In this document: positions 1 through 46,784 of the stretch, piece after piece | How the letters are laid out: the number at the start of each line of letters is the position of its first letter | Position numbering within the stretch: position 1 is the stretch's first letter | IMG/VR virus record: IMGVR_UViG_3300012942_000011 | Coordinates: 1-46,784 of that record | Source: a virus | Lineage: Duplodnaviria > Caudoviricetes | DNA: 46,784 nt | Direction: 5' to 3' (one strand) | The notes under the pieces: generated by a model | Seen by the model: the letters and a program-made list of their open reading frames with translations, nothing else | Database searches by the model: none | What the model was told of the DNA's origin: nothing | Program-made: the position numbers and the translations under genes

Positions 1-123
1 ATAACACGCTTGTCCGTCTTGCTTTCTCTAAGACTAAGCTTCAGCTTGTCCGTGAGGAAGGGCACAAGTCAAAGATTGACCTTACGAAGCTTGACCGCAT
101 CATTATCGCTCCTGAGACACGCG
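1..123. repeat. Terminal direct repeat, left copy (circular assembly overlap)
   Basis: Identical to 46662-46784; an ORF reads through the join. Confidence 0.97.
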
Positions 124-965
124 AAGAGATTATTTCGGTTCTCAAGCAGCACAATCATTCAGCTAAGCTGTTTGACGAATGGGGTCTTGGAGAGATTATG
201 GAGTACGGCCGTGGAATGACAATGATGTTCTACGGTCCTCCGGGAACGGGTAAGACAGGAATGGCTCGCGCAATCGCAAACGCACTCTCGCAAGAGCTTC
301 TAGTTGTATCAGCTGCTGAGATTCAGTCTTCGGAGCCGGGAGGTGCTAACCGCAACATTCAGCAAGCATTCGAGAACGCACGCGCAAAGAATATGATTCT
401 ATTCCTTGACGAGTGTGATTCTCTTATCACTTCCCGTGCCGACCTTGGAATGATTCTTGCCTCTGAAGTTAACACGCTCCTTACTGAGATTGAGAAGTTC
501 GAAGGTGTCTGTATCCTTGCGACTAATCAGATTAACCGCATGGACGAGGCACTTGAACGGCGCATCTCTCTCATCGTTGAGTTCCCTCGTCCTAATGAGG
601 AGCAGCGATTCCATATCTGGAAGACAATGCTCCCGGCAAAGATGCCGCTCCACGAAGACGTTAAGATTGAGGACCTAGCTAAGCACGACTACTCAGGTGG
701 AGAGATTAAGAACATCATTCTCCAGTCTGCTCGCCTTGCAGTCTCTAGCGAATCAGACAAGGTTGGTATGGAGCACATCGAGAAAGCGATGGCTCGTATC
801 AGGAAGTCAAAGGGCCTCATGGGTACACAGTCTCGCTACGACCAGCGCGAAGACCTACAAATGACTGGTAAGTCTGGTTTCACTAAGAGCCGCGTTAAGA
901 TTTCTGACTTCTTACAGACAGAAGCTGAGAAGCGCAGACTCAAGGACGAAGGTACTAACACTTAA
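1..965 (+). CDS. AAA+ ATPase (classical AAA, SpoVK/Cdc48-like), 3' part
   Basis: Walker A GPPGTGKT, Walker B ILFLDECD, second region of homology ATNQINRMDEALERR. Confidence 0.92.
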   Translation, partial: NTLVRLAFSKTKLQLVREEGHKSKIDLTKLDRIIIAPETREEIISVLKQHNHSAKLFDEWGLGEIMEYGRGMTMMFYGPPGTGKTGMARAIANALSQELLVVSAAEIQSSEPGGANRNIQQAFENARAKNMILFLDECDSLITSRADLGMILASEVNTLLTEIEKFEGVCILATNQINRMDEALERRISLIVEFPRPNEEQRFHIWKTMLPAKMPLHEDVKIEDLAKHDYSGGEIKNIILQSARLAVSSESDKVGMEHIEKAMARIRKSKGLMGTQSRYDQREDLQMTGKSGFTKSRVKISDFLQTEAEKRRLKDEGTNT

Positions 966-969
966 CTAA

Positions 970-1206
970 TTGCTTATGTCAGAGATTCGAGTAACGCCAA
1001 AGACCAACCCAAAGTGTCCAAATCACGGAGTAGCACTTGAAGGTTGCGGGTTCCCACTTCCTCCGAAAGGAGAAGGAATGTGCCCAGTATCAGGTGCTCA
1101 CTTCGCTTTCAGTGTCGATGGAAGCGAGGAAGCAATGGAGCCAGTTAAGGACGCTGATGGAAACATCACAATGCAGCCTAAGTGGCGCGTAATCGGAGAA
1201 GAGTAG
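970..1206 (+). CDS. Hypothetical Cys-containing protein
   Basis: ORF tightly packed in + strand gene run; CPNH...C...CP. Confidence 0.65.
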   Translation: MLMSEIRVTPKTNPKCPNHGVALEGCGFPLPPKGEGMCPVSGAHFAFSVDGSEEAMEPVKDADGNITMQPKWRVIGEE

Positions 1207-1207
1207 T

Positions 1208-1426
1208 ATGTTTGACTCAATGAAAAAGAAGATGAATCTTGGGTCAGACAAGCAGTCAATTCATGCTGGACATGATATCTCCGACGATGCTGTTGAGACT
1301 GCGTGCCAGATTCTATCTGTCTACCTTGCTAGCCAACCTGCTGACGGATTAGAAGTTGAGATGCGTAACCTTTCTTGCCAGCATGGTAAGATTGGTAGCT
1401 TCAAGATTAGCGTTGAAAAGATATGA
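1208..1426 (+). CDS. Hypothetical protein
   Basis: TAG-T-ATG junction upstream, ATGA overlap downstream. Confidence 0.7.
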   Translation: MFDSMKKKMNLGSDKQSIHAGHDISDDAVETACQILSVYLASQPADGLEVEMRNLSCQHGKIGSFKISVEKI

Positions 1427-1608
1427 GTGCCTTAAAGCCTCTTGCTGAAGAAAAGACTGAGCATTTGATGTGGTTCGTGGAACACGGATTTCATCAGATG
1501 CAGAAACGCCGCGAGGAAGCAAAGAAAGAGTTAGAGGCTCGCGGAGTCAATACTTCGAAGCTAAAGCACAAGTGTCTTTGCAACGAGTGTAAGAAAAAGG
1601 AGGTATGA
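1423..1608 (+). CDS. Hypothetical protein
   Basis: ATGA overlaps at both ends; C-terminal CxCxxC. Confidence 0.7.
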   Translation: MSALKPLAEEKTEHLMWFVEHGFHQMQKRREEAKKELEARGVNTSKLKHKCLCNECKKKEV

Positions 1609-1835
1609 GCAAAGAACAACTCACACTCCTAGACTTGCCGCGCGATGCGGGAGTTAAAATAAAAGCAGTCTACGGTAAAAGGGATGAACCTGGTAAAGAA
1701 GGATTCATTACATTTCATCACATAGACGGAATGTATTCTTACTGCACGACTGAGGAAGGTGATGTAGTCCACCTGTCGGCGATGACACCGCTTATCAAAG
1801 AGAACGACTACTACATTATTGGTAAAGCTGAATAG
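1605..1835 (+). CDS. Hypothetical phage protein
   Basis: Coupled ORF; FHHIDGMYSYC motif. Confidence 0.75.
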   Translation: MSKEQLTLLDLPRDAGVKIKAVYGKRDEPGKEGFITFHHIDGMYSYCTTEEGDVVHLSAMTPLIKENDYYIIGKAE

Positions 1836-1838
1836 CTT

Positions 1839-2105
1839 ATGCAGACTATCACAACTATCATTCTTGTAGTCAACGCACTACTCCTGAATGTGCAACACGG
1901 TCACGTATCCAGTTCTGTAAAGAACGATACACTCACTGTAGCTTCAACGACTATTGCAGCATTCAATCAGTCTACTACTACCGCACAAGCATCGCTTGGA
2001 AAAGTAAAAGGTAAGTACCAGATTGTTATTGTTCCGGTAGAAGTCAAAGCAGTACAGCCGCCTACTTGTCACCGTACCAAGACGGACTACACTTGCTCTT
2101 TCTAG
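1839..2105 (+). CDS. Hypothetical exported/membrane-anchored protein
   Basis: Hydrophobic N-terminus, Thr-rich body. Confidence 0.65.
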   Translation: MQTITTIILVVNALLLNVQHGHVSSSVKNDTLTVASTTIAAFNQSTTTAQASLGKVKGKYQIVIVPVEVKAVQPPTCHRTKTDYTCSF

Positions 2106-2106
2106 T

Positions 2107-2658
2107 ATGGCGATGGGTCGTCCACAAAGAAAAGAAGATTTGCTAAAACAAATCATAGACTGGACGAAACGCCAGAGTCCTAAGACTGCGCATGAAGCAC
2201 AAGAGTTGAATGATTTCGCTAACAAAGCAATGAAAGAACTCAATGACTTGTATGCGGCTCAACAAGCGCAATACGATGCTCAAAGGTATCACATGATGCA
2301 AGCTGCAGCAAAACCTATCTATGCAGGTCAGTTACTACAACAAGTTCATCCTGGAAGTGTTAGTCCTATCGGACAACCTCTAGGAATGACTTGGACTTGC
2401 GAGATATGTGGAGCTACTAGAGACGATAAAGATATCAACGTTTCAAGCATTCGCATTAACTTCGGTAACGGAGGTTCAATGGATAGAAATATCCGTCACT
2501 GTAAGGAGCAGGTTGCTTGTATTGGAGCTGCTCAAGTCAAGCTAGAAGAGTGGAAGAAAAGTCAAGGAATGATTGTCATTTCTGGTAATGGCGGTGGTAG
2601 TCCTGGTACCGGAGGCGGAGGTACTAACGGGATTGTCGGTAGTCTTGGAACTGTATGA
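2107..2658 (+). CDS. Hypothetical protein with Zn-finger-like CxxC and Gly-rich tail
   Basis: WTCEICG...HC...C; coupled junctions. Confidence 0.7.
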   Translation: MAMGRPQRKEDLLKQIIDWTKRQSPKTAHEAQELNDFANKAMKELNDLYAAQQAQYDAQRYHMMQAAAKPIYAGQLLQQVHPGSVSPIGQPLGMTWTCEICGATRDDKDINVSSIRINFGNGGSMDRNIRHCKEQVACIGAAQVKLEEWKKSQGMIVISGNGGGSPGTGGGGTNGIVGSLGTV

Positions 2659-2996
2659 GCATGCTAGAACATTACATTCTTGATAGCAAAGGAAATCCAG
2701 TTCCTGTTGATTTGATGACGTGGGCTACTTGGTCTGAAGATAGGAAGAATACTGTCATCAAGCAAGAAGATATAGGTAACTACTTTGTCTCGACTATCTT
2801 TGTAGGCCTAGACCACAGCTTTGAATCTTACAAAGAAGGTGATGTTATGCACAAACCTCTTCTATTCGAGACTGTTATCATGAAGCGTGCAGGTTTTGAA
2901 TCTCTTGACTACATGGAGCGGTGCACAACTCGCCGCCAAGCTATTGCTCAACATAAGCGAGCAATAAATTACTTACGTAAAGAAGGACTGATATGA
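2655..2996 (+). CDS. Conserved-looking hypothetical phage protein
   Basis: VSTIFVGLDH...PLLFET motif; ATGA overlaps. Confidence 0.75.
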   Translation: MSMLEHYILDSKGNPVPVDLMTWATWSEDRKNTVIKQEDIGNYFVSTIFVGLDHSFESYKEGDVMHKPLLFETVIMKRAGFESLDYMERCTTRRQAIAQHKRAINYLRKEGLI

Positions 2997-3127
2997 CAGA
3001 GGAAAGAATAAGCAATCGTTGGGTTCGATGTGTTCCGACTAAAGACTTGAAGAAAGAATTCAAGCACGATAGTGTGGTAATGAAAGAACTGCGCCGTCGT
3101 GAGAAGCGAGCTAAGCGTAAGAAATAG
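2993..3127 (+). CDS. Small basic hypothetical protein (44 aa, not in ORF track)
   Basis: ATGA overlap with upstream gene; MTEERISNRWVRCVPTKDLKKEFKHDSVVMKELRRREKRAKRKK fills the gap. Confidence 0.6.
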   Translation: MTEERISNRWVRCVPTKDLKKEFKHDSVVMKELRRREKRAKRKK

Positions 3128-3129
3128 TT

Positions 3130-3348
3130 ATGGCACACGAACCGCACGATTCAATTGACGGAGTTCTATACGATGTAGAAGCAGGAGTAATGGATATTCC
3201 TGATGCTCGTAATGAAATCATTGAGCATATCAAGAAGCACTACACTGACATTGTTGGTCCTGTGGTGCGCGATTTGACTGCTGTACCTCCTGAGAAACCT
3301 AAGAGCCTTGTACGCGATATTATCACTAAATGGATTAACACACTATGA
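3130..3348 (+). CDS. Hypothetical protein
   Basis: Coupled ORF. Confidence 0.65.
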   Translation: MAHEPHDSIDGVLYDVEAGVMDIPDARNEIIEHIKKHYTDIVGPVVRDLTAVPPEKPKSLVRDIITKWINTL

Positions 3349-3689
3349 GGATAGCTTTTGATATAGACGACACGCTGCTCGTCCCTGGAGTAGCAACAGC
3401 ATCAGGGAGAGAAACTCCTAACTATCCAAACATAGCTCTTTTGAAGTGGTTCCAAGCACAAGGCCATGAGATTGTTCTTTGGAGTGGCTCAGGAGTTGAC
3501 TGGGCTAAGACATGGGGAGAGAAGTTTGGTCTTGAACCTTTCACAGTTCAGATAAAGCAAAAGGACCCAACTATTGCTATCGCATTTGATGACGTTGCTG
3601 ATGTAGACCTTGCTACTGTCAATGTTCGCGTCAAGCGTATTAAGAATGGTATCAGTCGTGCTGATTGGAATGTAACTAAACGCTCATGA
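3345..3689 (+). CDS. HAD-superfamily phosphatase-like protein
   Basis: Motif I FDIDDTL, motif II WSGSG, motif IV FDD. Confidence 0.75.
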   Translation: MRIAFDIDDTLLVPGVATASGRETPNYPNIALLKWFQAQGHEIVLWSGSGVDWAKTWGEKFGLEPFTVQIKQKDPTIAIAFDDVADVDLATVNVRVKRIKNGISRADWNVTKRS

Positions 3690-4045
3690 AAGCAGGAGTA
3701 GGAAAACATAATCAAAGAACCTTCAAAAAGATTAGAGACTTTCCGTCAATAATTGACGCACTAGAGTTTCGAAGAGAACAGTACGGAATGAGCCAAGCAG
3801 AAATGGCTGAAGAGTTGGATTGGTACGAGAGTCACTATAGTGAGTTTAGGAGAGGAAAAAGAGACCTACCTTGGCACGCGATGAGAAAAGCATATGAAAT
3901 GGGAGTTCCTGCTTCTGTGTTATTTCAAGTTCCAAACAAAGTAAAAGGTTCTTATATGTGGGTCCATAAGATACCTCAGAAAAGAAAACGCTCTTTCTTA
4001 AAGGTTGGGCGTAGAAAAAACACAGCCAAACCCAGCGATAGTTAG
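3686..4045 (+). CDS. Xre/HigA-like HTH regulator
   Basis: IIDALEFRREQYGMSQAEMA...SEFRRGKRDL...GVPASVL resembles the HigA antitoxin HTH. Confidence 0.7.
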   Translation: MKAGVGKHNQRTFKKIRDFPSIIDALEFRREQYGMSQAEMAEELDWYESHYSEFRRGKRDLPWHAMRKAYEMGVPASVLFQVPNKVKGSYMWVHKIPQKRKRSFLKVGRRKNTAKPSDS

Positions 4046-4166
4046 CTGGGTCTAGGTCCGGCGGTTATTTTACGATACCGCTAACTAAACGCTTGAGCTG
4101 CATTAAGCAACGTTGGTCGGTTGGGTTGCAACTCAGTGAGTATAAAGTATTTAAGATTAAATCTCA

Positions 4167-4349
4167 ATGAGGAAGAAGACGAAAACATTCAATCCAGAAA
4201 AGCAGATGACTATCCGCAAGAAAGACTTACCACCTCCGACCAAGGAAGTTAAGCAATGCGCGAAGTGTACGCGTATGTACCTGCCTCAACTCGGTTGTCT
4301 CTTTTGTGAGGTTTATGATGTCAATGCAAAGAAGCTAATATATAAGTAG
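4167..4349 (+). CDS. Small Zn-finger hypothetical protein
   Basis: CAKC...CLFC. Confidence 0.6.
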   Translation: MRKKTKTFNPEKQMTIRKKDLPPPTKEVKQCAKCTRMYLPQLGCLFCEVYDVNAKKLIYK

Positions 4350-4352
4350 CAA

Positions 4353-4423
4353 GCCTTAGTAGCTCAATAGTAGAGCATTCCGTTGAAGCCGGAAGGACAG
4401 AGGAGCATAACCTTTCTAAGGCA
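4353..4423 (+). tRNA. tRNA-Phe(GAA), atypical T-loop
   Basis: Acceptor GCCTTAG/CTAAGGC, D stem GCTC/GAGC, anticodon stem TTCCG/CGGAA with loop TTGAAGC, T arm AGAGG-AGCATAA-CCTTT. Confidence 0.8.
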
Positions 4424-4424
4424 C

Positions 4425-4571
4425 ATGAAGTTTAAGCGAAAAAATCGCATCAGCAATACTGCAAAGAAGTGCTCCATCTGTGGTGGTCAACGCCGCCAGT
4501 TTGGATGGGGTACTCAAAAAGCAAAAGCACTCGAAAAGATTGCTAAACGCGAACATTCCCAAGTCGTCTAA
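4425..4571 (+). CDS. Small basic peptide between tRNAs (48 aa)
   Basis: ATG 2 nt after tRNA-Phe; MKFKRKNRISNTAKKCSICGGQRRQFGWG...; end overlaps tRNA-Gln 5' end. Confidence 0.5.
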   Translation: MKFKRKNRISNTAKKCSICGGQRRQFGWGTQKAKALEKIAKREHSQVV

Positions 4572-4627
4572 CGGTAGGACAGAGGCCTTTGGAGCCTAGA
4601 ATGTAGGTTCGACTCCTACTTTGGGAA
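4557..4627 (+). tRNA. tRNA-Gln(TTG)
   Basis: Acceptor TCCCAAG/TTTGGGA, anticodon loop CTTTGGA, canonical T arm GTAGG-TTCGACT-CCTAC. Confidence 0.9.
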
Positions 4628-4642
4628 CAGATATATACACGA

Positions 4643-4666
4643 TAAAAGTTTTAAAACTTTTACAAT
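4643..4666 (+). promoter_or_regulatory. Perfect 20-bp palindrome overlapping a -10 element (operator/promoter)
   Basis: TAAAAGTTTTAAAACTTTTA (4643-4662) overlapping TACAAT (4661-4666). Confidence 0.55.
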
Positions 4667-4692
4667 ATAAACAGACACGATAGGAGGTCAGT

Positions 4693-4869
4693 ATGAGAAT
4701 GTGTCTCAGGTGCGGTTCGCCAAGTTCTGACCTGCTATGCTATTGCGGTTCTTTAACTGTTAGCGTGCAGGTCGTGGTAGCTTCACAGCAAATGAAGCTT
4801 CCAATATACCTTCCTCGCCAACAGCAGGATGGTCAACGCGACTTGTTCGAGGAGGAGAAGCAGCCATGA
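4693..4869 (+). CDS. Small Zn-ribbon-like protein (58 aa, not in ORF track)
   Basis: SD AGGAGGT upstream; MRMCLRCGSPSSDLLCYCGS... Confidence 0.6.
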   Translation: MRMCLRCGSPSSDLLCYCGSLTVSVQVVVASQQMKLPIYLPRQQQDGQRDLFEEEKQP

Positions 4870-4955
4870 TTATCGTTGCAGTCATTGTGCTCGGCGGAGC
4901 CTATACATGGTTGCTCATCAGGCAGCTACCTTCCCAGATTTACTTCCACAACTGA
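4866..4955 (+). CDS. 29-aa hydrophobic single-TM peptide
   Basis: SD GAGGAGGAG, ATGA overlap; MIIVAVIVLGGAYTWLLIRQLPSQIYFHN. Confidence 0.55.
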   Translation: MIIVAVIVLGGAYTWLLIRQLPSQIYFHN

Positions 4956-4975
4956 AAGGAGGTGGTCCATTATCT

Positions 4976-5015
4976 CACGGCGTCTAATATCTTGGGCGCC
5001 GTGTCTTTGTTGTTT
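4976..5015 (+). terminator. Intrinsic terminator
   Basis: CACGGCGTCTAA-TATC-TTGGGCGCCGTG followed by TCTTTGTTGTTT. Confidence 0.7.
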
Positions 5016-5168
5016 GATAGATAGCAAAGTGAGTTACGAGAAACAAAGTAATCAGATTCAAAAACTCAACAGTAGTATCCACACTTTCTATATGGAACAT
5101 ACAGACATATACTATAATACATGTAATTAAGTACGTATTAAGGCTCTTTTTAACGATTTTATCTCACT

Positions 5169-5633
5169 ATGGATACCTCCAACCTTACCGAATACCAGAA
5201 GACTTTGCTTAGCATTTACAAAGTTGACGGCATTAACGGCTTGCGACAATACTTCCGCAATCACGAAAAAATATCTGACATGGAAAAGATTGAGGAAAAG
5301 GTAACAGCCTTCCTTCAAGACTTAGGAGAAGAGGCAACAAACACCACAGTAAGCGATAAGGTCGCCGATGGGGAAAAAAATATACCCTCGGAAACAGAAG
5401 TGGTACGCGATTCTGTTCCAGTCACTCAAACAACAGAGAAAGAGAATGGGAATCGAGTAATGACAGTCACCTTTGCTGATGGCTCAACTAAGGATATTGA
5501 GGTACAGCCTGACGGTGTAGTAGTCAATCCAGTCATTCCTACAGGAGAGCCTATAGTGCCTACTGTTGAGGAATCTGAGATAAAATCGCAGGAGGAGACT
5601 GTGGAGGAAACGACTAACGAAAACAATGGCTAA
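5169..5633 (+). CDS. Acidic hypothetical protein, first gene of packaging operon
   Basis: ORF downstream of AT-rich TATAAT (5113-5118). Confidence 0.75.
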   Translation: MDTSNLTEYQKTLLSIYKVDGINGLRQYFRNHEKISDMEKIEEKVTAFLQDLGEEATNTTVSDKVADGEKNIPSETEVVRDSVPVTQTTEKENGNRVMTVTFADGSTKDIEVQPDGVVVNPVIPTGEPIVPTVEESEIKSQEETVEETTNENNG

Positions 5634-5985
5634 ACCTCTTGCAAAGATTACTACTAGACGACCTTACAAGAACGGACGCAATCCGGGACAAAAGGCATTA
5701 CTGGAACGCAACTTCCAGGAGGTACTAGCAGAGAAGATGTCAGTCAACTTCCCAGATGTAGTTGACGCAATGGTAGCAATGGCTAAAGGGTATGAGGAAG
5801 TAAAAGTTAGTCCTGACGGGACAATCAATCAGATAAAGAATAAGCCTGATGTGCAAGCAGGCAAATTGCTCTTTGACTTTACGCTTAGAAAGCCTGAACA
5901 GAAAGTAACTCACTCAGGGAGCATGGGAATTGTGCATCTAGTAGCGCAACTTAATGCTCAAGATAATGATGACGAATCAAGTTAA
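5626..5985 (+). CDS. Probable terminase small subunit
   Basis: Upstream of TerL; AMAKGY...PDVQAGKLLFDF...KPEQKVTHSG pattern typical of TerS. Confidence 0.55.
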   Translation: MAKPLAKITTRRPYKNGRNPGQKALLERNFQEVLAEKMSVNFPDVVDAMVAMAKGYEEVKVSPDGTINQIKNKPDVQAGKLLFDFTLRKPEQKVTHSGSMGIVHLVAQLNAQDNDDESS

Positions 5986-6517
5986 GCCTAAATACGAATG
6001 GCCTAACAAACTATCTTTCGATGACCGTGCGTGTGTTGTCCGTTACTATCTTCAAGGATACGGATTGTTTCATATTGCAGAGACGTATGGCGTGAGTACT
6101 ACGACTATTGAGTATCATCTTAAAAAGGCTCAGGTATTCATTCCTAATAAGAAGCCTACTCTTTTTGGTAACGTCAATCCAATCCAAAAGAAAGCACCTG
6201 TTGTTAAGCGTACACTAGCGGTTATTGCTCCAAGTGATAATCGCGATTACTATTTTGATGAGTTCGGTGAGAGGTATAGGCGTCCTTTAACGTATACGCA
6301 GATAATGCGTAGGCAAGCAAACATACAGCGTCTCAAGAAAGCTATTGCTGATAGACAGCCAAAGCAAGAGGAACAGAAATCAACAGGCTTCCTTGTTCGT
6401 GTATCATTGACTACAGGCAATACTATCGTGCGTACTCAAGATGGACGATATGAGATAACTCAGGCTGGTACTGAACCGCCTAAGTACTATACGTCATCGA
6501 ACACTTATTCATACTAA
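5954..6517 (+). CDS. HTH-domain protein
   Basis: YLQGYGLFHIAETYGVSTTTIEYHLKK helix-turn-helix. Confidence 0.6.
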   Translation: MLKIMMTNQVKPKYEWPNKLSFDDRACVVRYYLQGYGLFHIAETYGVSTTTIEYHLKKAQVFIPNKKPTLFGNVNPIQKKAPVVKRTLAVIAPSDNRDYYFDEFGERYRRPLTYTQIMRRQANIQRLKKAIADRQPKQEEQKSTGFLVRVSLTTGNTIVRTQDGRYEITQAGTEPPKYYTSSNTYSY

Positions 6518-6526
6518 ACTAAACAT

Positions 6527-6775
6527 ATGGCTAAGAACTGCAATCACAAGTGCGATAAGTGTGTGCGAGATGAAATCAAGAAGCTTGAAGCAAAGATTGC
6601 TGAACTAAAAAAGGACCTTCCTGTTGATGACCAGCTTGATAAGATACAGGAGTTCTTAAAGCAGCGTAATAAAGACATTGTCAATGTACCTTATATACAA
6701 ACGCAGCCACAGCCGTTCCAAAAGTATATTGTTACTTGCTCCTCTACTGGTTTTAGTTGGGCTAAGCCTCAGTAA
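6527..6775 (+). CDS. Hypothetical protein
   Basis: CNHKCDKC followed by coiled coil. Confidence 0.6.
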   Translation: MAKNCNHKCDKCVRDEIKKLEAKIAELKKDLPVDDQLDKIQEFLKQRNKDIVNVPYIQTQPQPFQKYIVTCSSTGFSWAKPQ

Positions 6776-6776
6776 T

Positions 6777-7637
6777 ATGTCTATCTTTGGTCCTGCATCT
6801 CCTGAGACACAGGTTGCGCCAATTCTAAAGGCGCAAGAGGACCATTTGAACAACAAGATACCTCCTGTCTTAGATGACCAGAAGCCTAAAGAGTCTCCAT
6901 TCAAGCTCTTTAAGTCGTATCTTGACACAGGCAACACAATGTTCCAGCAAGCATCACATGACGCACTCAATAAGCTGTCCATGTTTGCTAACAAAGCTGA
7001 GACATTTGCTAGTCAGTTCCCAGATAATCTCATTGGTAATGTAGTCACTTACGATAGAGCGCAAGCACAAACAATAGAACCTGCTCATATTCAGAAGCTT
7101 GCATTTAGTGAGAATGATGTTCCTACAGCTCATCTTGCTGATGGAAGCATTCAACCTATCAATGCTGTTCAATTGAATGTGCAGCCAGCACCGCTCCAGT
7201 CATTGACGTACAAGATACCAGCAGGTAAAGAGGCAGGTAAGATTTTATCTGACACAGTTACCATTGACGACCCATCTAAACTCAAAGTAGCTGGAACAGT
7301 CAAAGCTGTAGCAGACCAAATCAATCCGAACTATACCAACTATCTCTTGAAGCTTGCTAACAACGAGGGAACATTGAATCCTAAGGCACGCTTGTATAAC
7401 TTCAAGGATGGTACATCGAGCAATAACGCTGCTGATGCTGTTCATCACGGAGGCATTGACTCTGTTGATAGAGGCATATTCCAGATTAACGATAAAGCAT
7501 TCCCTAAGATTACAGACGAGATGGCTGATAATCCTGAGATTGCAACCCTCTGGGCCATCTCTCTAATCGATGCTGGAAAGCAAAATAAGTGGGTTGCTAA
7601 TCAGAAGACTAAAGATACTCATGTAAGTTATCAGTAG
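6777..7637 (+). CDS. Lytic transglycosylase (SLT/lysozyme-like) domain protein
   Basis: C-terminal E-G-TLNPKA...DRGIFQIND...NPEIATLWA; start moved to ATG 6777 after the upstream TAA. Confidence 0.7.
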   Translation: MSIFGPASPETQVAPILKAQEDHLNNKIPPVLDDQKPKESPFKLFKSYLDTGNTMFQQASHDALNKLSMFANKAETFASQFPDNLIGNVVTYDRAQAQTIEPAHIQKLAFSENDVPTAHLADGSIQPINAVQLNVQPAPLQSLTYKIPAGKEAGKILSDTVTIDDPSKLKVAGTVKAVADQINPNYTNYLLKLANNEGTLNPKARLYNFKDGTSSNNAADAVHHGGIDSVDRGIFQINDKAFPKITDEMADNPEIATLWAISLIDAGKQNKWVANQKTKDTHVSYQ

Positions 7638-7652
7638 CTAGTATGACCGACC

Positions 7653-7907
7653 ATGCTAAAGAAGCACTACTACCTAGTCAAGTGTCAGTACTGTCCCAAC
7701 TACGTTGAGCGGTATCATAGACATAAACCTGCTACTTGCTTTGATTGTAAGAGCGATAGGAGACGATTGCATGAGAATAGTCCTGAGGTAAAAGCCTTAC
7801 GTAAGGCAAATAATAGCAATCGTGGTAATAAAAAATATAATATTAAACCTCCTTCACAAGAAGAGATATCCAACTGGCCATGGCAACCTCACAAGACCAA
7901 GCAATAG
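7653..7907 (+). CDS. Zn-finger hypothetical protein
   Basis: CQYC...CFDC. Confidence 0.6.
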   Translation: MLKKHYYLVKCQYCPNYVERYHRHKPATCFDCKSDRRRLHENSPEVKALRKANNSNRGNKKYNIKPPSQEEISNWPWQPHKTKQ

Positions 7908-9568
7908 CACAGGCCATGGCGTTCCTCCAGGACAAAGACTGGAGAATGTCTCACCTCTACAAGATACGCACTAAAGATAAACGCTTGATAACTTTCAAGC
8001 GCAATCTAATGCAGATGAATTACGCACAGCGTCGTGCGTTAATGAATGCTATTCTCAAGGCACGCCAGCTTGGATTTACTACTGATGCTCTTATTGACCT
8101 CTTTGATGAGACTATCAACACACCTAACACAGTATCTGCTATTGTTGCTCACGAGAGAGATAAGGTGACCAAGCTGTTTGAGATTGTGCGCCGTGCATAT
8201 CAGTATATGCCTGAGGAGCTAAAGCCTCGTGTGTCTTTTGATAACAGGAACGAGCTGTATTTCCCTGAGATAGAATCTAAAATCTTTGTTGCACTTGATA
8301 CCCGCGGAGAAACTATTCACAATCTACACTGGTCTGAGGTTGCCTTTACTCCACAAGCAGAAGAGAAAGCAGCAGCTATCTTTGCATCTGTTCCTAAAGG
8401 AGGTCGTATCACACTAGAAACGACTGCTAACGGCATGGGAGGATACTTTCATGAGGAATGGGAGGACCCAGAATCTAAGTTTAAGAAGCATTTCTATAAC
8501 TGGCTTTGGGAAGCACAGTACCAAGACGCACTGGAAATGCCTTTGGAGGAGCTACGCGCACGCTATCGCACTCAAGCAATCCGATATGGACTGATGATGG
8601 ATATCGAAGAGCGATTTAATCTCACTCCTGAGCAATTCCAATTCTATTTCAATCAAACAGTCAAGCACAAGCAGCTAGTCTTGCAGGAGTTCCCTACCAC
8701 AGCCATCGAAGCCTTTATCGCTTCTGGTAGAAATGTATTCCATCACGTTGACTTGCAGAAGCATCATCCTAAGCCATCTATTGACCGTAAGTGGGGTGAC
8801 TTGCTTATCTGGGAGCATCCGCTTACTACATCTCGCTATGTGATAGGCGTAGACCCATCAGGCGGTATTGGCGGTGACCGTTCAATCATCTCTGTCTTTA
8901 ATGCTCATACAGGCGAACAGGCTGCTGAGTATGCTACTTCCTTTGTGCGTCCTAATCAGCTTGGCTTAACAGCTGCTGAGATAGGTAAGTACTATAACAA
9001 AGCTCTTATTGTCATTGAATCTAATAATCACGGACACGCTGTTATCGATGCTATCCGCCACAAGTATGCGAACCTTTATCGCAGAGAGACAATGGACAAG
9101 ACAACGCGTGAGAAGACTTACACAATCGGTTTCCAAACAACAGGCACGACTAAAGGCTTGCTCGTTGATAAACTAGAAGAAGCTACACGAGAAGAGACTA
9201 TCAGCATTCGTTCAGAAGACTTGCTCAAGGAGATGAAAATCTTTGTAGAGACTGACCAACCTGGGAAGCATGGATATGGTGCTGAAGGTGCTGGGCATGA
9301 TGACCGTGTTATGGCTGCTGCTCTTGCTGTTATCGGTATCCGTGATGTTCCAAAGCAAAAGATGCCTAAGACAGATGCTGAAAGGAGACTTGAGCAGTAT
9401 ATTGCTAAGCATGGTATTCCGTCTTACTTCCAAGACCAACCTAAGACAGAATATCAAGTTACAGGCCGCAATCGTCCGATGTCTCGCATTAGAAAGAACC
9501 CAAGTAGTATCAATGGAGATACGTACAATCAACCTTACAATCAACCTATAGACTATGGCGACTCCTAA
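7880..9568 (+). CDS. terL: Terminase large subunit
   Basis: Walker A ILKARQLGFTT, Walker B-like LHWSEVAF, ETTANG, RNase H-like YVIGVDPSGG and HDDRVMA. Confidence 0.95.
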   Translation: MATSQDQAIAQAMAFLQDKDWRMSHLYKIRTKDKRLITFKRNLMQMNYAQRRALMNAILKARQLGFTTDALIDLFDETINTPNTVSAIVAHERDKVTKLFEIVRRAYQYMPEELKPRVSFDNRNELYFPEIESKIFVALDTRGETIHNLHWSEVAFTPQAEEKAAAIFASVPKGGRITLETTANGMGGYFHEEWEDPESKFKKHFYNWLWEAQYQDALEMPLEELRARYRTQAIRYGLMMDIEERFNLTPEQFQFYFNQTVKHKQLVLQEFPTTAIEAFIASGRNVFHHVDLQKHHPKPSIDRKWGDLLIWEHPLTTSRYVIGVDPSGGIGGDRSIISVFNAHTGEQAAEYATSFVRPNQLGLTAAEIGKYYNKALIVIESNNHGHAVIDAIRHKYANLYRRETMDKTTREKTYTIGFQTTGTTKGLLVDKLEEATREETISIRSEDLLKEMKIFVETDQPGKHGYGAEGAGHDDRVMAAALAVIGIRDVPKQKMPKTDAERRLEQYIAKHGIPSYFQDQPKTEYQVTGRNRPMSRIRKNPSSINGDTYNQPYNQPIDYGDS

Positions 9569-11699
9569 GAAAGGTAATAACAAGAAAGTTCAGGACGATA
9601 AGATTACAAGTGGAGTGCCTTACGAGACAGGGCCTATTGGCGATTTGTCTAGTGACCATATTGCTCCACAACCTGACCCAGTAGAGGAATCAGGTGCTAA
9701 GCGACCAGGTTGGAATCCTCAAGGAGAGGAGCTTAAAGTATGGAGTCAATTCCGTCTACGCAAGCAAGCACTCTTGCAGTCTCGATATAATGTCTATGGC
9801 TTGAACATCGACGCTGAAATGCGTCGTTGGGACCGCAAGTACTTTAGGCGCATGGCTGACATTCCGCCTTCTGAGATGGATGCTAATCAGCGACCTCTTG
9901 CTATCAATCAAGCCTTTGGTAAGGTTCAGACAGCTCTTGGTATTCTAATCGATGCTGACCCGACGTATATCATGGAGTCGGACAATCCTAAATATGACCA
10001 AACAAAGTACCTCCTCAAAGCCCTCGCAGAAAAGTCATGGAGAAACACCAACTCGCTTGGGCAATTTAAGCTTTCTGTGTTTAACTCTGCTCGTCGCGGT
10101 TGGTTCATTGGTCGCACTTTTAATCGTCGTCTCTATCACGATGCGCGTTATCTTGCTTCCGTAGATAACAAGGGACGCAGAGCATACGAGACACGCCTCG
10201 TAACTAAGCTCGATGATATTGCTTACATGAACCTGAGCAACTACAACGCTTGGCTTGATGAGCAAACTCGTCCTGAAGACTTCTTTAGCACACGCGACTG
10301 GATGTGGCGTGAAGTGATGTACATTGACGATATTCGCCGAATGTTCCCGGAATCTGAGTTCCCGAACATGAAGTATGTTACTGCTGGCGGTGACACACGC
10401 GAGAATATCCAAGGCGTCTTTACGCGCAACGCTGCTAACAATAAGACAGGTATCTCGCCGCTTGCATCTAAGCGAGGCATGACGGAAGTATTCTTCTATG
10501 AGAACTGGCCTAGTGACCAATTTATCATTGAAGTAAACAACGTGATGGTTGTTTGGGAGCCACTTCCACAGCAAAACAAGAGACTATCTTGCTCTTACGG
10601 TCAATGGCACTTCCGTGGTGACGATACTATCTACGGAATGGGCATTATCGAGGAGATGGAGAACAACGAGGAACTCGTAGACCGTGTCCTTAACATGGAT
10701 ATGCGTCAGTTGCTTGCGACTATCGCTCCAATGGGCTTCTATTCTGGTACTGAAGACTTTGAAGACGAGAACATTCGTGTGTCTCCAGGTATTATGCGCC
10801 GAACGATGAATCCAAAGGATGTTACTTGGCTTCAGATTCCACAAGGCAACAACAGCGGTCTCGATAAAATCGGATGGCTCAATGACCGTAGCAACGCTAA
10901 CACAGGCATCACTCCTATCATTGAAGGTATTGCTCCTGACCCATCTGGTCAAGTTACTGCATTCCAAGTTGGTGTGCAACGCGAATCAGCACTCAAGAGA
11001 CTTTCACTCCCTCTCAAGTCACTCCAGTATGCGCTTAAGAATGAGTTTGATAACCGTATCGCTCTCATTCAGCAAGTATACTCACAGTTTGAGGTACAGC
11101 ACCTTACTGCCGAGGAGGAAATCTTTAGCTATCTTGATGAAGTCAATGCTGACCCAGAATTCTTCTTTATCGAGAATGAGGGCTCTCCAGAAGAGAAGTT
11201 CTTCGCAGTTAAGTACCGCATGGCTAACCTCAATGTTGAGAAGACAGGCGAGGGTACTTACATAGAATCTGAGAATAGTAGCTTCTTTGCTATCAAGCCT
11301 GAGATGCTTGCGTTCAGCGGATTCACATCTGTTGACGAGACATCGCTCCTCACAAGCTCAAAAGCACTTGACCAAGCAGATACGCTTCGTCTTACTAACT
11401 TGCTTGTTCCAATGCTTGCAGGTCCTATGGAACTCAACGCAAAGCCAGCTAAGCAGCTTATCGTGTCATTCGATAGGCAGCCTAAAGATTGGCTCCCGCA
11501 AGCATGGCTTGACTTCCTTAATGGTAAGAATGGACCTGCTAATCAAGCAGACGCCACGCTACTCCAAGCAGGAGCTAATGCGCCGGGACAAACACCTGGA
11601 CAACCTCCAGCACTTCCAAATGCACCTACAGTCGTTCCTCCAGCACAAGCACAGCAACCTAGCGAATCAGGACTAGAAGGAGCAGCAATGCTGACATAA
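9555..11699 (+). CDS. Portal protein (podovirus-type)
   Basis: 714 aa immediately after TerL; YGMGIIE, TGI...TAF motifs; Pro/Gln-rich tail. Confidence 0.85.
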   Translation: MATPKKGNNKKVQDDKITSGVPYETGPIGDLSSDHIAPQPDPVEESGAKRPGWNPQGEELKVWSQFRLRKQALLQSRYNVYGLNIDAEMRRWDRKYFRRMADIPPSEMDANQRPLAINQAFGKVQTALGILIDADPTYIMESDNPKYDQTKYLLKALAEKSWRNTNSLGQFKLSVFNSARRGWFIGRTFNRRLYHDARYLASVDNKGRRAYETRLVTKLDDIAYMNLSNYNAWLDEQTRPEDFFSTRDWMWREVMYIDDIRRMFPESEFPNMKYVTAGGDTRENIQGVFTRNAANNKTGISPLASKRGMTEVFFYENWPSDQFIIEVNNVMVVWEPLPQQNKRLSCSYGQWHFRGDDTIYGMGIIEEMENNEELVDRVLNMDMRQLLATIAPMGFYSGTEDFEDENIRVSPGIMRRTMNPKDVTWLQIPQGNNSGLDKIGWLNDRSNANTGITPIIEGIAPDPSGQVTAFQVGVQRESALKRLSLPLKSLQYALKNEFDNRIALIQQVYSQFEVQHLTAEEEIFSYLDEVNADPEFFFIENEGSPEEKFFAVKYRMANLNVEKTGEGTYIESENSSFFAIKPEMLAFSGFTSVDETSLLTSSKALDQADTLRLTNLLVPMLAGPMELNAKPAKQLIVSFDRQPKDWLPQAWLDFLNGKNGPANQADATLLQAGANAPGQTPGQPPALPNAPTVVPPAQAQQPSESGLEGAAMLT

Positions 11700-11715
11700 C
11701 AATAAGTCACCGACC

Positions 11716-11955
11716 ATGACCGACCATCAACACAGCGTAGTAAGACTACAGCAACAGGCACGCGCCCGTAATCTACTTAAAGATTATGGAGATTTGCTAT
11801 TGCAGACAGTAGAAGAGGTAAAAAAGCATTTAAACGGCGATATAACTGGTACTACGGCTGACGAAATAGCCTTAGAATATAAGAGAAGGCAAGGAGGTCG
11901 AGAAGCCTTGGATTCTTTCTTGGTAAAACTAAACGCGAAGGCAAATGAGCGATAA
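11716..11955 (+). CDS. Small protein following portal
   Basis: Position; EYKRRQGGREAL pattern. Confidence 0.65.
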   Translation: MTDHQHSVVRLQQQARARNLLKDYGDLLLQTVEEVKKHLNGDITGTTADEIALEYKRRQGGREALDSFLVKLNAKANER

Positions 11956-12457
11956 CAAGACAGAACGCAAGCATTGGGGTTTTCACACTCCTGAAGGCGA
12001 CTTCGTACAGTTCTTTCCTATCTTTGAGGTCAAGGTTCCTGCAAATGGACAAGTAGACCCAATCAATAAGGAAGTAGAGTGTACGTGGGTAGACATAAAG
12101 ATTACAAAGAAAGACGGAACGGTAACAGAACTCCATTCCAACTATCTTGACCTCTTTATGTTCTCCTATATGTGCGCCAATGAGGAGCTCCGACAACAGC
12201 TCCAGATGCGTTATGAGAGACAAGCTGGCTCTATTCCTTATGAAGTTACATTCTCGCTGTCTCCCGAAGAGATAGCAAATAGGAAAGCAACGCGCCTCAT
12301 CACGCTCACTGTTGACGAAATCACGATGGCTATTGCGAGAGCGCAAGCAAGACAGATAGCAGGTGCAAGACCTGAGTTCCTTGAACAGTATATCGAGCGT
12401 AAGAAGAAAGACCCGAAGTATACTGGCTCAGGCAAATCATTATTTGATGGGAAATAA
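11945..12457 (+). CDS. Hypothetical protein
   Basis: Coupled 170-aa ORF. Confidence 0.75.
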   Translation: MSDNKTERKHWGFHTPEGDFVQFFPIFEVKVPANGQVDPINKEVECTWVDIKITKKDGTVTELHSNYLDLFMFSYMCANEELRQQLQMRYERQAGSIPYEVTFSLSPEEIANRKATRLITLTVDEITMAIARAQARQIAGARPEFLEQYIERKKKDPKYTGSGKSLFDGK

Positions 12458-12469
12458 CCGATATTCTCT

Positions 12470-13204
12470 ATGGCAGAACGTGAAATGACTAACAAGGAAA
12501 TGGTGGAACAGCTCCAGAATATGGGAGTTGAAAACGTCAATCCTAACGCAACTAAAGAAGTGCTTAAGAAGATGCTTGCTGAGCATACTCCACAAGCAGG
12601 ACCAGCTTCAAGCGAGAATCCTCCTACTCAAGAGGAAACTAAGCAAGAGGAGCCAACTGGTACTGTATCCGAGCCAGCTCCTGCAAGCGATACTGCACAG
12701 ATTCTAGCAGCTATTCAAGGCCTTGCTACATCAGTAGATGGTCTTAATAAGCGTGTTACTCGTATGGAGACTGGAGGCAAGAATGACTTCATGAACGAGA
12801 TGAAGGAAGCTGACGTTGAGGCAGCGAGTGAGAGCAAGAAAGATGCTGACCCACGCATTGTCTCCATCGTAGAAGAGATTCTCGGTGTTGACTTTGGTGT
12901 TGAGATTATTCCGAACCCGAATGCTCCTGGCTTCCAGTTTAGCGTTCTTGTTCCTAAGCGTCTCTCACCTATCCCAGGTTCAACGCGTCCAGTACTTGAC
13001 CCAGAGACAGGTGCATATAAAAAGGACCCGAAGACTGGTGAGGTAGTTGAGGAAGACTACTGGCCGGGAGATAAGCGTAGCCGTGCTGTTGGCTCACGCG
13101 ATAGCTTCGACCTTGTACGCGACCACTGTAACCGTGTTCGTGCTCACATAGTTACTTACTACGAGAAGCTCAAGAAGCCACTTCCTGAGTTTAAGCTTCG
13201 CTAA
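12470..13204 (+). CDS. Hypothetical protein with N-terminal HeH/LEM-like motif
   Basis: MTNKEMVEQLQNMGVENVNPNATKEVLKKML. Confidence 0.6.
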   Translation: MAEREMTNKEMVEQLQNMGVENVNPNATKEVLKKMLAEHTPQAGPASSENPPTQEETKQEEPTGTVSEPAPASDTAQILAAIQGLATSVDGLNKRVTRMETGGKNDFMNEMKEADVEAASESKKDADPRIVSIVEEILGVDFGVEIIPNPNAPGFQFSVLVPKRLSPIPGSTRPVLDPETGAYKKDPKTGEVVEEDYWPGDKRSRAVGSRDSFDLVRDHCNRVRAHIVTYYEKLKKPLPEFKLR

Positions 13205-13206
13205 GG

Positions 13207-13497
13207 ATGATTCGTCCTCTAGGCGATAGAGTGCTTATTGAATTGCCTCCTAAAGACGAAGAAAAGAAGACTGCCTCAGGCATCATTCTTACAGAGTCTC
13301 CTACAGGCGATAAGATACAGCAAGGAGTGGTTCGCGGTATCGGTCCTAGCTTCAAGGACACTACTCTAAAGGTAGGTGATACTGTTCAATTCTCTAAGTA
13401 TGGGTTCGAGGATGTAACTGATACCGATGGTAAAGAGTACATCATTACTAACGAAGCGAATGTAATTGCTATTGTTCATGACGACATTCAAAATTAA
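13207..13497 (+). CDS. groES: Co-chaperonin GroES
   Basis: IRPLGDRVLIE, mobile loop EKKTASGIIL, LKVGDTVQFSKY. Confidence 0.95.
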   Translation: MIRPLGDRVLIELPPKDEEKKTASGIILTESPTGDKIQQGVVRGIGPSFKDTTLKVGDTVQFSKYGFEDVTDTDGKEYIITNEANVIAIVHDDIQN

Positions 13498-13921
13498 GAA
13501 GAAGTATATCGTCGGGCTTGGTAATTGGCTTGGTTCTATTTCTCTCCAAGGAAAGCAGAGCCGTATGCGTACCCGTTTTGTCTCACTTCTTGAGGAGGCA
13601 TTGGAACGCTACGAGAAGGACCGCAAAGCTATGCTCGAAGAGGTTTGTGTTAAAGATGAGGAAGGAAAGCCAAAACTCATCGAAGAGAACGGCCAGTCTC
13701 ATTATGACATTCCAGATGATAAAACTGAGCAGTTCAATGCTGATATGAAAGAGATGGGAGAGGAAGATGCAGAACTCACGGGTCCTGAAACAGCTCCTGT
13801 ATTCGTCACTGTAAGCAATATTCTTCTCAATTATGATGGGAAGATTGAGGGCCGCGATGCCTACGCATACGACAAGTGGTGCGAGGCTGCGGAAGCGTAC
13901 CTCAATACAACAAAAGAGTAG
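13478..13921 (+). CDS. DUF1617-like phage protein
   Basis: LQGKQSRMRTRFVSLL...KDEEGKPK pattern. Confidence 0.55.
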   Translation: MTTFKIKKKYIVGLGNWLGSISLQGKQSRMRTRFVSLLEEALERYEKDRKAMLEEVCVKDEEGKPKLIEENGQSHYDIPDDKTEQFNADMKEMGEEDAELTGPETAPVFVTVSNILLNYDGKIEGRDAYAYDKWCEAAEAYLNTTKE

Positions 13922-14128
13922 TATCTACTTTAACTCTCCGAAGTAATTCTACATTACTATCAGAGTACCTTAAAAATCGGATTAAGTTAAGCTCGTCAGG
14001 TAAAGGGCTGACACAGCACGATGAGGTCGGTCGTCGTGCGCTGCCAGCCCTCTATCCGGTGAGGGCAACTATTGTATCCCGGGAGGTCGCTTCTCCTAGT
14101 TATCTAAACAGTCGTTAATACAACACAT

Positions 14129-14851
14129 ATGCCAAAGCCAAACGAACCGGAGAACGGCGGTGGTGCTCCAACCGTCGAGGAACTTCAATCTCAGATTGAA
14201 AACCTCAATAAAGGTATTGCGTCTTATCGTGATAAGGCACAATCCGCGGAGCAGGTTGCTACTGAAGCTAAGAAAGAAATCGACACTTTCAAGGCTGAGA
14301 TAGAGCGACTCAAGCAAGGGGTTCAACCGCAGAAGAAGGATGACAAGGAAACTCAACTTGCTCCTGAAGATGCAGAGAAACTCGCTGCTTGGGCAAAAGC
14401 ACAAGGCTTTGTAAGTAAGGAGGAACTCGAAGAGGAACGTGCGCGTACTTTCAACGAGAACCTCAAGAACATAGAGTCTCAGGCGATTGACGAGTTCGTT
14501 AAATCCCATCCAGAGTACGATGATGACGAACTCTGGGGAAAAGTTAAGGAACAGTTCGCACTCTATAAGCAACCGACCTCTCTGACAGGCTACAGAACGC
14601 TCCTTGGAAAGATTCATAAGGAAATAAAAGGTCAGGACGACGTTGCTGCTAAAGCTCGCGCCGCTGAAGAGACTCGCAAGAGACTCGGACTCGGAGGCGG
14701 AAGCCAAGGCGGTGCTAGCGTTGACACGACTTTGCAGGACCTTAGGGAGAAATACCCGAATCTTTCTGAAGAGATGATTCAAGCTCGTCTAGAGGAAATT
14801 AACAGTCTCGCCAAGTCACGCGAAGAACGTAACAAGGCGAGGAAACAGTAG
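14129..14851 (+). CDS. Capsid scaffolding protein
   Basis: Charged coiled-coil protein preceding the capsid genes. Confidence 0.75.
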   Translation: MPKPNEPENGGGAPTVEELQSQIENLNKGIASYRDKAQSAEQVATEAKKEIDTFKAEIERLKQGVQPQKKDDKETQLAPEDAEKLAAWAKAQGFVSKEELEEERARTFNENLKNIESQAIDEFVKSHPEYDDDELWGKVKEQFALYKQPTSLTGYRTLLGKIHKEIKGQDDVAAKARAAEETRKRLGLGGGSQGGASVDTTLQDLREKYPNLSEEMIQARLEEINSLAKSREERNKARKQ

Positions 14852-14863
14852 TCACTTTCCTCT

Positions 14864-15307
14864 ATGATTAAAGTCGTAGATACAAACTACTCGAAGCTTC
14901 CGCCACAGGTTGCTAATGTCCCTGCTTCCACGACTATTACTGCAGGTAGCCTCCTTGCTAGTGACTTCACTAACAAAGGACTGATTCCCGCTACTGCTGC
15001 AAGTACAGTTCTGACAATCATGGGCATCGCAACTCAATCGGTTGCATCGAGTGCGTCGGTTCAGCAGGTCAATTTCGTACCTGTTGACCAAGCAGTCTAC
15101 GTTGTTGCGGATTGTACCAACAACACGGCTGCTAATCAGCTTTGTATCCGCCATATCCTCACGGATGCGAATACAATTGCTAATACCAGCACGAACATCA
15201 CTATTAACACTGGTGTATTCTACGCGCTTGGTACGGTCGGTGCAGCATCTGACAAGAAGCTGTACGGCTACTTTATTAAGGTGGGACAGAATCCTGCTGC
15301 TTCCTAA
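14864..15307 (+). CDS. Capsid decoration/minor head protein
   Basis: Ala/Thr-rich beta protein between scaffold and major capsid. Confidence 0.6.
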   Translation: MIKVVDTNYSKLPPQVANVPASTTITAGSLLASDFTNKGLIPATAASTVLTIMGIATQSVASSASVQQVNFVPVDQAVYVVADCTNNTAANQLCIRHILTDANTIANTSTNITINTGVFYALGTVGAASDKKLYGYFIKVGQNPAAS

Positions 15308-15318
15308 ACTAACTGGCT

Positions 15319-16323
15319 ATGGCTTACAATCCTACAGCAGTTCCGTTTGACCTCGATGCAGCTAGCGACCTCACCGACCTTTCTATCCAAGAGATTTGGA
15401 TTAAGTCGCCAGCTGACCTCGAAGAGTATCATGACCAGTACTACTACGTAGAACCGGTTCCTGATTACATTACCAAGGATAGCTCGCTGACCTCTATCAG
15501 CACTTTCTCTAAGATTCCTGAGAACGGCAACATTCCTGCTGACTCTCCGTATCAGGGATTTGAGCAAGTGTACACGCAGTCGTTCTTCAGCGGTATGCTT
15601 CGTATCACTCGTCCAATGTGGCGTTATGGTATCCAGGCTCGCCGTCTTGAAGCGATTGTGATGGAGCTCAAGAACGATGCTATTCGTTTCCGTGAGACGG
15701 TTCTCGCTGACGTCCTCAACAACGCAACGAGCACTAGCTACACTGAAACAGCTGGTAAGTTCGCGTTCCCAGTGACCAACACCGGTGGTGACGGTGTAGC
15801 GTTCGAGTCATCTGCTCACACTCGTGAGGATGGCGGCCCGAACTGGTCTAACGTCATCTCTGACGGTACCACTTCCAACATGAGTTTCGACTACAATGGT
15901 TGGAAGGCTGCTCTCAAGACCGCACAGGCTATCCTCGGCGGCGTGGGTGAAATCCTCGATATCGAGCTTGACAAGATTATGGTCAAGAAGAACTCTGAGG
16001 CTCACTTCCGCGCACAGGAGATTCTCCACAGCGTTGACCGCCGTGAGAATCCTCTTACCGCTAACCGCCTTGGCTCGATTGACCGCTCTTACAGCATTCT
16101 TGCTAACCCGTACCTTACGTCTGCAACGGCTTGGGGTGCAGTGGATTCCAGCAAGATTAGCCCTAAGTGGGGTCTTCAGTTCAAGGAAGGTATGCCGCTT
16201 ACGCTTGACCCTCAGTTTATCGATTACGATAACAAGGAAATCAAGTACTCGGCAGGTAGCGACTTTGCCTACGGCTTCAACGACGTACGCAACTGGTGCT
16301 GGTCTACAGGTCTCAACGCGTAA
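15319..16323 (+). CDS. Major capsid protein (HK97 fold, Mu gpT-like)
   Basis: 334 aa; F-SKIPENG, GGDGVAFESSAH, NPYLTSATAW motifs; codon bias of a highly expressed gene. Confidence 0.88.
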   Translation: MAYNPTAVPFDLDAASDLTDLSIQEIWIKSPADLEEYHDQYYYVEPVPDYITKDSSLTSISTFSKIPENGNIPADSPYQGFEQVYTQSFFSGMLRITRPMWRYGIQARRLEAIVMELKNDAIRFRETVLADVLNNATSTSYTETAGKFAFPVTNTGGDGVAFESSAHTREDGGPNWSNVISDGTTSNMSFDYNGWKAALKTAQAILGGVGEILDIELDKIMVKKNSEAHFRAQEILHSVDRRENPLTANRLGSIDRSYSILANPYLTSATAWGAVDSSKISPKWGLQFKEGMPLTLDPQFIDYDNKEIKYSAGSDFAYGFNDVRNWCWSTGLNA

Positions 16324-16415
16324 GCGTTTGACTGACGAGCTGGAGGGGAAAGCTCTAAAAACACCCTCCCAACACAGGCTTATAGCTTTAATCGCCAAGC
16401 ATAAGAACCTAGGAA

Positions 16416-16730
16416 ATGCGATACATTGACAAACGTACTTCGACAAAGCCAGAGCGAATCTTTATCGAGATACTGAAAGAGAATCATATCCCTTTCAAGC
16501 ATCGCGTAAGGATAGAAGACAAAGAGATTGATTTCATAGTTGGTCATTACGCTATCGAAATCGATGGACACCGACAGTCTTCAGAGAGAAATCATTGGTT
16601 ATTCAGTAACGGCTTTACGCCAATACATTACACGAATGCCTCTCTCATAACAAATCGCAAGGCTGTTGAACAAGACATAACTAATCGCTTCTATGGCATT
16701 CCAAGCAAAACCGCTCGCTCCAGCCCTTAA
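16416..16730 (+). CDS. DUF559/Vsr-like endonuclease-fold protein
   Basis: TKPERIFIEIL...EIDF...AIEIDGHRQ...RNHWL. Confidence 0.75.
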   Translation: MRYIDKRTSTKPERIFIEILKENHIPFKHRVRIEDKEIDFIVGHYAIEIDGHRQSSERNHWLFSNGFTPIHYTNASLITNRKAVEQDITNRFYGIPSKTARSSP

Positions 16731-17358
16731 TGGCGACCCGTTCGGCTTCGTTACTTCAATCACTGTTCTCAACAAGCAAGGTGCTACTTACACAGTCGGT
16801 ACTCCGTCTGTAACAGTCACCGACCTCGATGATAGTGGTTATGTTCTCGGTGCATATGGCGCAACGCTCCCGACAGCGGGCGATGCAGGCTACTCAGTAG
16901 GTTGTCTCTTCCGTCTTACTGCTAATGGAGGTGCTGGTACAGTATTCGTCAACAACGGAACTACTACTTCAGCACTCTTCCAAGGCCTTAGCGGAAGTCC
17001 TGCAAGTTCGGCTGCTATCAACGCAACTGCTACCGCAACTGCTGCTCAGGTTGCAACTGGTCGTATCACTTCCACTTCAGCTGCTGCAACGACTATCACA
17101 CTTCCTACCGGTACACTTCTTGGTGCATACCTCGGAGCAACCGCTGGTACTAAGTTTGACCTCATCGTTGATAACACAGCAGGTGCTAACACAGTGACGA
17201 TGGCTGTAGCAACAAACGGTATCCTTTCAGCTGCTGCTGCTGCTGGCTCAAGTGCTAACTTCGGTCTTCTTACTGTTCCGAGCGGTGTAACTGGTGTAGC
17301 TCGCTTTACGCTTCTCTTCTCTAGCGCAACTGCATACGTATTCAGCCGCACTGCATAG
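16693..17358 (+). CDS. Virion structural protein (Ala/Thr/Gly-rich)
   Basis: Composition, position, TITLPT motif. Confidence 0.65.
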   Translation: MAFQAKPLAPALNGDPFGFVTSITVLNKQGATYTVGTPSVTVTDLDDSGYVLGAYGATLPTAGDAGYSVGCLFRLTANGGAGTVFVNNGTTTSALFQGLSGSPASSAAINATATATAAQVATGRITSTSAAATTITLPTGTLLGAYLGATAGTKFDLIVDNTAGANTVTMAVATNGILSAAAAAGSSANFGLLTVPSGVTGVARFTLLFSSATAYVFSRTA

Positions 17359-17381
17359 TTTATTAGGTAACTTCATTCGCT

Positions 17382-17804
17382 ATGATTTTCCCTAATAAAA
17401 CATCATACGCAGACCGCCAACCGTTTGTGTTCTTCGATGCTGCTGAGGCTACAGATTCGTTTGTAGCAGGAAACATTGCATCATTCGATGAGCATAACAT
17501 GGTAGGCTTCCAGCTTACGCTTACTGACCTTGGTGACATTACAACTCTCTCTATCATTGTTGAATCTTCTATTGACGGAGGTACGACATATGGACAGCAA
17601 GTTGCAGTGGCTACTACGGGCGGTACGACCGTTGTAACAAAGAATCAGTACGACTTCTCGATGGCTTCATATACAGCCGGAGATACCGTCACATTCATTG
17701 TTACTCCGATTAAGGGCGACCACTTGAAAGTATCTATGAAAGCTGATGACTCTGTTACTGACGGAGGCGATATCACTCTCGTAGGAATGTTCGGGTGGGT
17801 ATAA
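17382..17804 (+). CDS. Putative virion protein
   Basis: VESSIDGGTTY motif, beta-rich. Confidence 0.6.
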   Translation: MIFPNKTSYADRQPFVFFDAAEATDSFVAGNIASFDEHNMVGFQLTLTDLGDITTLSIIVESSIDGGTTYGQQVAVATTGGTTVVTKNQYDFSMASYTAGDTVTFIVTPIKGDHLKVSMKADDSVTDGGDITLVGMFGWV

Positions 17805-17811
17805 AGATGAC

Positions 17812-18534
17812 ATGGCTGATGAATCTGACGTCATCGCCGTCCACAACCTTCAAGTAGAATACGAGCGTTTAACGCAAGACATTCCAAAGAAGGCTGCCGA
17901 GTTGTCCTTGATATATAAGGATATTGAGAAAGCAAAGTCGGAACTCAATAAGATTAACAGCGATAAAGCTATTGCTCTCAAAGAGATTGAAGTAGCTTCA
18001 AACAGCCTCCAAGCTGACGTTGAGAATCACAACAAAAATAAGGCAGATTTCGAGCAACATAAGCTCGATACTAAGGACGAGATTAAAGACCTTGACACGA
18101 AGCTAAAAGCTGCAGTCAAGGAACTTTCTCGTGTCAATCAACAAGTCCTGCATGCTGAGGAAGAGTATCAGAAGTACCAAGAGTTGCTCAAAGACATTGA
18201 CGATAAGAAAGTTGAGCTAGTGCTCGTGCTTGCTGAGGTAGAACGCCAACGCGAAATGGTTGTCTTCCTGGAGGAAGAAAAGGGTAAGATACTTGGAGAT
18301 ATATCTACTTCGCATGAGCAGTCTGAAATTAAACTTAACGAAGCGAGGAAGGAACTTGAGACTCTAGTACGCCTTGCGGACGAGAAGACGAACGAAGCTG
18401 AACAAGCTAAGTATCGTCTAAAGACATACACTGACCAGTTGTACAAGCATATGAACGACTATCAGATTGTCAGGGCTCGTCTCGAAGGAATCTGGAAGCA
18501 AACTTTCCCAGAACTCGATTTGCCTCTATCGTAA
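17812..18534 (+). CDS. Long coiled-coil protein
   Basis: Heptad E/K/L-rich sequence. Confidence 0.7.
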   Translation: MADESDVIAVHNLQVEYERLTQDIPKKAAELSLIYKDIEKAKSELNKINSDKAIALKEIEVASNSLQADVENHNKNKADFEQHKLDTKDEIKDLDTKLKAAVKELSRVNQQVLHAEEEYQKYQELLKDIDDKKVELVLVLAEVERQREMVVFLEEEKGKILGDISTSHEQSEIKLNEARKELETLVRLADEKTNEAEQAKYRLKTYTDQLYKHMNDYQIVRARLEGIWKQTFPELDLPLS

Positions 18535-18535
18535 T

Positions 18536-19978
18536 ATGTCTCTAATCCCTGTAACAGAGTTCGGCGCACAGTTCACACAAAGCGAGGTTATATTCCTTGC
18601 TAATCTTGCTGACCATGTTTACACGGACGGACAGCTGATTATCGGCAACAGTTCTACTGGCGGAGTTTCGTTCAACACACTTACTGCAGGAGCAAACATT
18701 ACTATCACGAATGGTAATGGAACGATTGAGATTGCAGCAACAGGTTCAACAGGTGTCAATTCGGTAACAGGAACGAGTAATCGTATCACTGTTAACAATA
18801 CTGACCCAGCTAATCCTGTCGTTGATATCGCTGCTACATATGTAGGGCAGACCTCAATCACGACACTCGGCACTATTGCTACTGGTACTTGGAATGCTAC
18901 AGCTATTGCTGACGGTAAAATCGCATCAGCTCTCACAGGAAAGACCTATAACGGCTTGACTGTCACTACGACTACTGGTACGCTTACTATCACAAACGGT
19001 AAGACACTATCTGCCTCGAATACTCTTACATTCACAGGCACTGATGGTAGTTCAGTAGCATTTGGAGCGGGCGGTACAGTGCTCTACTCAACAAGCGCAG
19101 CCAACTTGACTGTTGGTAGCTCAACTATCACATCAGGTACCAATACACGCATTCTCTATAACAACTCAGGTGTTCTAGGAGAATACACGCTATCTGGTTC
19201 AGGTACAGTGGTAGCGATGGCTACAAGTCCAGTATTTACTACTCCTACTCTCGGCGTAGCATCTGCAACCTCAATCAACAAAGTCACTATTACTGCTCCT
19301 GCTACAGGAAGTACTTTGACTATTGCTGACGGCAAGACACTTACAGCAAGCGTAACGATGACGCTTCAAGGCGGTGACGCGTCTGTACTGTCTATCGCAG
19401 CATCAAAGACATTTACTGTCTCTAACACGCTTACATTTACTGGTACCGACAGCTCATCTGTTGCATTTGGCGCAGGTGGTACTGTTGCATACACAGCAAA
19501 TAACCTTGGTGTATTCGCTGCTTCTACATCAGCAGCTATCGGAGTAGGGACTATCGAGCTTGGTGCTGCATCTGATACCACGCTTTCTCGTGCTGCTGCT
19601 GGTGACCTTGCTGTTGAAGGTGTCTCAGTATTGACGACCTCAAACTCAAAGACAGTTACGAATAAGCGCAATCAACCGCGCACCTCAACGAGTGCTTCAG
19701 GCGATATCACACCTGACCTCGCAACCGCAAACGTATATCAGCGCACAGCACAAGCAGCTGCAATTACGATTAACGCTCCTACAGGTACTCCTGTACTCGG
19801 TGAAACTCTCGCATTCATGCTTGCTGGTAACGGTTCAGACCAAACGCTGACAATGAACGCTGCTTTCATTCCTTACGGGGCAGCTTTTGCAACAAAGATT
19901 TCGGCTGGTAAGAAGCTCTACATCACAGCACACTACAACGGCACGAACTGGATTACTCTTATGGCTAACGAAGTCTAG
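18536..19978 (+). CDS. Tail fibre-like protein
   Basis: Thr/Gly/Ser-rich with duplicated SNTLTFTGTDxSSVAFGAGGTV block; start at ATG 18536. Confidence 0.75.
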   Translation: MSLIPVTEFGAQFTQSEVIFLANLADHVYTDGQLIIGNSSTGGVSFNTLTAGANITITNGNGTIEIAATGSTGVNSVTGTSNRITVNNTDPANPVVDIAATYVGQTSITTLGTIATGTWNATAIADGKIASALTGKTYNGLTVTTTTGTLTITNGKTLSASNTLTFTGTDGSSVAFGAGGTVLYSTSAANLTVGSSTITSGTNTRILYNNSGVLGEYTLSGSGTVVAMATSPVFTTPTLGVASATSINKVTITAPATGSTLTIADGKTLTASVTMTLQGGDASVLSIAASKTFTVSNTLTFTGTDSSSVAFGAGGTVAYTANNLGVFAASTSAAIGVGTIELGAASDTTLSRAAAGDLAVEGVSVLTTSNSKTVTNKRNQPRTSTSASGDITPDLATANVYQRTAQAAAITINAPTGTPVLGETLAFMLAGNGSDQTLTMNAAFIPYGAAFATKISAGKKLYITAHYNGTNWITLMANEV

Positions 19979-19979
19979 T

Positions 19980-20705
19980 ATGAAGAAGACTATCTATCTT
20001 CTCAACATCGATAACTACTCGCCCGAGATTACGGCGATTACATATCCTTTGATTGAACGCTACGCAAAGAAGATTCAAGCTGATATCGTCTATATCACAG
20101 AGCGTAAGACTCCTGAAGCATCTGCTGTCTACGAGAAGCTTCAAATCTACGAGATGGAAAAGGAACGACAGAGCGATTGGATTATCTACATTGACTCTGA
20201 TGCTCTTGTACATCCAGATACGTTTGACTTTACAGCAATACTGCCTGATGACACGATATTCCAATACGGAAATGATTTCTCTCCTACGCGGTTTCGTCCT
20301 AACGAACATATGTTGAAAGACAAGCGGTTCATTGGGACTTGTAACTGGTTCACAGTTGTTCCAAAGAAATGTATTGAACTATTCAATCCTGATATCGGAA
20401 TGACTCTAGAAGAGATTTACGCTGAATGCTTCCCAACTCAAGCAGAATCATTCCGCTTTGACCGCAAGCATCTCATTGACGACTATATCGTATCTACGAA
20501 CCTAGCTAAGCATGGGTTCAACTATATGACAATGAAAGACTTGAATGCTAAGTACTCAGGTACTAATGGCGACTGGTTTCATCACAACTACTTGATTTCT
20601 GAGGATGAAAAGATTCGTCGCTTAAAAGAGCATCAAGTAGCTTGGTGCGAAACCGACCATGTAATGATTGACATTGAGAACAGAAGTAAGTCAATAGAAA
20701 CATGA
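19980..20705 (+). CDS. GT-A fold glycosyltransferase (GT8/GT34-like)
   Basis: YAKKIQAD...YEKLQI...WIIYIDSDALV (DxD motif); start at ATG 19980 (TAG-T-ATG). Confidence 0.75.
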   Translation: MKKTIYLLNIDNYSPEITAITYPLIERYAKKIQADIVYITERKTPEASAVYEKLQIYEMEKERQSDWIIYIDSDALVHPDTFDFTAILPDDTIFQYGNDFSPTRFRPNEHMLKDKRFIGTCNWFTVVPKKCIELFNPDIGMTLEEIYAECFPTQAESFRFDRKHLIDDYIVSTNLAKHGFNYMTMKDLNAKYSGTNGDWFHHNYLISEDEKIRRLKEHQVAWCETDHVMIDIENRSKSIET

Positions 20706-21634
20706 GGAGTATAACTTTACGAGCATTAGTAGTAGGAGGTGGCGGTGGAGCTACAGATGATAACCGCCCTCGAAACCCTGGCTCTGGCGGTGGGCAAGTT
20801 CAGGATGTAAACACACTCCGCTTTGTAGCAGGTACATATACTGTAACGGTAGGAGCTGGCGGGGGTAATAATCTTCCGGGTGGCTACTCAGAAATCGCAG
20901 GTGTATTGCGCTCTATTGGTGGAGGTGCATCTAAAGGCATCGGTTCTATTCCTGGTGGAGATGGAGCAAATGGAGGCGGTTGCACTACTTCAACAGGTAT
21001 ACCTGGTAGGAGCCTTGTCGGAGGATATAACGGAGGTGCTGGTAACAACTCATCCACGACTGGTAATGCTGGCGGCGGTGCTGGTGCTGGCGGAGATGGT
21101 ACTAGCGGTGCCGGCGGTGGCGGTGGCGGTCCTGGTCTAAACTCGGATATCACAGATGTATCAACTGCTTATGGCGCAGGTAGTAGCTCGGGTCCTACTG
21201 GTACTGCTACTGCTAACACAGGCAACGGCGGTGCTGTAGGTGGTTCTGGAATTGTCATCCTTCGATGGAATCCTACTACTCTCGCAAATGCTGGTTTCAC
21301 AATCTCATTTACAGGAGGCTCTACCACAACCGGACTCACGGGAGGCGATAGTATTCGCACTTGGACATCAAGTGGTAGCTTTACTATCGCTAACCGCACC
21401 GACTACACACTTTCAGGCAATGTAACTTTGAATGGAAGTGCACTTAGCGGTGCTACTGTTCGTGTCATTAGGCAATCTGATAACACGACAGTAGATTATG
21501 CTACTACCGACGGTAGCGGCAACTGGTCAATGCAAGGTGTCTCGCCAAACGAGTATTACGACTGCGTAGTAGAGTATACTACGGGCGGCGTGTATTACAA
21601 TGCTAAAAATCAGTGGCACGTAGCTCCTGTCTAG
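20702..21634 (+). CDS. Glycine-rich-domain virion protein with C-terminal prealbumin-like domain
   Basis: LVVGGGGG...YTVTVGAGG...GGSGIVILRW; LSGNVTLNGSALSGATV...TTDGSGNWS. Confidence 0.7.
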   Translation: MRSITLRALVVGGGGGATDDNRPRNPGSGGGQVQDVNTLRFVAGTYTVTVGAGGGNNLPGGYSEIAGVLRSIGGGASKGIGSIPGGDGANGGGCTTSTGIPGRSLVGGYNGGAGNNSSTTGNAGGGAGAGGDGTSGAGGGGGGPGLNSDITDVSTAYGAGSSSGPTGTATANTGNGGAVGGSGIVILRWNPTTLANAGFTISFTGGSTTTGLTGGDSIRTWTSSGSFTIANRTDYTLSGNVTLNGSALSGATVRVIRQSDNTTVDYATTDGSGNWSMQGVSPNEYYDCVVEYTTGGVYYNAKNQWHVAPV

Positions 21635-21638
21635 AGAT

Positions 21639-21794
21639 ATGGCTTACACACCTCCAGCAGGAAATGCGGTTAATTTCGCTCTAACGTCGTTTACACCTCC
21701 GGCCGGGAACGCTGTCAACTTCGAAATGAATGAGCAAGAAGCAGCGTACTATGCAATGATGGTGACAATGCTGATAACAGGAGGGTTTATGTAA
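21639..21794 (+). CDS. 51-aa protein with tandem TPPAGNAVNF repeat (not in ORF track)
   Basis: MAYTPPAGNAVNFALTSFTPPAGNAVNFEM...; the two repeat copies differ only at synonymous sites. Confidence 0.8.
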   Translation: MAYTPPAGNAVNFALTSFTPPAGNAVNFEMNEQEAAYYAMMVTMLITGGFM

Positions 21795-21801
21795 CAAGCG
21801 T

Positions 21802-22083
21802 ATGGGTATGCCAAATGACCACGATTTACTAATTGAGTTGAGGACCGAGATGAAAGCTTTAAGAGCTGATATTAAAGAGATTAAAGACGGTACTGCAACT
21901 CGCCTAGCAGCTCTTGAGGAGCATAAGCTAGATAAGCAAGAAGCTGATAGACTATATCAAGAACACCTTAAGAAGCACGATGACTTCGAAACTCGATTGA
22001 GATTCATTGAGAAGTATATGTGGGCTGCTATCGGTATTCTTGGTGTAGTTCAGATAGCAATCCAATTCTTCTATGGCGGATAA
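21802..22083 (+). CDS. Coiled-coil protein with C-terminal TM helix (XhlA/holin-like)
   Basis: ETRLRFIEKYMWAAIGILGVVQIAIQFF. Confidence 0.6.
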   Translation: MGMPNDHDLLIELRTEMKALRADIKEIKDGTATRLAALEEHKLDKQEADRLYQEHLKKHDDFETRLRFIEKYMWAAIGILGVVQIAIQFFYGG

Positions 22084-22651
22084 CAGCCTACAGCAAATCC
22101 AGCAAGTACTAACTGAGCTACAGAATCGTGTTAGAGAGCTTGAAAAGACTATGGCTACTCACGACCATAGCGGTGCAAAGACTGTACCTATTGCTCAGAA
22201 CGATTTGACACCGAACATTCGAGCTTCTGGTAGCATTACGATGTCTACTGACGGACAAACATATAGCTTGGGTGTTATCACGAATCCTACGCAGGTATTG
22301 TTCTATGGGTTCGCAGTTCATACTTCAGGCGGTAGCGTTGATATTCGCTCTCATGTTGTAGGTTGCGCTCAACTCGGTAAGTCATTCTACTTCCAACCGC
22401 AAGATAGCAATTCAGTTGTTCAAGGAGGGCTTCCGCAGAATATCGTACAGTCATCATCCGCGTTTACTATCGGAGCATCTCAAGTATCTACAGTATCTGA
22501 AGGACACCTTATTTCAGTGGGATATCCAAATAACTCGGCAGCTAACATCGTAGCACGCGCCACAGTTACTGAGTTTAGCGTTGACCATGTATCGGTAACA
22601 GTTAGCCTTGCAACAGATTGGTCTATTGTCGGGAACTTTGTCGTAACTTAG
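22073..22651 (+). CDS. Putative tail protein
   Basis: Coiled coil followed by THDHSG and a beta domain. Confidence 0.6.
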   Translation: MADNSLQQIQQVLTELQNRVRELEKTMATHDHSGAKTVPIAQNDLTPNIRASGSITMSTDGQTYSLGVITNPTQVLFYGFAVHTSGGSVDIRSHVVGCAQLGKSFYFQPQDSNSVVQGGLPQNIVQSSSAFTIGASQVSTVSEGHLISVGYPNNSAANIVARATVTEFSVDHVSVTVSLATDWSIVGNFVVT

Positions 22652-22694
22652 TTATCTGTAGATTCACCGACCATATAAAACATAGAATCAACGT

Positions 22695-25541
22695 ATGGCA
22701 AAGATTACTCTAGACCTGACAGGCTCCGCTGGACTCGCATCGAAGTTCATGGGAGACCTCAACGATACCACAGCGCAGCCGCAACTGCGTTATATTGCTG
22801 AGGCTGGGCAGGTTGCTGACGGTATCTACGACCCACTTCGCGTTGAAGGCTATATGTCTCCTGCGAACAATACTTACACAGCATTGACTGGGACTATCAC
22901 TGATGAGTATATCGCAAAGGTATATTCTGCATCTCAAAATACTGTCTATCTTGCTGAAAAAGGTGTGAATATGGGGACACTGTCAGGTCTCGATGATACT
23001 TCTGTTACTGAGACAGCGTTCTTTACTGAGAACTCTCGCTTCCGCGATTTGCGTCAATACGAGATTAACGACCAAGAAGCAATCTTCTATCCTTGGATAA
23101 AAGATACTCCTACGACAAGCAGCGTACCGAATGTATACCTCGGCTACAAGGCTGTGAATCCTGCTCGCGGTGCTTTTCAAATTGCATCTGTTGTCTCTGA
23201 AACACTTTCAATAGACGAGCAATACGGAGAGCTAATTGCAAGTACTGGATATCAAGCTCTCGGAGAAGAGTTTTCAACTGGTGACTTCTTTACAGGAAAT
23301 CAAGCTCCTGTAACAGGACTTCGCGTGCGTCTCAATATGCCGTATGTCGGTACAACGCAGTCATGGACACTTCAAGTAGGTATCCAGACAGATAGTGCAA
23401 GCGCACCGAGCGGTACATTTGTTACTGGAGCTGTAGTAAACATTGACCCGAACGACCTACCACAAGGCGATTACGACTATGTGTATGTAACCTTTAATGA
23501 CACAGTTTATCTTGACCCGGGAACTGTCTATCACATCGTTGTTCAACCGCAAACATATGGAGCACTTGGTGCTAATGAAGGTGTGTATTGGCTTCGCTCT
23601 GATGGCGGTAACTCTCTCTATACTGATGGACGAGCAGAAGTTAATAACGGTTCATGGAGCAACACATCAACATCAGAATCATTTGACTTCGCTATTATTC
23701 TCAATCGTTGGGACTATGTAGGAGACACGGAACGCGATACATCTATTCAGTTTGATAGTGCAGGTCAAGGAAGTGCTACTTCAGCAACGACACTCACTTA
23801 CACTCACACGACCACGCATGATGATAATCCAGGAATGTTTATCTTCTTTGCGATTAACACGACTTCAGACCATGCTACCGGAGTGACTGTTGATGGCGTA
23901 GCAGCTACATTCCTACAGAAAGTCGCAGATGCGTCAAACTACTACTATGCCTATTCTATTACAGGCGTAGGAGCGGGCGCACACTCAATCGTGATTACGC
24001 TTTCAAACGCGCATAACATTGACGCTATTAGCAACGCTTACTACGGAGTTAGCCAGACAGCAATGGTTAACTACTCTAGCTTCCTGACAAAGACAAGCTC
24101 CGGAACATACAACATCGGAACCTTTACAACCGGTGGAGAAATCTGGGTGGACTTTATCGCTACTCCAGGAGCTGTCTCAACAGGAACTGTCAATGCTACA
24201 CAGCGAGGGACGAATAGCAGCAATACTGCGATTAAGACATTTGATTCCGGTACTCCTAGCCCTGATGGCTCATTCAATCAAACCTGGACCTGTACTCCAG
24301 ACGCGACTTGGCGTAACTGCTTCATTCTCGTCAATCCAGCACTTGCCTCTTCGCTGCCGAATGTTCCGGGACTTACAGAAGGAGATGACGAAAGTATATT
24401 CTTGCACCCAGCACAGAACGGATTCTTGTATCTGTTCACTAACAACCGCGTGCATAAGTTTGACGGAGGTCTCACAGGAACATCATATGTTGATGGAATA
24501 AATCTTGACTCTGGTCTACAAACTCCAGGCATCTTGTCTCCCGATGTTCTCTTGTTCCCGTCCTATATGCGAACAGTTGACTGCGTGGACTATAACAGCA
24601 TGGCGTATATCGCTATTGAATCATCAGACGCAAGTGAACCTGACACGAGAACATTCCCAGCTAATATCTGCGGTGTTTATTCTTGGGACTATCAGTCTAT
24701 TCTCTCTACGATTCGCAACTTCCAACCTTGTCCAGGAGCCAGGAACATTAAGCGTATCTTCCTAAACAATGACGGAGATATTCGCCTCATCACAGTAAAC
24801 AATAACCGCTTTACTGAAGTTCGCGGACTTGTGAATGGAAACTTTGAAGTGCTGTTTACGCTCGGTGTAGACGCATATCCTATCTATCGAGATGCGCTTG
24901 ACTACCTCGATAACATGGTTGTGTGGCTCGGTAAAGACGGAAATACTTACGCACTTGGTAAAGCAACTAAGGGCGGTAAGGAAGGCATTTTCAAGATTGG
25001 TACCATCTCAGGTCTCAAAGGAAGTGCTGATAGTATCACTTCAGATATCATCGTTACAGGATTCAATCTTGCGTCTCAACAGCGAGATGGAATTCTCGTA
25101 GCATACAAGACTACTGATGACGATGTAGATACGAATAAGCTAGCTCGCTGGTATCCTCACGGAACTGGAACGATTGACACAGTTGCACAGAAGCCGAATG
25201 CTGGCGGAGTGTTCTCAACAGTGCTCATGTTCCCAACGCTTGCAAAGGTCAATTACATTCGTGTATTCCATGCTCCGGTCGGTAGTAGTGGAACGACTGT
25301 TAAAGGAACTATCGCTACATATGTCAATCAATCAACAACACCAGCGAGAACTGATAATGTTACTGCACTCCTTATCAAGAAAGGATATCAGTATGTCAAA
25401 CTCGGTCAGGCTCTTACAAGTGCTGTATTCGCACTTCAATTCCAACTCAACTGGACTACAAGCCAAACGCTAGACCAAAACGCGGATTGGATGCCTCGCT
25501 TTGTTGAAGTAGATTACGATGAGCTTACAAAACTCTTCTAA
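22695..25541 (+). CDS. Large tail protein (nozzle/stabilization-like with inserted beta-sandwich domains)
   Basis: 948 aa, beta-rich, in podovirus tail position. Confidence 0.6.
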   Translation: MAKITLDLTGSAGLASKFMGDLNDTTAQPQLRYIAEAGQVADGIYDPLRVEGYMSPANNTYTALTGTITDEYIAKVYSASQNTVYLAEKGVNMGTLSGLDDTSVTETAFFTENSRFRDLRQYEINDQEAIFYPWIKDTPTTSSVPNVYLGYKAVNPARGAFQIASVVSETLSIDEQYGELIASTGYQALGEEFSTGDFFTGNQAPVTGLRVRLNMPYVGTTQSWTLQVGIQTDSASAPSGTFVTGAVVNIDPNDLPQGDYDYVYVTFNDTVYLDPGTVYHIVVQPQTYGALGANEGVYWLRSDGGNSLYTDGRAEVNNGSWSNTSTSESFDFAIILNRWDYVGDTERDTSIQFDSAGQGSATSATTLTYTHTTTHDDNPGMFIFFAINTTSDHATGVTVDGVAATFLQKVADASNYYYAYSITGVGAGAHSIVITLSNAHNIDAISNAYYGVSQTAMVNYSSFLTKTSSGTYNIGTFTTGGEIWVDFIATPGAVSTGTVNATQRGTNSSNTAIKTFDSGTPSPDGSFNQTWTCTPDATWRNCFILVNPALASSLPNVPGLTEGDDESIFLHPAQNGFLYLFTNNRVHKFDGGLTGTSYVDGINLDSGLQTPGILSPDVLLFPSYMRTVDCVDYNSMAYIAIESSDASEPDTRTFPANICGVYSWDYQSILSTIRNFQPCPGARNIKRIFLNNDGDIRLITVNNNRFTEVRGLVNGNFEVLFTLGVDAYPIYRDALDYLDNMVVWLGKDGNTYALGKATKGGKEGIFKIGTISGLKGSADSITSDIIVTGFNLASQQRDGILVAYKTTDDDVDTNKLARWYPHGTGTIDTVAQKPNAGGVFSTVLMFPTLAKVNYIRVFHAPVGSSGTTVKGTIATYVNQSTTPARTDNVTALLIKKGYQYVKLGQALTSAVFALQFQLNWTTSQTLDQNADWMPRFVEVDYDELTKLF

Positions 25542-25588
25542 GAAGTATCTAGTGAGTTTATTGAAGAACCTACTAAACTAACTATAAC

Positions 25589-26812
25589 ATGGCAACAGAC
25601 CTGGCCTATCTCGTACAACTCGCCAAAGACCGTATCCGCGATGAAAGCGGGCAGTCTATTGACTTTGAAGAGAATGGCTTTCGCGCCATTAACTCCACGC
25701 TTCAGATTTGGAATGAGGTTCACGACTGGCCTTGGACTATCAAGACACAGAATATCAACTACAATCAAGGCATCTTTGAGTATCCGATTACGGGAGCTAT
25801 TCCCGATTTCAAGTATCCTTTGACACTGAAGTACTACAAGCCGCCCATGAAGTACAACGAATTCTGGATGGTTTCGCCACTCAGATTCGACTCTGCATAC
25901 ATCTATGCGGATAGGTTCGCCATTAAGAATGACTTTGGACGCCAAAGCATCCAGATTCACTCTGCAATAGGTCTCAATGCGTCTATCCAGACTGCAACGG
26001 ACTATAATTCTAATGGTACCTGGGTTGGAGCGGGCGCAATCTCCAATGTTGGTACAGACCAATATGAAGGATATCGCCTCCCGAGTTCCGTCAGTTTTGT
26101 CTATAACGGTACTTCTGGTACTCTCACTAACAGTACCTTTACCGCTGTCGATTGCAACATTTTCCAGAATCGTGGGAATATCTACTTTTATGTATATCTT
26201 TCCGCGCTTGCTACTAACCTCTCGTTTACGCTTAGGTGGGGGTCAAGTGCATCTGATTACTTCCAGGGTTCTGCCACTACTGATTACTGCGGCAATGATT
26301 TCATTGTTGGTTGGAATATCATTAAGATTAGTTGGAGCAATATTCCAACTACCGTAGGTTCGCCAAACGCGCAAGAGATTACATACCTCGAAATGACGAT
26401 GGCTTCCGATAATACTAATATCGGACAGGTCCTCGTACAAAACTTCATGGTATGTGAAAACATTCCTCTAACCTTGACTTACTACTCGGTAAACATGGTA
26501 GAGGCTGCTGACGATGGCGAGCAAACACAAACATTCCAGGACGCAACTGACACTGATGACTTCCCACTATGGAGCGGTAGGTGGGATGTAGCATCAGAGG
26601 CGTTCACGGATTCTGTCTTGCAGATTCTTTTCTGGATGACAGGTGAGTATACTGACTTCTCGATTGCGATGTCAAAGATTCAAGATATTATTACTCCGTT
26701 AAAGCAACGATATCCTTCGCAACGTCGCTACCCGACAATGCAGATTATTGCTGATGTTAACTTCCAGAGTGGAGGTCCGAATGGCCAATACGACGGTAAT
26801 CCTGACTGGTAA
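25589..26812 (+). CDS. Head-tail adaptor/tail tubular protein with inserted domain
   Basis: N-terminal AINSTLQIWNEVHDWPW...YPI...PDF adaptor-like motif; VGWNIIKISW insert. Confidence 0.6.
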   Translation: MATDLAYLVQLAKDRIRDESGQSIDFEENGFRAINSTLQIWNEVHDWPWTIKTQNINYNQGIFEYPITGAIPDFKYPLTLKYYKPPMKYNEFWMVSPLRFDSAYIYADRFAIKNDFGRQSIQIHSAIGLNASIQTATDYNSNGTWVGAGAISNVGTDQYEGYRLPSSVSFVYNGTSGTLTNSTFTAVDCNIFQNRGNIYFYVYLSALATNLSFTLRWGSSASDYFQGSATTDYCGNDFIVGWNIIKISWSNIPTTVGSPNAQEITYLEMTMASDNTNIGQVLVQNFMVCENIPLTLTYYSVNMVEAADDGEQTQTFQDATDTDDFPLWSGRWDVASEAFTDSVLQILFWMTGEYTDFSIAMSKIQDIITPLKQRYPSQRRYPTMQIIADVNFQSGGPNGQYDGNPDW

Positions 26813-26814
26813 CT

Positions 26815-28047
26815 ATGGCTACTAAATCTCTTTCAACAGGTGTTCCAAAGATAACTACTTACGACCCGTCCTCGGCGGCGAGCCTCGGTAAGTCTTTGAA
26901 TAATCAGTTTGAGCAGAGCGACCAGTACACAGGTATCCTTGACCGCTACAATCAAGCACAAGGAGCAACCGCTGCTAACACACAGCAAACAGGTCAGTAT
27001 ATCTCTTCAATGTATGGAGGGAACATTGACTATGAAAAGCTCCAGACTGGAGTAGCTAAGCAAGGTGCTCTTGAATCTCGCCGTGGCTTTGCTACTAATG
27101 TTGCAGCACTCACTAACTTGCAGAAGCAAGGTGACCAGCGTGTTAAAGCATTGACTGACCAAGCCAATCAGGCACTCATGGCGAATAACGCTGCTGGTGC
27201 TCAAGCATTGTCCGACCTCGCAGTTCAGGAGCAAACAGCTATCACGACTGCTCGTACCAACTTCCTTAATCAGTACTTTGCTACTCAACAGGAAGCTCGT
27301 TCTCAAGCATCGTTCCGCACGCCAGAACAAACAGCAGCTATTGCTCTTGCTCAACAGTACCCAGACGCAGGTATTGCTCCGGGAGACGACCTACAAGCAG
27401 CTCAACAGAAGATTCTCCAGTCTCCTGTCTACAAGAATGCACAGCAAAAGGTTCTGCAAGATATCGAGAGCGCAAAGGCACAAGCACTTCTCAACAGCAC
27501 GCAAGCTCAATACCTACCAGAACAGGTCAAGGCACAGCTTATGCAAGCTGCTGCATCTCAAACGAGTGCTGGAGCAGCTGTTACAAGCGCAAACGCACAA
27601 GCACAACTTGCGGGCGCACAGTCCGAGCAGACTCGATTCCTTACAGATATGTACAAAGGTGGTGGAACTGGCGGCCAAGCACAAGATGTGTCAGGACTCC
27701 TTAACGGTTCTATTACTCCACAGTCACTCCAAGCAAAGTACGCTAATGTGCCGAATGGAGGTCTTATCGTCTCTAATATCCTCAGTCAAGCGCAATCGCA
27801 AGGCTACAATCTCAATAGCGGGACTCTTGCAGGTCTTGCACAGCAAAAGCAGACAGAAACGCTCAACTCAGGAAACCTACTCGGAGGTATCGGTCTTCGC
27901 TTGAATAACCTCTTCGACACAGGACAAAAGAGTCTCTACCAAGCAACAGATGTAGGAAGCATGCTACATCCGTCAACAGGAGCTACTCAGAATGTTCTAG
28001 GTAAGACATATAAGTTCGATGGTAAGAACTGGGTTCTTCAAAAGTAA
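26815..28047 (+). CDS. Internal virion (ejection) protein
   Basis: Gln/Ala-rich helical protein after tail genes. Confidence 0.65.
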   Translation: MATKSLSTGVPKITTYDPSSAASLGKSLNNQFEQSDQYTGILDRYNQAQGATAANTQQTGQYISSMYGGNIDYEKLQTGVAKQGALESRRGFATNVAALTNLQKQGDQRVKALTDQANQALMANNAAGAQALSDLAVQEQTAITTARTNFLNQYFATQQEARSQASFRTPEQTAAIALAQQYPDAGIAPGDDLQAAQQKILQSPVYKNAQQKVLQDIESAKAQALLNSTQAQYLPEQVKAQLMQAAASQTSAGAAVTSANAQAQLAGAQSEQTRFLTDMYKGGGTGGQAQDVSGLLNGSITPQSLQAKYANVPNGGLIVSNILSQAQSQGYNLNSGTLAGLAQQKQTETLNSGNLLGGIGLRLNNLFDTGQKSLYQATDVGSMLHPSTGATQNVLGKTYKFDGKNWVLQK

Positions 28048-28050
28048 TTC

Positions 28051-30159
28051 ATGGCTCAACTTCCCGATGTACTCACTCCAGAACAGATGGCTCAACTTCA
28101 AGGAGGAGGGTCTTCTGGACCTGCGTCCTCTATTCCTGATACGCTTTCGCCTCAAGCGATGGTGCAACTTGTTCAGTCGCAACAGCCTCAACAAGACAAT
28201 CGCTCTCTAGGTTCAAAGATACTATCAGGCGCAGGACACTTGCTCTCAAAAGCAGAGGAGCCGTTTATCTCTGTCGCTGCTACTCCAGTCCAGTTGCTTG
28301 CTAAAGCACTTGGTCAAGAGGACCCATATGCTAAGGGAGTTCCAGCAGGACTTCCAGGTATGCCTGAGAAAGTTACTCCAGCTCCCGCTACGCCTGAAGG
28401 CTTCCTCGTTAAAGCAGGACAAGCAGGACAGATTGCTACCCTCGCTGCCTCGCCTGAGTTCCAAGGCGTAAAGTCCCTTGCGCTTCTAGGAGGTGCGTCA
28501 GGACTGTCTAACTCTCTCGCTGCTGGCAATAACCCGATGACGAATCCTACTCAGGTCGTCCGTGATACTCTCTATAACACACTATTCGGTGCCGGTCTCG
28601 GAGTAGCCGGGAACTTCCTCGGTCACCTTGCAGGCTCGCTCGAAGCAAAGACAGGCGTAGTTGGCTACGTCAAGAATGCTATTGACGATGCTGACCCTGA
28701 CTTACTCAAGAAGTATATCAGTACTGCTGAGGAACACGGAAGTGATATTCGCTCACTCACTCCGTCAGGTCTTGCCGAGAAAGCAATGGAACAGCGTGCA
28801 AACATTCTCCTTGATAAAGTCATTCCGCAAGCAGGACAAGCTGTAGGAGATGCGCGTAAAGCAGCAGCTAATCTTCCTCTCGCACTTGCAGACGATTCAG
28901 GACAGATTCTTGCTAAAGGTAGTGATGCTGTAAAACAAACATTCAGTCAAATCAACGACACTGTTCAAGAGATGACTGGCCACGGATTTGGTAATGTCGC
29001 CCGCGAAGGATTCGAAGGTGGTACTCGTCCTGTTGTTTATCAGCTTCCAGGTCGTGCTGTTGAACTTACTGAGGCTGAGTTTAAGAAGCTCCAGAACCTC
29101 CATGGTCAACTTGATTTGCTTCAAAGCAAGCCAACAGCTGGTGTAGCATCAGATGTTCTCAAGAACCTCGATGGAATGATTGACTGGGATACTGCAGCTA
29201 CTGGATACACTTCGCCTGTAGACGGAGCTATTAAGTTTGCACGCGGAAAGATTAACTCAATGATTGCTCCTGCTGACCCAGCACTAGCAAAAGCAAACGC
29301 TGCTTACTCAGAACTCATGGACCTTAAAGGTCAGATTGGTCAGGCAGCGGGAAAGAACCTGCAACACGCATCTCTATTCATGCGCCGTGTGCTTTCAGGC
29401 GATAAGTCAACGGATGTTATTCCAGTTCTCGATTCTCTCGATAACTACGTCAAGCCGTTCATCACACGCCAGATGCTACAACAAGACCCACTTCTTCGTG
29501 GTGACTTGGTACAGCACGCAATCATGTCAGATTGGGCAAAGCGCATGTTTGGAGATGCTTCTGCACAGACGCTTTTCGAGCAGCGCATGACACAAAGGAC
29601 AGCAGACGATGCTGCATCTCTTGTTGGTCTTCCGAAGCAGTTCGCACGCAAGAGCCTCACTGGTATTCTCAACTCATTCACTCCTGATGCTAAGGAATAT
29701 GCTCTCTCAGTAGCAAAAGGAAAGCCACTGTCAATGGACCCGGTTGTTCGTGGAATCGATAAGGTTATAGATTCAGCAGCTGGCGCACCTGTTCTCGGAC
29801 AGTTTGTGAAAGGCTTGCAAGACCTCGGTCTCTCTGCTCAAGCAGCTGAAAAGCCAGCAAAGGCACTATTTAAGGCTTGGCTCCTTAATGCTCTCACACA
29901 GCCTAAGAACTACCAACCGCCGGGCGCAAATCAGATACTCCCTGCCGGAACTCCGCCTCTCGTAACTCCTCCAGACCAACAGCAGGAAACGAGCATGGCT
30001 CCGCAAGGACGCACTCTTTCGATTGCGCAACCTGCCCAGCAAGCAATTAACAATGTTCAGTCTCCGACCTCAGGACAACAGTTTAGTTCTCAAGCTCGCC
30101 AGCTTGGCGACTTTGGAATGAATATGCAAACCGGAGCTAAGAGCCTAAGAGTAACGTAA
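28051..30159 (+). CDS. Internal virion (ejection) protein
   Basis: 702 aa, Ala/Gly-rich with hydrophobic GAGLGVAG segments. Confidence 0.65.
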   Translation: MAQLPDVLTPEQMAQLQGGGSSGPASSIPDTLSPQAMVQLVQSQQPQQDNRSLGSKILSGAGHLLSKAEEPFISVAATPVQLLAKALGQEDPYAKGVPAGLPGMPEKVTPAPATPEGFLVKAGQAGQIATLAASPEFQGVKSLALLGGASGLSNSLAAGNNPMTNPTQVVRDTLYNTLFGAGLGVAGNFLGHLAGSLEAKTGVVGYVKNAIDDADPDLLKKYISTAEEHGSDIRSLTPSGLAEKAMEQRANILLDKVIPQAGQAVGDARKAAANLPLALADDSGQILAKGSDAVKQTFSQINDTVQEMTGHGFGNVAREGFEGGTRPVVYQLPGRAVELTEAEFKKLQNLHGQLDLLQSKPTAGVASDVLKNLDGMIDWDTAATGYTSPVDGAIKFARGKINSMIAPADPALAKANAAYSELMDLKGQIGQAAGKNLQHASLFMRRVLSGDKSTDVIPVLDSLDNYVKPFITRQMLQQDPLLRGDLVQHAIMSDWAKRMFGDASAQTLFEQRMTQRTADDAASLVGLPKQFARKSLTGILNSFTPDAKEYALSVAKGKPLSMDPVVRGIDKVIDSAAGAPVLGQFVKGLQDLGLSAQAAEKPAKALFKAWLLNALTQPKNYQPPGANQILPAGTPPLVTPPDQQQETSMAPQGRTLSIAQPAQQAINNVQSPTSGQQFSSQARQLGDFGMNMQTGAKSLRVT

Positions 30160-30160
30160 T

Positions 30161-31255
30161 ATGGCCGACCTACTACAAGGAGAAAATAGCGGTGTAAAGA
30201 CAGATGTTCGCATTACTGACTATAAAGTAATGGGCGAGAGTACGATAGTTTATCAAGTCGTAGAAGAAGACGGAGACTGGACAAAATACAAGCCTACTGA
30301 CGAATGGCAGCGTCGGTTTGTAAACGGAGCACTCGGTTACGACACAAACTCATGCACTAACTTTAGCTGCATGAATAGTGTTGAGCTTCAGGTAGAGAGA
30401 ATGCTTTCTGCGGGCGAGATTCCTGATGCAACTATCGAAGAAATGCACTCACTCGGTCTTTATGACGACCAAGGAAACGTTAACTTCAATGACTGGTTTA
30501 ATGCAATCATGTCAGGGACTACTTGGCAGTCCGGCAATACGCTTTACAATCCTTGGGACGCAATTCGCGCATACGGCTTGCTTGCTCAAGGAATGGGTCC
30601 TAAGCCGAATGACTTTACGACCTATCAAGGCTGGTTTACTACTAAGCCTTCAGCAGGACAGATTGAGTTTGCAAAGAAGGTCCTCGATATCTTTGACTTC
30701 AACTATGAATGGGTTGTTATAGGACAGCTTAATCAGTGGGATACGATTTCCTATCACTTGAAGCAAGCACCGCTCCATGTTTTGGTTCCTACTGGAAGCA
30801 CTTGGAACGATAAGAATGTAAAGAATCCTACTCCAACTTGGCAAGGTGTCAATCATGCTGTTACCCTTGTTGCTCAGAAGCAAGGAGTATCGCATACCAT
30901 TCTTGACCACTACAATCCGTTCCTCAAAAACCTTGAATGGAATTACTATATCCCTTACGTCCTCAAAGGTGTCGTTACACTGAAGAAATCGCCCGCTACG
31001 CCCGTTAAGCCGTCTCATGTATTCTCTACCGCTCTCAGGTATGGAATGAAGCCTAGCGAAGAGATTCATCACCTGCAAGAAGCACTCCAGTATCTCGGAT
31101 ATATGAAAGTAGGACTGTTCGGATGGTATCTCGATGCTACACGAGCAGCTGTAGGTAAGTTCCAAACCGACCATGGTATCAAAGACCCTGACGGGCAAGG
31201 TATGAACTTTGGACCGCAGACACGCGCTGCAATGAATAAGGTTCTATCTACTTAA
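30161..31255 (+). CDS. Endolysin: papain-like cysteine peptidase plus peptidoglycan-binding domain
   Basis: Candidate catalytic DTNSCTNFS (Cys), NHAV (His), LDHY; C-terminal PG-binding LQEALQYLGY...TRAAVGKFQ...FGPQTRAAMN. Confidence 0.8.
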   Translation: MADLLQGENSGVKTDVRITDYKVMGESTIVYQVVEEDGDWTKYKPTDEWQRRFVNGALGYDTNSCTNFSCMNSVELQVERMLSAGEIPDATIEEMHSLGLYDDQGNVNFNDWFNAIMSGTTWQSGNTLYNPWDAIRAYGLLAQGMGPKPNDFTTYQGWFTTKPSAGQIEFAKKVLDIFDFNYEWVVIGQLNQWDTISYHLKQAPLHVLVPTGSTWNDKNVKNPTPTWQGVNHAVTLVAQKQGVSHTILDHYNPFLKNLEWNYYIPYVLKGVVTLKKSPATPVKPSHVFSTALRYGMKPSEEIHHLQEALQYLGYMKVGLFGWYLDATRAAVGKFQTDHGIKDPDGQGMNFGPQTRAAMNKVLST

Positions 31256-31284
31256 CTGTGAATGGAATAACTTACGATTACACT

Positions 31285-31548
31285 ATGAAGTCAGGACTAT
31301 TTACTCTAGATTGGGGCAGTATCGCTGATGCGGTTGGAATGGCTGTCTTTACTGCGCTTCTTGCGTCGGCATTTGCAGCTGTTACTGCTCCTGGTTTCGA
31401 TGTCTTTGCTGTTCATTGGGTAGCAGCTGGAAAGAGTATTGTGAACCTTTCAATTATTGTGGGCGTATCTACTCTTGCTAAGGACTTCCTGTCTACTAAT
31501 ACAGGCTCGTTCCTCGGCATTACGCCTGATAACAAAACTAACGCTTAA
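31285..31548 (+). CDS. Holin-like membrane protein
   Basis: Two hydrophobic helices next to the endolysin; ATG at 31285. Confidence 0.65.
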   Translation: MKSGLFTLDWGSIADAVGMAVFTALLASAFAAVTAPGFDVFAVHWVAAGKSIVNLSIIVGVSTLAKDFLSTNTGSFLGITPDNKTNA

Positions 31549-31551
31549 CTT

Positions 31552-31710
31552 ATGGCTAAAGGAATGACTCGTGATGAGATGAAGAAGCGCAAGGATAAGA
31601 AGAAAGGAAAGATTACTCCTGCGAAAGCTGAGTTCTGGGAGGATGTAGACCGCGATGCTGATAAGATGGTAGGCAAGAAGCCTGGAAGCAAGCGTAGTCT
31701 CGCTTGCTAA
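31552..31710 (+). CDS. Small basic protein (52 aa, not in ORF track)
   Basis: MAKGMTRDEMKKRKDKKKGK...; fills the gap up to tRNA-Cys. Confidence 0.6.
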   Translation: MAKGMTRDEMKKRKDKKKGKITPAKAEFWEDVDRDADKMVGKKPGSKRSLAC

Positions 31711-31712
31711 GT

Positions 31713-31784
31713 ATCTAGTTGGCGAAGAAGGAACGCACCTGTCTGCAAAACAGGCATGAATCGGGGCAGTACCGATACTAGATT
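31713..31784 (+). tRNA. tRNA-Cys(GCA), atypical T-loop
   Basis: Acceptor ATCTAGT/ACTAGAT, U73, anticodon arm CCTGT-CTGCAAA-ACAGG, T arm ATCGG-GGCAGTA-CCGAT. Confidence 0.82.
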
Positions 31785-31785
31785 C

Positions 31786-31856
31786 GTCTCCATAGTTTAG
31801 TGGTAAAACAACTTCCTTGTAAGAAGTAGACCTCAGTTCGATTCTGAGTGGAGGCT
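31786..31856 (+). tRNA. tRNA-Thr(TGT)
   Basis: Acceptor GTCTCCA/TGGAGGC, anticodon arm ACTTC-CTTGTAA-GAAGT, T arm CTCAG-TTCGATT-CTGAG. Confidence 0.92.
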
Positions 31857-31862
31857 CTTGAG

Positions 31863-31905
31863 TGTGGATAAAACAGTTTGATATCTTGACCTAGTACTAT
31901 ACAAT
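31863..31905 (+). promoter_or_regulatory. DnaA-box promoter P1
   Basis: TGTGGATAA-6nt-TTGATA-16nt-TACAAT. Confidence 0.75.
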
Positions 31906-31911
31906 ATACAT

Positions 31912-32192
31912 AGGTTAGAAGTGAGTAGTTGGAGGGAAGCAGCTACGGCGGGACGCCTTACATTCCAAGCAAGCGGGGACGGCGGGATTACGCCTCTGTT
32001 GTAAGATACGCGCCACCGAGAGCCGCCCTGGTACTTTATTACTGTTATCTTGTCCACTCAATCCAAGAGGTTGTCCCAGCAACTTCCCAGTAATAAGCAC
32101 CTTGTATTTTCAACCGGCGAGGGGTGCGCCCGGTTGGGTTTCATGCTCGGTGAGTACTTCTCTGCAACTGTTCGTTTCAGAACAGTTCTAAC
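31912..32192 (+). ncRNA. Candidate structured RNA A (leader of SSB gene)
   Basis: Nested stems: 31914-20/32186-92, 31927-39/32157-69, 31957-62/32000-05, 32036-44/32088-96, 32111-17/32130-36. Confidence 0.6.
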
Positions 32193-32209
32193 ATCACAAA
32201 CATCACAAC

Positions 32210-32974
32210 ATGCCTTACAACATCAACGACGAACTCGAAGAAGCTATGAAAGAATTTGGGAATAGTGGAGGAGGTTCCTCTACTTTCTACAAGATTCAAG
32301 AAGGGAATCAGAATGTAGTTCGCGTACTTACGGAAGGCAAGACCTATGCAACTCTCCGCATGGGACAAGGCGAATACCGTACTCTTTACGGAAAGGAAAA
32401 AGGCGACCCGCTTCGCTCTCGTCTCGATTGGGACCACAACAAGACAGGTCGTGTCCTCTATCCATTCTCGGACCGGGAGGAAGAGACTGAAGCTCGTCCG
32501 TCTATTCGCTCTGTGTATTACGTGATTGACCGCAACGACGGTAAGGTTAAGCAAGCTGAGTTCCCGTACTCAGTTGCAAAGCAGCTCGGAGAACTTCAGA
32601 ACAATCCTGATTACTTCTTCGAAGAGATGCCAATGCCTTACGATGTTCGTATCACTTACGACAAGAGTAAGTCTCCTGCATCGATGTACAAGGTAGATGT
32701 GAAGCCAAATGGCGCAGCACCTACTAAGGAACAGCTTGAGGTCCTCGAAAAGCGTATGGAGAAATACTCTCCGGAAGCTGTCGTTGAGGAAAAGAAGAAG
32801 CGTCAGATGGAAGAGGATATGAAGCGCGGTATCTACGTTGACGAAGATGAGCGTGCTAGCCTCGAAAAGGAGTTCAACGATGGTATGAAAGCTCAGATGG
32901 CTAAGCAGTCCTCGGAAGAACCTGTTATTCAGTATCCTGCTGACGAGATAAATCCGGAAGACATTCCGTTCTAA
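32210..32974 (+). CDS. Single-stranded DNA-binding protein (gp32-like)
   Basis: FYKIQEGNQNVVRVL...YYVIDRNDGKVK...YDVRIT...YKV and acidic tail ending EDIPF. Confidence 0.75.
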   Translation: MPYNINDELEEAMKEFGNSGGGSSTFYKIQEGNQNVVRVLTEGKTYATLRMGQGEYRTLYGKEKGDPLRSRLDWDHNKTGRVLYPFSDREEETEARPSIRSVYYVIDRNDGKVKQAEFPYSVAKQLGELQNNPDYFFEEMPMPYDVRITYDKSKSPASMYKVDVKPNGAAPTKEQLEVLEKRMEKYSPEAVVEEKKKRQMEEDMKRGIYVDEDERASLEKEFNDGMKAQMAKQSSEEPVIQYPADEINPEDIPF

Positions 32975-32978
32975 TATC

Positions 32979-33224
32979 ATGAGACCGGCACTCATGGTAA
33001 TAGCTGCATACTGTTTCTTAATGCTTGCTTACAGTAGCGGATTCGAGCGTTGGCTTGACGTTAGTCCAGCAGCCTCAGTCATTAACGCATTCTCTCGCGC
33101 ATTGCTCGGAGGAGTTTGTATCAACATGATGATGGTTTGGGCAACTGAAAGAAGCAAGAAGGAATTAGTTGCACGCCTTGAAAAAGAGGTTGCTGGTTAT
33201 GACGAATCTAACTTCAAACTATAA
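32979..33224 (+). CDS. Membrane protein
   Basis: Two hydrophobic segments. Confidence 0.6.
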   Translation: MRPALMVIAAYCFLMLAYSSGFERWLDVSPAASVINAFSRALLGGVCINMMMVWATERSKKELVARLEKEVAGYDESNFKL

Positions 33225-33481
33225 TGGCTGATGGCGGAATTAAGATGGCTAGCCTTGAGGACAACAAAGAAATAGGTCTCAAGATTCTAGACAACTATAT
33301 CGAAGACAATGAGCGAACGATTAACGAAGAGCGAAAAGCGAGAGAGGAAGAGGAACAACAACCGGAAGATGATAGTCCGGGGACGGTCGATATTCAACCT
33401 AGTGAGGATAAAGCTCCAGAAAGCAAAGGAAGCAAGTTCCAAGAGCTTCTAAACGAAAAGTTATCCGCACCCGAACAGTAG
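33224..33481 (+). CDS. Acidic hypothetical protein
   Basis: TAATG stop-start overlap. Confidence 0.65.
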   Translation: MADGGIKMASLEDNKEIGLKILDNYIEDNERTINEERKAREEEEQQPEDDSPGTVDIQPSEDKAPESKGSKFQELLNEKLSAPEQ

Positions 33482-33515
33482 TTGAGTTCCGGGTTCACAT
33501 CTTATATTATGTGAA
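33461..33515 (+). promoter_or_regulatory. Promoter with forward DnaA-like box and operator-like inverted repeat
   Basis: TTATCCGCA (33461), TTGAGT-17nt-TATTAT, TTCACAT/ATGTGAA flanking the -10. Confidence 0.55.
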
Positions 33516-33594
33516 TGCCGCAGTTAGTAAATAGCCTAAAGAGCGTTTTTACAGAAAGTGCTTTTCAGGCTATCTGCGGCAAACTTATAGCAAC

Positions 33595-33626
33595 AAAGAG
33601 GTCTAGCTTCGGCTAGGCCTTTTTGT
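33595..33626. terminator. Intrinsic terminator, possibly bidirectional
   Basis: AAAGAGGTCTAGC-TTCG-GCTAGGCCTTTTT. Confidence 0.75.
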
Positions 33627-33948
33627 GTATACCGACCAGTTACCGCGCCCTGGCCACCAAGCGGCAGTTCACGACCACCTGAGCAAAGTCGTGGAAAAAT
33701 ACTGCTGGGTCAGGTTGGCGAATCCTACAGCCTCCAGTGGATGCCGATTAAATGTAGGAACTTAGCCTCGATGTCTCGGACAGCATTCCGAGTCCTCCGC
33801 GGGTAAGGCCTCTGCAACGTAGCCTAGACTCCTGAGCGTTGTATGCACACAGCAAGGCCTGAGAATGGGACCTTGAACTGATAGTCTGGGAGTAAGAATA
33901 TGCGGAGAGACAACCGCGATAAAATATTCGAGGTCAAAGCTGGTGTAC
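33627..33948 (+). ncRNA. Candidate structured RNA C with pseudoknot
   Basis: No ORF of 60 aa or more in any frame; at least 8 stems; loop CCTAGACT 33823-30 complementary to AGTCTGGG 33883-90. Confidence 0.6.
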
Positions 33949-34009
33949 GGCTTTTCCTCATCTATTCCTCCTGGGTAAGATTTTTAATCCAGGTTTTTAT
34001 TTATGTAAG

Positions 34010-34052
34010 TGTGTATAACTCAGTTTGAGATTTAACGTATATTCTATATAAT
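34010..34052 (+). promoter_or_regulatory. DnaA-box promoter P2 (leaderless transcript predicted)
   Basis: TGTGTATAA-6nt-TTGAGA-16nt-TATAAT, ATG 6 nt later. Confidence 0.75.
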
Positions 34053-34058
34053 AATTAT

Positions 34059-34367
34059 ATGGATACTATCGGTTCAATACTGGAACGGTACCAGAAAGCG
34101 AAGTCAGAAGAGAAACCTGCACCTCACGAAAAAGCAGCAGCAGTAAATGAAATCATTTCATTACTTGGAGAGTCAAAAGCATACGATTACAAATACTGGC
34201 TTGTTCGTGTAGGTAGTGCCTCGTACTCAACTGTTTTAGGAATAGTGAAAGCTGCTAAAGATATGCCTCGTGAGATGCGTGGAGGGTATATCACAAATCA
34301 ACTAAAGCCATACGCAGTTAAAAAGCCTAGAAAGAAAAAAGATGCTAGACCAACAGATTCGAAATAG
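34059..34367 (+). CDS. Hypothetical protein (possible replication/initiation accessory)
   Basis: First gene after the large non-coding region; function unknown. Confidence 0.7.
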   Translation: MDTIGSILERYQKAKSEEKPAPHEKAAAVNEIISLLGESKAYDYKYWLVRVGSASYSTVLGIVKAAKDMPREMRGGYITNQLKPYAVKKPRKKKDARPTDSK

Positions 34368-34716
34368 ACGCATACGTCAACAATACGCAGACGGAAAGAG
34401 TGTCAAGGACCTTGCCGCTAAGGAAGGCTTGTCTGAAGAACGAATCAGGCAAATCATCCGAGCAAAGAACCTGAATGACTTTTACCGAGACATCGAAGAG
34501 AAATACAAGCACACGCTTTCGGAGGCTGATTACAATTGGCTCAAAGAGGAGATTGCTTATCTATCTGAAAACAATCGAAACAAGGAGCTGGTTATTAGGC
34601 GGCGTGTCCTTGTACGTTATCTTCACGACAAACTCGGATACCCGTTCTACCGGATAGGACAGCTTCTTAATCGTCATCACACTACCGTTATGAATCTTTA
34701 CTACGACAAAGTATGA
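34342..34716 (+). CDS. Dual-HTH regulator: Mor/sigma4-like HTH plus DnaA domain IV-like domain
   Basis: RNRRIRQQYADGKSVKDLAAKEGLSEERIRQII and RNKELVIRRRVLVRYLHDKLGYPFYRIGQLLNRHHTTV (cf. DnaA ...PRQ.AM.L...S..EIG..F.GRDHTTV). Confidence 0.75.
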   Translation: MLDQQIRNRRIRQQYADGKSVKDLAAKEGLSEERIRQIIRAKNLNDFYRDIEEKYKHTLSEADYNWLKEEIAYLSENNRNKELVIRRRVLVRYLHDKLGYPFYRIGQLLNRHHTTVMNLYYDKV

Positions 34717-34934
34717 AAACAGTACAATTTCAAGACCTAGACAGACAAGAAGTCTCTATTCAGAGAAGTTCCTTAGCTACTAGAAATGCTTTCAGAATCT
34801 ATATATCAGGTCCGGATATTAAAGAATCAAATGACGGTCTTGGAAATAAGATTCCTGTAGCACTTCATATTTCAGAGGAACAAGCTCAGATACTAATCAA
34901 TGGATTAAAAGACTTCTTAGAAGAAGATAATTAG
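34713..34934 (+). CDS. Hypothetical phage protein
   Basis: FQDLDRQEVSIQRSSLA...LHISEEQAQILI. Confidence 0.7.
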   Translation: MKTVQFQDLDRQEVSIQRSSLATRNAFRIYISGPDIKESNDGLGNKIPVALHISEEQAQILINGLKDFLEEDN

Positions 34935-34940
34935 TTTAGT

Positions 34941-35204
34941 ATGGACGAACACGACCTAGTCCTCTCTATTCAAACACCGGATGGTAACGAGTTATCTCGC
35001 AATCCATTCGATGAAGGCAAGTTGGTTCTCTTGATGCGTATCGGTCCTGATACGTATGCTATGCAACTCAACATTGAAAATAGAAGTCAACTTTACGAAG
35101 ACTTCTTGAAGCAAGTTGATGCGATATTACAAGCAAAGAATAGTAATCAAACCGACGATGAGCAGCGAACAGACAGCAGCGAGGGGCGCCGAAGCCTTTC
35201 GTAA
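34941..35204 (+). CDS. Hypothetical protein
   Basis: ORF in gene run. Confidence 0.6.
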   Translation: MDEHDLVLSIQTPDGNELSRNPFDEGKLVLLMRIGPDTYAMQLNIENRSQLYEDFLKQVDAILQAKNSNQTDDEQRTDSSEGRRSLS

Positions 35205-35673
35205 GCACGAAAAGATTATCGAGAACGAGAAACTCCGCCGAGACCTCATGGCGGAAAATGCAAAGCTTCTCGATGAGATGCACAACGAGAAGTACTATAA
35301 AGATATTCTAGGCGACCCGGATGGCGAATGGGCAGGATATCTAGGTTCTCTTGATGTGTTCTATACGCGTTCTAAAGTACATCAACTTCGTACCGCATAC
35401 CAGCGTCTCACGATTAAGCTCGGTATTCCTCAAGGTGCATGGGCGCAAGTTCCTCTTACGCGTCTCATAGATGCACTTCCTGTCATTGACGGAACAAACT
35501 ATGTTGACTGGTTTACAAAAGCTGTAACGCTAACTACACGCGACTGGAATGCTGAGTTGCGTGGAGCTAAAGGTCTTCCTGTAGAAGACGACGGGCACGA
35601 GCATTCGGATAAGTTGTACGAGATTTGTACTGTTTGCGGTCGAAAAGAGCCTCATCACGAGCATGATTCCTAA
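35158..35673 (+). CDS. Hypothetical helical protein
   Basis: ORF in gene run; C-terminal CTVCG. Confidence 0.65.
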   Translation: MSSEQTAARGAEAFRKHEKIIENEKLRRDLMAENAKLLDEMHNEKYYKDILGDPDGEWAGYLGSLDVFYTRSKVHQLRTAYQRLTIKLGIPQGAWAQVPLTRLIDALPVIDGTNYVDWFTKAVTLTTRDWNAELRGAKGLPVEDDGHEHSDKLYEICTVCGRKEPHHEHDS

Positions 35674-35995
35674 GAAGCTACTCCATGAAATCCTTGAAGA
35701 CCCTTTTTACAAAACTTGCGTCAGGCACAAAGAAGGAACATGTAAAGGAAGAGTTACTTTCGAACATGCTCTCATCTACGCAGGTAAGCAAATCCAAGAG
35801 AAATGGGCTATCATACCGCTCTGCGAATATCATCACGGAGTCAACAACTACCAAGACAGAGGAGACCTTAAAAAGTCGTACAACGAATGGGTTGCAGTCA
35901 ATCGCGCAACAGCAGACGACTTCGCGCGTTACCCTCGGCGGAACTGGCTACAAGTACAAGCCGCGTTAAACGCTCGTTATGGAAATCCAACCTAA
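35663..35995 (+). CDS. HNH-fold (Ref/NinG-like) nuclease
   Basis: CVRH...C...EH...IIPLCEYHH. Confidence 0.65.
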   Translation: MIPKKLLHEILEDPFYKTCVRHKEGTCKGRVTFEHALIYAGKQIQEKWAIIPLCEYHHGVNNYQDRGDLKKSYNEWVAVNRATADDFARYPRRNWLQVQAALNARYGNPT

Positions 35996-36320
35996 AGAGA
36001 GCGAGATACAGAAAGCTATACTTGACTACTTCGCTCATTTCAAGTATACGAAAGTGTGGAGAAATAACTCAGGTACAGCGCAGGTCAAGCTCGGCAAGAA
36101 CGAGTATTGGATGAAGCTCGCACCGAAAGGCACACCTGACCTTATCGGGTATCTTCCTGATGGACGCTTCTTAGGTATTGAAGTAAAGCGACCAGGACAA
36201 CATGCAACAAAAGAGCAGCAAGAGTTTCTAGATGAGTTGAATGCTCGCGGTGGGCTTGGCTTTGTAGCTCACTCAATAGATGAAGTTGTAGATACGCTTA
36301 GGAACTATGGTTACGCCTAA
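35979..36320 (+). CDS. VRR-NUC nuclease
   Basis: ESEIQKAI...WRNNSG...GTPDLIG...IEVKRPG...EQQEFL. Confidence 0.9.
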   Translation: MEIQPKESEIQKAILDYFAHFKYTKVWRNNSGTAQVKLGKNEYWMKLAPKGTPDLIGYLPDGRFLGIEVKRPGQHATKEQQEFLDELNARGGLGFVAHSIDEVVDTLRNYGYA

Positions 36321-36321
36321 G

Positions 36322-36364
36322 TGTGGATAACTAAGTTTGAGGAATCGCACCGGCCGGTTATAAT
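36322..36364 (+). promoter_or_regulatory. DnaA-box promoter P3
   Basis: TGTGGATAA-6nt-TTGAGG-16nt-TATAAT. Confidence 0.78.
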
Positions 36365-36370
36365 TATCGA

Positions 36371-36710
36371 AGAGGTTAGGAAACACAGACCAACGACTTT
36401 CTGGTACTAGCTGGAAATATCGTCAGGTACTTGCAACACCGAGAAACCGACCGGACGCATTTAAGTCCCACTCTCGCGCTGACGCATTACTGCCTAACTT
36501 CTAGAACCTGTTCTTTGAAATCTCAGTCGGGGAAAGTTACTTGTCTCTCCCCCGCGACCATCATATTACTGATAGTGGCATAAGCTAGAGGAAACCGTCC
36601 TTGCAAGGACCTAGTACAGAGGCGTGTCAGTCAGTCTACGAACTCAATCCTTCGCGCGGGAGATACTATTGTAGAGCTAAGGTAATGTGGCCGGGGAGAG
36701 GCAAGCAACT
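36371..36710 (+). ncRNA. Candidate structured leader RNA B of the que/dpdA operon
   Basis: Stems 36371-80/36493-502, 36535-52/36693-710, 36562-70/36681-89; palindrome 36597-610. Confidence 0.6.
36509..36520 (+). promoter_or_regulatory. boxA-like antitermination element
   Basis: TGTTCTTTGAAA, single-stranded between two structured domains. Confidence 0.55.
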
Positions 36711-36727
36711 GACCTCAGGAGGATTGT

Positions 36728-37441
36728 ATGATTAAGGTGAACGAAATCTTCGGCCCGACAGTTCAGGGCGAAGGCAAGTCCGCCGGGCGTCCAGTTGCTT
36801 TCCTGCGACTGGCTCTCTGCAACTTGCACTGCATCTGGTGTGATACTCCGCATACTTGGAACTGGGTTGGTACGCAATTCGCTCATCCCGAAAAGTTCCA
36901 GTTCGAGAACGAAGTACACGCTATGACGGACGATGAAATATTCGACCGTCTCACGCAGACCGGAATGGATGCTCTCGTCATTTCTGGCGGCGAGCCTCTA
37001 ATCCAGCAGAAACAACTCGTTCCACTCCTTCGGAAACTGAAAGCCAGCAACTGGTGGGTCGAAATCGAGACCAACGGGACTATTCCTCCTCGTGAGGACC
37101 TCGTTCAACTCATCGACCAAATCAACTGCTCGCCGAAGCTTTCCCATTCGCTCGACCCACTGAAACTTCGCATTCGGGAAACCGCGCTTCATGCGCTGGC
37201 TAATGAACCGAAAGTGAACTTTAAGTTCGTCGTACGGAATAACGAAGACATCGACGAAGCACTCGGAATCATCTCGCAGTACGGTCTTGACCGGCGTGAG
37301 GTGCGACTGATGCCCGAATGTCGGACTAAGGAGGAGCTACTCGCCAAGGAGCTTTGGCTCCAAAAAGAGTGCGCGGTACGAGGAATGATTTACTGCACTC
37401 GCCTTTCCATTCTCCAGGCTGGGACAGAGCGCGGTGTTTGA
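36728..37441 (+). CDS. queE: 7-carboxy-7-deazaguanine synthase (radical SAM)
   Basis: EIFGPTVQGEG, CNLHCIWCDT (CxxxCxxC), SGGEP, IETNGT, SPKL. Confidence 0.95.
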   Translation: MIKVNEIFGPTVQGEGKSAGRPVAFLRLALCNLHCIWCDTPHTWNWVGTQFAHPEKFQFENEVHAMTDDEIFDRLTQTGMDALVISGGEPLIQQKQLVPLLRKLKASNWWVEIETNGTIPPREDLVQLIDQINCSPKLSHSLDPLKLRIRETALHALANEPKVNFKFVVRNNEDIDEALGIISQYGLDRREVRLMPECRTKEELLAKELWLQKECAVRGMIYCTRLSILQAGTERGV

Positions 37442-37443
37442 TT

Positions 37444-37479
37444 GGATAGGCGGTCCTAAACCCGCCGCCTATCCTTTTT
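37444..37479 (+). terminator. Intrinsic terminator between queE and queD
   Basis: GGATAGGCGG-loop-CCGCCTATCC-TTTTT. Confidence 0.8.
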
Positions 37480-37497
37480 GTACTTAAAACTTTACTT

Positions 37498-37935
37498 ATG
37501 CTTGTAACGAAACAGATAGAAATCGACATGGGGCATCGCGTCCCGAATCACAAATCAAAGTGTCGAAGTCCTCACGGACACCGCTACAAGATTGAAGTAG
37601 GAGTTGACGATAAGCTCATTTCTGACAACAAAGCATCTGATTACGCGATGGTTATCGATTTTGGAGACCTCAAGGAAATCATGATGCAAGAGATTGATGC
37701 TGTGTACGACCATTCGTATACTCTCTGGGAGAAAGATGAAGATAAAGCTCTATGGATGGCTTGGAAAGACCGGGGGTACAAAGTCAATCTTACTCAAGAG
37801 CCTCCAACAGCAGAGTTCCTCGCAGTCTTGTGGTATCACATCTTGAAAGAGAAGCTCGAAGAGCGCAAGATTAAAATCGCACACGTTACCGTGTGGGAGA
37901 CACCTACTAGCACAGCAACTTACACAGGCGTATGA
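37498..37935 (+). CDS. queD: 6-carboxytetrahydropterin synthase
   Basis: GHR...KCRSPHGHRY, MVIDFGDLK, PTAE, VWETPTS. Confidence 0.95.
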   Translation: MLVTKQIEIDMGHRVPNHKSKCRSPHGHRYKIEVGVDDKLISDNKASDYAMVIDFGDLKEIMMQEIDAVYDHSYTLWEKDEDKALWMAWKDRGYKVNLTQEPPTAEFLAVLWYHILKEKLEERKIKIAHVTVWETPTSTATYTGV

Positions 37936-38090
37936 TATACATTCTTTCTCTAGCAGCCGGTCTTATTCTCGGAGCAATCTTTGCTTTCTTTAAGCTACCG
38001 ATTCCAGCACCTAGTACTCTTGCTGGCGTTGTAGGAATTGCAGGTGTTACAATAGGTTATCTGCTCGTAATGCGTAGCCCACTATGGTAG
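37932..38090 (+). CDS. XapX/DUF1427-like small membrane protein (52 aa, not in ORF track)
   Basis: MIYILSLAAGLILGAIFAFFKLPIPAPSTLAGVVGIAGVTIGYLL; overlaps both neighbours. Confidence 0.8.
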   Translation: MIYILSLAAGLILGAIFAFFKLPIPAPSTLAGVVGIAGVTIGYLLVMRSPLW

Positions 38091-38659
38091 CAATTGTCAA
38101 AGAATACACTGTAGAGGATACTGTCCGTCAGATGCTTTTTGCGATGGGCGTGGACCTTGAAGATGAGAACTTCAAAGATACTCCTAAGCGTGTAGCAAAA
38201 GCATTCGGAGAGATTCTCAAGTGGCAAGACGACAACGACCGCAAGAACTTCCTACTGTCTATCAAAGACAAATCGTTCCCTACTTCTTATGGCGGCATTG
38301 TTGCACAGAAACGCATCAAAGCCGTAAGCATGTGTCCTCATCACATGCAACCTATCCACTACGAAATCGATATCGGTTACGTAGCGGAAGACCGAGCACT
38401 CGGTCTATCGAAAATCACTCGTATCGCTGAAGCTTTAGCGGCACGAATGGTATTACAAGAGACACTCACTGATGACATTGCGGATTTCTTCGAGAAGGAA
38501 ATTAACACGAAAGGCGTGATTGTTATCGTTCGTGGTAAGCACGGATGTATGACAAATCGCGGAGTCAAGCAAGAAATTGTAACGACTACCTCTTCTGTTC
38601 GTGGACTCTTTGAAGACGATGCGCCTCTCCGGCAGGAGTTTCTAACACTTAATTCTTAA
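38084..38659 (+). CDS. folE: GTP cyclohydrolase I
   Basis: DTPKRVAK, SMCPHH, GLSKITR, LQETLT, HGCMTNRGV. Confidence 0.95.
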   Translation: MVAIVKEYTVEDTVRQMLFAMGVDLEDENFKDTPKRVAKAFGEILKWQDDNDRKNFLLSIKDKSFPTSYGGIVAQKRIKAVSMCPHHMQPIHYEIDIGYVAEDRALGLSKITRIAEALAARMVLQETLTDDIADFFEKEINTKGVIVIVRGKHGCMTNRGVKQEIVTTTSSVRGLFEDDAPLRQEFLTLNS

Positions 38660-38662
38660 TGT

Positions 38663-39367
38663 ATGTCTAAGACTGTCGTTGTAGTATCGGGCGGAATGGA
38701 TTCAGTTACTCTCTTGCACAAAGTTGCTAAGGAGGTTGGTTCTGATAACGTTAAAGCTATTTCATTTGACTACGGTCAGGTTCACAAGAAGGAACTCCAG
38801 ATGGCTGCTGAGCAGTGCTGGCGCCTCGGCATTGACCACAAAGTAGTTGATATCACGAATCTTAACGAGCTTCTTCCAAGTGCCCTTACAGGAACTGAGG
38901 AAGTACCGCAAGGCCATTACGAGAGCGAGAGCATGAAGAAGACTGTCGTGCCGTTCCGTAACTCGATTATGAGTACAATTGCTCTCGGATATGCAGCAGG
39001 ACTCGGTTACGATAGAATTGCTCTCGGTGTTCATTCCGGCGACCATTATATCTATCCTGACTGCCGTCCTGAGTTTATTGCTGCCCTTTCAGAGCTTGCT
39101 CGCCTCGGAGACTTCAATCCGATTGATGTGTATACTCCTTACCTTAACGCTGATAAGACAGCTATTATTGCGGAAGGTATAGAACTTGGAGTTGATTACT
39201 CAAAGACCTGGACTTCGTATTCAGGCGGTGATGTACCTGATTTCAAGACAGGCTCATCTGTAGAGCGCACACAAGCCTTTATCGCAAATGGTATCAAGGA
39301 CCCACTCTACACCGATGAACAGTGGGAGGAGGCTAAGGCATACGCTGAAAGCGTAGAGAAGGAGTAG
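38663..39367 (+). CDS. queC: 7-cyano-7-deazaguanine synthase
   Basis: SGGMDS, FDYGQ, VPFRN, YPDCRPEF; the usual C-terminal Zn Cys cluster is replaced (TWTSY...GSSVER). Confidence 0.93.
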   Translation: MSKTVVVVSGGMDSVTLLHKVAKEVGSDNVKAISFDYGQVHKKELQMAAEQCWRLGIDHKVVDITNLNELLPSALTGTEEVPQGHYESESMKKTVVPFRNSIMSTIALGYAAGLGYDRIALGVHSGDHYIYPDCRPEFIAALSELARLGDFNPIDVYTPYLNADKTAIIAEGIELGVDYSKTWTSYSGGDVPDFKTGSSVERTQAFIANGIKDPLYTDEQWEEAKAYAESVEKE

Positions 39368-39368
39368 T

Positions 39369-39554
39369 ATGGATGACGGACTTGATAAAGGCCACATGAA
39401 TCTGCTCGTAGACCTAGAATTGGTCCTTGCAGAAGCACGCGCAAAAGAGTATCACGATTTCGAGAACGAGACCTATGCTACTCCAAAGATGGAGTTAGTT
39501 CGTAAGCTCGAAAGCATCATTAACAACACGAAGAACGGTAAATACGATAACTAG
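39369..39554 (+). CDS. Hypothetical phage protein
   Basis: EYHDFENETYATPKMELV; TAG-T-ATG junction. Confidence 0.7.
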   Translation: MDDGLDKGHMNLLVDLELVLAEARAKEYHDFENETYATPKMELVRKLESIINNTKNGKYDN

Positions 39555-39557
39555 CCT

Positions 39558-40046
39558 ATGTCTGATACATCAAGTCTAACAAAGCTCGGTTCTGGTAAGA
39601 CCGATTACGACTTCTCGAAAGGACCTTCGCAAGAGATTCTAGAGACCTTCGATAATCAGCATCCAGACCAGTGCTACCTCGTTCCTTTCACTATGGAGCG
39701 TGATGAGTTTACGTCACTTTGCCCGAAGACCGGACAGCCTGACCAAGCTCGAATGGAAGTAGTCTATGTACCGCGCAAGAAGATGGTTGAATCGAAGTCA
39801 CTCAAGCTCTACTTCTTCTCGTTCCGCAACACAGGCGAGTTCCATGAAGATGTGGTAAATCGTATCGCAAAAGACCTCGTAGCAGTGCTACAACCGGCAT
39901 ATCTCCGCGTGTATGGCGACTTTGCCCCTCGTGGTGGGCTTGCTATTAAGCCAATGGTTGAGCATATGGACGACGAGGCTCACAACAACGAAGAACAGCG
40001 CGAATATATCTTTGGACTCGTAAGTCGTTTCGACGCAAAGAAATAG
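39558..40046 (+). CDS. queF: preQ0 reductase (unimodular QueF)
   Basis: EFTSLCPKTGQPD, QueF motif ESKSLKLY, FHE, PRGG. Confidence 0.93.
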   Translation: MSDTSSLTKLGSGKTDYDFSKGPSQEILETFDNQHPDQCYLVPFTMERDEFTSLCPKTGQPDQARMEVVYVPRKKMVESKSLKLYFFSFRNTGEFHEDVVNRIAKDLVAVLQPAYLRVYGDFAPRGGLAIKPMVEHMDDEAHNNEEQREYIFGLVSRFDAKK

Positions 40047-40047
40047 C

Positions 40048-40917
40048 ATGAACCTGTACTTCGCTTCAAGTCCTAGTAGGATTCATATTGGTGTCCTCAA
40101 AGAGAACAAGGCGAAGAACTTGCTATTCTCTTACGCGTTTATCAAGAGGCCCGAAAAGCTGATTGAACTAATCGTAGGAGACGGTACGAGACTCCCAGAA
40201 AGAATTATTCTGGACTCAGGTGCCTTCTCAGTTTGGTCTAAAGGTGATACCGTATCACTTGATGACTACGCTGAGTTCTGTGTCAGGTTTAAGGAGCTAC
40301 TCCCGCCTGGCATAGAGCTGAACGTAGTGAACTTGGATGTGCTTCCAGGTAAGTGGGGATTCGTCCCTACAGCTGAACAGATTGCAGAGAGTGCTGAGAA
40401 AGGCTGGCAAAATATGCTACACCTAGAAAGCCTCGGCTTGAAAGTGATTCATGTGTTCCATCAACACGAAGACTTTGCTATCCTTGAACGCCTAGCAAAG
40501 CATTCCGATTACATTGGAATCTCGCCAGCAAACGATGTCTCAATCCAGCAGAAGCTCGATTGGCTTAACAAAGTATTCTTATATCTCAAAGATGGAACTA
40601 AAACTCATGGTTTCGCCGTTACTAGCCATAAGCAGTTACTCGGATACCCATTCTATTCAGTTGATAGCAGTTCTTGGGTTACTCCTGCTCGCTTTGGCCG
40701 TATTGCTGTCTTTACTGATAGGTACGAAATAAAAACCTTCCCGTATAAGTCTCAGTCCGATGTAGAGAAGTACTGGCCGTACATTTCTAACATCGGCATG
40801 GCGAAGATTGCACACCCTCGTTGGGAGGACCGTGTATCTATTGCTATTCGTGCGTACCAGAAACTCGAAGAGGTTGCTACGAAGATATGGGCTTCTAGAG
40901 GAGTTACTTGGACTTAG
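40048..40917 (+). CDS. dpdA: TGT-fold 7-deazaguanine DNA transglycosylase (phage DpdA-like)
   Basis: ILDSGAFS, NLDVL, HVFH, THGFA, SVDSSSW; terminal gene of the que cluster. Confidence 0.82.
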   Translation: MNLYFASSPSRIHIGVLKENKAKNLLFSYAFIKRPEKLIELIVGDGTRLPERIILDSGAFSVWSKGDTVSLDDYAEFCVRFKELLPPGIELNVVNLDVLPGKWGFVPTAEQIAESAEKGWQNMLHLESLGLKVIHVFHQHEDFAILERLAKHSDYIGISPANDVSIQQKLDWLNKVFLYLKDGTKTHGFAVTSHKQLLGYPFYSVDSSSWVTPARFGRIAVFTDRYEIKTFPYKSQSDVEKYWPYISNIGMAKIAHPRWEDRVSIAIRAYQKLEEVATKIWASRGVTWT

Positions 40918-40918
40918 A

Positions 40919-40961
40919 TGTGGATAACTGAGTTGTGAAGATTAGGCTTCTAACATATCAT
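40919..40961 (+). promoter_or_regulatory. DnaA-box promoter P4
   Basis: TGTGGATAA-5nt-TTGTGA-17nt-TATCAT. Confidence 0.72.
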
Positions 40962-40984
40962 ATTGGTATAGAAGCAATCAAATC

Positions 40985-41485
40985 ATGATTCAGGAAGTAC
41001 GCAAATCCATCGCATTCAAGGACTACGTTCCTAAGAGGGGGCGAGATAAAGATGAGGACCCAGCTCCTACTGTCACTATAGACAGGAAGCGAGGTCGTAT
41101 TACATTCAACACGAAAGTCCTCAACAAACTTTCGATGGCTAATAAGTTCATCGCTTTCTACTTCGAGCCTACGCGCAAGATAATCGGTTGGAAAGTTGTT
41201 AATCAACTACCGCCAGGTGTCAAAGCAGGACCGTATGCAAAGTGGCGATACTGCAAGCCTTACGGTAAAGGAGCAGCTAACGGTAAAGGATTCTGGATTA
41301 CATCCATCAAAGGTATCCTTGAGGAGTTTAACGGTAGCTTGAAATCAGATACCTACAAGGACCTTGAAGTGAAGAAGTATATCGAAACCGCATCTGTTCT
41401 AGACCGCGGTCAAGTTACATACTTCGTTGAAGTAAAGGAGAAGACTGACAAGCTCGGTCAGGAAGTAATTGTTAAAGAAGACTGA
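40985..41485 (+). CDS. Hypothetical basic protein
   Basis: First ORF after P4. Confidence 0.75.
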   Translation: MIQEVRKSIAFKDYVPKRGRDKDEDPAPTVTIDRKRGRITFNTKVLNKLSMANKFIAFYFEPTRKIIGWKVVNQLPPGVKAGPYAKWRYCKPYGKGAANGKGFWITSIKGILEEFNGSLKSDTYKDLEVKKYIETASVLDRGQVTYFVEVKEKTDKLGQEVIVKED

Positions 41486-41486
41486 T

Positions 41487-41861
41487 ATGGCACGAGAACC
41501 TAAAGGACTTCGCGGGCAACTCATATCACATCTTCGAGAGAAGAAAGATTGGGTCCATAAAGGAGACATTCAAAACATCAAGTGGTTCAACTCTCGCAAC
41601 GGAACGCAATACATTCCTGATGCTGTAGGAGTAAATCTTCGATGGCTTGAACGCAATCACTATATTGCAGTCAAAGCTGACCGCAATAACAAAAGTGTCC
41701 TTTACAAATACATTCCTAGCTATCCCGAAGACTTGCGGCGTAGGTACATTCCTACTTCGCAACGTCCTGAAGGAGAGGAAGGCATCTTGTTCCGCGATGG
41801 TAAAGTAGTCATCAAGGAAGAAGTTAGTGAGGAGGAGATTATGAGTTATATGAATTCTTAG
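41487..41861 (+). CDS. Hypothetical protein (possible winged HTH)
   Basis: DAVGVNLRWLERNHYIAV pattern; start at ATG 41487. Confidence 0.55.
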   Translation: MAREPKGLRGQLISHLREKKDWVHKGDIQNIKWFNSRNGTQYIPDAVGVNLRWLERNHYIAVKADRNNKSVLYKYIPSYPEDLRRRYIPTSQRPEGEEGILFRDGKVVIKEEVSEEEIMSYMNS

Positions 41862-41862
41862 T

Positions 41863-42030
41863 ATGTCTATTGTCATCGCAACACTCTGGTTGGTTTTCTG
41901 GATAGGTTTCTTGCTCATCGAGTTTATTGTTCCTTTCAAGAACAAGCTCGCACACTTCGCATGGGTCTTTGTTCTGATTCTCGGTATCCTAGCTCAGTCG
42001 CTAGAGATTATCCATCTCATTCATGGCTAA
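41863..42030 (+). CDS. 55-aa two-TM membrane protein (not in ORF track)
   Basis: MSIVIATLWLVFWIGFLLIEFIVPFKNKLAHFAWVFVLILGILAQSL...; TAG-T-ATG junction. Confidence 0.65.
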   Translation: MSIVIATLWLVFWIGFLLIEFIVPFKNKLAHFAWVFVLILGILAQSLEIIHLIHG

Positions 42031-42223
42031 GAAACCGAAGTACAAACCCTGGAAAGAACTCAAGGACAATAAGTGTCCGAGTTGTAAGACCGAACTCCAG
42101 AAAGGGATGTTTGACGACCCGTATACTGCGTGTCCGAACTGCGGGTTTGTTATCATGGACGCAACTAAGGACTTGCTCATAGAGCGAGACCACACCGAAC
42201 CGAAACATGAATCCAATTCCTGA
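42023..42223 (+). CDS. Zn-ribbon protein
   Basis: CPSC...CPNCG. Confidence 0.7.
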   Translation: MAKKPKYKPWKELKDNKCPSCKTELQKGMFDDPYTACPNCGFVIMDATKDLLIERDHTEPKHESNS

Positions 42224-42434
42224 AGAAACTTTCAACCGCATCTATAACCTTTCGCAAGGTATACCAGGTGCAATCGTAGTCATCAAGCAGTTGATGGACT
42301 TCGATAACTTTGATAAGTACCTCACTTACTTTGAAGAGAACGATATCAAAGGTTCTGCTATCTGGGTTCTTTATAAGGACGAGCATAAGCAGGATATTAA
42401 CGAGTTAGCTAAGTACCTAGATTCAAAGATATGA
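42207..42434 (+). CDS. Hypothetical phage protein
   Basis: SQGIPGA...IKGSAIWVLYKD. Confidence 0.7.
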   Translation: MNPIPEETFNRIYNLSQGIPGAIVVIKQLMDFDNFDKYLTYFEENDIKGSAIWVLYKDEHKQDINELAKYLDSKI

Positions 42435-42694
42435 GCTGGAACTATCGAGTCATTCGTCGCAAGTTTGTAAGCGAAGTAATACCTGAAGGTGAATATTCAC
42501 ACGGTATTCACGAAGTGTATTACGACGAAGCCAAGCAGCCTTATACTTGGTCTAAGGACCCAATAGCTGCTCACGGAGAGACTCTCGAAGATATCAAAGA
42601 AGACCTCGAAATGCAGAGAGAAGCATTCAAGAAGCCCATTCTTGAGGAAATCGAGGAAGGAGAGCGAAAGGTTCTCAAACAAGTCCATGATTGA
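42431..42694 (+). CDS. Conserved-looking hypothetical phage protein
   Basis: MSWNYRV...GIHEVYYDE...AFKKPIL. Confidence 0.75.
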   Translation: MSWNYRVIRRKFVSEVIPEGEYSHGIHEVYYDEAKQPYTWSKDPIAAHGETLEDIKEDLEMQREAFKKPILEEIEEGERKVLKQVHD

Positions 42695-42989
42695 TTTCGA
42701 TTACTACACTCCGCCATCGGACGAAATATTCGAAGACATCAAAGCTAAAGCAATACAGCTTTGGCAGACTTACGACGATACTTACGGGTATGCAAGTGAG
42801 AAGATAAACCGCATCAAGAACATTCAGAATATCCAGGACAACGCGTGGTATATTGTAGGAATGTTTGACCAACAGAATCAGATAAAGCTCATCTTCTCAC
42901 TTACTCCTGAAGCAGCGAAAGTAGTTTGGAACCTGCTATCTTGGAATGCTCAAGAAGCACAGAAAATACTAAACGACGAAACCGTATGA
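42688..42989 (+). CDS. Hypothetical phage protein (start approximate)
   Basis: YYTPPSDEIFEDIK...WQTYDDTYGYASEK. Confidence 0.65.
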
Positions 42990-43093
42990 GCTTTATCTTC
43001 TTTATTGTCGGCATCTGCCTCTTGTTCAACAATCATGTTGGATGGGGTGTAGTATGTCTTTTACTAGCATATCTTGCAAGCAACGATGAATAA
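42986..43093 (+). CDS. 35-aa hydrophobic peptide (not in ORF track)
   Basis: MSFIFFIVGICLLFNNHVGWGVVCLLLAYLASNDE; ATGA overlap. Confidence 0.5.
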   Translation: MSFIFFIVGICLLFNNHVGWGVVCLLLAYLASNDE

Positions 43094-43814
43094 CTTTACA
43101 ACTCAAAAGAAAGTAGTGCAGATTGACGAGATTATTCCGAACCCGTACAACCCTAACGTACAGGACAAAGCAACGTTCCAGAAGGAAATCAAGTCCATTC
43201 AAGAGCTTGGTATGCTCGGTTCGATTCTCGTCCGTGACTACTTCGGCAAGTATCAGATTCTAGACGGCGAGCACCGATGGAAAGCTGCTAAGGAACTCGG
43301 GTACACCGAAATGACAGTTGAGACTATCGGAGAGATTTCTGACCAGAAAGCAAAGTTCCTAACTATTCATTTGAATAACCTGCGCGGTAAAGATGATGTC
43401 TTTAAGCGTGCTCAGATTCTCAAGGAACTCGATGAAGGACAGCTTGAACTGTTGCCTTTCAGTGCCGAGGAGATTGAGAACGAGAAGCAGCTGATTACAT
43501 TTGACTTTGCTCAGTACAGCAAAGAATCTGACCTACCGAAGCGCAGTCCTGGAATGCTCGTAGTCCTGCCTTTCAACGAAGAAGAGTCTCTCGTATGGCT
43601 CAAAGTGAAGGAGGTACTTGTGGAAAAAGGATTTATCGGTACTGACAATACTAAGAAGAAGCAAGACATACAGACTATCATGTGGCTTGCTAAGAACATT
43701 CTAGGAGTTACTCTTGGAAGCTCAGGAGGCCAGGAGGTTTTCGAGGTACCAGTATCGCCTGATATGGATGCAAAGCTCCAAGCTGAAGCTGTAGCAACTC
43801 AAACGGTTACTTAG
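43086..43814 (+). CDS. ParB/Srx N-terminal domain protein
   Basis: IIPNPYNPN...SIQELG...ILDGEHRWKAAKELG. Confidence 0.85.
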   Translation: MNNFTTQKKVVQIDEIIPNPYNPNVQDKATFQKEIKSIQELGMLGSILVRDYFGKYQILDGEHRWKAAKELGYTEMTVETIGEISDQKAKFLTIHLNNLRGKDDVFKRAQILKELDEGQLELLPFSAEEIENEKQLITFDFAQYSKESDLPKRSPGMLVVLPFNEEESLVWLKVKEVLVEKGFIGTDNTKKKQDIQTIMWLAKNILGVTLGSSGGQEVFEVPVSPDMDAKLQAEAVATQTVT

Positions 43815-43819
43815 TGAGA

Positions 43820-43862
43820 TGTGGATAACTCAGTTGTGTTTAGTACGATAATTTCATATATT
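43820..43862 (+). promoter_or_regulatory. DnaA-box promoter P5
   Basis: TGTGGATAA-5nt-TTGTGT-17nt-TATATT; hairpin GGGTG/CACCC at the predicted +1. Confidence 0.72.
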
Positions 43863-43905
43863 TATCGTATGGGTGAGATTAACACCCGACTAAATCACAA
43901 CTTTT

Positions 43906-44088
43906 ATGACAATCCAATACTATCGCAAAAACGTATACGGTAACGAGGTGATGTACATTGCAGACGAACATATCGCCTACTATGTAAATCAGCTTACTAA
44001 TCGTGTAACGATGACAGGTTCCGATATGTTTGCTCTTAGCAAGCTTGGGTTCGAGTTTGAGGAAGTACTAGCACCTAAGGCAGCGTAG
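43906..44088 (+). CDS. Hypothetical phage protein
   Basis: KNVYGNEVMY...LSKLGFEFEEV. Confidence 0.7.
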   Translation: MTIQYYRKNVYGNEVMYIADEHIAYYVNQLTNRVTMTGSDMFALSKLGFEFEEVLAPKAA

Positions 44089-44089
44089 T

Positions 44090-44377
44090 ATGGAAACTAT
44101 CACTAAGCCTCACAACCCTTTCACGGGAACTGTTTACTCAGGTGAGAATCTATATCGGCTTTCTGGTAATCCTTGTAAAGAATGGGCAACCTTTCTTCAG
44201 TGGAGCCAGAATGGTTTTAAGATAAAGAAAGGACAGAAAGGAACTCTTGTCACTCGGTTCATTCGTGAACAGAAGAAGAACAAGACTACTGGGAAGTTCG
44301 AGGAGGTCGAATCTATCCGTAACTATACAGTCTTCAACCGTACTCAGGTAGAGGAAAAGGCTGAGGACGATATCTAG
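44090..44377 (+). CDS. ArdC-like ssDNA-binding (anti-restriction N-terminal) domain protein
   Basis: NPFTGTVYSGEN...WATFLQW...KIKKGQKG...YTVFNRTQVE. Confidence 0.82.
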   Translation: METITKPHNPFTGTVYSGENLYRLSGNPCKEWATFLQWSQNGFKIKKGQKGTLVTRFIREQKKNKTTGKFEEVESIRNYTVFNRTQVEEKAEDDI

Positions 44378-44378
44378 T

Positions 44379-44585
44379 ATGGCTATCCGGATGTACGACA
44401 GCAACAAGACAATGGACTACGTCCATCAGTTGCTTAAGAACCGCACTCAGGAAGAGATAGACCACTTCCGCAAAGCAGTTCACGACCTGTTCGACAAGAA
44501 GACCGTATCGGATGAGGGAGAGTATCCTACTTTCCTAATTACTAAGGAGGACGCTGATAATATCTACAAAGAACTTTATGGCTAA
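44379..44585 (+). CDS. Hypothetical protein
   Basis: Coupled ORF. Confidence 0.65.
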   Translation: MAIRMYDSNKTMDYVHQLLKNRTQEEIDHFRKAVHDLFDKKTVSDEGEYPTFLITKEDADNIYKELYG

Positions 44586-44787
44586 GATAGTAAAACAGCA
44601 CCTCCAAGTAGACATCTACGGCAAGTTCGGTTCGGAGTTCAATCGTAGCTTCTTTAACGAAGCACTGAAAGCTACTCTCAATAATCTGATACTGATGTCA
44701 AAGATTGGTAATCAGAAGACTGAAGTATCGTTCATGGTAACTGACGTTCCTATTACAAACCCTAACGATGACCAAAATGTTCAGTAA
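44578..44787 (+). CDS. Hypothetical protein
   Basis: Coupled ORF. Confidence 0.6.
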   Translation: MAKIVKQHLQVDIYGKFGSEFNRSFFNEALKATLNNLILMSKIGNQKTEVSFMVTDVPITNPNDDQNVQ

Positions 44788-44977
44788 CCTATTCAAGAAG
44801 TTTTGGCTCGTTGTAACTCAAGAAGAAGGAACGGATGCAGTAGTTCCCGCAAGAGAAGTATTCGTGGTTCGTGATTACAACGCCTGGAAAGCATTCGATG
44901 CTGTAAAAGCATTCTGCCGTCATCAGAAAGATAAGACCGGCAATCCTTGGCAGGTAGTTAGCATGACGCGCCTATGA
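44768..44977 (+). CDS. Hypothetical protein
   Basis: Coupled ORF. Confidence 0.6.
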   Translation: MTKMFSNLFKKFWLVVTQEEGTDAVVPAREVFVVRDYNAWKAFDAVKAFCRHQKDKTGNPWQVVSMTRL

Positions 44978-45213
44978 TTACTCTTGAGCAAATCGTACCA
45001 AAGTATATGGCCGCCTTCGGCAAGAAGCTTCGAGTACGCGACCTAAACGAGCAAGCAGAGTGTCCTAACTGTAAAGAGATGCCTGGAAAAGTTTATCACG
45101 AAGACGGTTGGGACGACGAAGGCACAAGTCAAGTAGGGAGTATCAAAGATTGTTCGATGTGCGACGGTACAGGGTTCGTGGACGATATACCAGTAACTAT
45201 TGAAGTTCTATGA
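44974..45213 (+). CDS. DnaJ-type Zn-finger-like small protein
   Basis: CPNC...CSMCDGTG. Confidence 0.65.
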   Translation: MITLEQIVPKYMAAFGKKLRVRDLNEQAECPNCKEMPGKVYHEDGWDDEGTSQVGSIKDCSMCDGTGFVDDIPVTIEVL

Positions 45214-46073
45214 AGAAGGAAATACGAGTAGCAGACGAGGAGAAAGGAATCATTCAGGTAACTACCTACGATGAGCGTTGGTACGCAAAGCCTGACACTG
45301 ATAAGAATACTAAGCTCCCGACCTATAAGTTCGTTCCTTCGGTGACTTGGGTTGCTTCGTACTACCCTAAAGGCACTTTCTTCTACAAGTGGCTTGCAGA
45401 GAAAGGTTGGGACGAAGCTGAAGCTATCAAAGTAGCTGCTGGTAACAAGGGCTCTAAAGTCCACCTTGCTATTGCTGATATACTTCTTGGTAAAGAGGTT
45501 CGCATCGATAGCAAGTTCAAGAATCCTAGTACCGGATTCGAAGAGGAACTTACTCTCGAAGAGATAGAGTGCATTCAGTCATTCATCGATTGGAAAGAAG
45601 AGAATCCTGGAGAGGTTATTGCTTTCGAAGTAGCAGTCTTCTCGGACAAGCATAACTTCGCTGGTACTGTTGACTTCATCTATAAGATAGGAGAGGAGTA
45701 CTGGCTGATTGACTTCAAGACCGGGCAGTCAGTATGGGAGGAATCTAAGTTCCAAGTCTCTGCCTATCGTGAGACTATCATCAACGGCGAGAATGGATTC
45801 CAGAAGCTTCCTCCGGGCGTAGACCTCAAGCTCGGTATTCTTCAGCTTGGGTATCGCATGAACAAGAAGCGATTCAAGTTCAATGTGATAGAGCCTGACT
45901 TCGAAGGTTTCTTGCTTGCTCAGAGTCTCTGGAAGCGAGAAGCTGGAAAGCAGACTGTGAATCAGAAAGATTACAAGATAGTTCTTTCGGCAGCACGCGG
46001 AGAGTATGCAGTTCCTGAGCATGACGCAATCGCGCCTGAGTCGAATGACGAGCCTATAACAGAAGCGGTATGA
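45210..46073 (+). CDS. PD-(D/E)XK exonuclease (Cas4/RecB-like)
   Basis: PSVT, GSKVH, E...AGTVD...IDFKTG...QVSAY. Confidence 0.88.
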   Translation: MKKEIRVADEEKGIIQVTTYDERWYAKPDTDKNTKLPTYKFVPSVTWVASYYPKGTFFYKWLAEKGWDEAEAIKVAAGNKGSKVHLAIADILLGKEVRIDSKFKNPSTGFEEELTLEEIECIQSFIDWKEENPGEVIAFEVAVFSDKHNFAGTVDFIYKIGEEYWLIDFKTGQSVWEESKFQVSAYRETIINGENGFQKLPPGVDLKLGILQLGYRMNKKRFKFNVIEPDFEGFLLAQSLWKREAGKQTVNQKDYKIVLSAARGEYAVPEHDAIAPESNDEPITEAV

Positions 46074-46432
46074 GTTTATTCGAACACGAACACGACGAAA
46101 ATTGCGGGCATGATGAGGAAACTCATCGCAGGATGAAGAAGCGGTTTGAAACCTTTATGGAAGATGTCGCAGAGGACCTCTTTACAGAAAAGGACCTTGC
46201 TAACCTCTACATGATTATTCGCTCTAACCTGAAAGAGGCAGGAGCTGGCTCCTCTCTCTCATATCTCAAAGCATTCAGTTCAGGCTTTGAGTTCGGGCAG
46301 TACGCAGCGAACAATCACGGACCTGACAGTATCCAGCTTATCGCGGGCATGAAGCGTATCGCACGCCTCAAGCAGGAGGATATCAAGAACCTTGCTGAAC
46401 AAGCCATGAAGAATAATAACGAAGAAGAATAG
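46070..46432 (+). CDS. Hypothetical protein with His-rich N-terminus
   Basis: EHEHDENCGHD; ATGA overlap. Confidence 0.65.
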   Translation: MSLFEHEHDENCGHDEETHRRMKKRFETFMEDVAEDLFTEKDLANLYMIIRSNLKEAGAGSSLSYLKAFSSGFEFGQYAANNHGPDSIQLIAGMKRIARLKQEDIKNLAEQAMKNNNEEE

Positions 46433-46435
46433 AGT

Positions 46436-46784
46436 ATGGCTACCGACCTCGTATTCAGCATTGGAGATATCGTCAAGTTCGTAGATGTTAATAGCATCGG
46501 TGACGAGATTCCTCCGTTCCAGACGGCTAACGTAGCACCGCAATCAGAGTTCTTGATTCCGAATGACGCTAAGAATAAAGTAGGAAGCGACTACTTTAAG
46601 AACTGGGGTCTTGTTACCTGGGTAGGAAACGGATATTACATTGTTCAGTATTCGGATGTCAATAACACGCTTGTCCGTCTTGCTTTCTCTAAGACTAAGC
46701 TTCAGCTTGTCCGTGAGGAAGGGCACAAGTCAAAGATTGACCTTACGAAGCTTGACCGCATCATTATCGCTCCTGAGACACGCG
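46436..46784 (+). CDS. AAA+ ATPase, 5' part (continues across the circular join to 965; 396 aa total)
   Basis: ATG at 46436 (MATDLVFSIG...) is open and in frame with ORF 198..965 through the repeat. Confidence 0.9.
   Translation, partial: MATDLVFSIGDIVKFVDVNSIGDEIPPFQTANVAPQSEFLIPNDAKNKVGSDYFKNWGLVTWVGNGYYIVQYSDVNNTLVRLAFSKTKLQLVREEGHKSKIDLTKLDRIIIAPETR
46662..46784. repeat. Terminal direct repeat, right copy
   Basis: Exact copy of 1-123 (ataacacgct...gagacacgcg). Confidence 0.97.

Follow-up and report, generated by a model that had tools for sequence, protein, structure and literature searches.

A gap in a phage genome and what it may encode

The region around positions 33627 to 33948 of a phage genome raises the question of whether a gap between genes encodes a structured RNA and, if so, what kind of RNA this is. 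The window, by which we mean the whole stretch of 46,784 nucleotides that was analyzed, constitutes a complete phage record (46.8 kb) bearing direct terminal repeats, and its + strand holds all identifiable genes (terminase, portal, capsid, endolysin, a preQ0/deazaguanine pathway, and three tRNAs). We infer that the host belongs to the Patescibacteria (CPR), since the homolog-bearing genomes described below fall in a phylum whose genomes measure 0.4-2 Mb. In addition, of the three Atlas clusters that best match the protein encoded next to the element, one consists mostly of Ca. Falkowiibacteriota. The initial annotation had described the element as free of open reading frames and GC-richer than its flanks. 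We found that its GC content is indeed 0.53, versus 0.41 and 0.28 for the flanks, and that 33482-34058 holds no ORF of at least 60 aa, although three ORFs of 42-46 aa do overlap the element. The element lies outside any tRNA cluster, with the nearest tRNA 1.8 kb away. In order, the region consists of a promoter-like site, a 66-nt hairpin, a terminator-like hairpin, the RNA, a hairpin with a U-run, and a new promoter:

33482..33510, + strand: sigma-70-like promoter TTGAGT-17-TATTAT (9 of 12 consensus matches only; the sole candidate found 5' of the RNA)
33516..33581, + strand: long leader hairpin, a separate small RNA or leader (-31.6 kcal/mol; weak, sub-threshold Rfam matches)
33593..33626, + strand: terminator-like hairpin with a UUCG loop and U-run, immediately 5' of the RNA (-23.6 kcal/mol; listed by the terminator scan on the - strand only)
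33970..33999, + strand: terminator-like hairpin and U-run 3' of the RNA (-8.4 kcal/mol; uncalled by the terminator scan)
34010..34052, + strand: DnaA-box-like word and strong promoter TTGAGA-16-TATAAT (11 of 12 match), which gives the next gene, 34059-34367, a promoter candidate of its own

Lying behind the first promoter-like site, the stretch 33516-33626 might yield a small RNA of its own, ~110 nt long, or else act as a leader that gates the large RNA.

Five members of an uncatalogued RNA family

Including the window, we found five distinct full members, with two homologs in phages (L111 and L120) and two in serine-recombinase islands of small-genome bacteria (L162 and L165). L111 was found at a locus fetched via the SSB-like neighbor (E 1.8e-4 among 118 loci), and L124 and L132 are the same as L111; L120, to which L122 is identical in sequence, was found by a pattern of the shared module described below. 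A covariance model of that module, M1, retrieved L162 (E 3.5e-9), and a later model holding only its helix P2 retrieved L165 (E 8e-7). The shared core of ~240 nt corresponds to 33698-33934 in the window and measures 233-275 nt among the members, which are pairwise 46-57% identical by global alignment without a shuffled control; a whole-length MAFFT alignment was too poor for use. Three foreign partial homologs on run contigs match only 33702-33753 or 33868-33916, at ~80-86%, and then continue with similar motifs. The cores share no reading frame (the longest are 21, 42, 30, 76, and 35 aa), and no gene neighbor recurs in all of the members. L165 contains a tag-like reading frame, which was set aside because the other members lack it. 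At about 1410-1455 on the minus strand of L165, a hydrophobic reading frame of ~20 codons runs through the linker and hairpin P5; the others are without it.

In the sequences searched, the family is rare, with three genomes (G001, G559, and G592) across overlapping samples of 151 to 401 and two other phages from viral scans. Model and pattern searches returned two real matches of three, two of five, and one of two in samples of 151 genomes, two of three among 401, and two of four among 301; the real ones were always G001, G559, and G592, while the others lay in coding sequence or lacked P2 and were rejected. A GTDB pattern scan gave one real match of six, blastn gave one of seven in 401 genomes (genome G159 was not used for any conclusion), and blastn against annotated phages and plasmids gave none. 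Scans built on earlier pseudoknot or 3' motifs yielded 95, 1, and 5 matches, none of them real, and one metagenome scan returned only the window's own sequence (L125) and one chance match. M1 was absent from 21 records of distantly related phages (one chance match) and from 3 further ones, the 3' hairpin was absent from 5 records of distantly related phages, and the SSB-like protein family was not found in the 401 genomes. A weak match in L114 was dropped as antisense to a gene. Another rejected match, L166 1178-1693, lies inside an endonuclease-like ORF, seemingly within a 23S rRNA gene intron as judged by eye.

The initial annotation could not match the element to tmRNA, RNase P, 6S, or group I/II intron cores, and this agrees with our searches: no Rfam family matched within 33628-33948, even when E values up to 10 were allowed, and none matched over the four homologs, ARAGORN was blank over the element, and the whole window compared with Rfam 15 at the gathering threshold yielded three tRNAs only. 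Together with base pairs that covary across the homologs, as the initial annotation had proposed checking, these findings support its suggestion of a possibly new large ncRNA. Judged by sequence comparison, this is a real, uncatalogued family of folded elements whose pairs are kept through compensating changes, and its carriers are likely the phages and islands of ultra-small (CPR) bacteria.

A triple-crossing module is the most conserved part

The most conserved part of the element is a set of crossing helices at 33702-33759 that was absent from the initial annotation. The module and the sequence 5' of it comprise the following features:

33698..33759, + strand: module M1, three crossing helix sets (comparative pairing, shuffles)
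33702-09 with 33733-40, + strand: helix Pa of M1, together with Pd, 33712-14 with 33731-33
33715-19 with 33743-47, + strand: helix P1 of M1, core invariant
33723-29 with 33753-59, + strand: helix P2 of M1, best supported
33627..33700, + strand: 5' extension, with a predicted closing stem to 33938-33949, a hairpin at 33669-33694, and arms at 33649-55 and 33662-68

M1 is ~62 nt long in the window and 62-66 nt among the members, and the segments GGCGAA, GGAUGCC, and UUAAA are near-invariant across all five. Its helix sets (Pa with Pd, P1, and P2) mutually cross, and two of them covary. In four members, 92% of 88 cells are paired, and both partners have changed in 8 of 22 pairs; none of 500 shuffles reached 92% and slid controls reached at most 51%, in a test that leans in the module's favor, the structure having been derived from the sequences on which it was scored. 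P2 carries five covarying pairs of seven. Since the core of P1 is invariant, with one U-U, covariation does not prove this helix, which is plausible. Two checks are freer of circularity. The M1 sequence pattern matches 18 sites, and of these the five members form P2 helices of 6-7 bp and Pa helices of 7-9 bp, while P2 reaches at most 3 bp at the other 13. In L165, which was found later by a model that contained only P2, Pa measures 9 bp and the 3' domain is complete.

The initial annotation had drawn a unit of ~320 nt. The conserved unit is smaller, at ~240 nt, with the first 70 nt forming an extension whose form is unseen in the four full homologs. Two outer 5' stems of the earlier reading compete with one conserved crossing helix: the arms 33649-55 and 33662-68 of the window can pair with 33701-33714 in place of Pa and Pd, and this pairing beats Pa/Pd by 8.6 kcal/mol in nested folding, which ignores pseudoknots. 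On this modeling, the window copy would either have traded Pa for the upstream arm or switch between the two. In L120, a long, nearly perfect hairpin at 2368-2480 forms the 5' extension, replacing the three-stem arm of the window.

The 3' domain is closed by a stem in every member

Downstream of M1, the following features make up the second domain:

33765..33934, + strand: 3' domain with closing stem 33765-71 with 33928-34 (stem in five of five members)
33775..33792, + strand: hairpin P4 (analogs in L165 and L162)
33813..33843, + strand: big-loop hairpin P5, whose loop pairs downstream (comparative)
33855..33873, + strand: hairpin P6 with a bulged A (MFE fold; like design by eye in L165 and two run contigs)
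33883..33893, + strand: pseudoknot strand, pairing as 33887-93 with loop 33828-34 (position-matched) or as 33883-90 with 33823-30
33897..33928, + strand: terminal hairpin P7, with an outer stem, a 3' bulge, an inner GCGG/CCGC stem, and the loop AGAGACAA

The closing stem, hand-picked in each case, has 6-8 bp of differing sequence and starts within 10 nt after P2 in all five members. Loop pairings of 5-8 bp, unrelated in sequence from one member to another, are likewise present in all five, and the pairing strand lies just 5' of the terminal hairpin. The initial annotation had pointed to an 8-bp complementarity between CCTAGACT and AGTCTGGG, which is present (33823-30 with 33883-90) but is one of two possible registers that share one loop in the window; since the pairing involves the 3' part of the loop in three of four homologs, the position-matched register is 33828-34 with 33887-93. 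The A-rich loops of P7 follow the family consensus AGARAMAA, with AGAGACAA in the window and AGAAACAA, AGAGAAAA, and AGAAAAAA in other members, while the loop of L162 has 12 nt. Six of ten P7 pairs changed on both sides, and a P7 model run over 375 kb recovers the four sequences it was trained on and nothing else, the next best match having an E of 0.66.

A descriptor of the whole 3' arrangement, written after the sequences were seen, is met by four of the five members and by none of 2000 shuffles of each; when any 8-nt loop was allowed, 5, 0, 5, and 10 of 150 shuffles of the four passing members also matched. L162 fails both this descriptor and the P7 model. Over all hand-picked helices, 289 of 291 cells pair, a count that selection keeps from being a test.

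Where the earlier fold and the conserved fold part

All ten stems listed in the initial annotation were found at their positions, as was the triplicate CCTGAG (33678, 33831, and 33858), a repetition that is not conserved among the homologs compared. Two of these stems, CTCCGCG/TGCGGAG and AGGCCT/AGGCCT, clash with the homolog-kept hairpins P7 and P6. Since nested energies do not separate the fold with these stems from the P7/P6 version (-100.2 and -100.6), the homologs decide: a P7-compatible hairpin corresponding to 33897-33928 is found in four of four, one with a longer loop, and a P6-type hairpin corresponding to 33855-33873 in L165 and the two run contigs, while the best analog of CTCCGCG/TGCGGAG has 6, 5, 4, and 2 bp in the four homologs. 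By this sequence comparison, pairing of the CTCCGCG/TGCGGAG type may still occur as an alternative to P7.

The many G-U pairs had been taken to favor RNA from the + strand. In agreement with this, helix Pa contains an invariant U-G pair in four of four aligned members, 40 of the 291 hand-picked helix cells are G-U, and the folding z-score is -1.30 on the + strand versus -0.11 on the - strand. On the other hand, stability beyond that of shuffled sequence did not hold up, as 10 of 100 shuffles were equally stable. Folding z-scores were -0.74 for L165 and -1.73 for L162, values that carry no information on pseudoknots, and -4.76 for L120, where the stretch folded includes the terminator and the long upstream hairpin. 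Altogether, the element is real and its listed features are present, while the conserved fold differs in part from the one first drawn and its stability is unremarkable.

Genomic context and expression signals

The neighboring or downstream genes encode a 102-aa protein (window and L120), a DUF2828 protein (L111), or serine recombinases (L162 and L165). The L111 core begins 7 nt 3' of a TATAAT box, with no same-strand ORF of at least 60 aa before the next promoter-like site, which argues for a stand-alone layout. The same layout is indicated in the window, where the RNA precedes a hairpin and U-run and a separate promoter serves the next gene, and by the L162 and L165 copies, which also end in a hairpin with four U. 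These two copies are placed in an operon-like manner after small ORFs and 5' of the serine recombinase genes. The L120 copy lies between a peptidase gene and the 102-aa gene. Since a strong terminator-like hairpin separates the RNA from its sole upstream promoter in the window, and a terminator-like hairpin likewise precedes the L120 copy, read-through or an unseen promoter is needed there. Our scans found no promoters near the L162 and L165 copies and called none of the copies' 3' hairpins as terminators, and L120 and L111 have no clear 3' terminator. Runs labeled RNA-Seq, whose contigs cover most of an 8-kb stretch, were flagged as probably DNA and thus carry no information on expression. 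The island of L165 also bears a LOOT RNA (RF03000; 2636-2755, 87.9 bits) on the opposite strand, an orphan RNA that is separate, ~1 kb off, and without overlap with the core.

Comparison with known RNAs and rival explanations

HDV-like ribozymes form a nested double pseudoknot with crossing P1 and P2 helices, and they carry P1.1, P4, and a catalytic C in J4/2. In M1, the covarying P2 crosses a predicted P1 in the same order, and the A-rich strand 3' of this P1 likewise recalls HDV-like and pistol ribozymes; a 5-bp helix followed by a UUAAA strand is shared with pistol. We consider it unlikely that M1 by itself or the core as a whole is a new ribozyme acting on its own transcript by cutting or processing it. 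It is similarly doubtful that M1 represents a new class of small catalytic RNA, with three mutually crossing helices and no known catalytic signature, that processes its carriers' transcripts and is switched by the 5' arm of the window. M1 forms the 5' edge of the core and is preceded by sequence that differs among the members, which would suit such an activity, and its length, pseudoknots, and near-invariant core fit the profile for picking ribozyme candidates in PMC10085705. However, only AAA or UUAAA joins the 3' strands of P1 and P2 in all five members, which leaves no room for an HDV-like P4 helix or catalytic C, and P1.1 was not found. M1 also lacks the pistol P2/P3 junction, its third helix pairs with upstream rather than downstream sequence, and it sits inside a 240-nt RNA, whose 3' domain, or a likeness of it, is carried by all five members. 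In L111, the predicted transcript starts with the module itself, so there is no upstream part to remove. Moreover, ten motifs of like profile (PMC10085705) and three terminator-followed motifs (PMC5737381) showed no cleavage.

A cis-acting transcription switch (attenuator, antiterminator, or riboswitch) for the element's downstream genes is an explanation to which we give limited credence. It would account for the placement of L162 and L165, which have a small ORF on one side and, on the other, a hairpin with U-run that precedes a serine recombinase gene, for the mutually exclusive 5' arm and Pa of the window, and for a 5-7 bp alternative to P7 in three members, and the pocket-like conserved core suits ligand binding. 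On the other hand, this alternative keeps just 4 bp in L120 and 2 bp in L111, the downstream genes have no function in common, the next gene in the window carries its own 11-of-12 promoter, and no conserved helix overlapping a 3' terminator was found. We regard as quite improbable a role in replication of the element, whether as an RNA primer, an ARRPOF/GEBRO-like RNA, or a single-stranded DNA structure. A ColE1-type primer RNA forms a hybrid that persists at an origin immediately downstream of it. The element is followed by an AT-rich stretch that contains a DnaA-box-like word, and in three phages it lies close to a recombination/SSB-like block and to a gene encoding a protein of 91-102 aa; among named proteins, the next protein most resembles RepB-C and DnaB_2 (0.76-0.78, a lead only). 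Yet the box word recurs at other intergenic or gene-start sites of the phage, with exact copies at four and, with one mismatch allowed, 13 versus 9.0 by chance, which is not above expectation. A G-rich/C-rich hybrid-forming tract was not seen, frequent G-U pairs and A-rich loops suit RNA better than a DNA structure, and two of the five members lie in recombinase islands without such a gene nearby. The replication primer proposed in the initial annotation thus receives little support, the downstream protein being without a confident replication assignment, although ARRPOF and GEBRO are motifs of 223-349 nt tied to plasmid replication (PMC5737381).

That the element is a chance fold, or belongs in strongly diverged form to a known family (RNase P RNA, tmRNA, or a group I/II intron), is very improbable and already largely refuted. 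The z-score of only -1.3 and short likenesses of the window copy to RNase P and group I consensus words speak for it. However, these words are lost in the homologs, the five members have no Rfam match at E up to 1-10, and covariation and the controls exclude chance. Bacterial RNase P RNA has a P4 pseudoknot with conserved flanking regions; the 9-bp complementarity 33685-93 with 33946-54 lies outside the conserved core and has no bulge. Group I introns have a conserved P7 guanosine site with a bulge and a P4-P6 domain, and here the P7-like pairing varies freely in sequence among the members. The Domain V hairpin of group II introns and HYER is missing from the helix lists. With regard to tmRNA, ARAGORN detected none, and neither a tRNA-like domain nor a tag reading frame shared by the cores was found.

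A stand-alone RNA as the preferred reading

The reading that we tentatively favor, at somewhat less than even confidence, is that the conserved, covarying two-domain fold functions as a stand-alone RNA, whose compact tertiary shape would bind a partner. Its basis is the secondary structure shared by five divergent members that have neither a reading frame nor a neighbor gene in common. Transcription would proceed from the + strand and stop near 33999, where the U-run lies. Tertiary contacts or a binding surface may be formed by the invariant M1 core together with the A-rich loop of P7, while the varying loop-strand pseudoknots could staple the fold within one molecule or between copies, in the manner of the kissing loops of ROOL, GOLLD, and ARRPOF. 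As partner we envisage either a protein, of the host or of the element, or additional copies of the RNA, and the beneficiary would presumably be the mobile element; the extra 5' arm of the window, a predicted competitor of Pa, could gate the folding of M1. This functional reading is a proposal built on five full members only, with hand-picked helices and a post hoc descriptor.

ARRPOF (255 nt), ROOL, and GOLLD are alike with the element in being large, pseudoknotted, rich in helices, and borne on mobile elements or prophages, with loop-loop pairings. The element is multi-helix, pseudoknotted, covarying, non-coding, and carried by mobile elements, as ornate mobile-element RNAs are. ARRPOF matches it in size, whereas ROOL and GOLLD are much longer, and the Rfam models of all three gave no match. 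The likeness to ornate RNAs is one of size, knots, and setting, but the element belongs to no Rfam family. According to PMC12990946, GOLLD has a conserved 3' domain and a variable 5' domain. The terminator-followed motifs in PMC5737381 resemble the element in ribozyme-like conservation, in being followed by a terminator, and in having no consistent 5' UTR position, but the element has no Rfam match and no single protein domain is tied to its five loci. A description of the motif was absent from the literature searched, including the available parts of PMC5737381, PMC10085705, and PMC12990946 and of bioRxiv 10.64898/2026.07.01.735769 and 10.64898/2026.10.21.760802, and PMC10690425 gave no match in its listing or in six searched supplement files. 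Other supplements, or the cluster database of bioRxiv 10.64898/2026.10.21.760802, may hold it as an unnamed candidate. From these comparisons, the previously uncatalogued family of structured RNAs with an unusual triple-crossing module is real.

Known large, highly structured bacterial RNAs are few, and most are ribozymes or unsolved. The family would add a compact member with an unusual 62-nt triple-crossing module in five natural variants, and its sharing by phages and integrative islands of a very-small-genome lineage implies strong space pressure on keeping it. If true, any of the leading outcomes (a new ribozyme, a new switch, or a new RNA scaffold) would be a new RNA class.

Other observations in the window

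A 254-aa protein encoded at 32210-32974 has an acidic EDIPF-type tail typical of single-strand DNA-binding proteins, with 22 relatives and no Pfam family. Between 31900 and 32209, a GC-rich gap of ~300 nt lies 3' of a tRNA-Thr and a promoter-like site and contains complementary GC-rich words by eye; it is possibly another structured RNA. Words of the TGTGGATAA type, which we take to be DnaA-box-like, recur with an extended shared flank at intergenic or gene-start positions (31863, 34010, 36322, 40919, 43820, and 5075). A gap of ~400 nt at 36330-36727, without a long + strand ORF and without Rfam matches at the gathering threshold, is a candidate leader of the preQ0 operon that starts with queE. 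This complete preQ0/deazaguanine cluster (36728-40917; QueE, QueD, FolE, QueC, QueF, and a queuine tRNA-ribosyltransferase-like protein) likely serves DNA modification against restriction.

Follow-up and report, generated by a model that had tools for sequence, protein, structure and literature searches.

A phage genome encodes an unusual protein in which two DNA readers, each well understood, are fused: a sigma70 region 4.2-type helix-turn-helix (HTH) and a DnaA domain IV-like HTH. The same genome has a matching, defined 43-bp promoter unit that places a DnaA box ahead of the -35 and -10 elements. Relatives of the fusion occur in more than 120 diverse clusters and, as far as the literature was searched, would form an undescribed family built from known parts. 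The precise 43-bp promoter unit makes the predicted target of the fusion sharply testable. Our reading, to which we give somewhat less than an even chance, is that the protein would act as a competitor or repressor on the box plus the -35 hexamer and shut off early promoters, including its own (P2).

The window (the whole stretch of DNA analysed, 46,784 nucleotides) is a whole phage record of 46.8 kb with direct terminal repeats, and its genes include those for a terminase, a portal and an endolysin. In one wastewater study, contigs contain short pieces of a close strain of this phage. A Shine-Dalgarno-like word is present at 6 of 68 hand-listed starts (background 12%), 45 of these 68 starts have T at -1, and the promoters are sigma70-type. 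The first gene of the P2 operon (34059..34367, + strand; 102 amino acids) has look-alike clusters whose members come from viruses or, for the most part, from Ca. Falkowbacteria (score 0.94). Because of these four features, the host is likely to belong to the Patescibacteria (ultra-small bacteria).

Architecture of the fusion protein

The 124-amino-acid ORF (34342..34716, + strand) contains both peptides that the earlier note had quoted in describing a two-headed protein. Its assignment is based on Pfam, on family profiles and on an AlphaFold model. The N-terminal head, a sigma70 region 4.2-type HTH, covers residues 1-42 (34342..34467, +) and the C-terminal, DnaA domain IV-like head covers residues 61-120 (34522..34701, +), stopping just past the recognition helix. 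Bac_DnaA_C (Pfam PF08299) matches residues 72-118 with an E value of 9.7e-7 and 29.2 bits, below the cut-off of 31.5. At the N-terminus, Pfam finds Mor (residues 3-41, E 0.0015), under cut-off and only over positions 57-94 of the 107 in the profile, as well as Sigma70_r4 (residues 12-40, E 0.0026). PHROGs gives weak matches of residues 2-43 to Mu-type late activators (E 6e-6 and 7e-5). As the earlier note had stated, there is no AAA+ domain: Pfam identifies neither domain III nor domain I, and 124 residues are too few for AAA+.

AlphaFold models the full-length fusion with a pLDDT of 83 and the isolated C-terminal head with a pLDDT of 92. For this head, Foldseek ranks the DNA-binding domain of Mycobacterium tuberculosis DnaA (3pvp) first, weakly (E 0.17, TM 0.68-0.70), with ParB close to it (TM 0.67), and VIA-align places Spo0J (Z 8.3) and KorB (Z 7.7) above DnaA (Z 6.1). 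Searches with the full-length fold are dominated by the N-terminal HTH and return no match at E<=0.001. Comparison with Mor by fold gives Z 5.6-5.7.

The protein family

Word-based searches recovered 11 and then 18 relatives. An exhaustive profile search yielded 215 proteins at E<=1e-10. From the best 150, 26 multi-repeat, fragmentary or extended proteins were left out and 124 were retained, which together with the query gives a set of 125. The family, which is uncharacterised, extends to no fewer than 124 further clusters at 50% identity, and the retained members cover just the two heads. A Cys/His zinc-finger-like linker is present in 72 of the 125 proteins and is missing from the window copy.

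The identity of both heads is clearest at this level. We used an alignment of 112 members (profile A4), which includes the homolog from a second phage, G053. Per member (E<=0.001), Sigma70_r4 and Bac_DnaA_C are each found in 81 of the 112 and Mor in four, and none of the 112 has a Pfam match to sigma regions 2 and 3. Apart from a single HTH-repeat entry (8vd6), the best 60 of the 65 PDB matches of the profile (E<=0.01) are all either sigma-factor region 4 (best E 1.1e-6) or DnaA domain IV (3pvp, E 9.3e-6; 8btg, 0.002; 1j1v, 0.004), with no Mor entry among these 60. The earlier note had proposed comparison with Bac_DnaA_C and Sigma70_r4, and both are thus matched by the family. Its description of the C-terminal half is borne out, homology of this head to DnaA domain IV being supported by the profiles. 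For the N-terminal half it had named Mor or sigma70 region 4; the sigma70 part stands and the Mor part does not, and the head is of the sigma70 region 4.2 type rather than Mor.

Several known proteins resemble the fusion in part. Mor and C of phage Mu are likewise small phage HTH regulators, with weak Pfam and PHROGs matches to the N-terminal HTH, but the Mor match is limited to the HTH part, and in the fusion this HTH is N-terminal and followed by a DnaA-type head. Stand-alone phage Bac_DnaA_C proteins (mostly viral clusters of 53-235 members) are also DnaA domain IV-like without AAA+, whereas the fusion family adds the conserved sigma4.2 head and, in many members, the zinc-finger-like linker. 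Two other phages (G109, L589:13788-14414, and G115, 33279-33491), both Shine-Dalgarno-poor and with one box promoter each, carry a different DnaA-IV fusion, that of G109 being a 209-amino-acid protein with DUF4406 and Bac_DnaA_C.

Close homologs with genome context were found neither in viral contigs nor in INPHARED phages. The metagenome contigs searched returned only the window itself, and GTDB genomes only six partial single-head matches. The open-access literature listings that were searched contain no description of a sigma4.2-DnaA-IV fusion, nor any report of DnaA-box promoters in Patescibacteria phages.

DNA-contact residues

The N-terminal head shares with sigma70 region 4.2 (RpoD/SigA, PF04545) an HTH of the form TLxEIGxxFxIT-ERVRQI, and its motif S-E-E-R-I-R-Q-I aligns with RpoD T583-I590. 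Within the 125 proteins, the equivalents of E585, R586, R588 and Q589 are retained in 114, 122, 113 and 118, respectively. That of R584 is kept in 10 and lost in 115, and is E in the window copy. The likeness to RpoD ends at I590: E591, A592, K593 and A594 are found in 0, 3, 11 and 2 proteins. Unlike sigma70, the fusion has no regions 2-3 and nothing conserved past I590 and, judged from its sequence, it cannot act as a sigma factor.

According to excerpts of PMC2613000, R584 and E585 of RpoD read -35 positions -31 (a C) and -33, respectively. C at -31 is present in none of the nine -35 hexamers of the two carrier phages, against 12 of 27 hand-picked from other records. The missing C matches the loss of R584, a weak agreement between sites that are not independent.

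DnaA domain IV binds TTATNCACA, which would be a candidate site for the fusion protein as well. In E. coli DnaA the box is read by R399, P423, D433, H434, T435 and H439 (excerpts of PMC7561715), and R399A and T435M abolish binding (excerpts of PMC5742627). The basic-loop Arg and HHTTV recognition helix pointed out in the earlier note hold for the equivalents of R399 (R79), H434 (H113) and T435 (T114), but P423 (Y103), D433 (H112) and H439 (N118) are changed, so that the window copy keeps three of the six base readers. The G053 homolog shares the HH..N helix variant. Across the 125 proteins mostly two to five of the six are kept, and all six in one; the R399 equivalent (the minor-groove Arg) is 96% conserved, D433 69% and H434 74%. 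The fusion has in common with DnaA domain IV (E. coli 1J1V, M. tuberculosis 3PVP) profile homology, the minor-groove Arg and the H-T of the recognition helix. Its model also resembles the four-helix HTH fold of this domain (TM 0.65-0.70), an ambiguous likeness given the ParB and KorB scores. It differs in having no domains I-III, in its truncation after this helix, in the three changed residues and in the added sigma4.2 head.

One possible main job for such a protein is to block host replication through the DnaA boxes at oriC. A domain IV without AAA+ could not form the initiator filament (excerpts of PMC7561715), and phages often carry Bac_DnaA_C as a protein by itself. The conserved sigma4.2 head, however, suggests promoters rather than origins, and the altered base readers should weaken affinity for canonical boxes. 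We regard this role as quite improbable.

Five promoter-like units with a DnaA box

Five promoter-like units of the window, all on the + strand and intergenic, have a box of the form TGTG[G/T]ATAA located 5-6 bp ahead of a TTG hexamer, with TANNNT exactly 28 bp downstream of the box in each case. P1 (31863..31905) consists of the box TGTGGATAA, 6 bp, TTGATA, 16 bp and TACAAT, and lies 304 bp before gene 32210. P2 (34010..34052) consists of the box TGTGTATAA (34010-34018), 6 bp, TTGAGA (34025-34030), 16 bp and TATAAT (34047-34052). P3 (36322..36364; box, 6 bp, TTGAGG, 16 bp, TATAAT) is upstream of a 7-deazaguanine DNA-modification cluster (36728-40917) with QueE, QueD, FolE, QueC, QueF/FolE-like and tRNA-ribosyltransferase-like (DpdA) genes. 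P4 (40919..40961; box, 5 bp, TTGTGA, 17 bp, TATCAT) is 23 bp before gene 40985. P5 (43820..43862; box, 5 bp, TTGTGT, 17 bp, TATATT) sits between a ParB-like gene and anti-restriction/exonuclease genes. An anti-restriction-like gene (44090-44377; phrog_7245, E 7e-9) is found early under P5.

Exact TGTGGATAA occurs four times in the window against 0.36 expected, a number reached in none of 100 shuffles, and the rough chance of five 28-bp box-to-TANNNT arrangements is about 2e-8, allowing for 30 spacers. All five boxes are in the non-structural arm (5954-31548 has none), and the three strongest sigma70-consensus promoters of the window each have a box. These observations uphold the earlier note on the reality of the five boxes and on the position of the fusion gene, which is the second ORF after P2. 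The -10 of P2 ends 6 bp ahead of the ATG at 34059 and its transcript is likely to be leaderless.

Host DnaA activates or represses by box occupancy at the promoters of nrdAB and dnaA and at lambda ori/pR (excerpts of PMC8203912). Compared with this, each of the five phage promoters has one box, whose distance from the -35 is fixed at 5-6 bp, and the window adds a phage-encoded candidate competitor.

The P1-P5 boxes are centred near -45, beside -35 hexamers that are non-consensus. Both features, together with the weak PHROGs matches to Mu-type late activators, would suit an activator that takes over from host DnaA, perhaps also from sigma region 4 (compare sigma appropriation), boosts P2-P5 and makes phage transcription independent of the state of host DnaA. 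We consider such an activator unlikely. A head placed on the -35 would shut out host sigma4, and the fusion gene itself needs P2 for its first expression. Moreover, the C-terminal part of sigma docks on core polymerase, and this part is missing from the family, in which conservation with RpoD stops at I590.

A number of other features of these regions were recorded. In four of the units, P2-P5, the end of the box and the palindrome AACTNAGTT overlap (palindrome at 34017-34025, 36329-36337, 40926-40934 and 43827-43835); the palindrome is found neither at P1 nor in G053 and elsewhere has no association with a -10. The extended word TGTGKATAACTNAGTT was rejected as a predictor of a -10 at +28 (5 of 89 unique sites elsewhere; missing from G053). 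A variable-spacer scan has no peak at 28 (6 of 121 sites), its highest count being 11 at spacer 30. The window contains no origin-like box cluster, with at most five loose matches per 500 bp. Upstream of P2, 33482-34009 (528 bp) is without a clear gene and has a hairpin and T-run near 33603-33624; its weak Rfam istR match (E 0.02) is below gathering, and it is possibly an ncRNA or an origin. No confident gene or Rfam family was identified in the P1 and P3 leaders (31906-32209, 304 bp, and 36365-36727, 363 bp). The window has tRNA-Phe (4353-4424), tRNA-Gln (4557-4628) and tRNA-Thr (31786-31857), and the P1 box starts 5 bp past the end of the last.

Distribution in other phages

We searched 80 records, including the window, picked from motif-based scans of viral contigs among the matches listed, for the layout (DnaA box, 5-7 bp, TTG, then -10). 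It is present in 67: the window has five copies, G053 four, G112 three, three records two (in one of which a single box is counted twice) and 61 records one, many of the records being fragments. Searches with Pfam PF08299 found 2 matches in a set of 48 motif-bearing records and none in a set of 47, and did not pick up the G053 homolog; family profiles were therefore used instead. With these, a full two-domain homolog was found in only one of the 79 other records, G053, which had been picked by its DNA motif alone (E 1.6e-28 with profile A2, from which the G053 protein was excluded). A further 43 records gave N-terminal-head matches only (6 of 43), and sigma4-like ERxRQI heads are frequent in unrelated phage proteins. 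Gene 32210, used as the query of a scan, gave no matches.

Among the records searched, layout promoters are most numerous in the two carriers. For the one other carrier to rank first of the 66 by layout count, the random expectation would be near 1 in 66; this is one comparison and no statistic, because the window and G053 share a module by descent. The gene downstream of the fusion gene (35116..35673, +) is 32% identical over 151 amino acids to that directly after the G053 fusion gene and, on these alignments, the fusion gene and this neighbour are a module common to both phages. The fusion proteins are about 30% identical, and boxes in G053 lie before QueE and after a ParB-like gene, the positions of P3 and P5 in the window. 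At about 22850-22895, G053 also has a promoter of consensus type (TTGATT/TATAAT) that is preceded, at a distance of 11 bp, by a perfect box in the reverse orientation.

The layout mostly occurs without the protein: 65 of the 66 other layout-bearing records, with one to three copies each, have no full homolog. These include six near-complete, Shine-Dalgarno-poor phages with one layout promoter (G018, G020, G026, G066, G080 and G107), as well as G112 with three (77% complete). Three complete structural-arm relatives of the window phage have neither boxes nor protein. The co-occurrence proposed as a check in the earlier note is thus seen in the top rank of both carriers and not in the layout as a whole. 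Its view of the protein as cognate regulator of the boxes gains from the four layout promoters that accompany the homolog in G053; a private pairing of protein and boxes, which this view implies, is not supported, given the records with layout and no protein.

One alternative is that host DnaA alone reads the boxes while the protein targets something else, such as an operator of late genes or of lysogeny, the co-occurrence then reflecting shared ancestry of the replication module. The many records with layout and no protein, including the six near-complete phages, agree with it, as do the three changed base readers of the window copy and the regulation of transcription by DnaA at nrdAB and at lambda (excerpts of PMC8203912). 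It accounts less well for the conserved R399 equivalent with an RDHT-type helix, and for the carriers ranking highest. We hold it to be doubtful, though deserving of some weight.

Possible mode of action

The repressor reading starts from the five observed same-strand, intergenic box, -35 and -10 units of the non-structural arm. Their layout would be a promoter type of the host lineage, with host DnaA normally its -45-centred activator; that many phages have the layout but not the protein makes host DnaA its likely default reader. As protein made from P2 accumulates, both heads would engage the box plus the -35. The bound protein would displace host DnaA and sigma region 4, so that RNA polymerase is blocked. 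Blocking is preferred to recruiting because the -35 would be covered without sigma regions 2-3 and nothing is conserved past I590; repression as the sign of regulation is what we infer from this. The outcome would be negative autoregulation and early-gene shut-off.

In favour of a repressor are the domain identity of both heads at the family level, their conserved DNA-contact residues, the weak agreement between R584 loss and the -35 hexamers, the full homolog in G053 beside four layout promoters, the P3/P5 positions kept between phages despite the divergence of the protein, the box at each of the three strongest consensus promoters, and the three complete relatives with neither boxes nor protein. 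Against it are the partial set of DnaA base readers in the window copy, the rival ParB/KorB folds, a co-occurrence drawn from two genomes that share the module by descent, G112 without a homolog, and the frequency of sigma4-like heads in unrelated phage proteins.

Host promoters of identical layout could also be targets. In an extension that we think unlikely, the family would fuse the host's two promoter readers and jam a whole promoter class, both phage early promoters and a Patescibacteria DnaA-box regulon. If true, this would imply host takeover or superinfection exclusion by promoter-architecture mimicry. Should the predicted binding itself be true, the DnaA box-plus-35 unit would be a functional promoter class of uncultured Patescibacteria and their phages, and the protein a phage regulator competing with DnaA and sigma simultaneously.

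A last observation concerns DNA modification. Both phages have a 7-deazaguanine cluster. GATC is wholly missing from the window (0 against 199 expected) and from G053 (0 against 113), which also has no TCGA (0 against 81 expected). Speculatively, modified guanines within the boxes could change DnaA-type binding.
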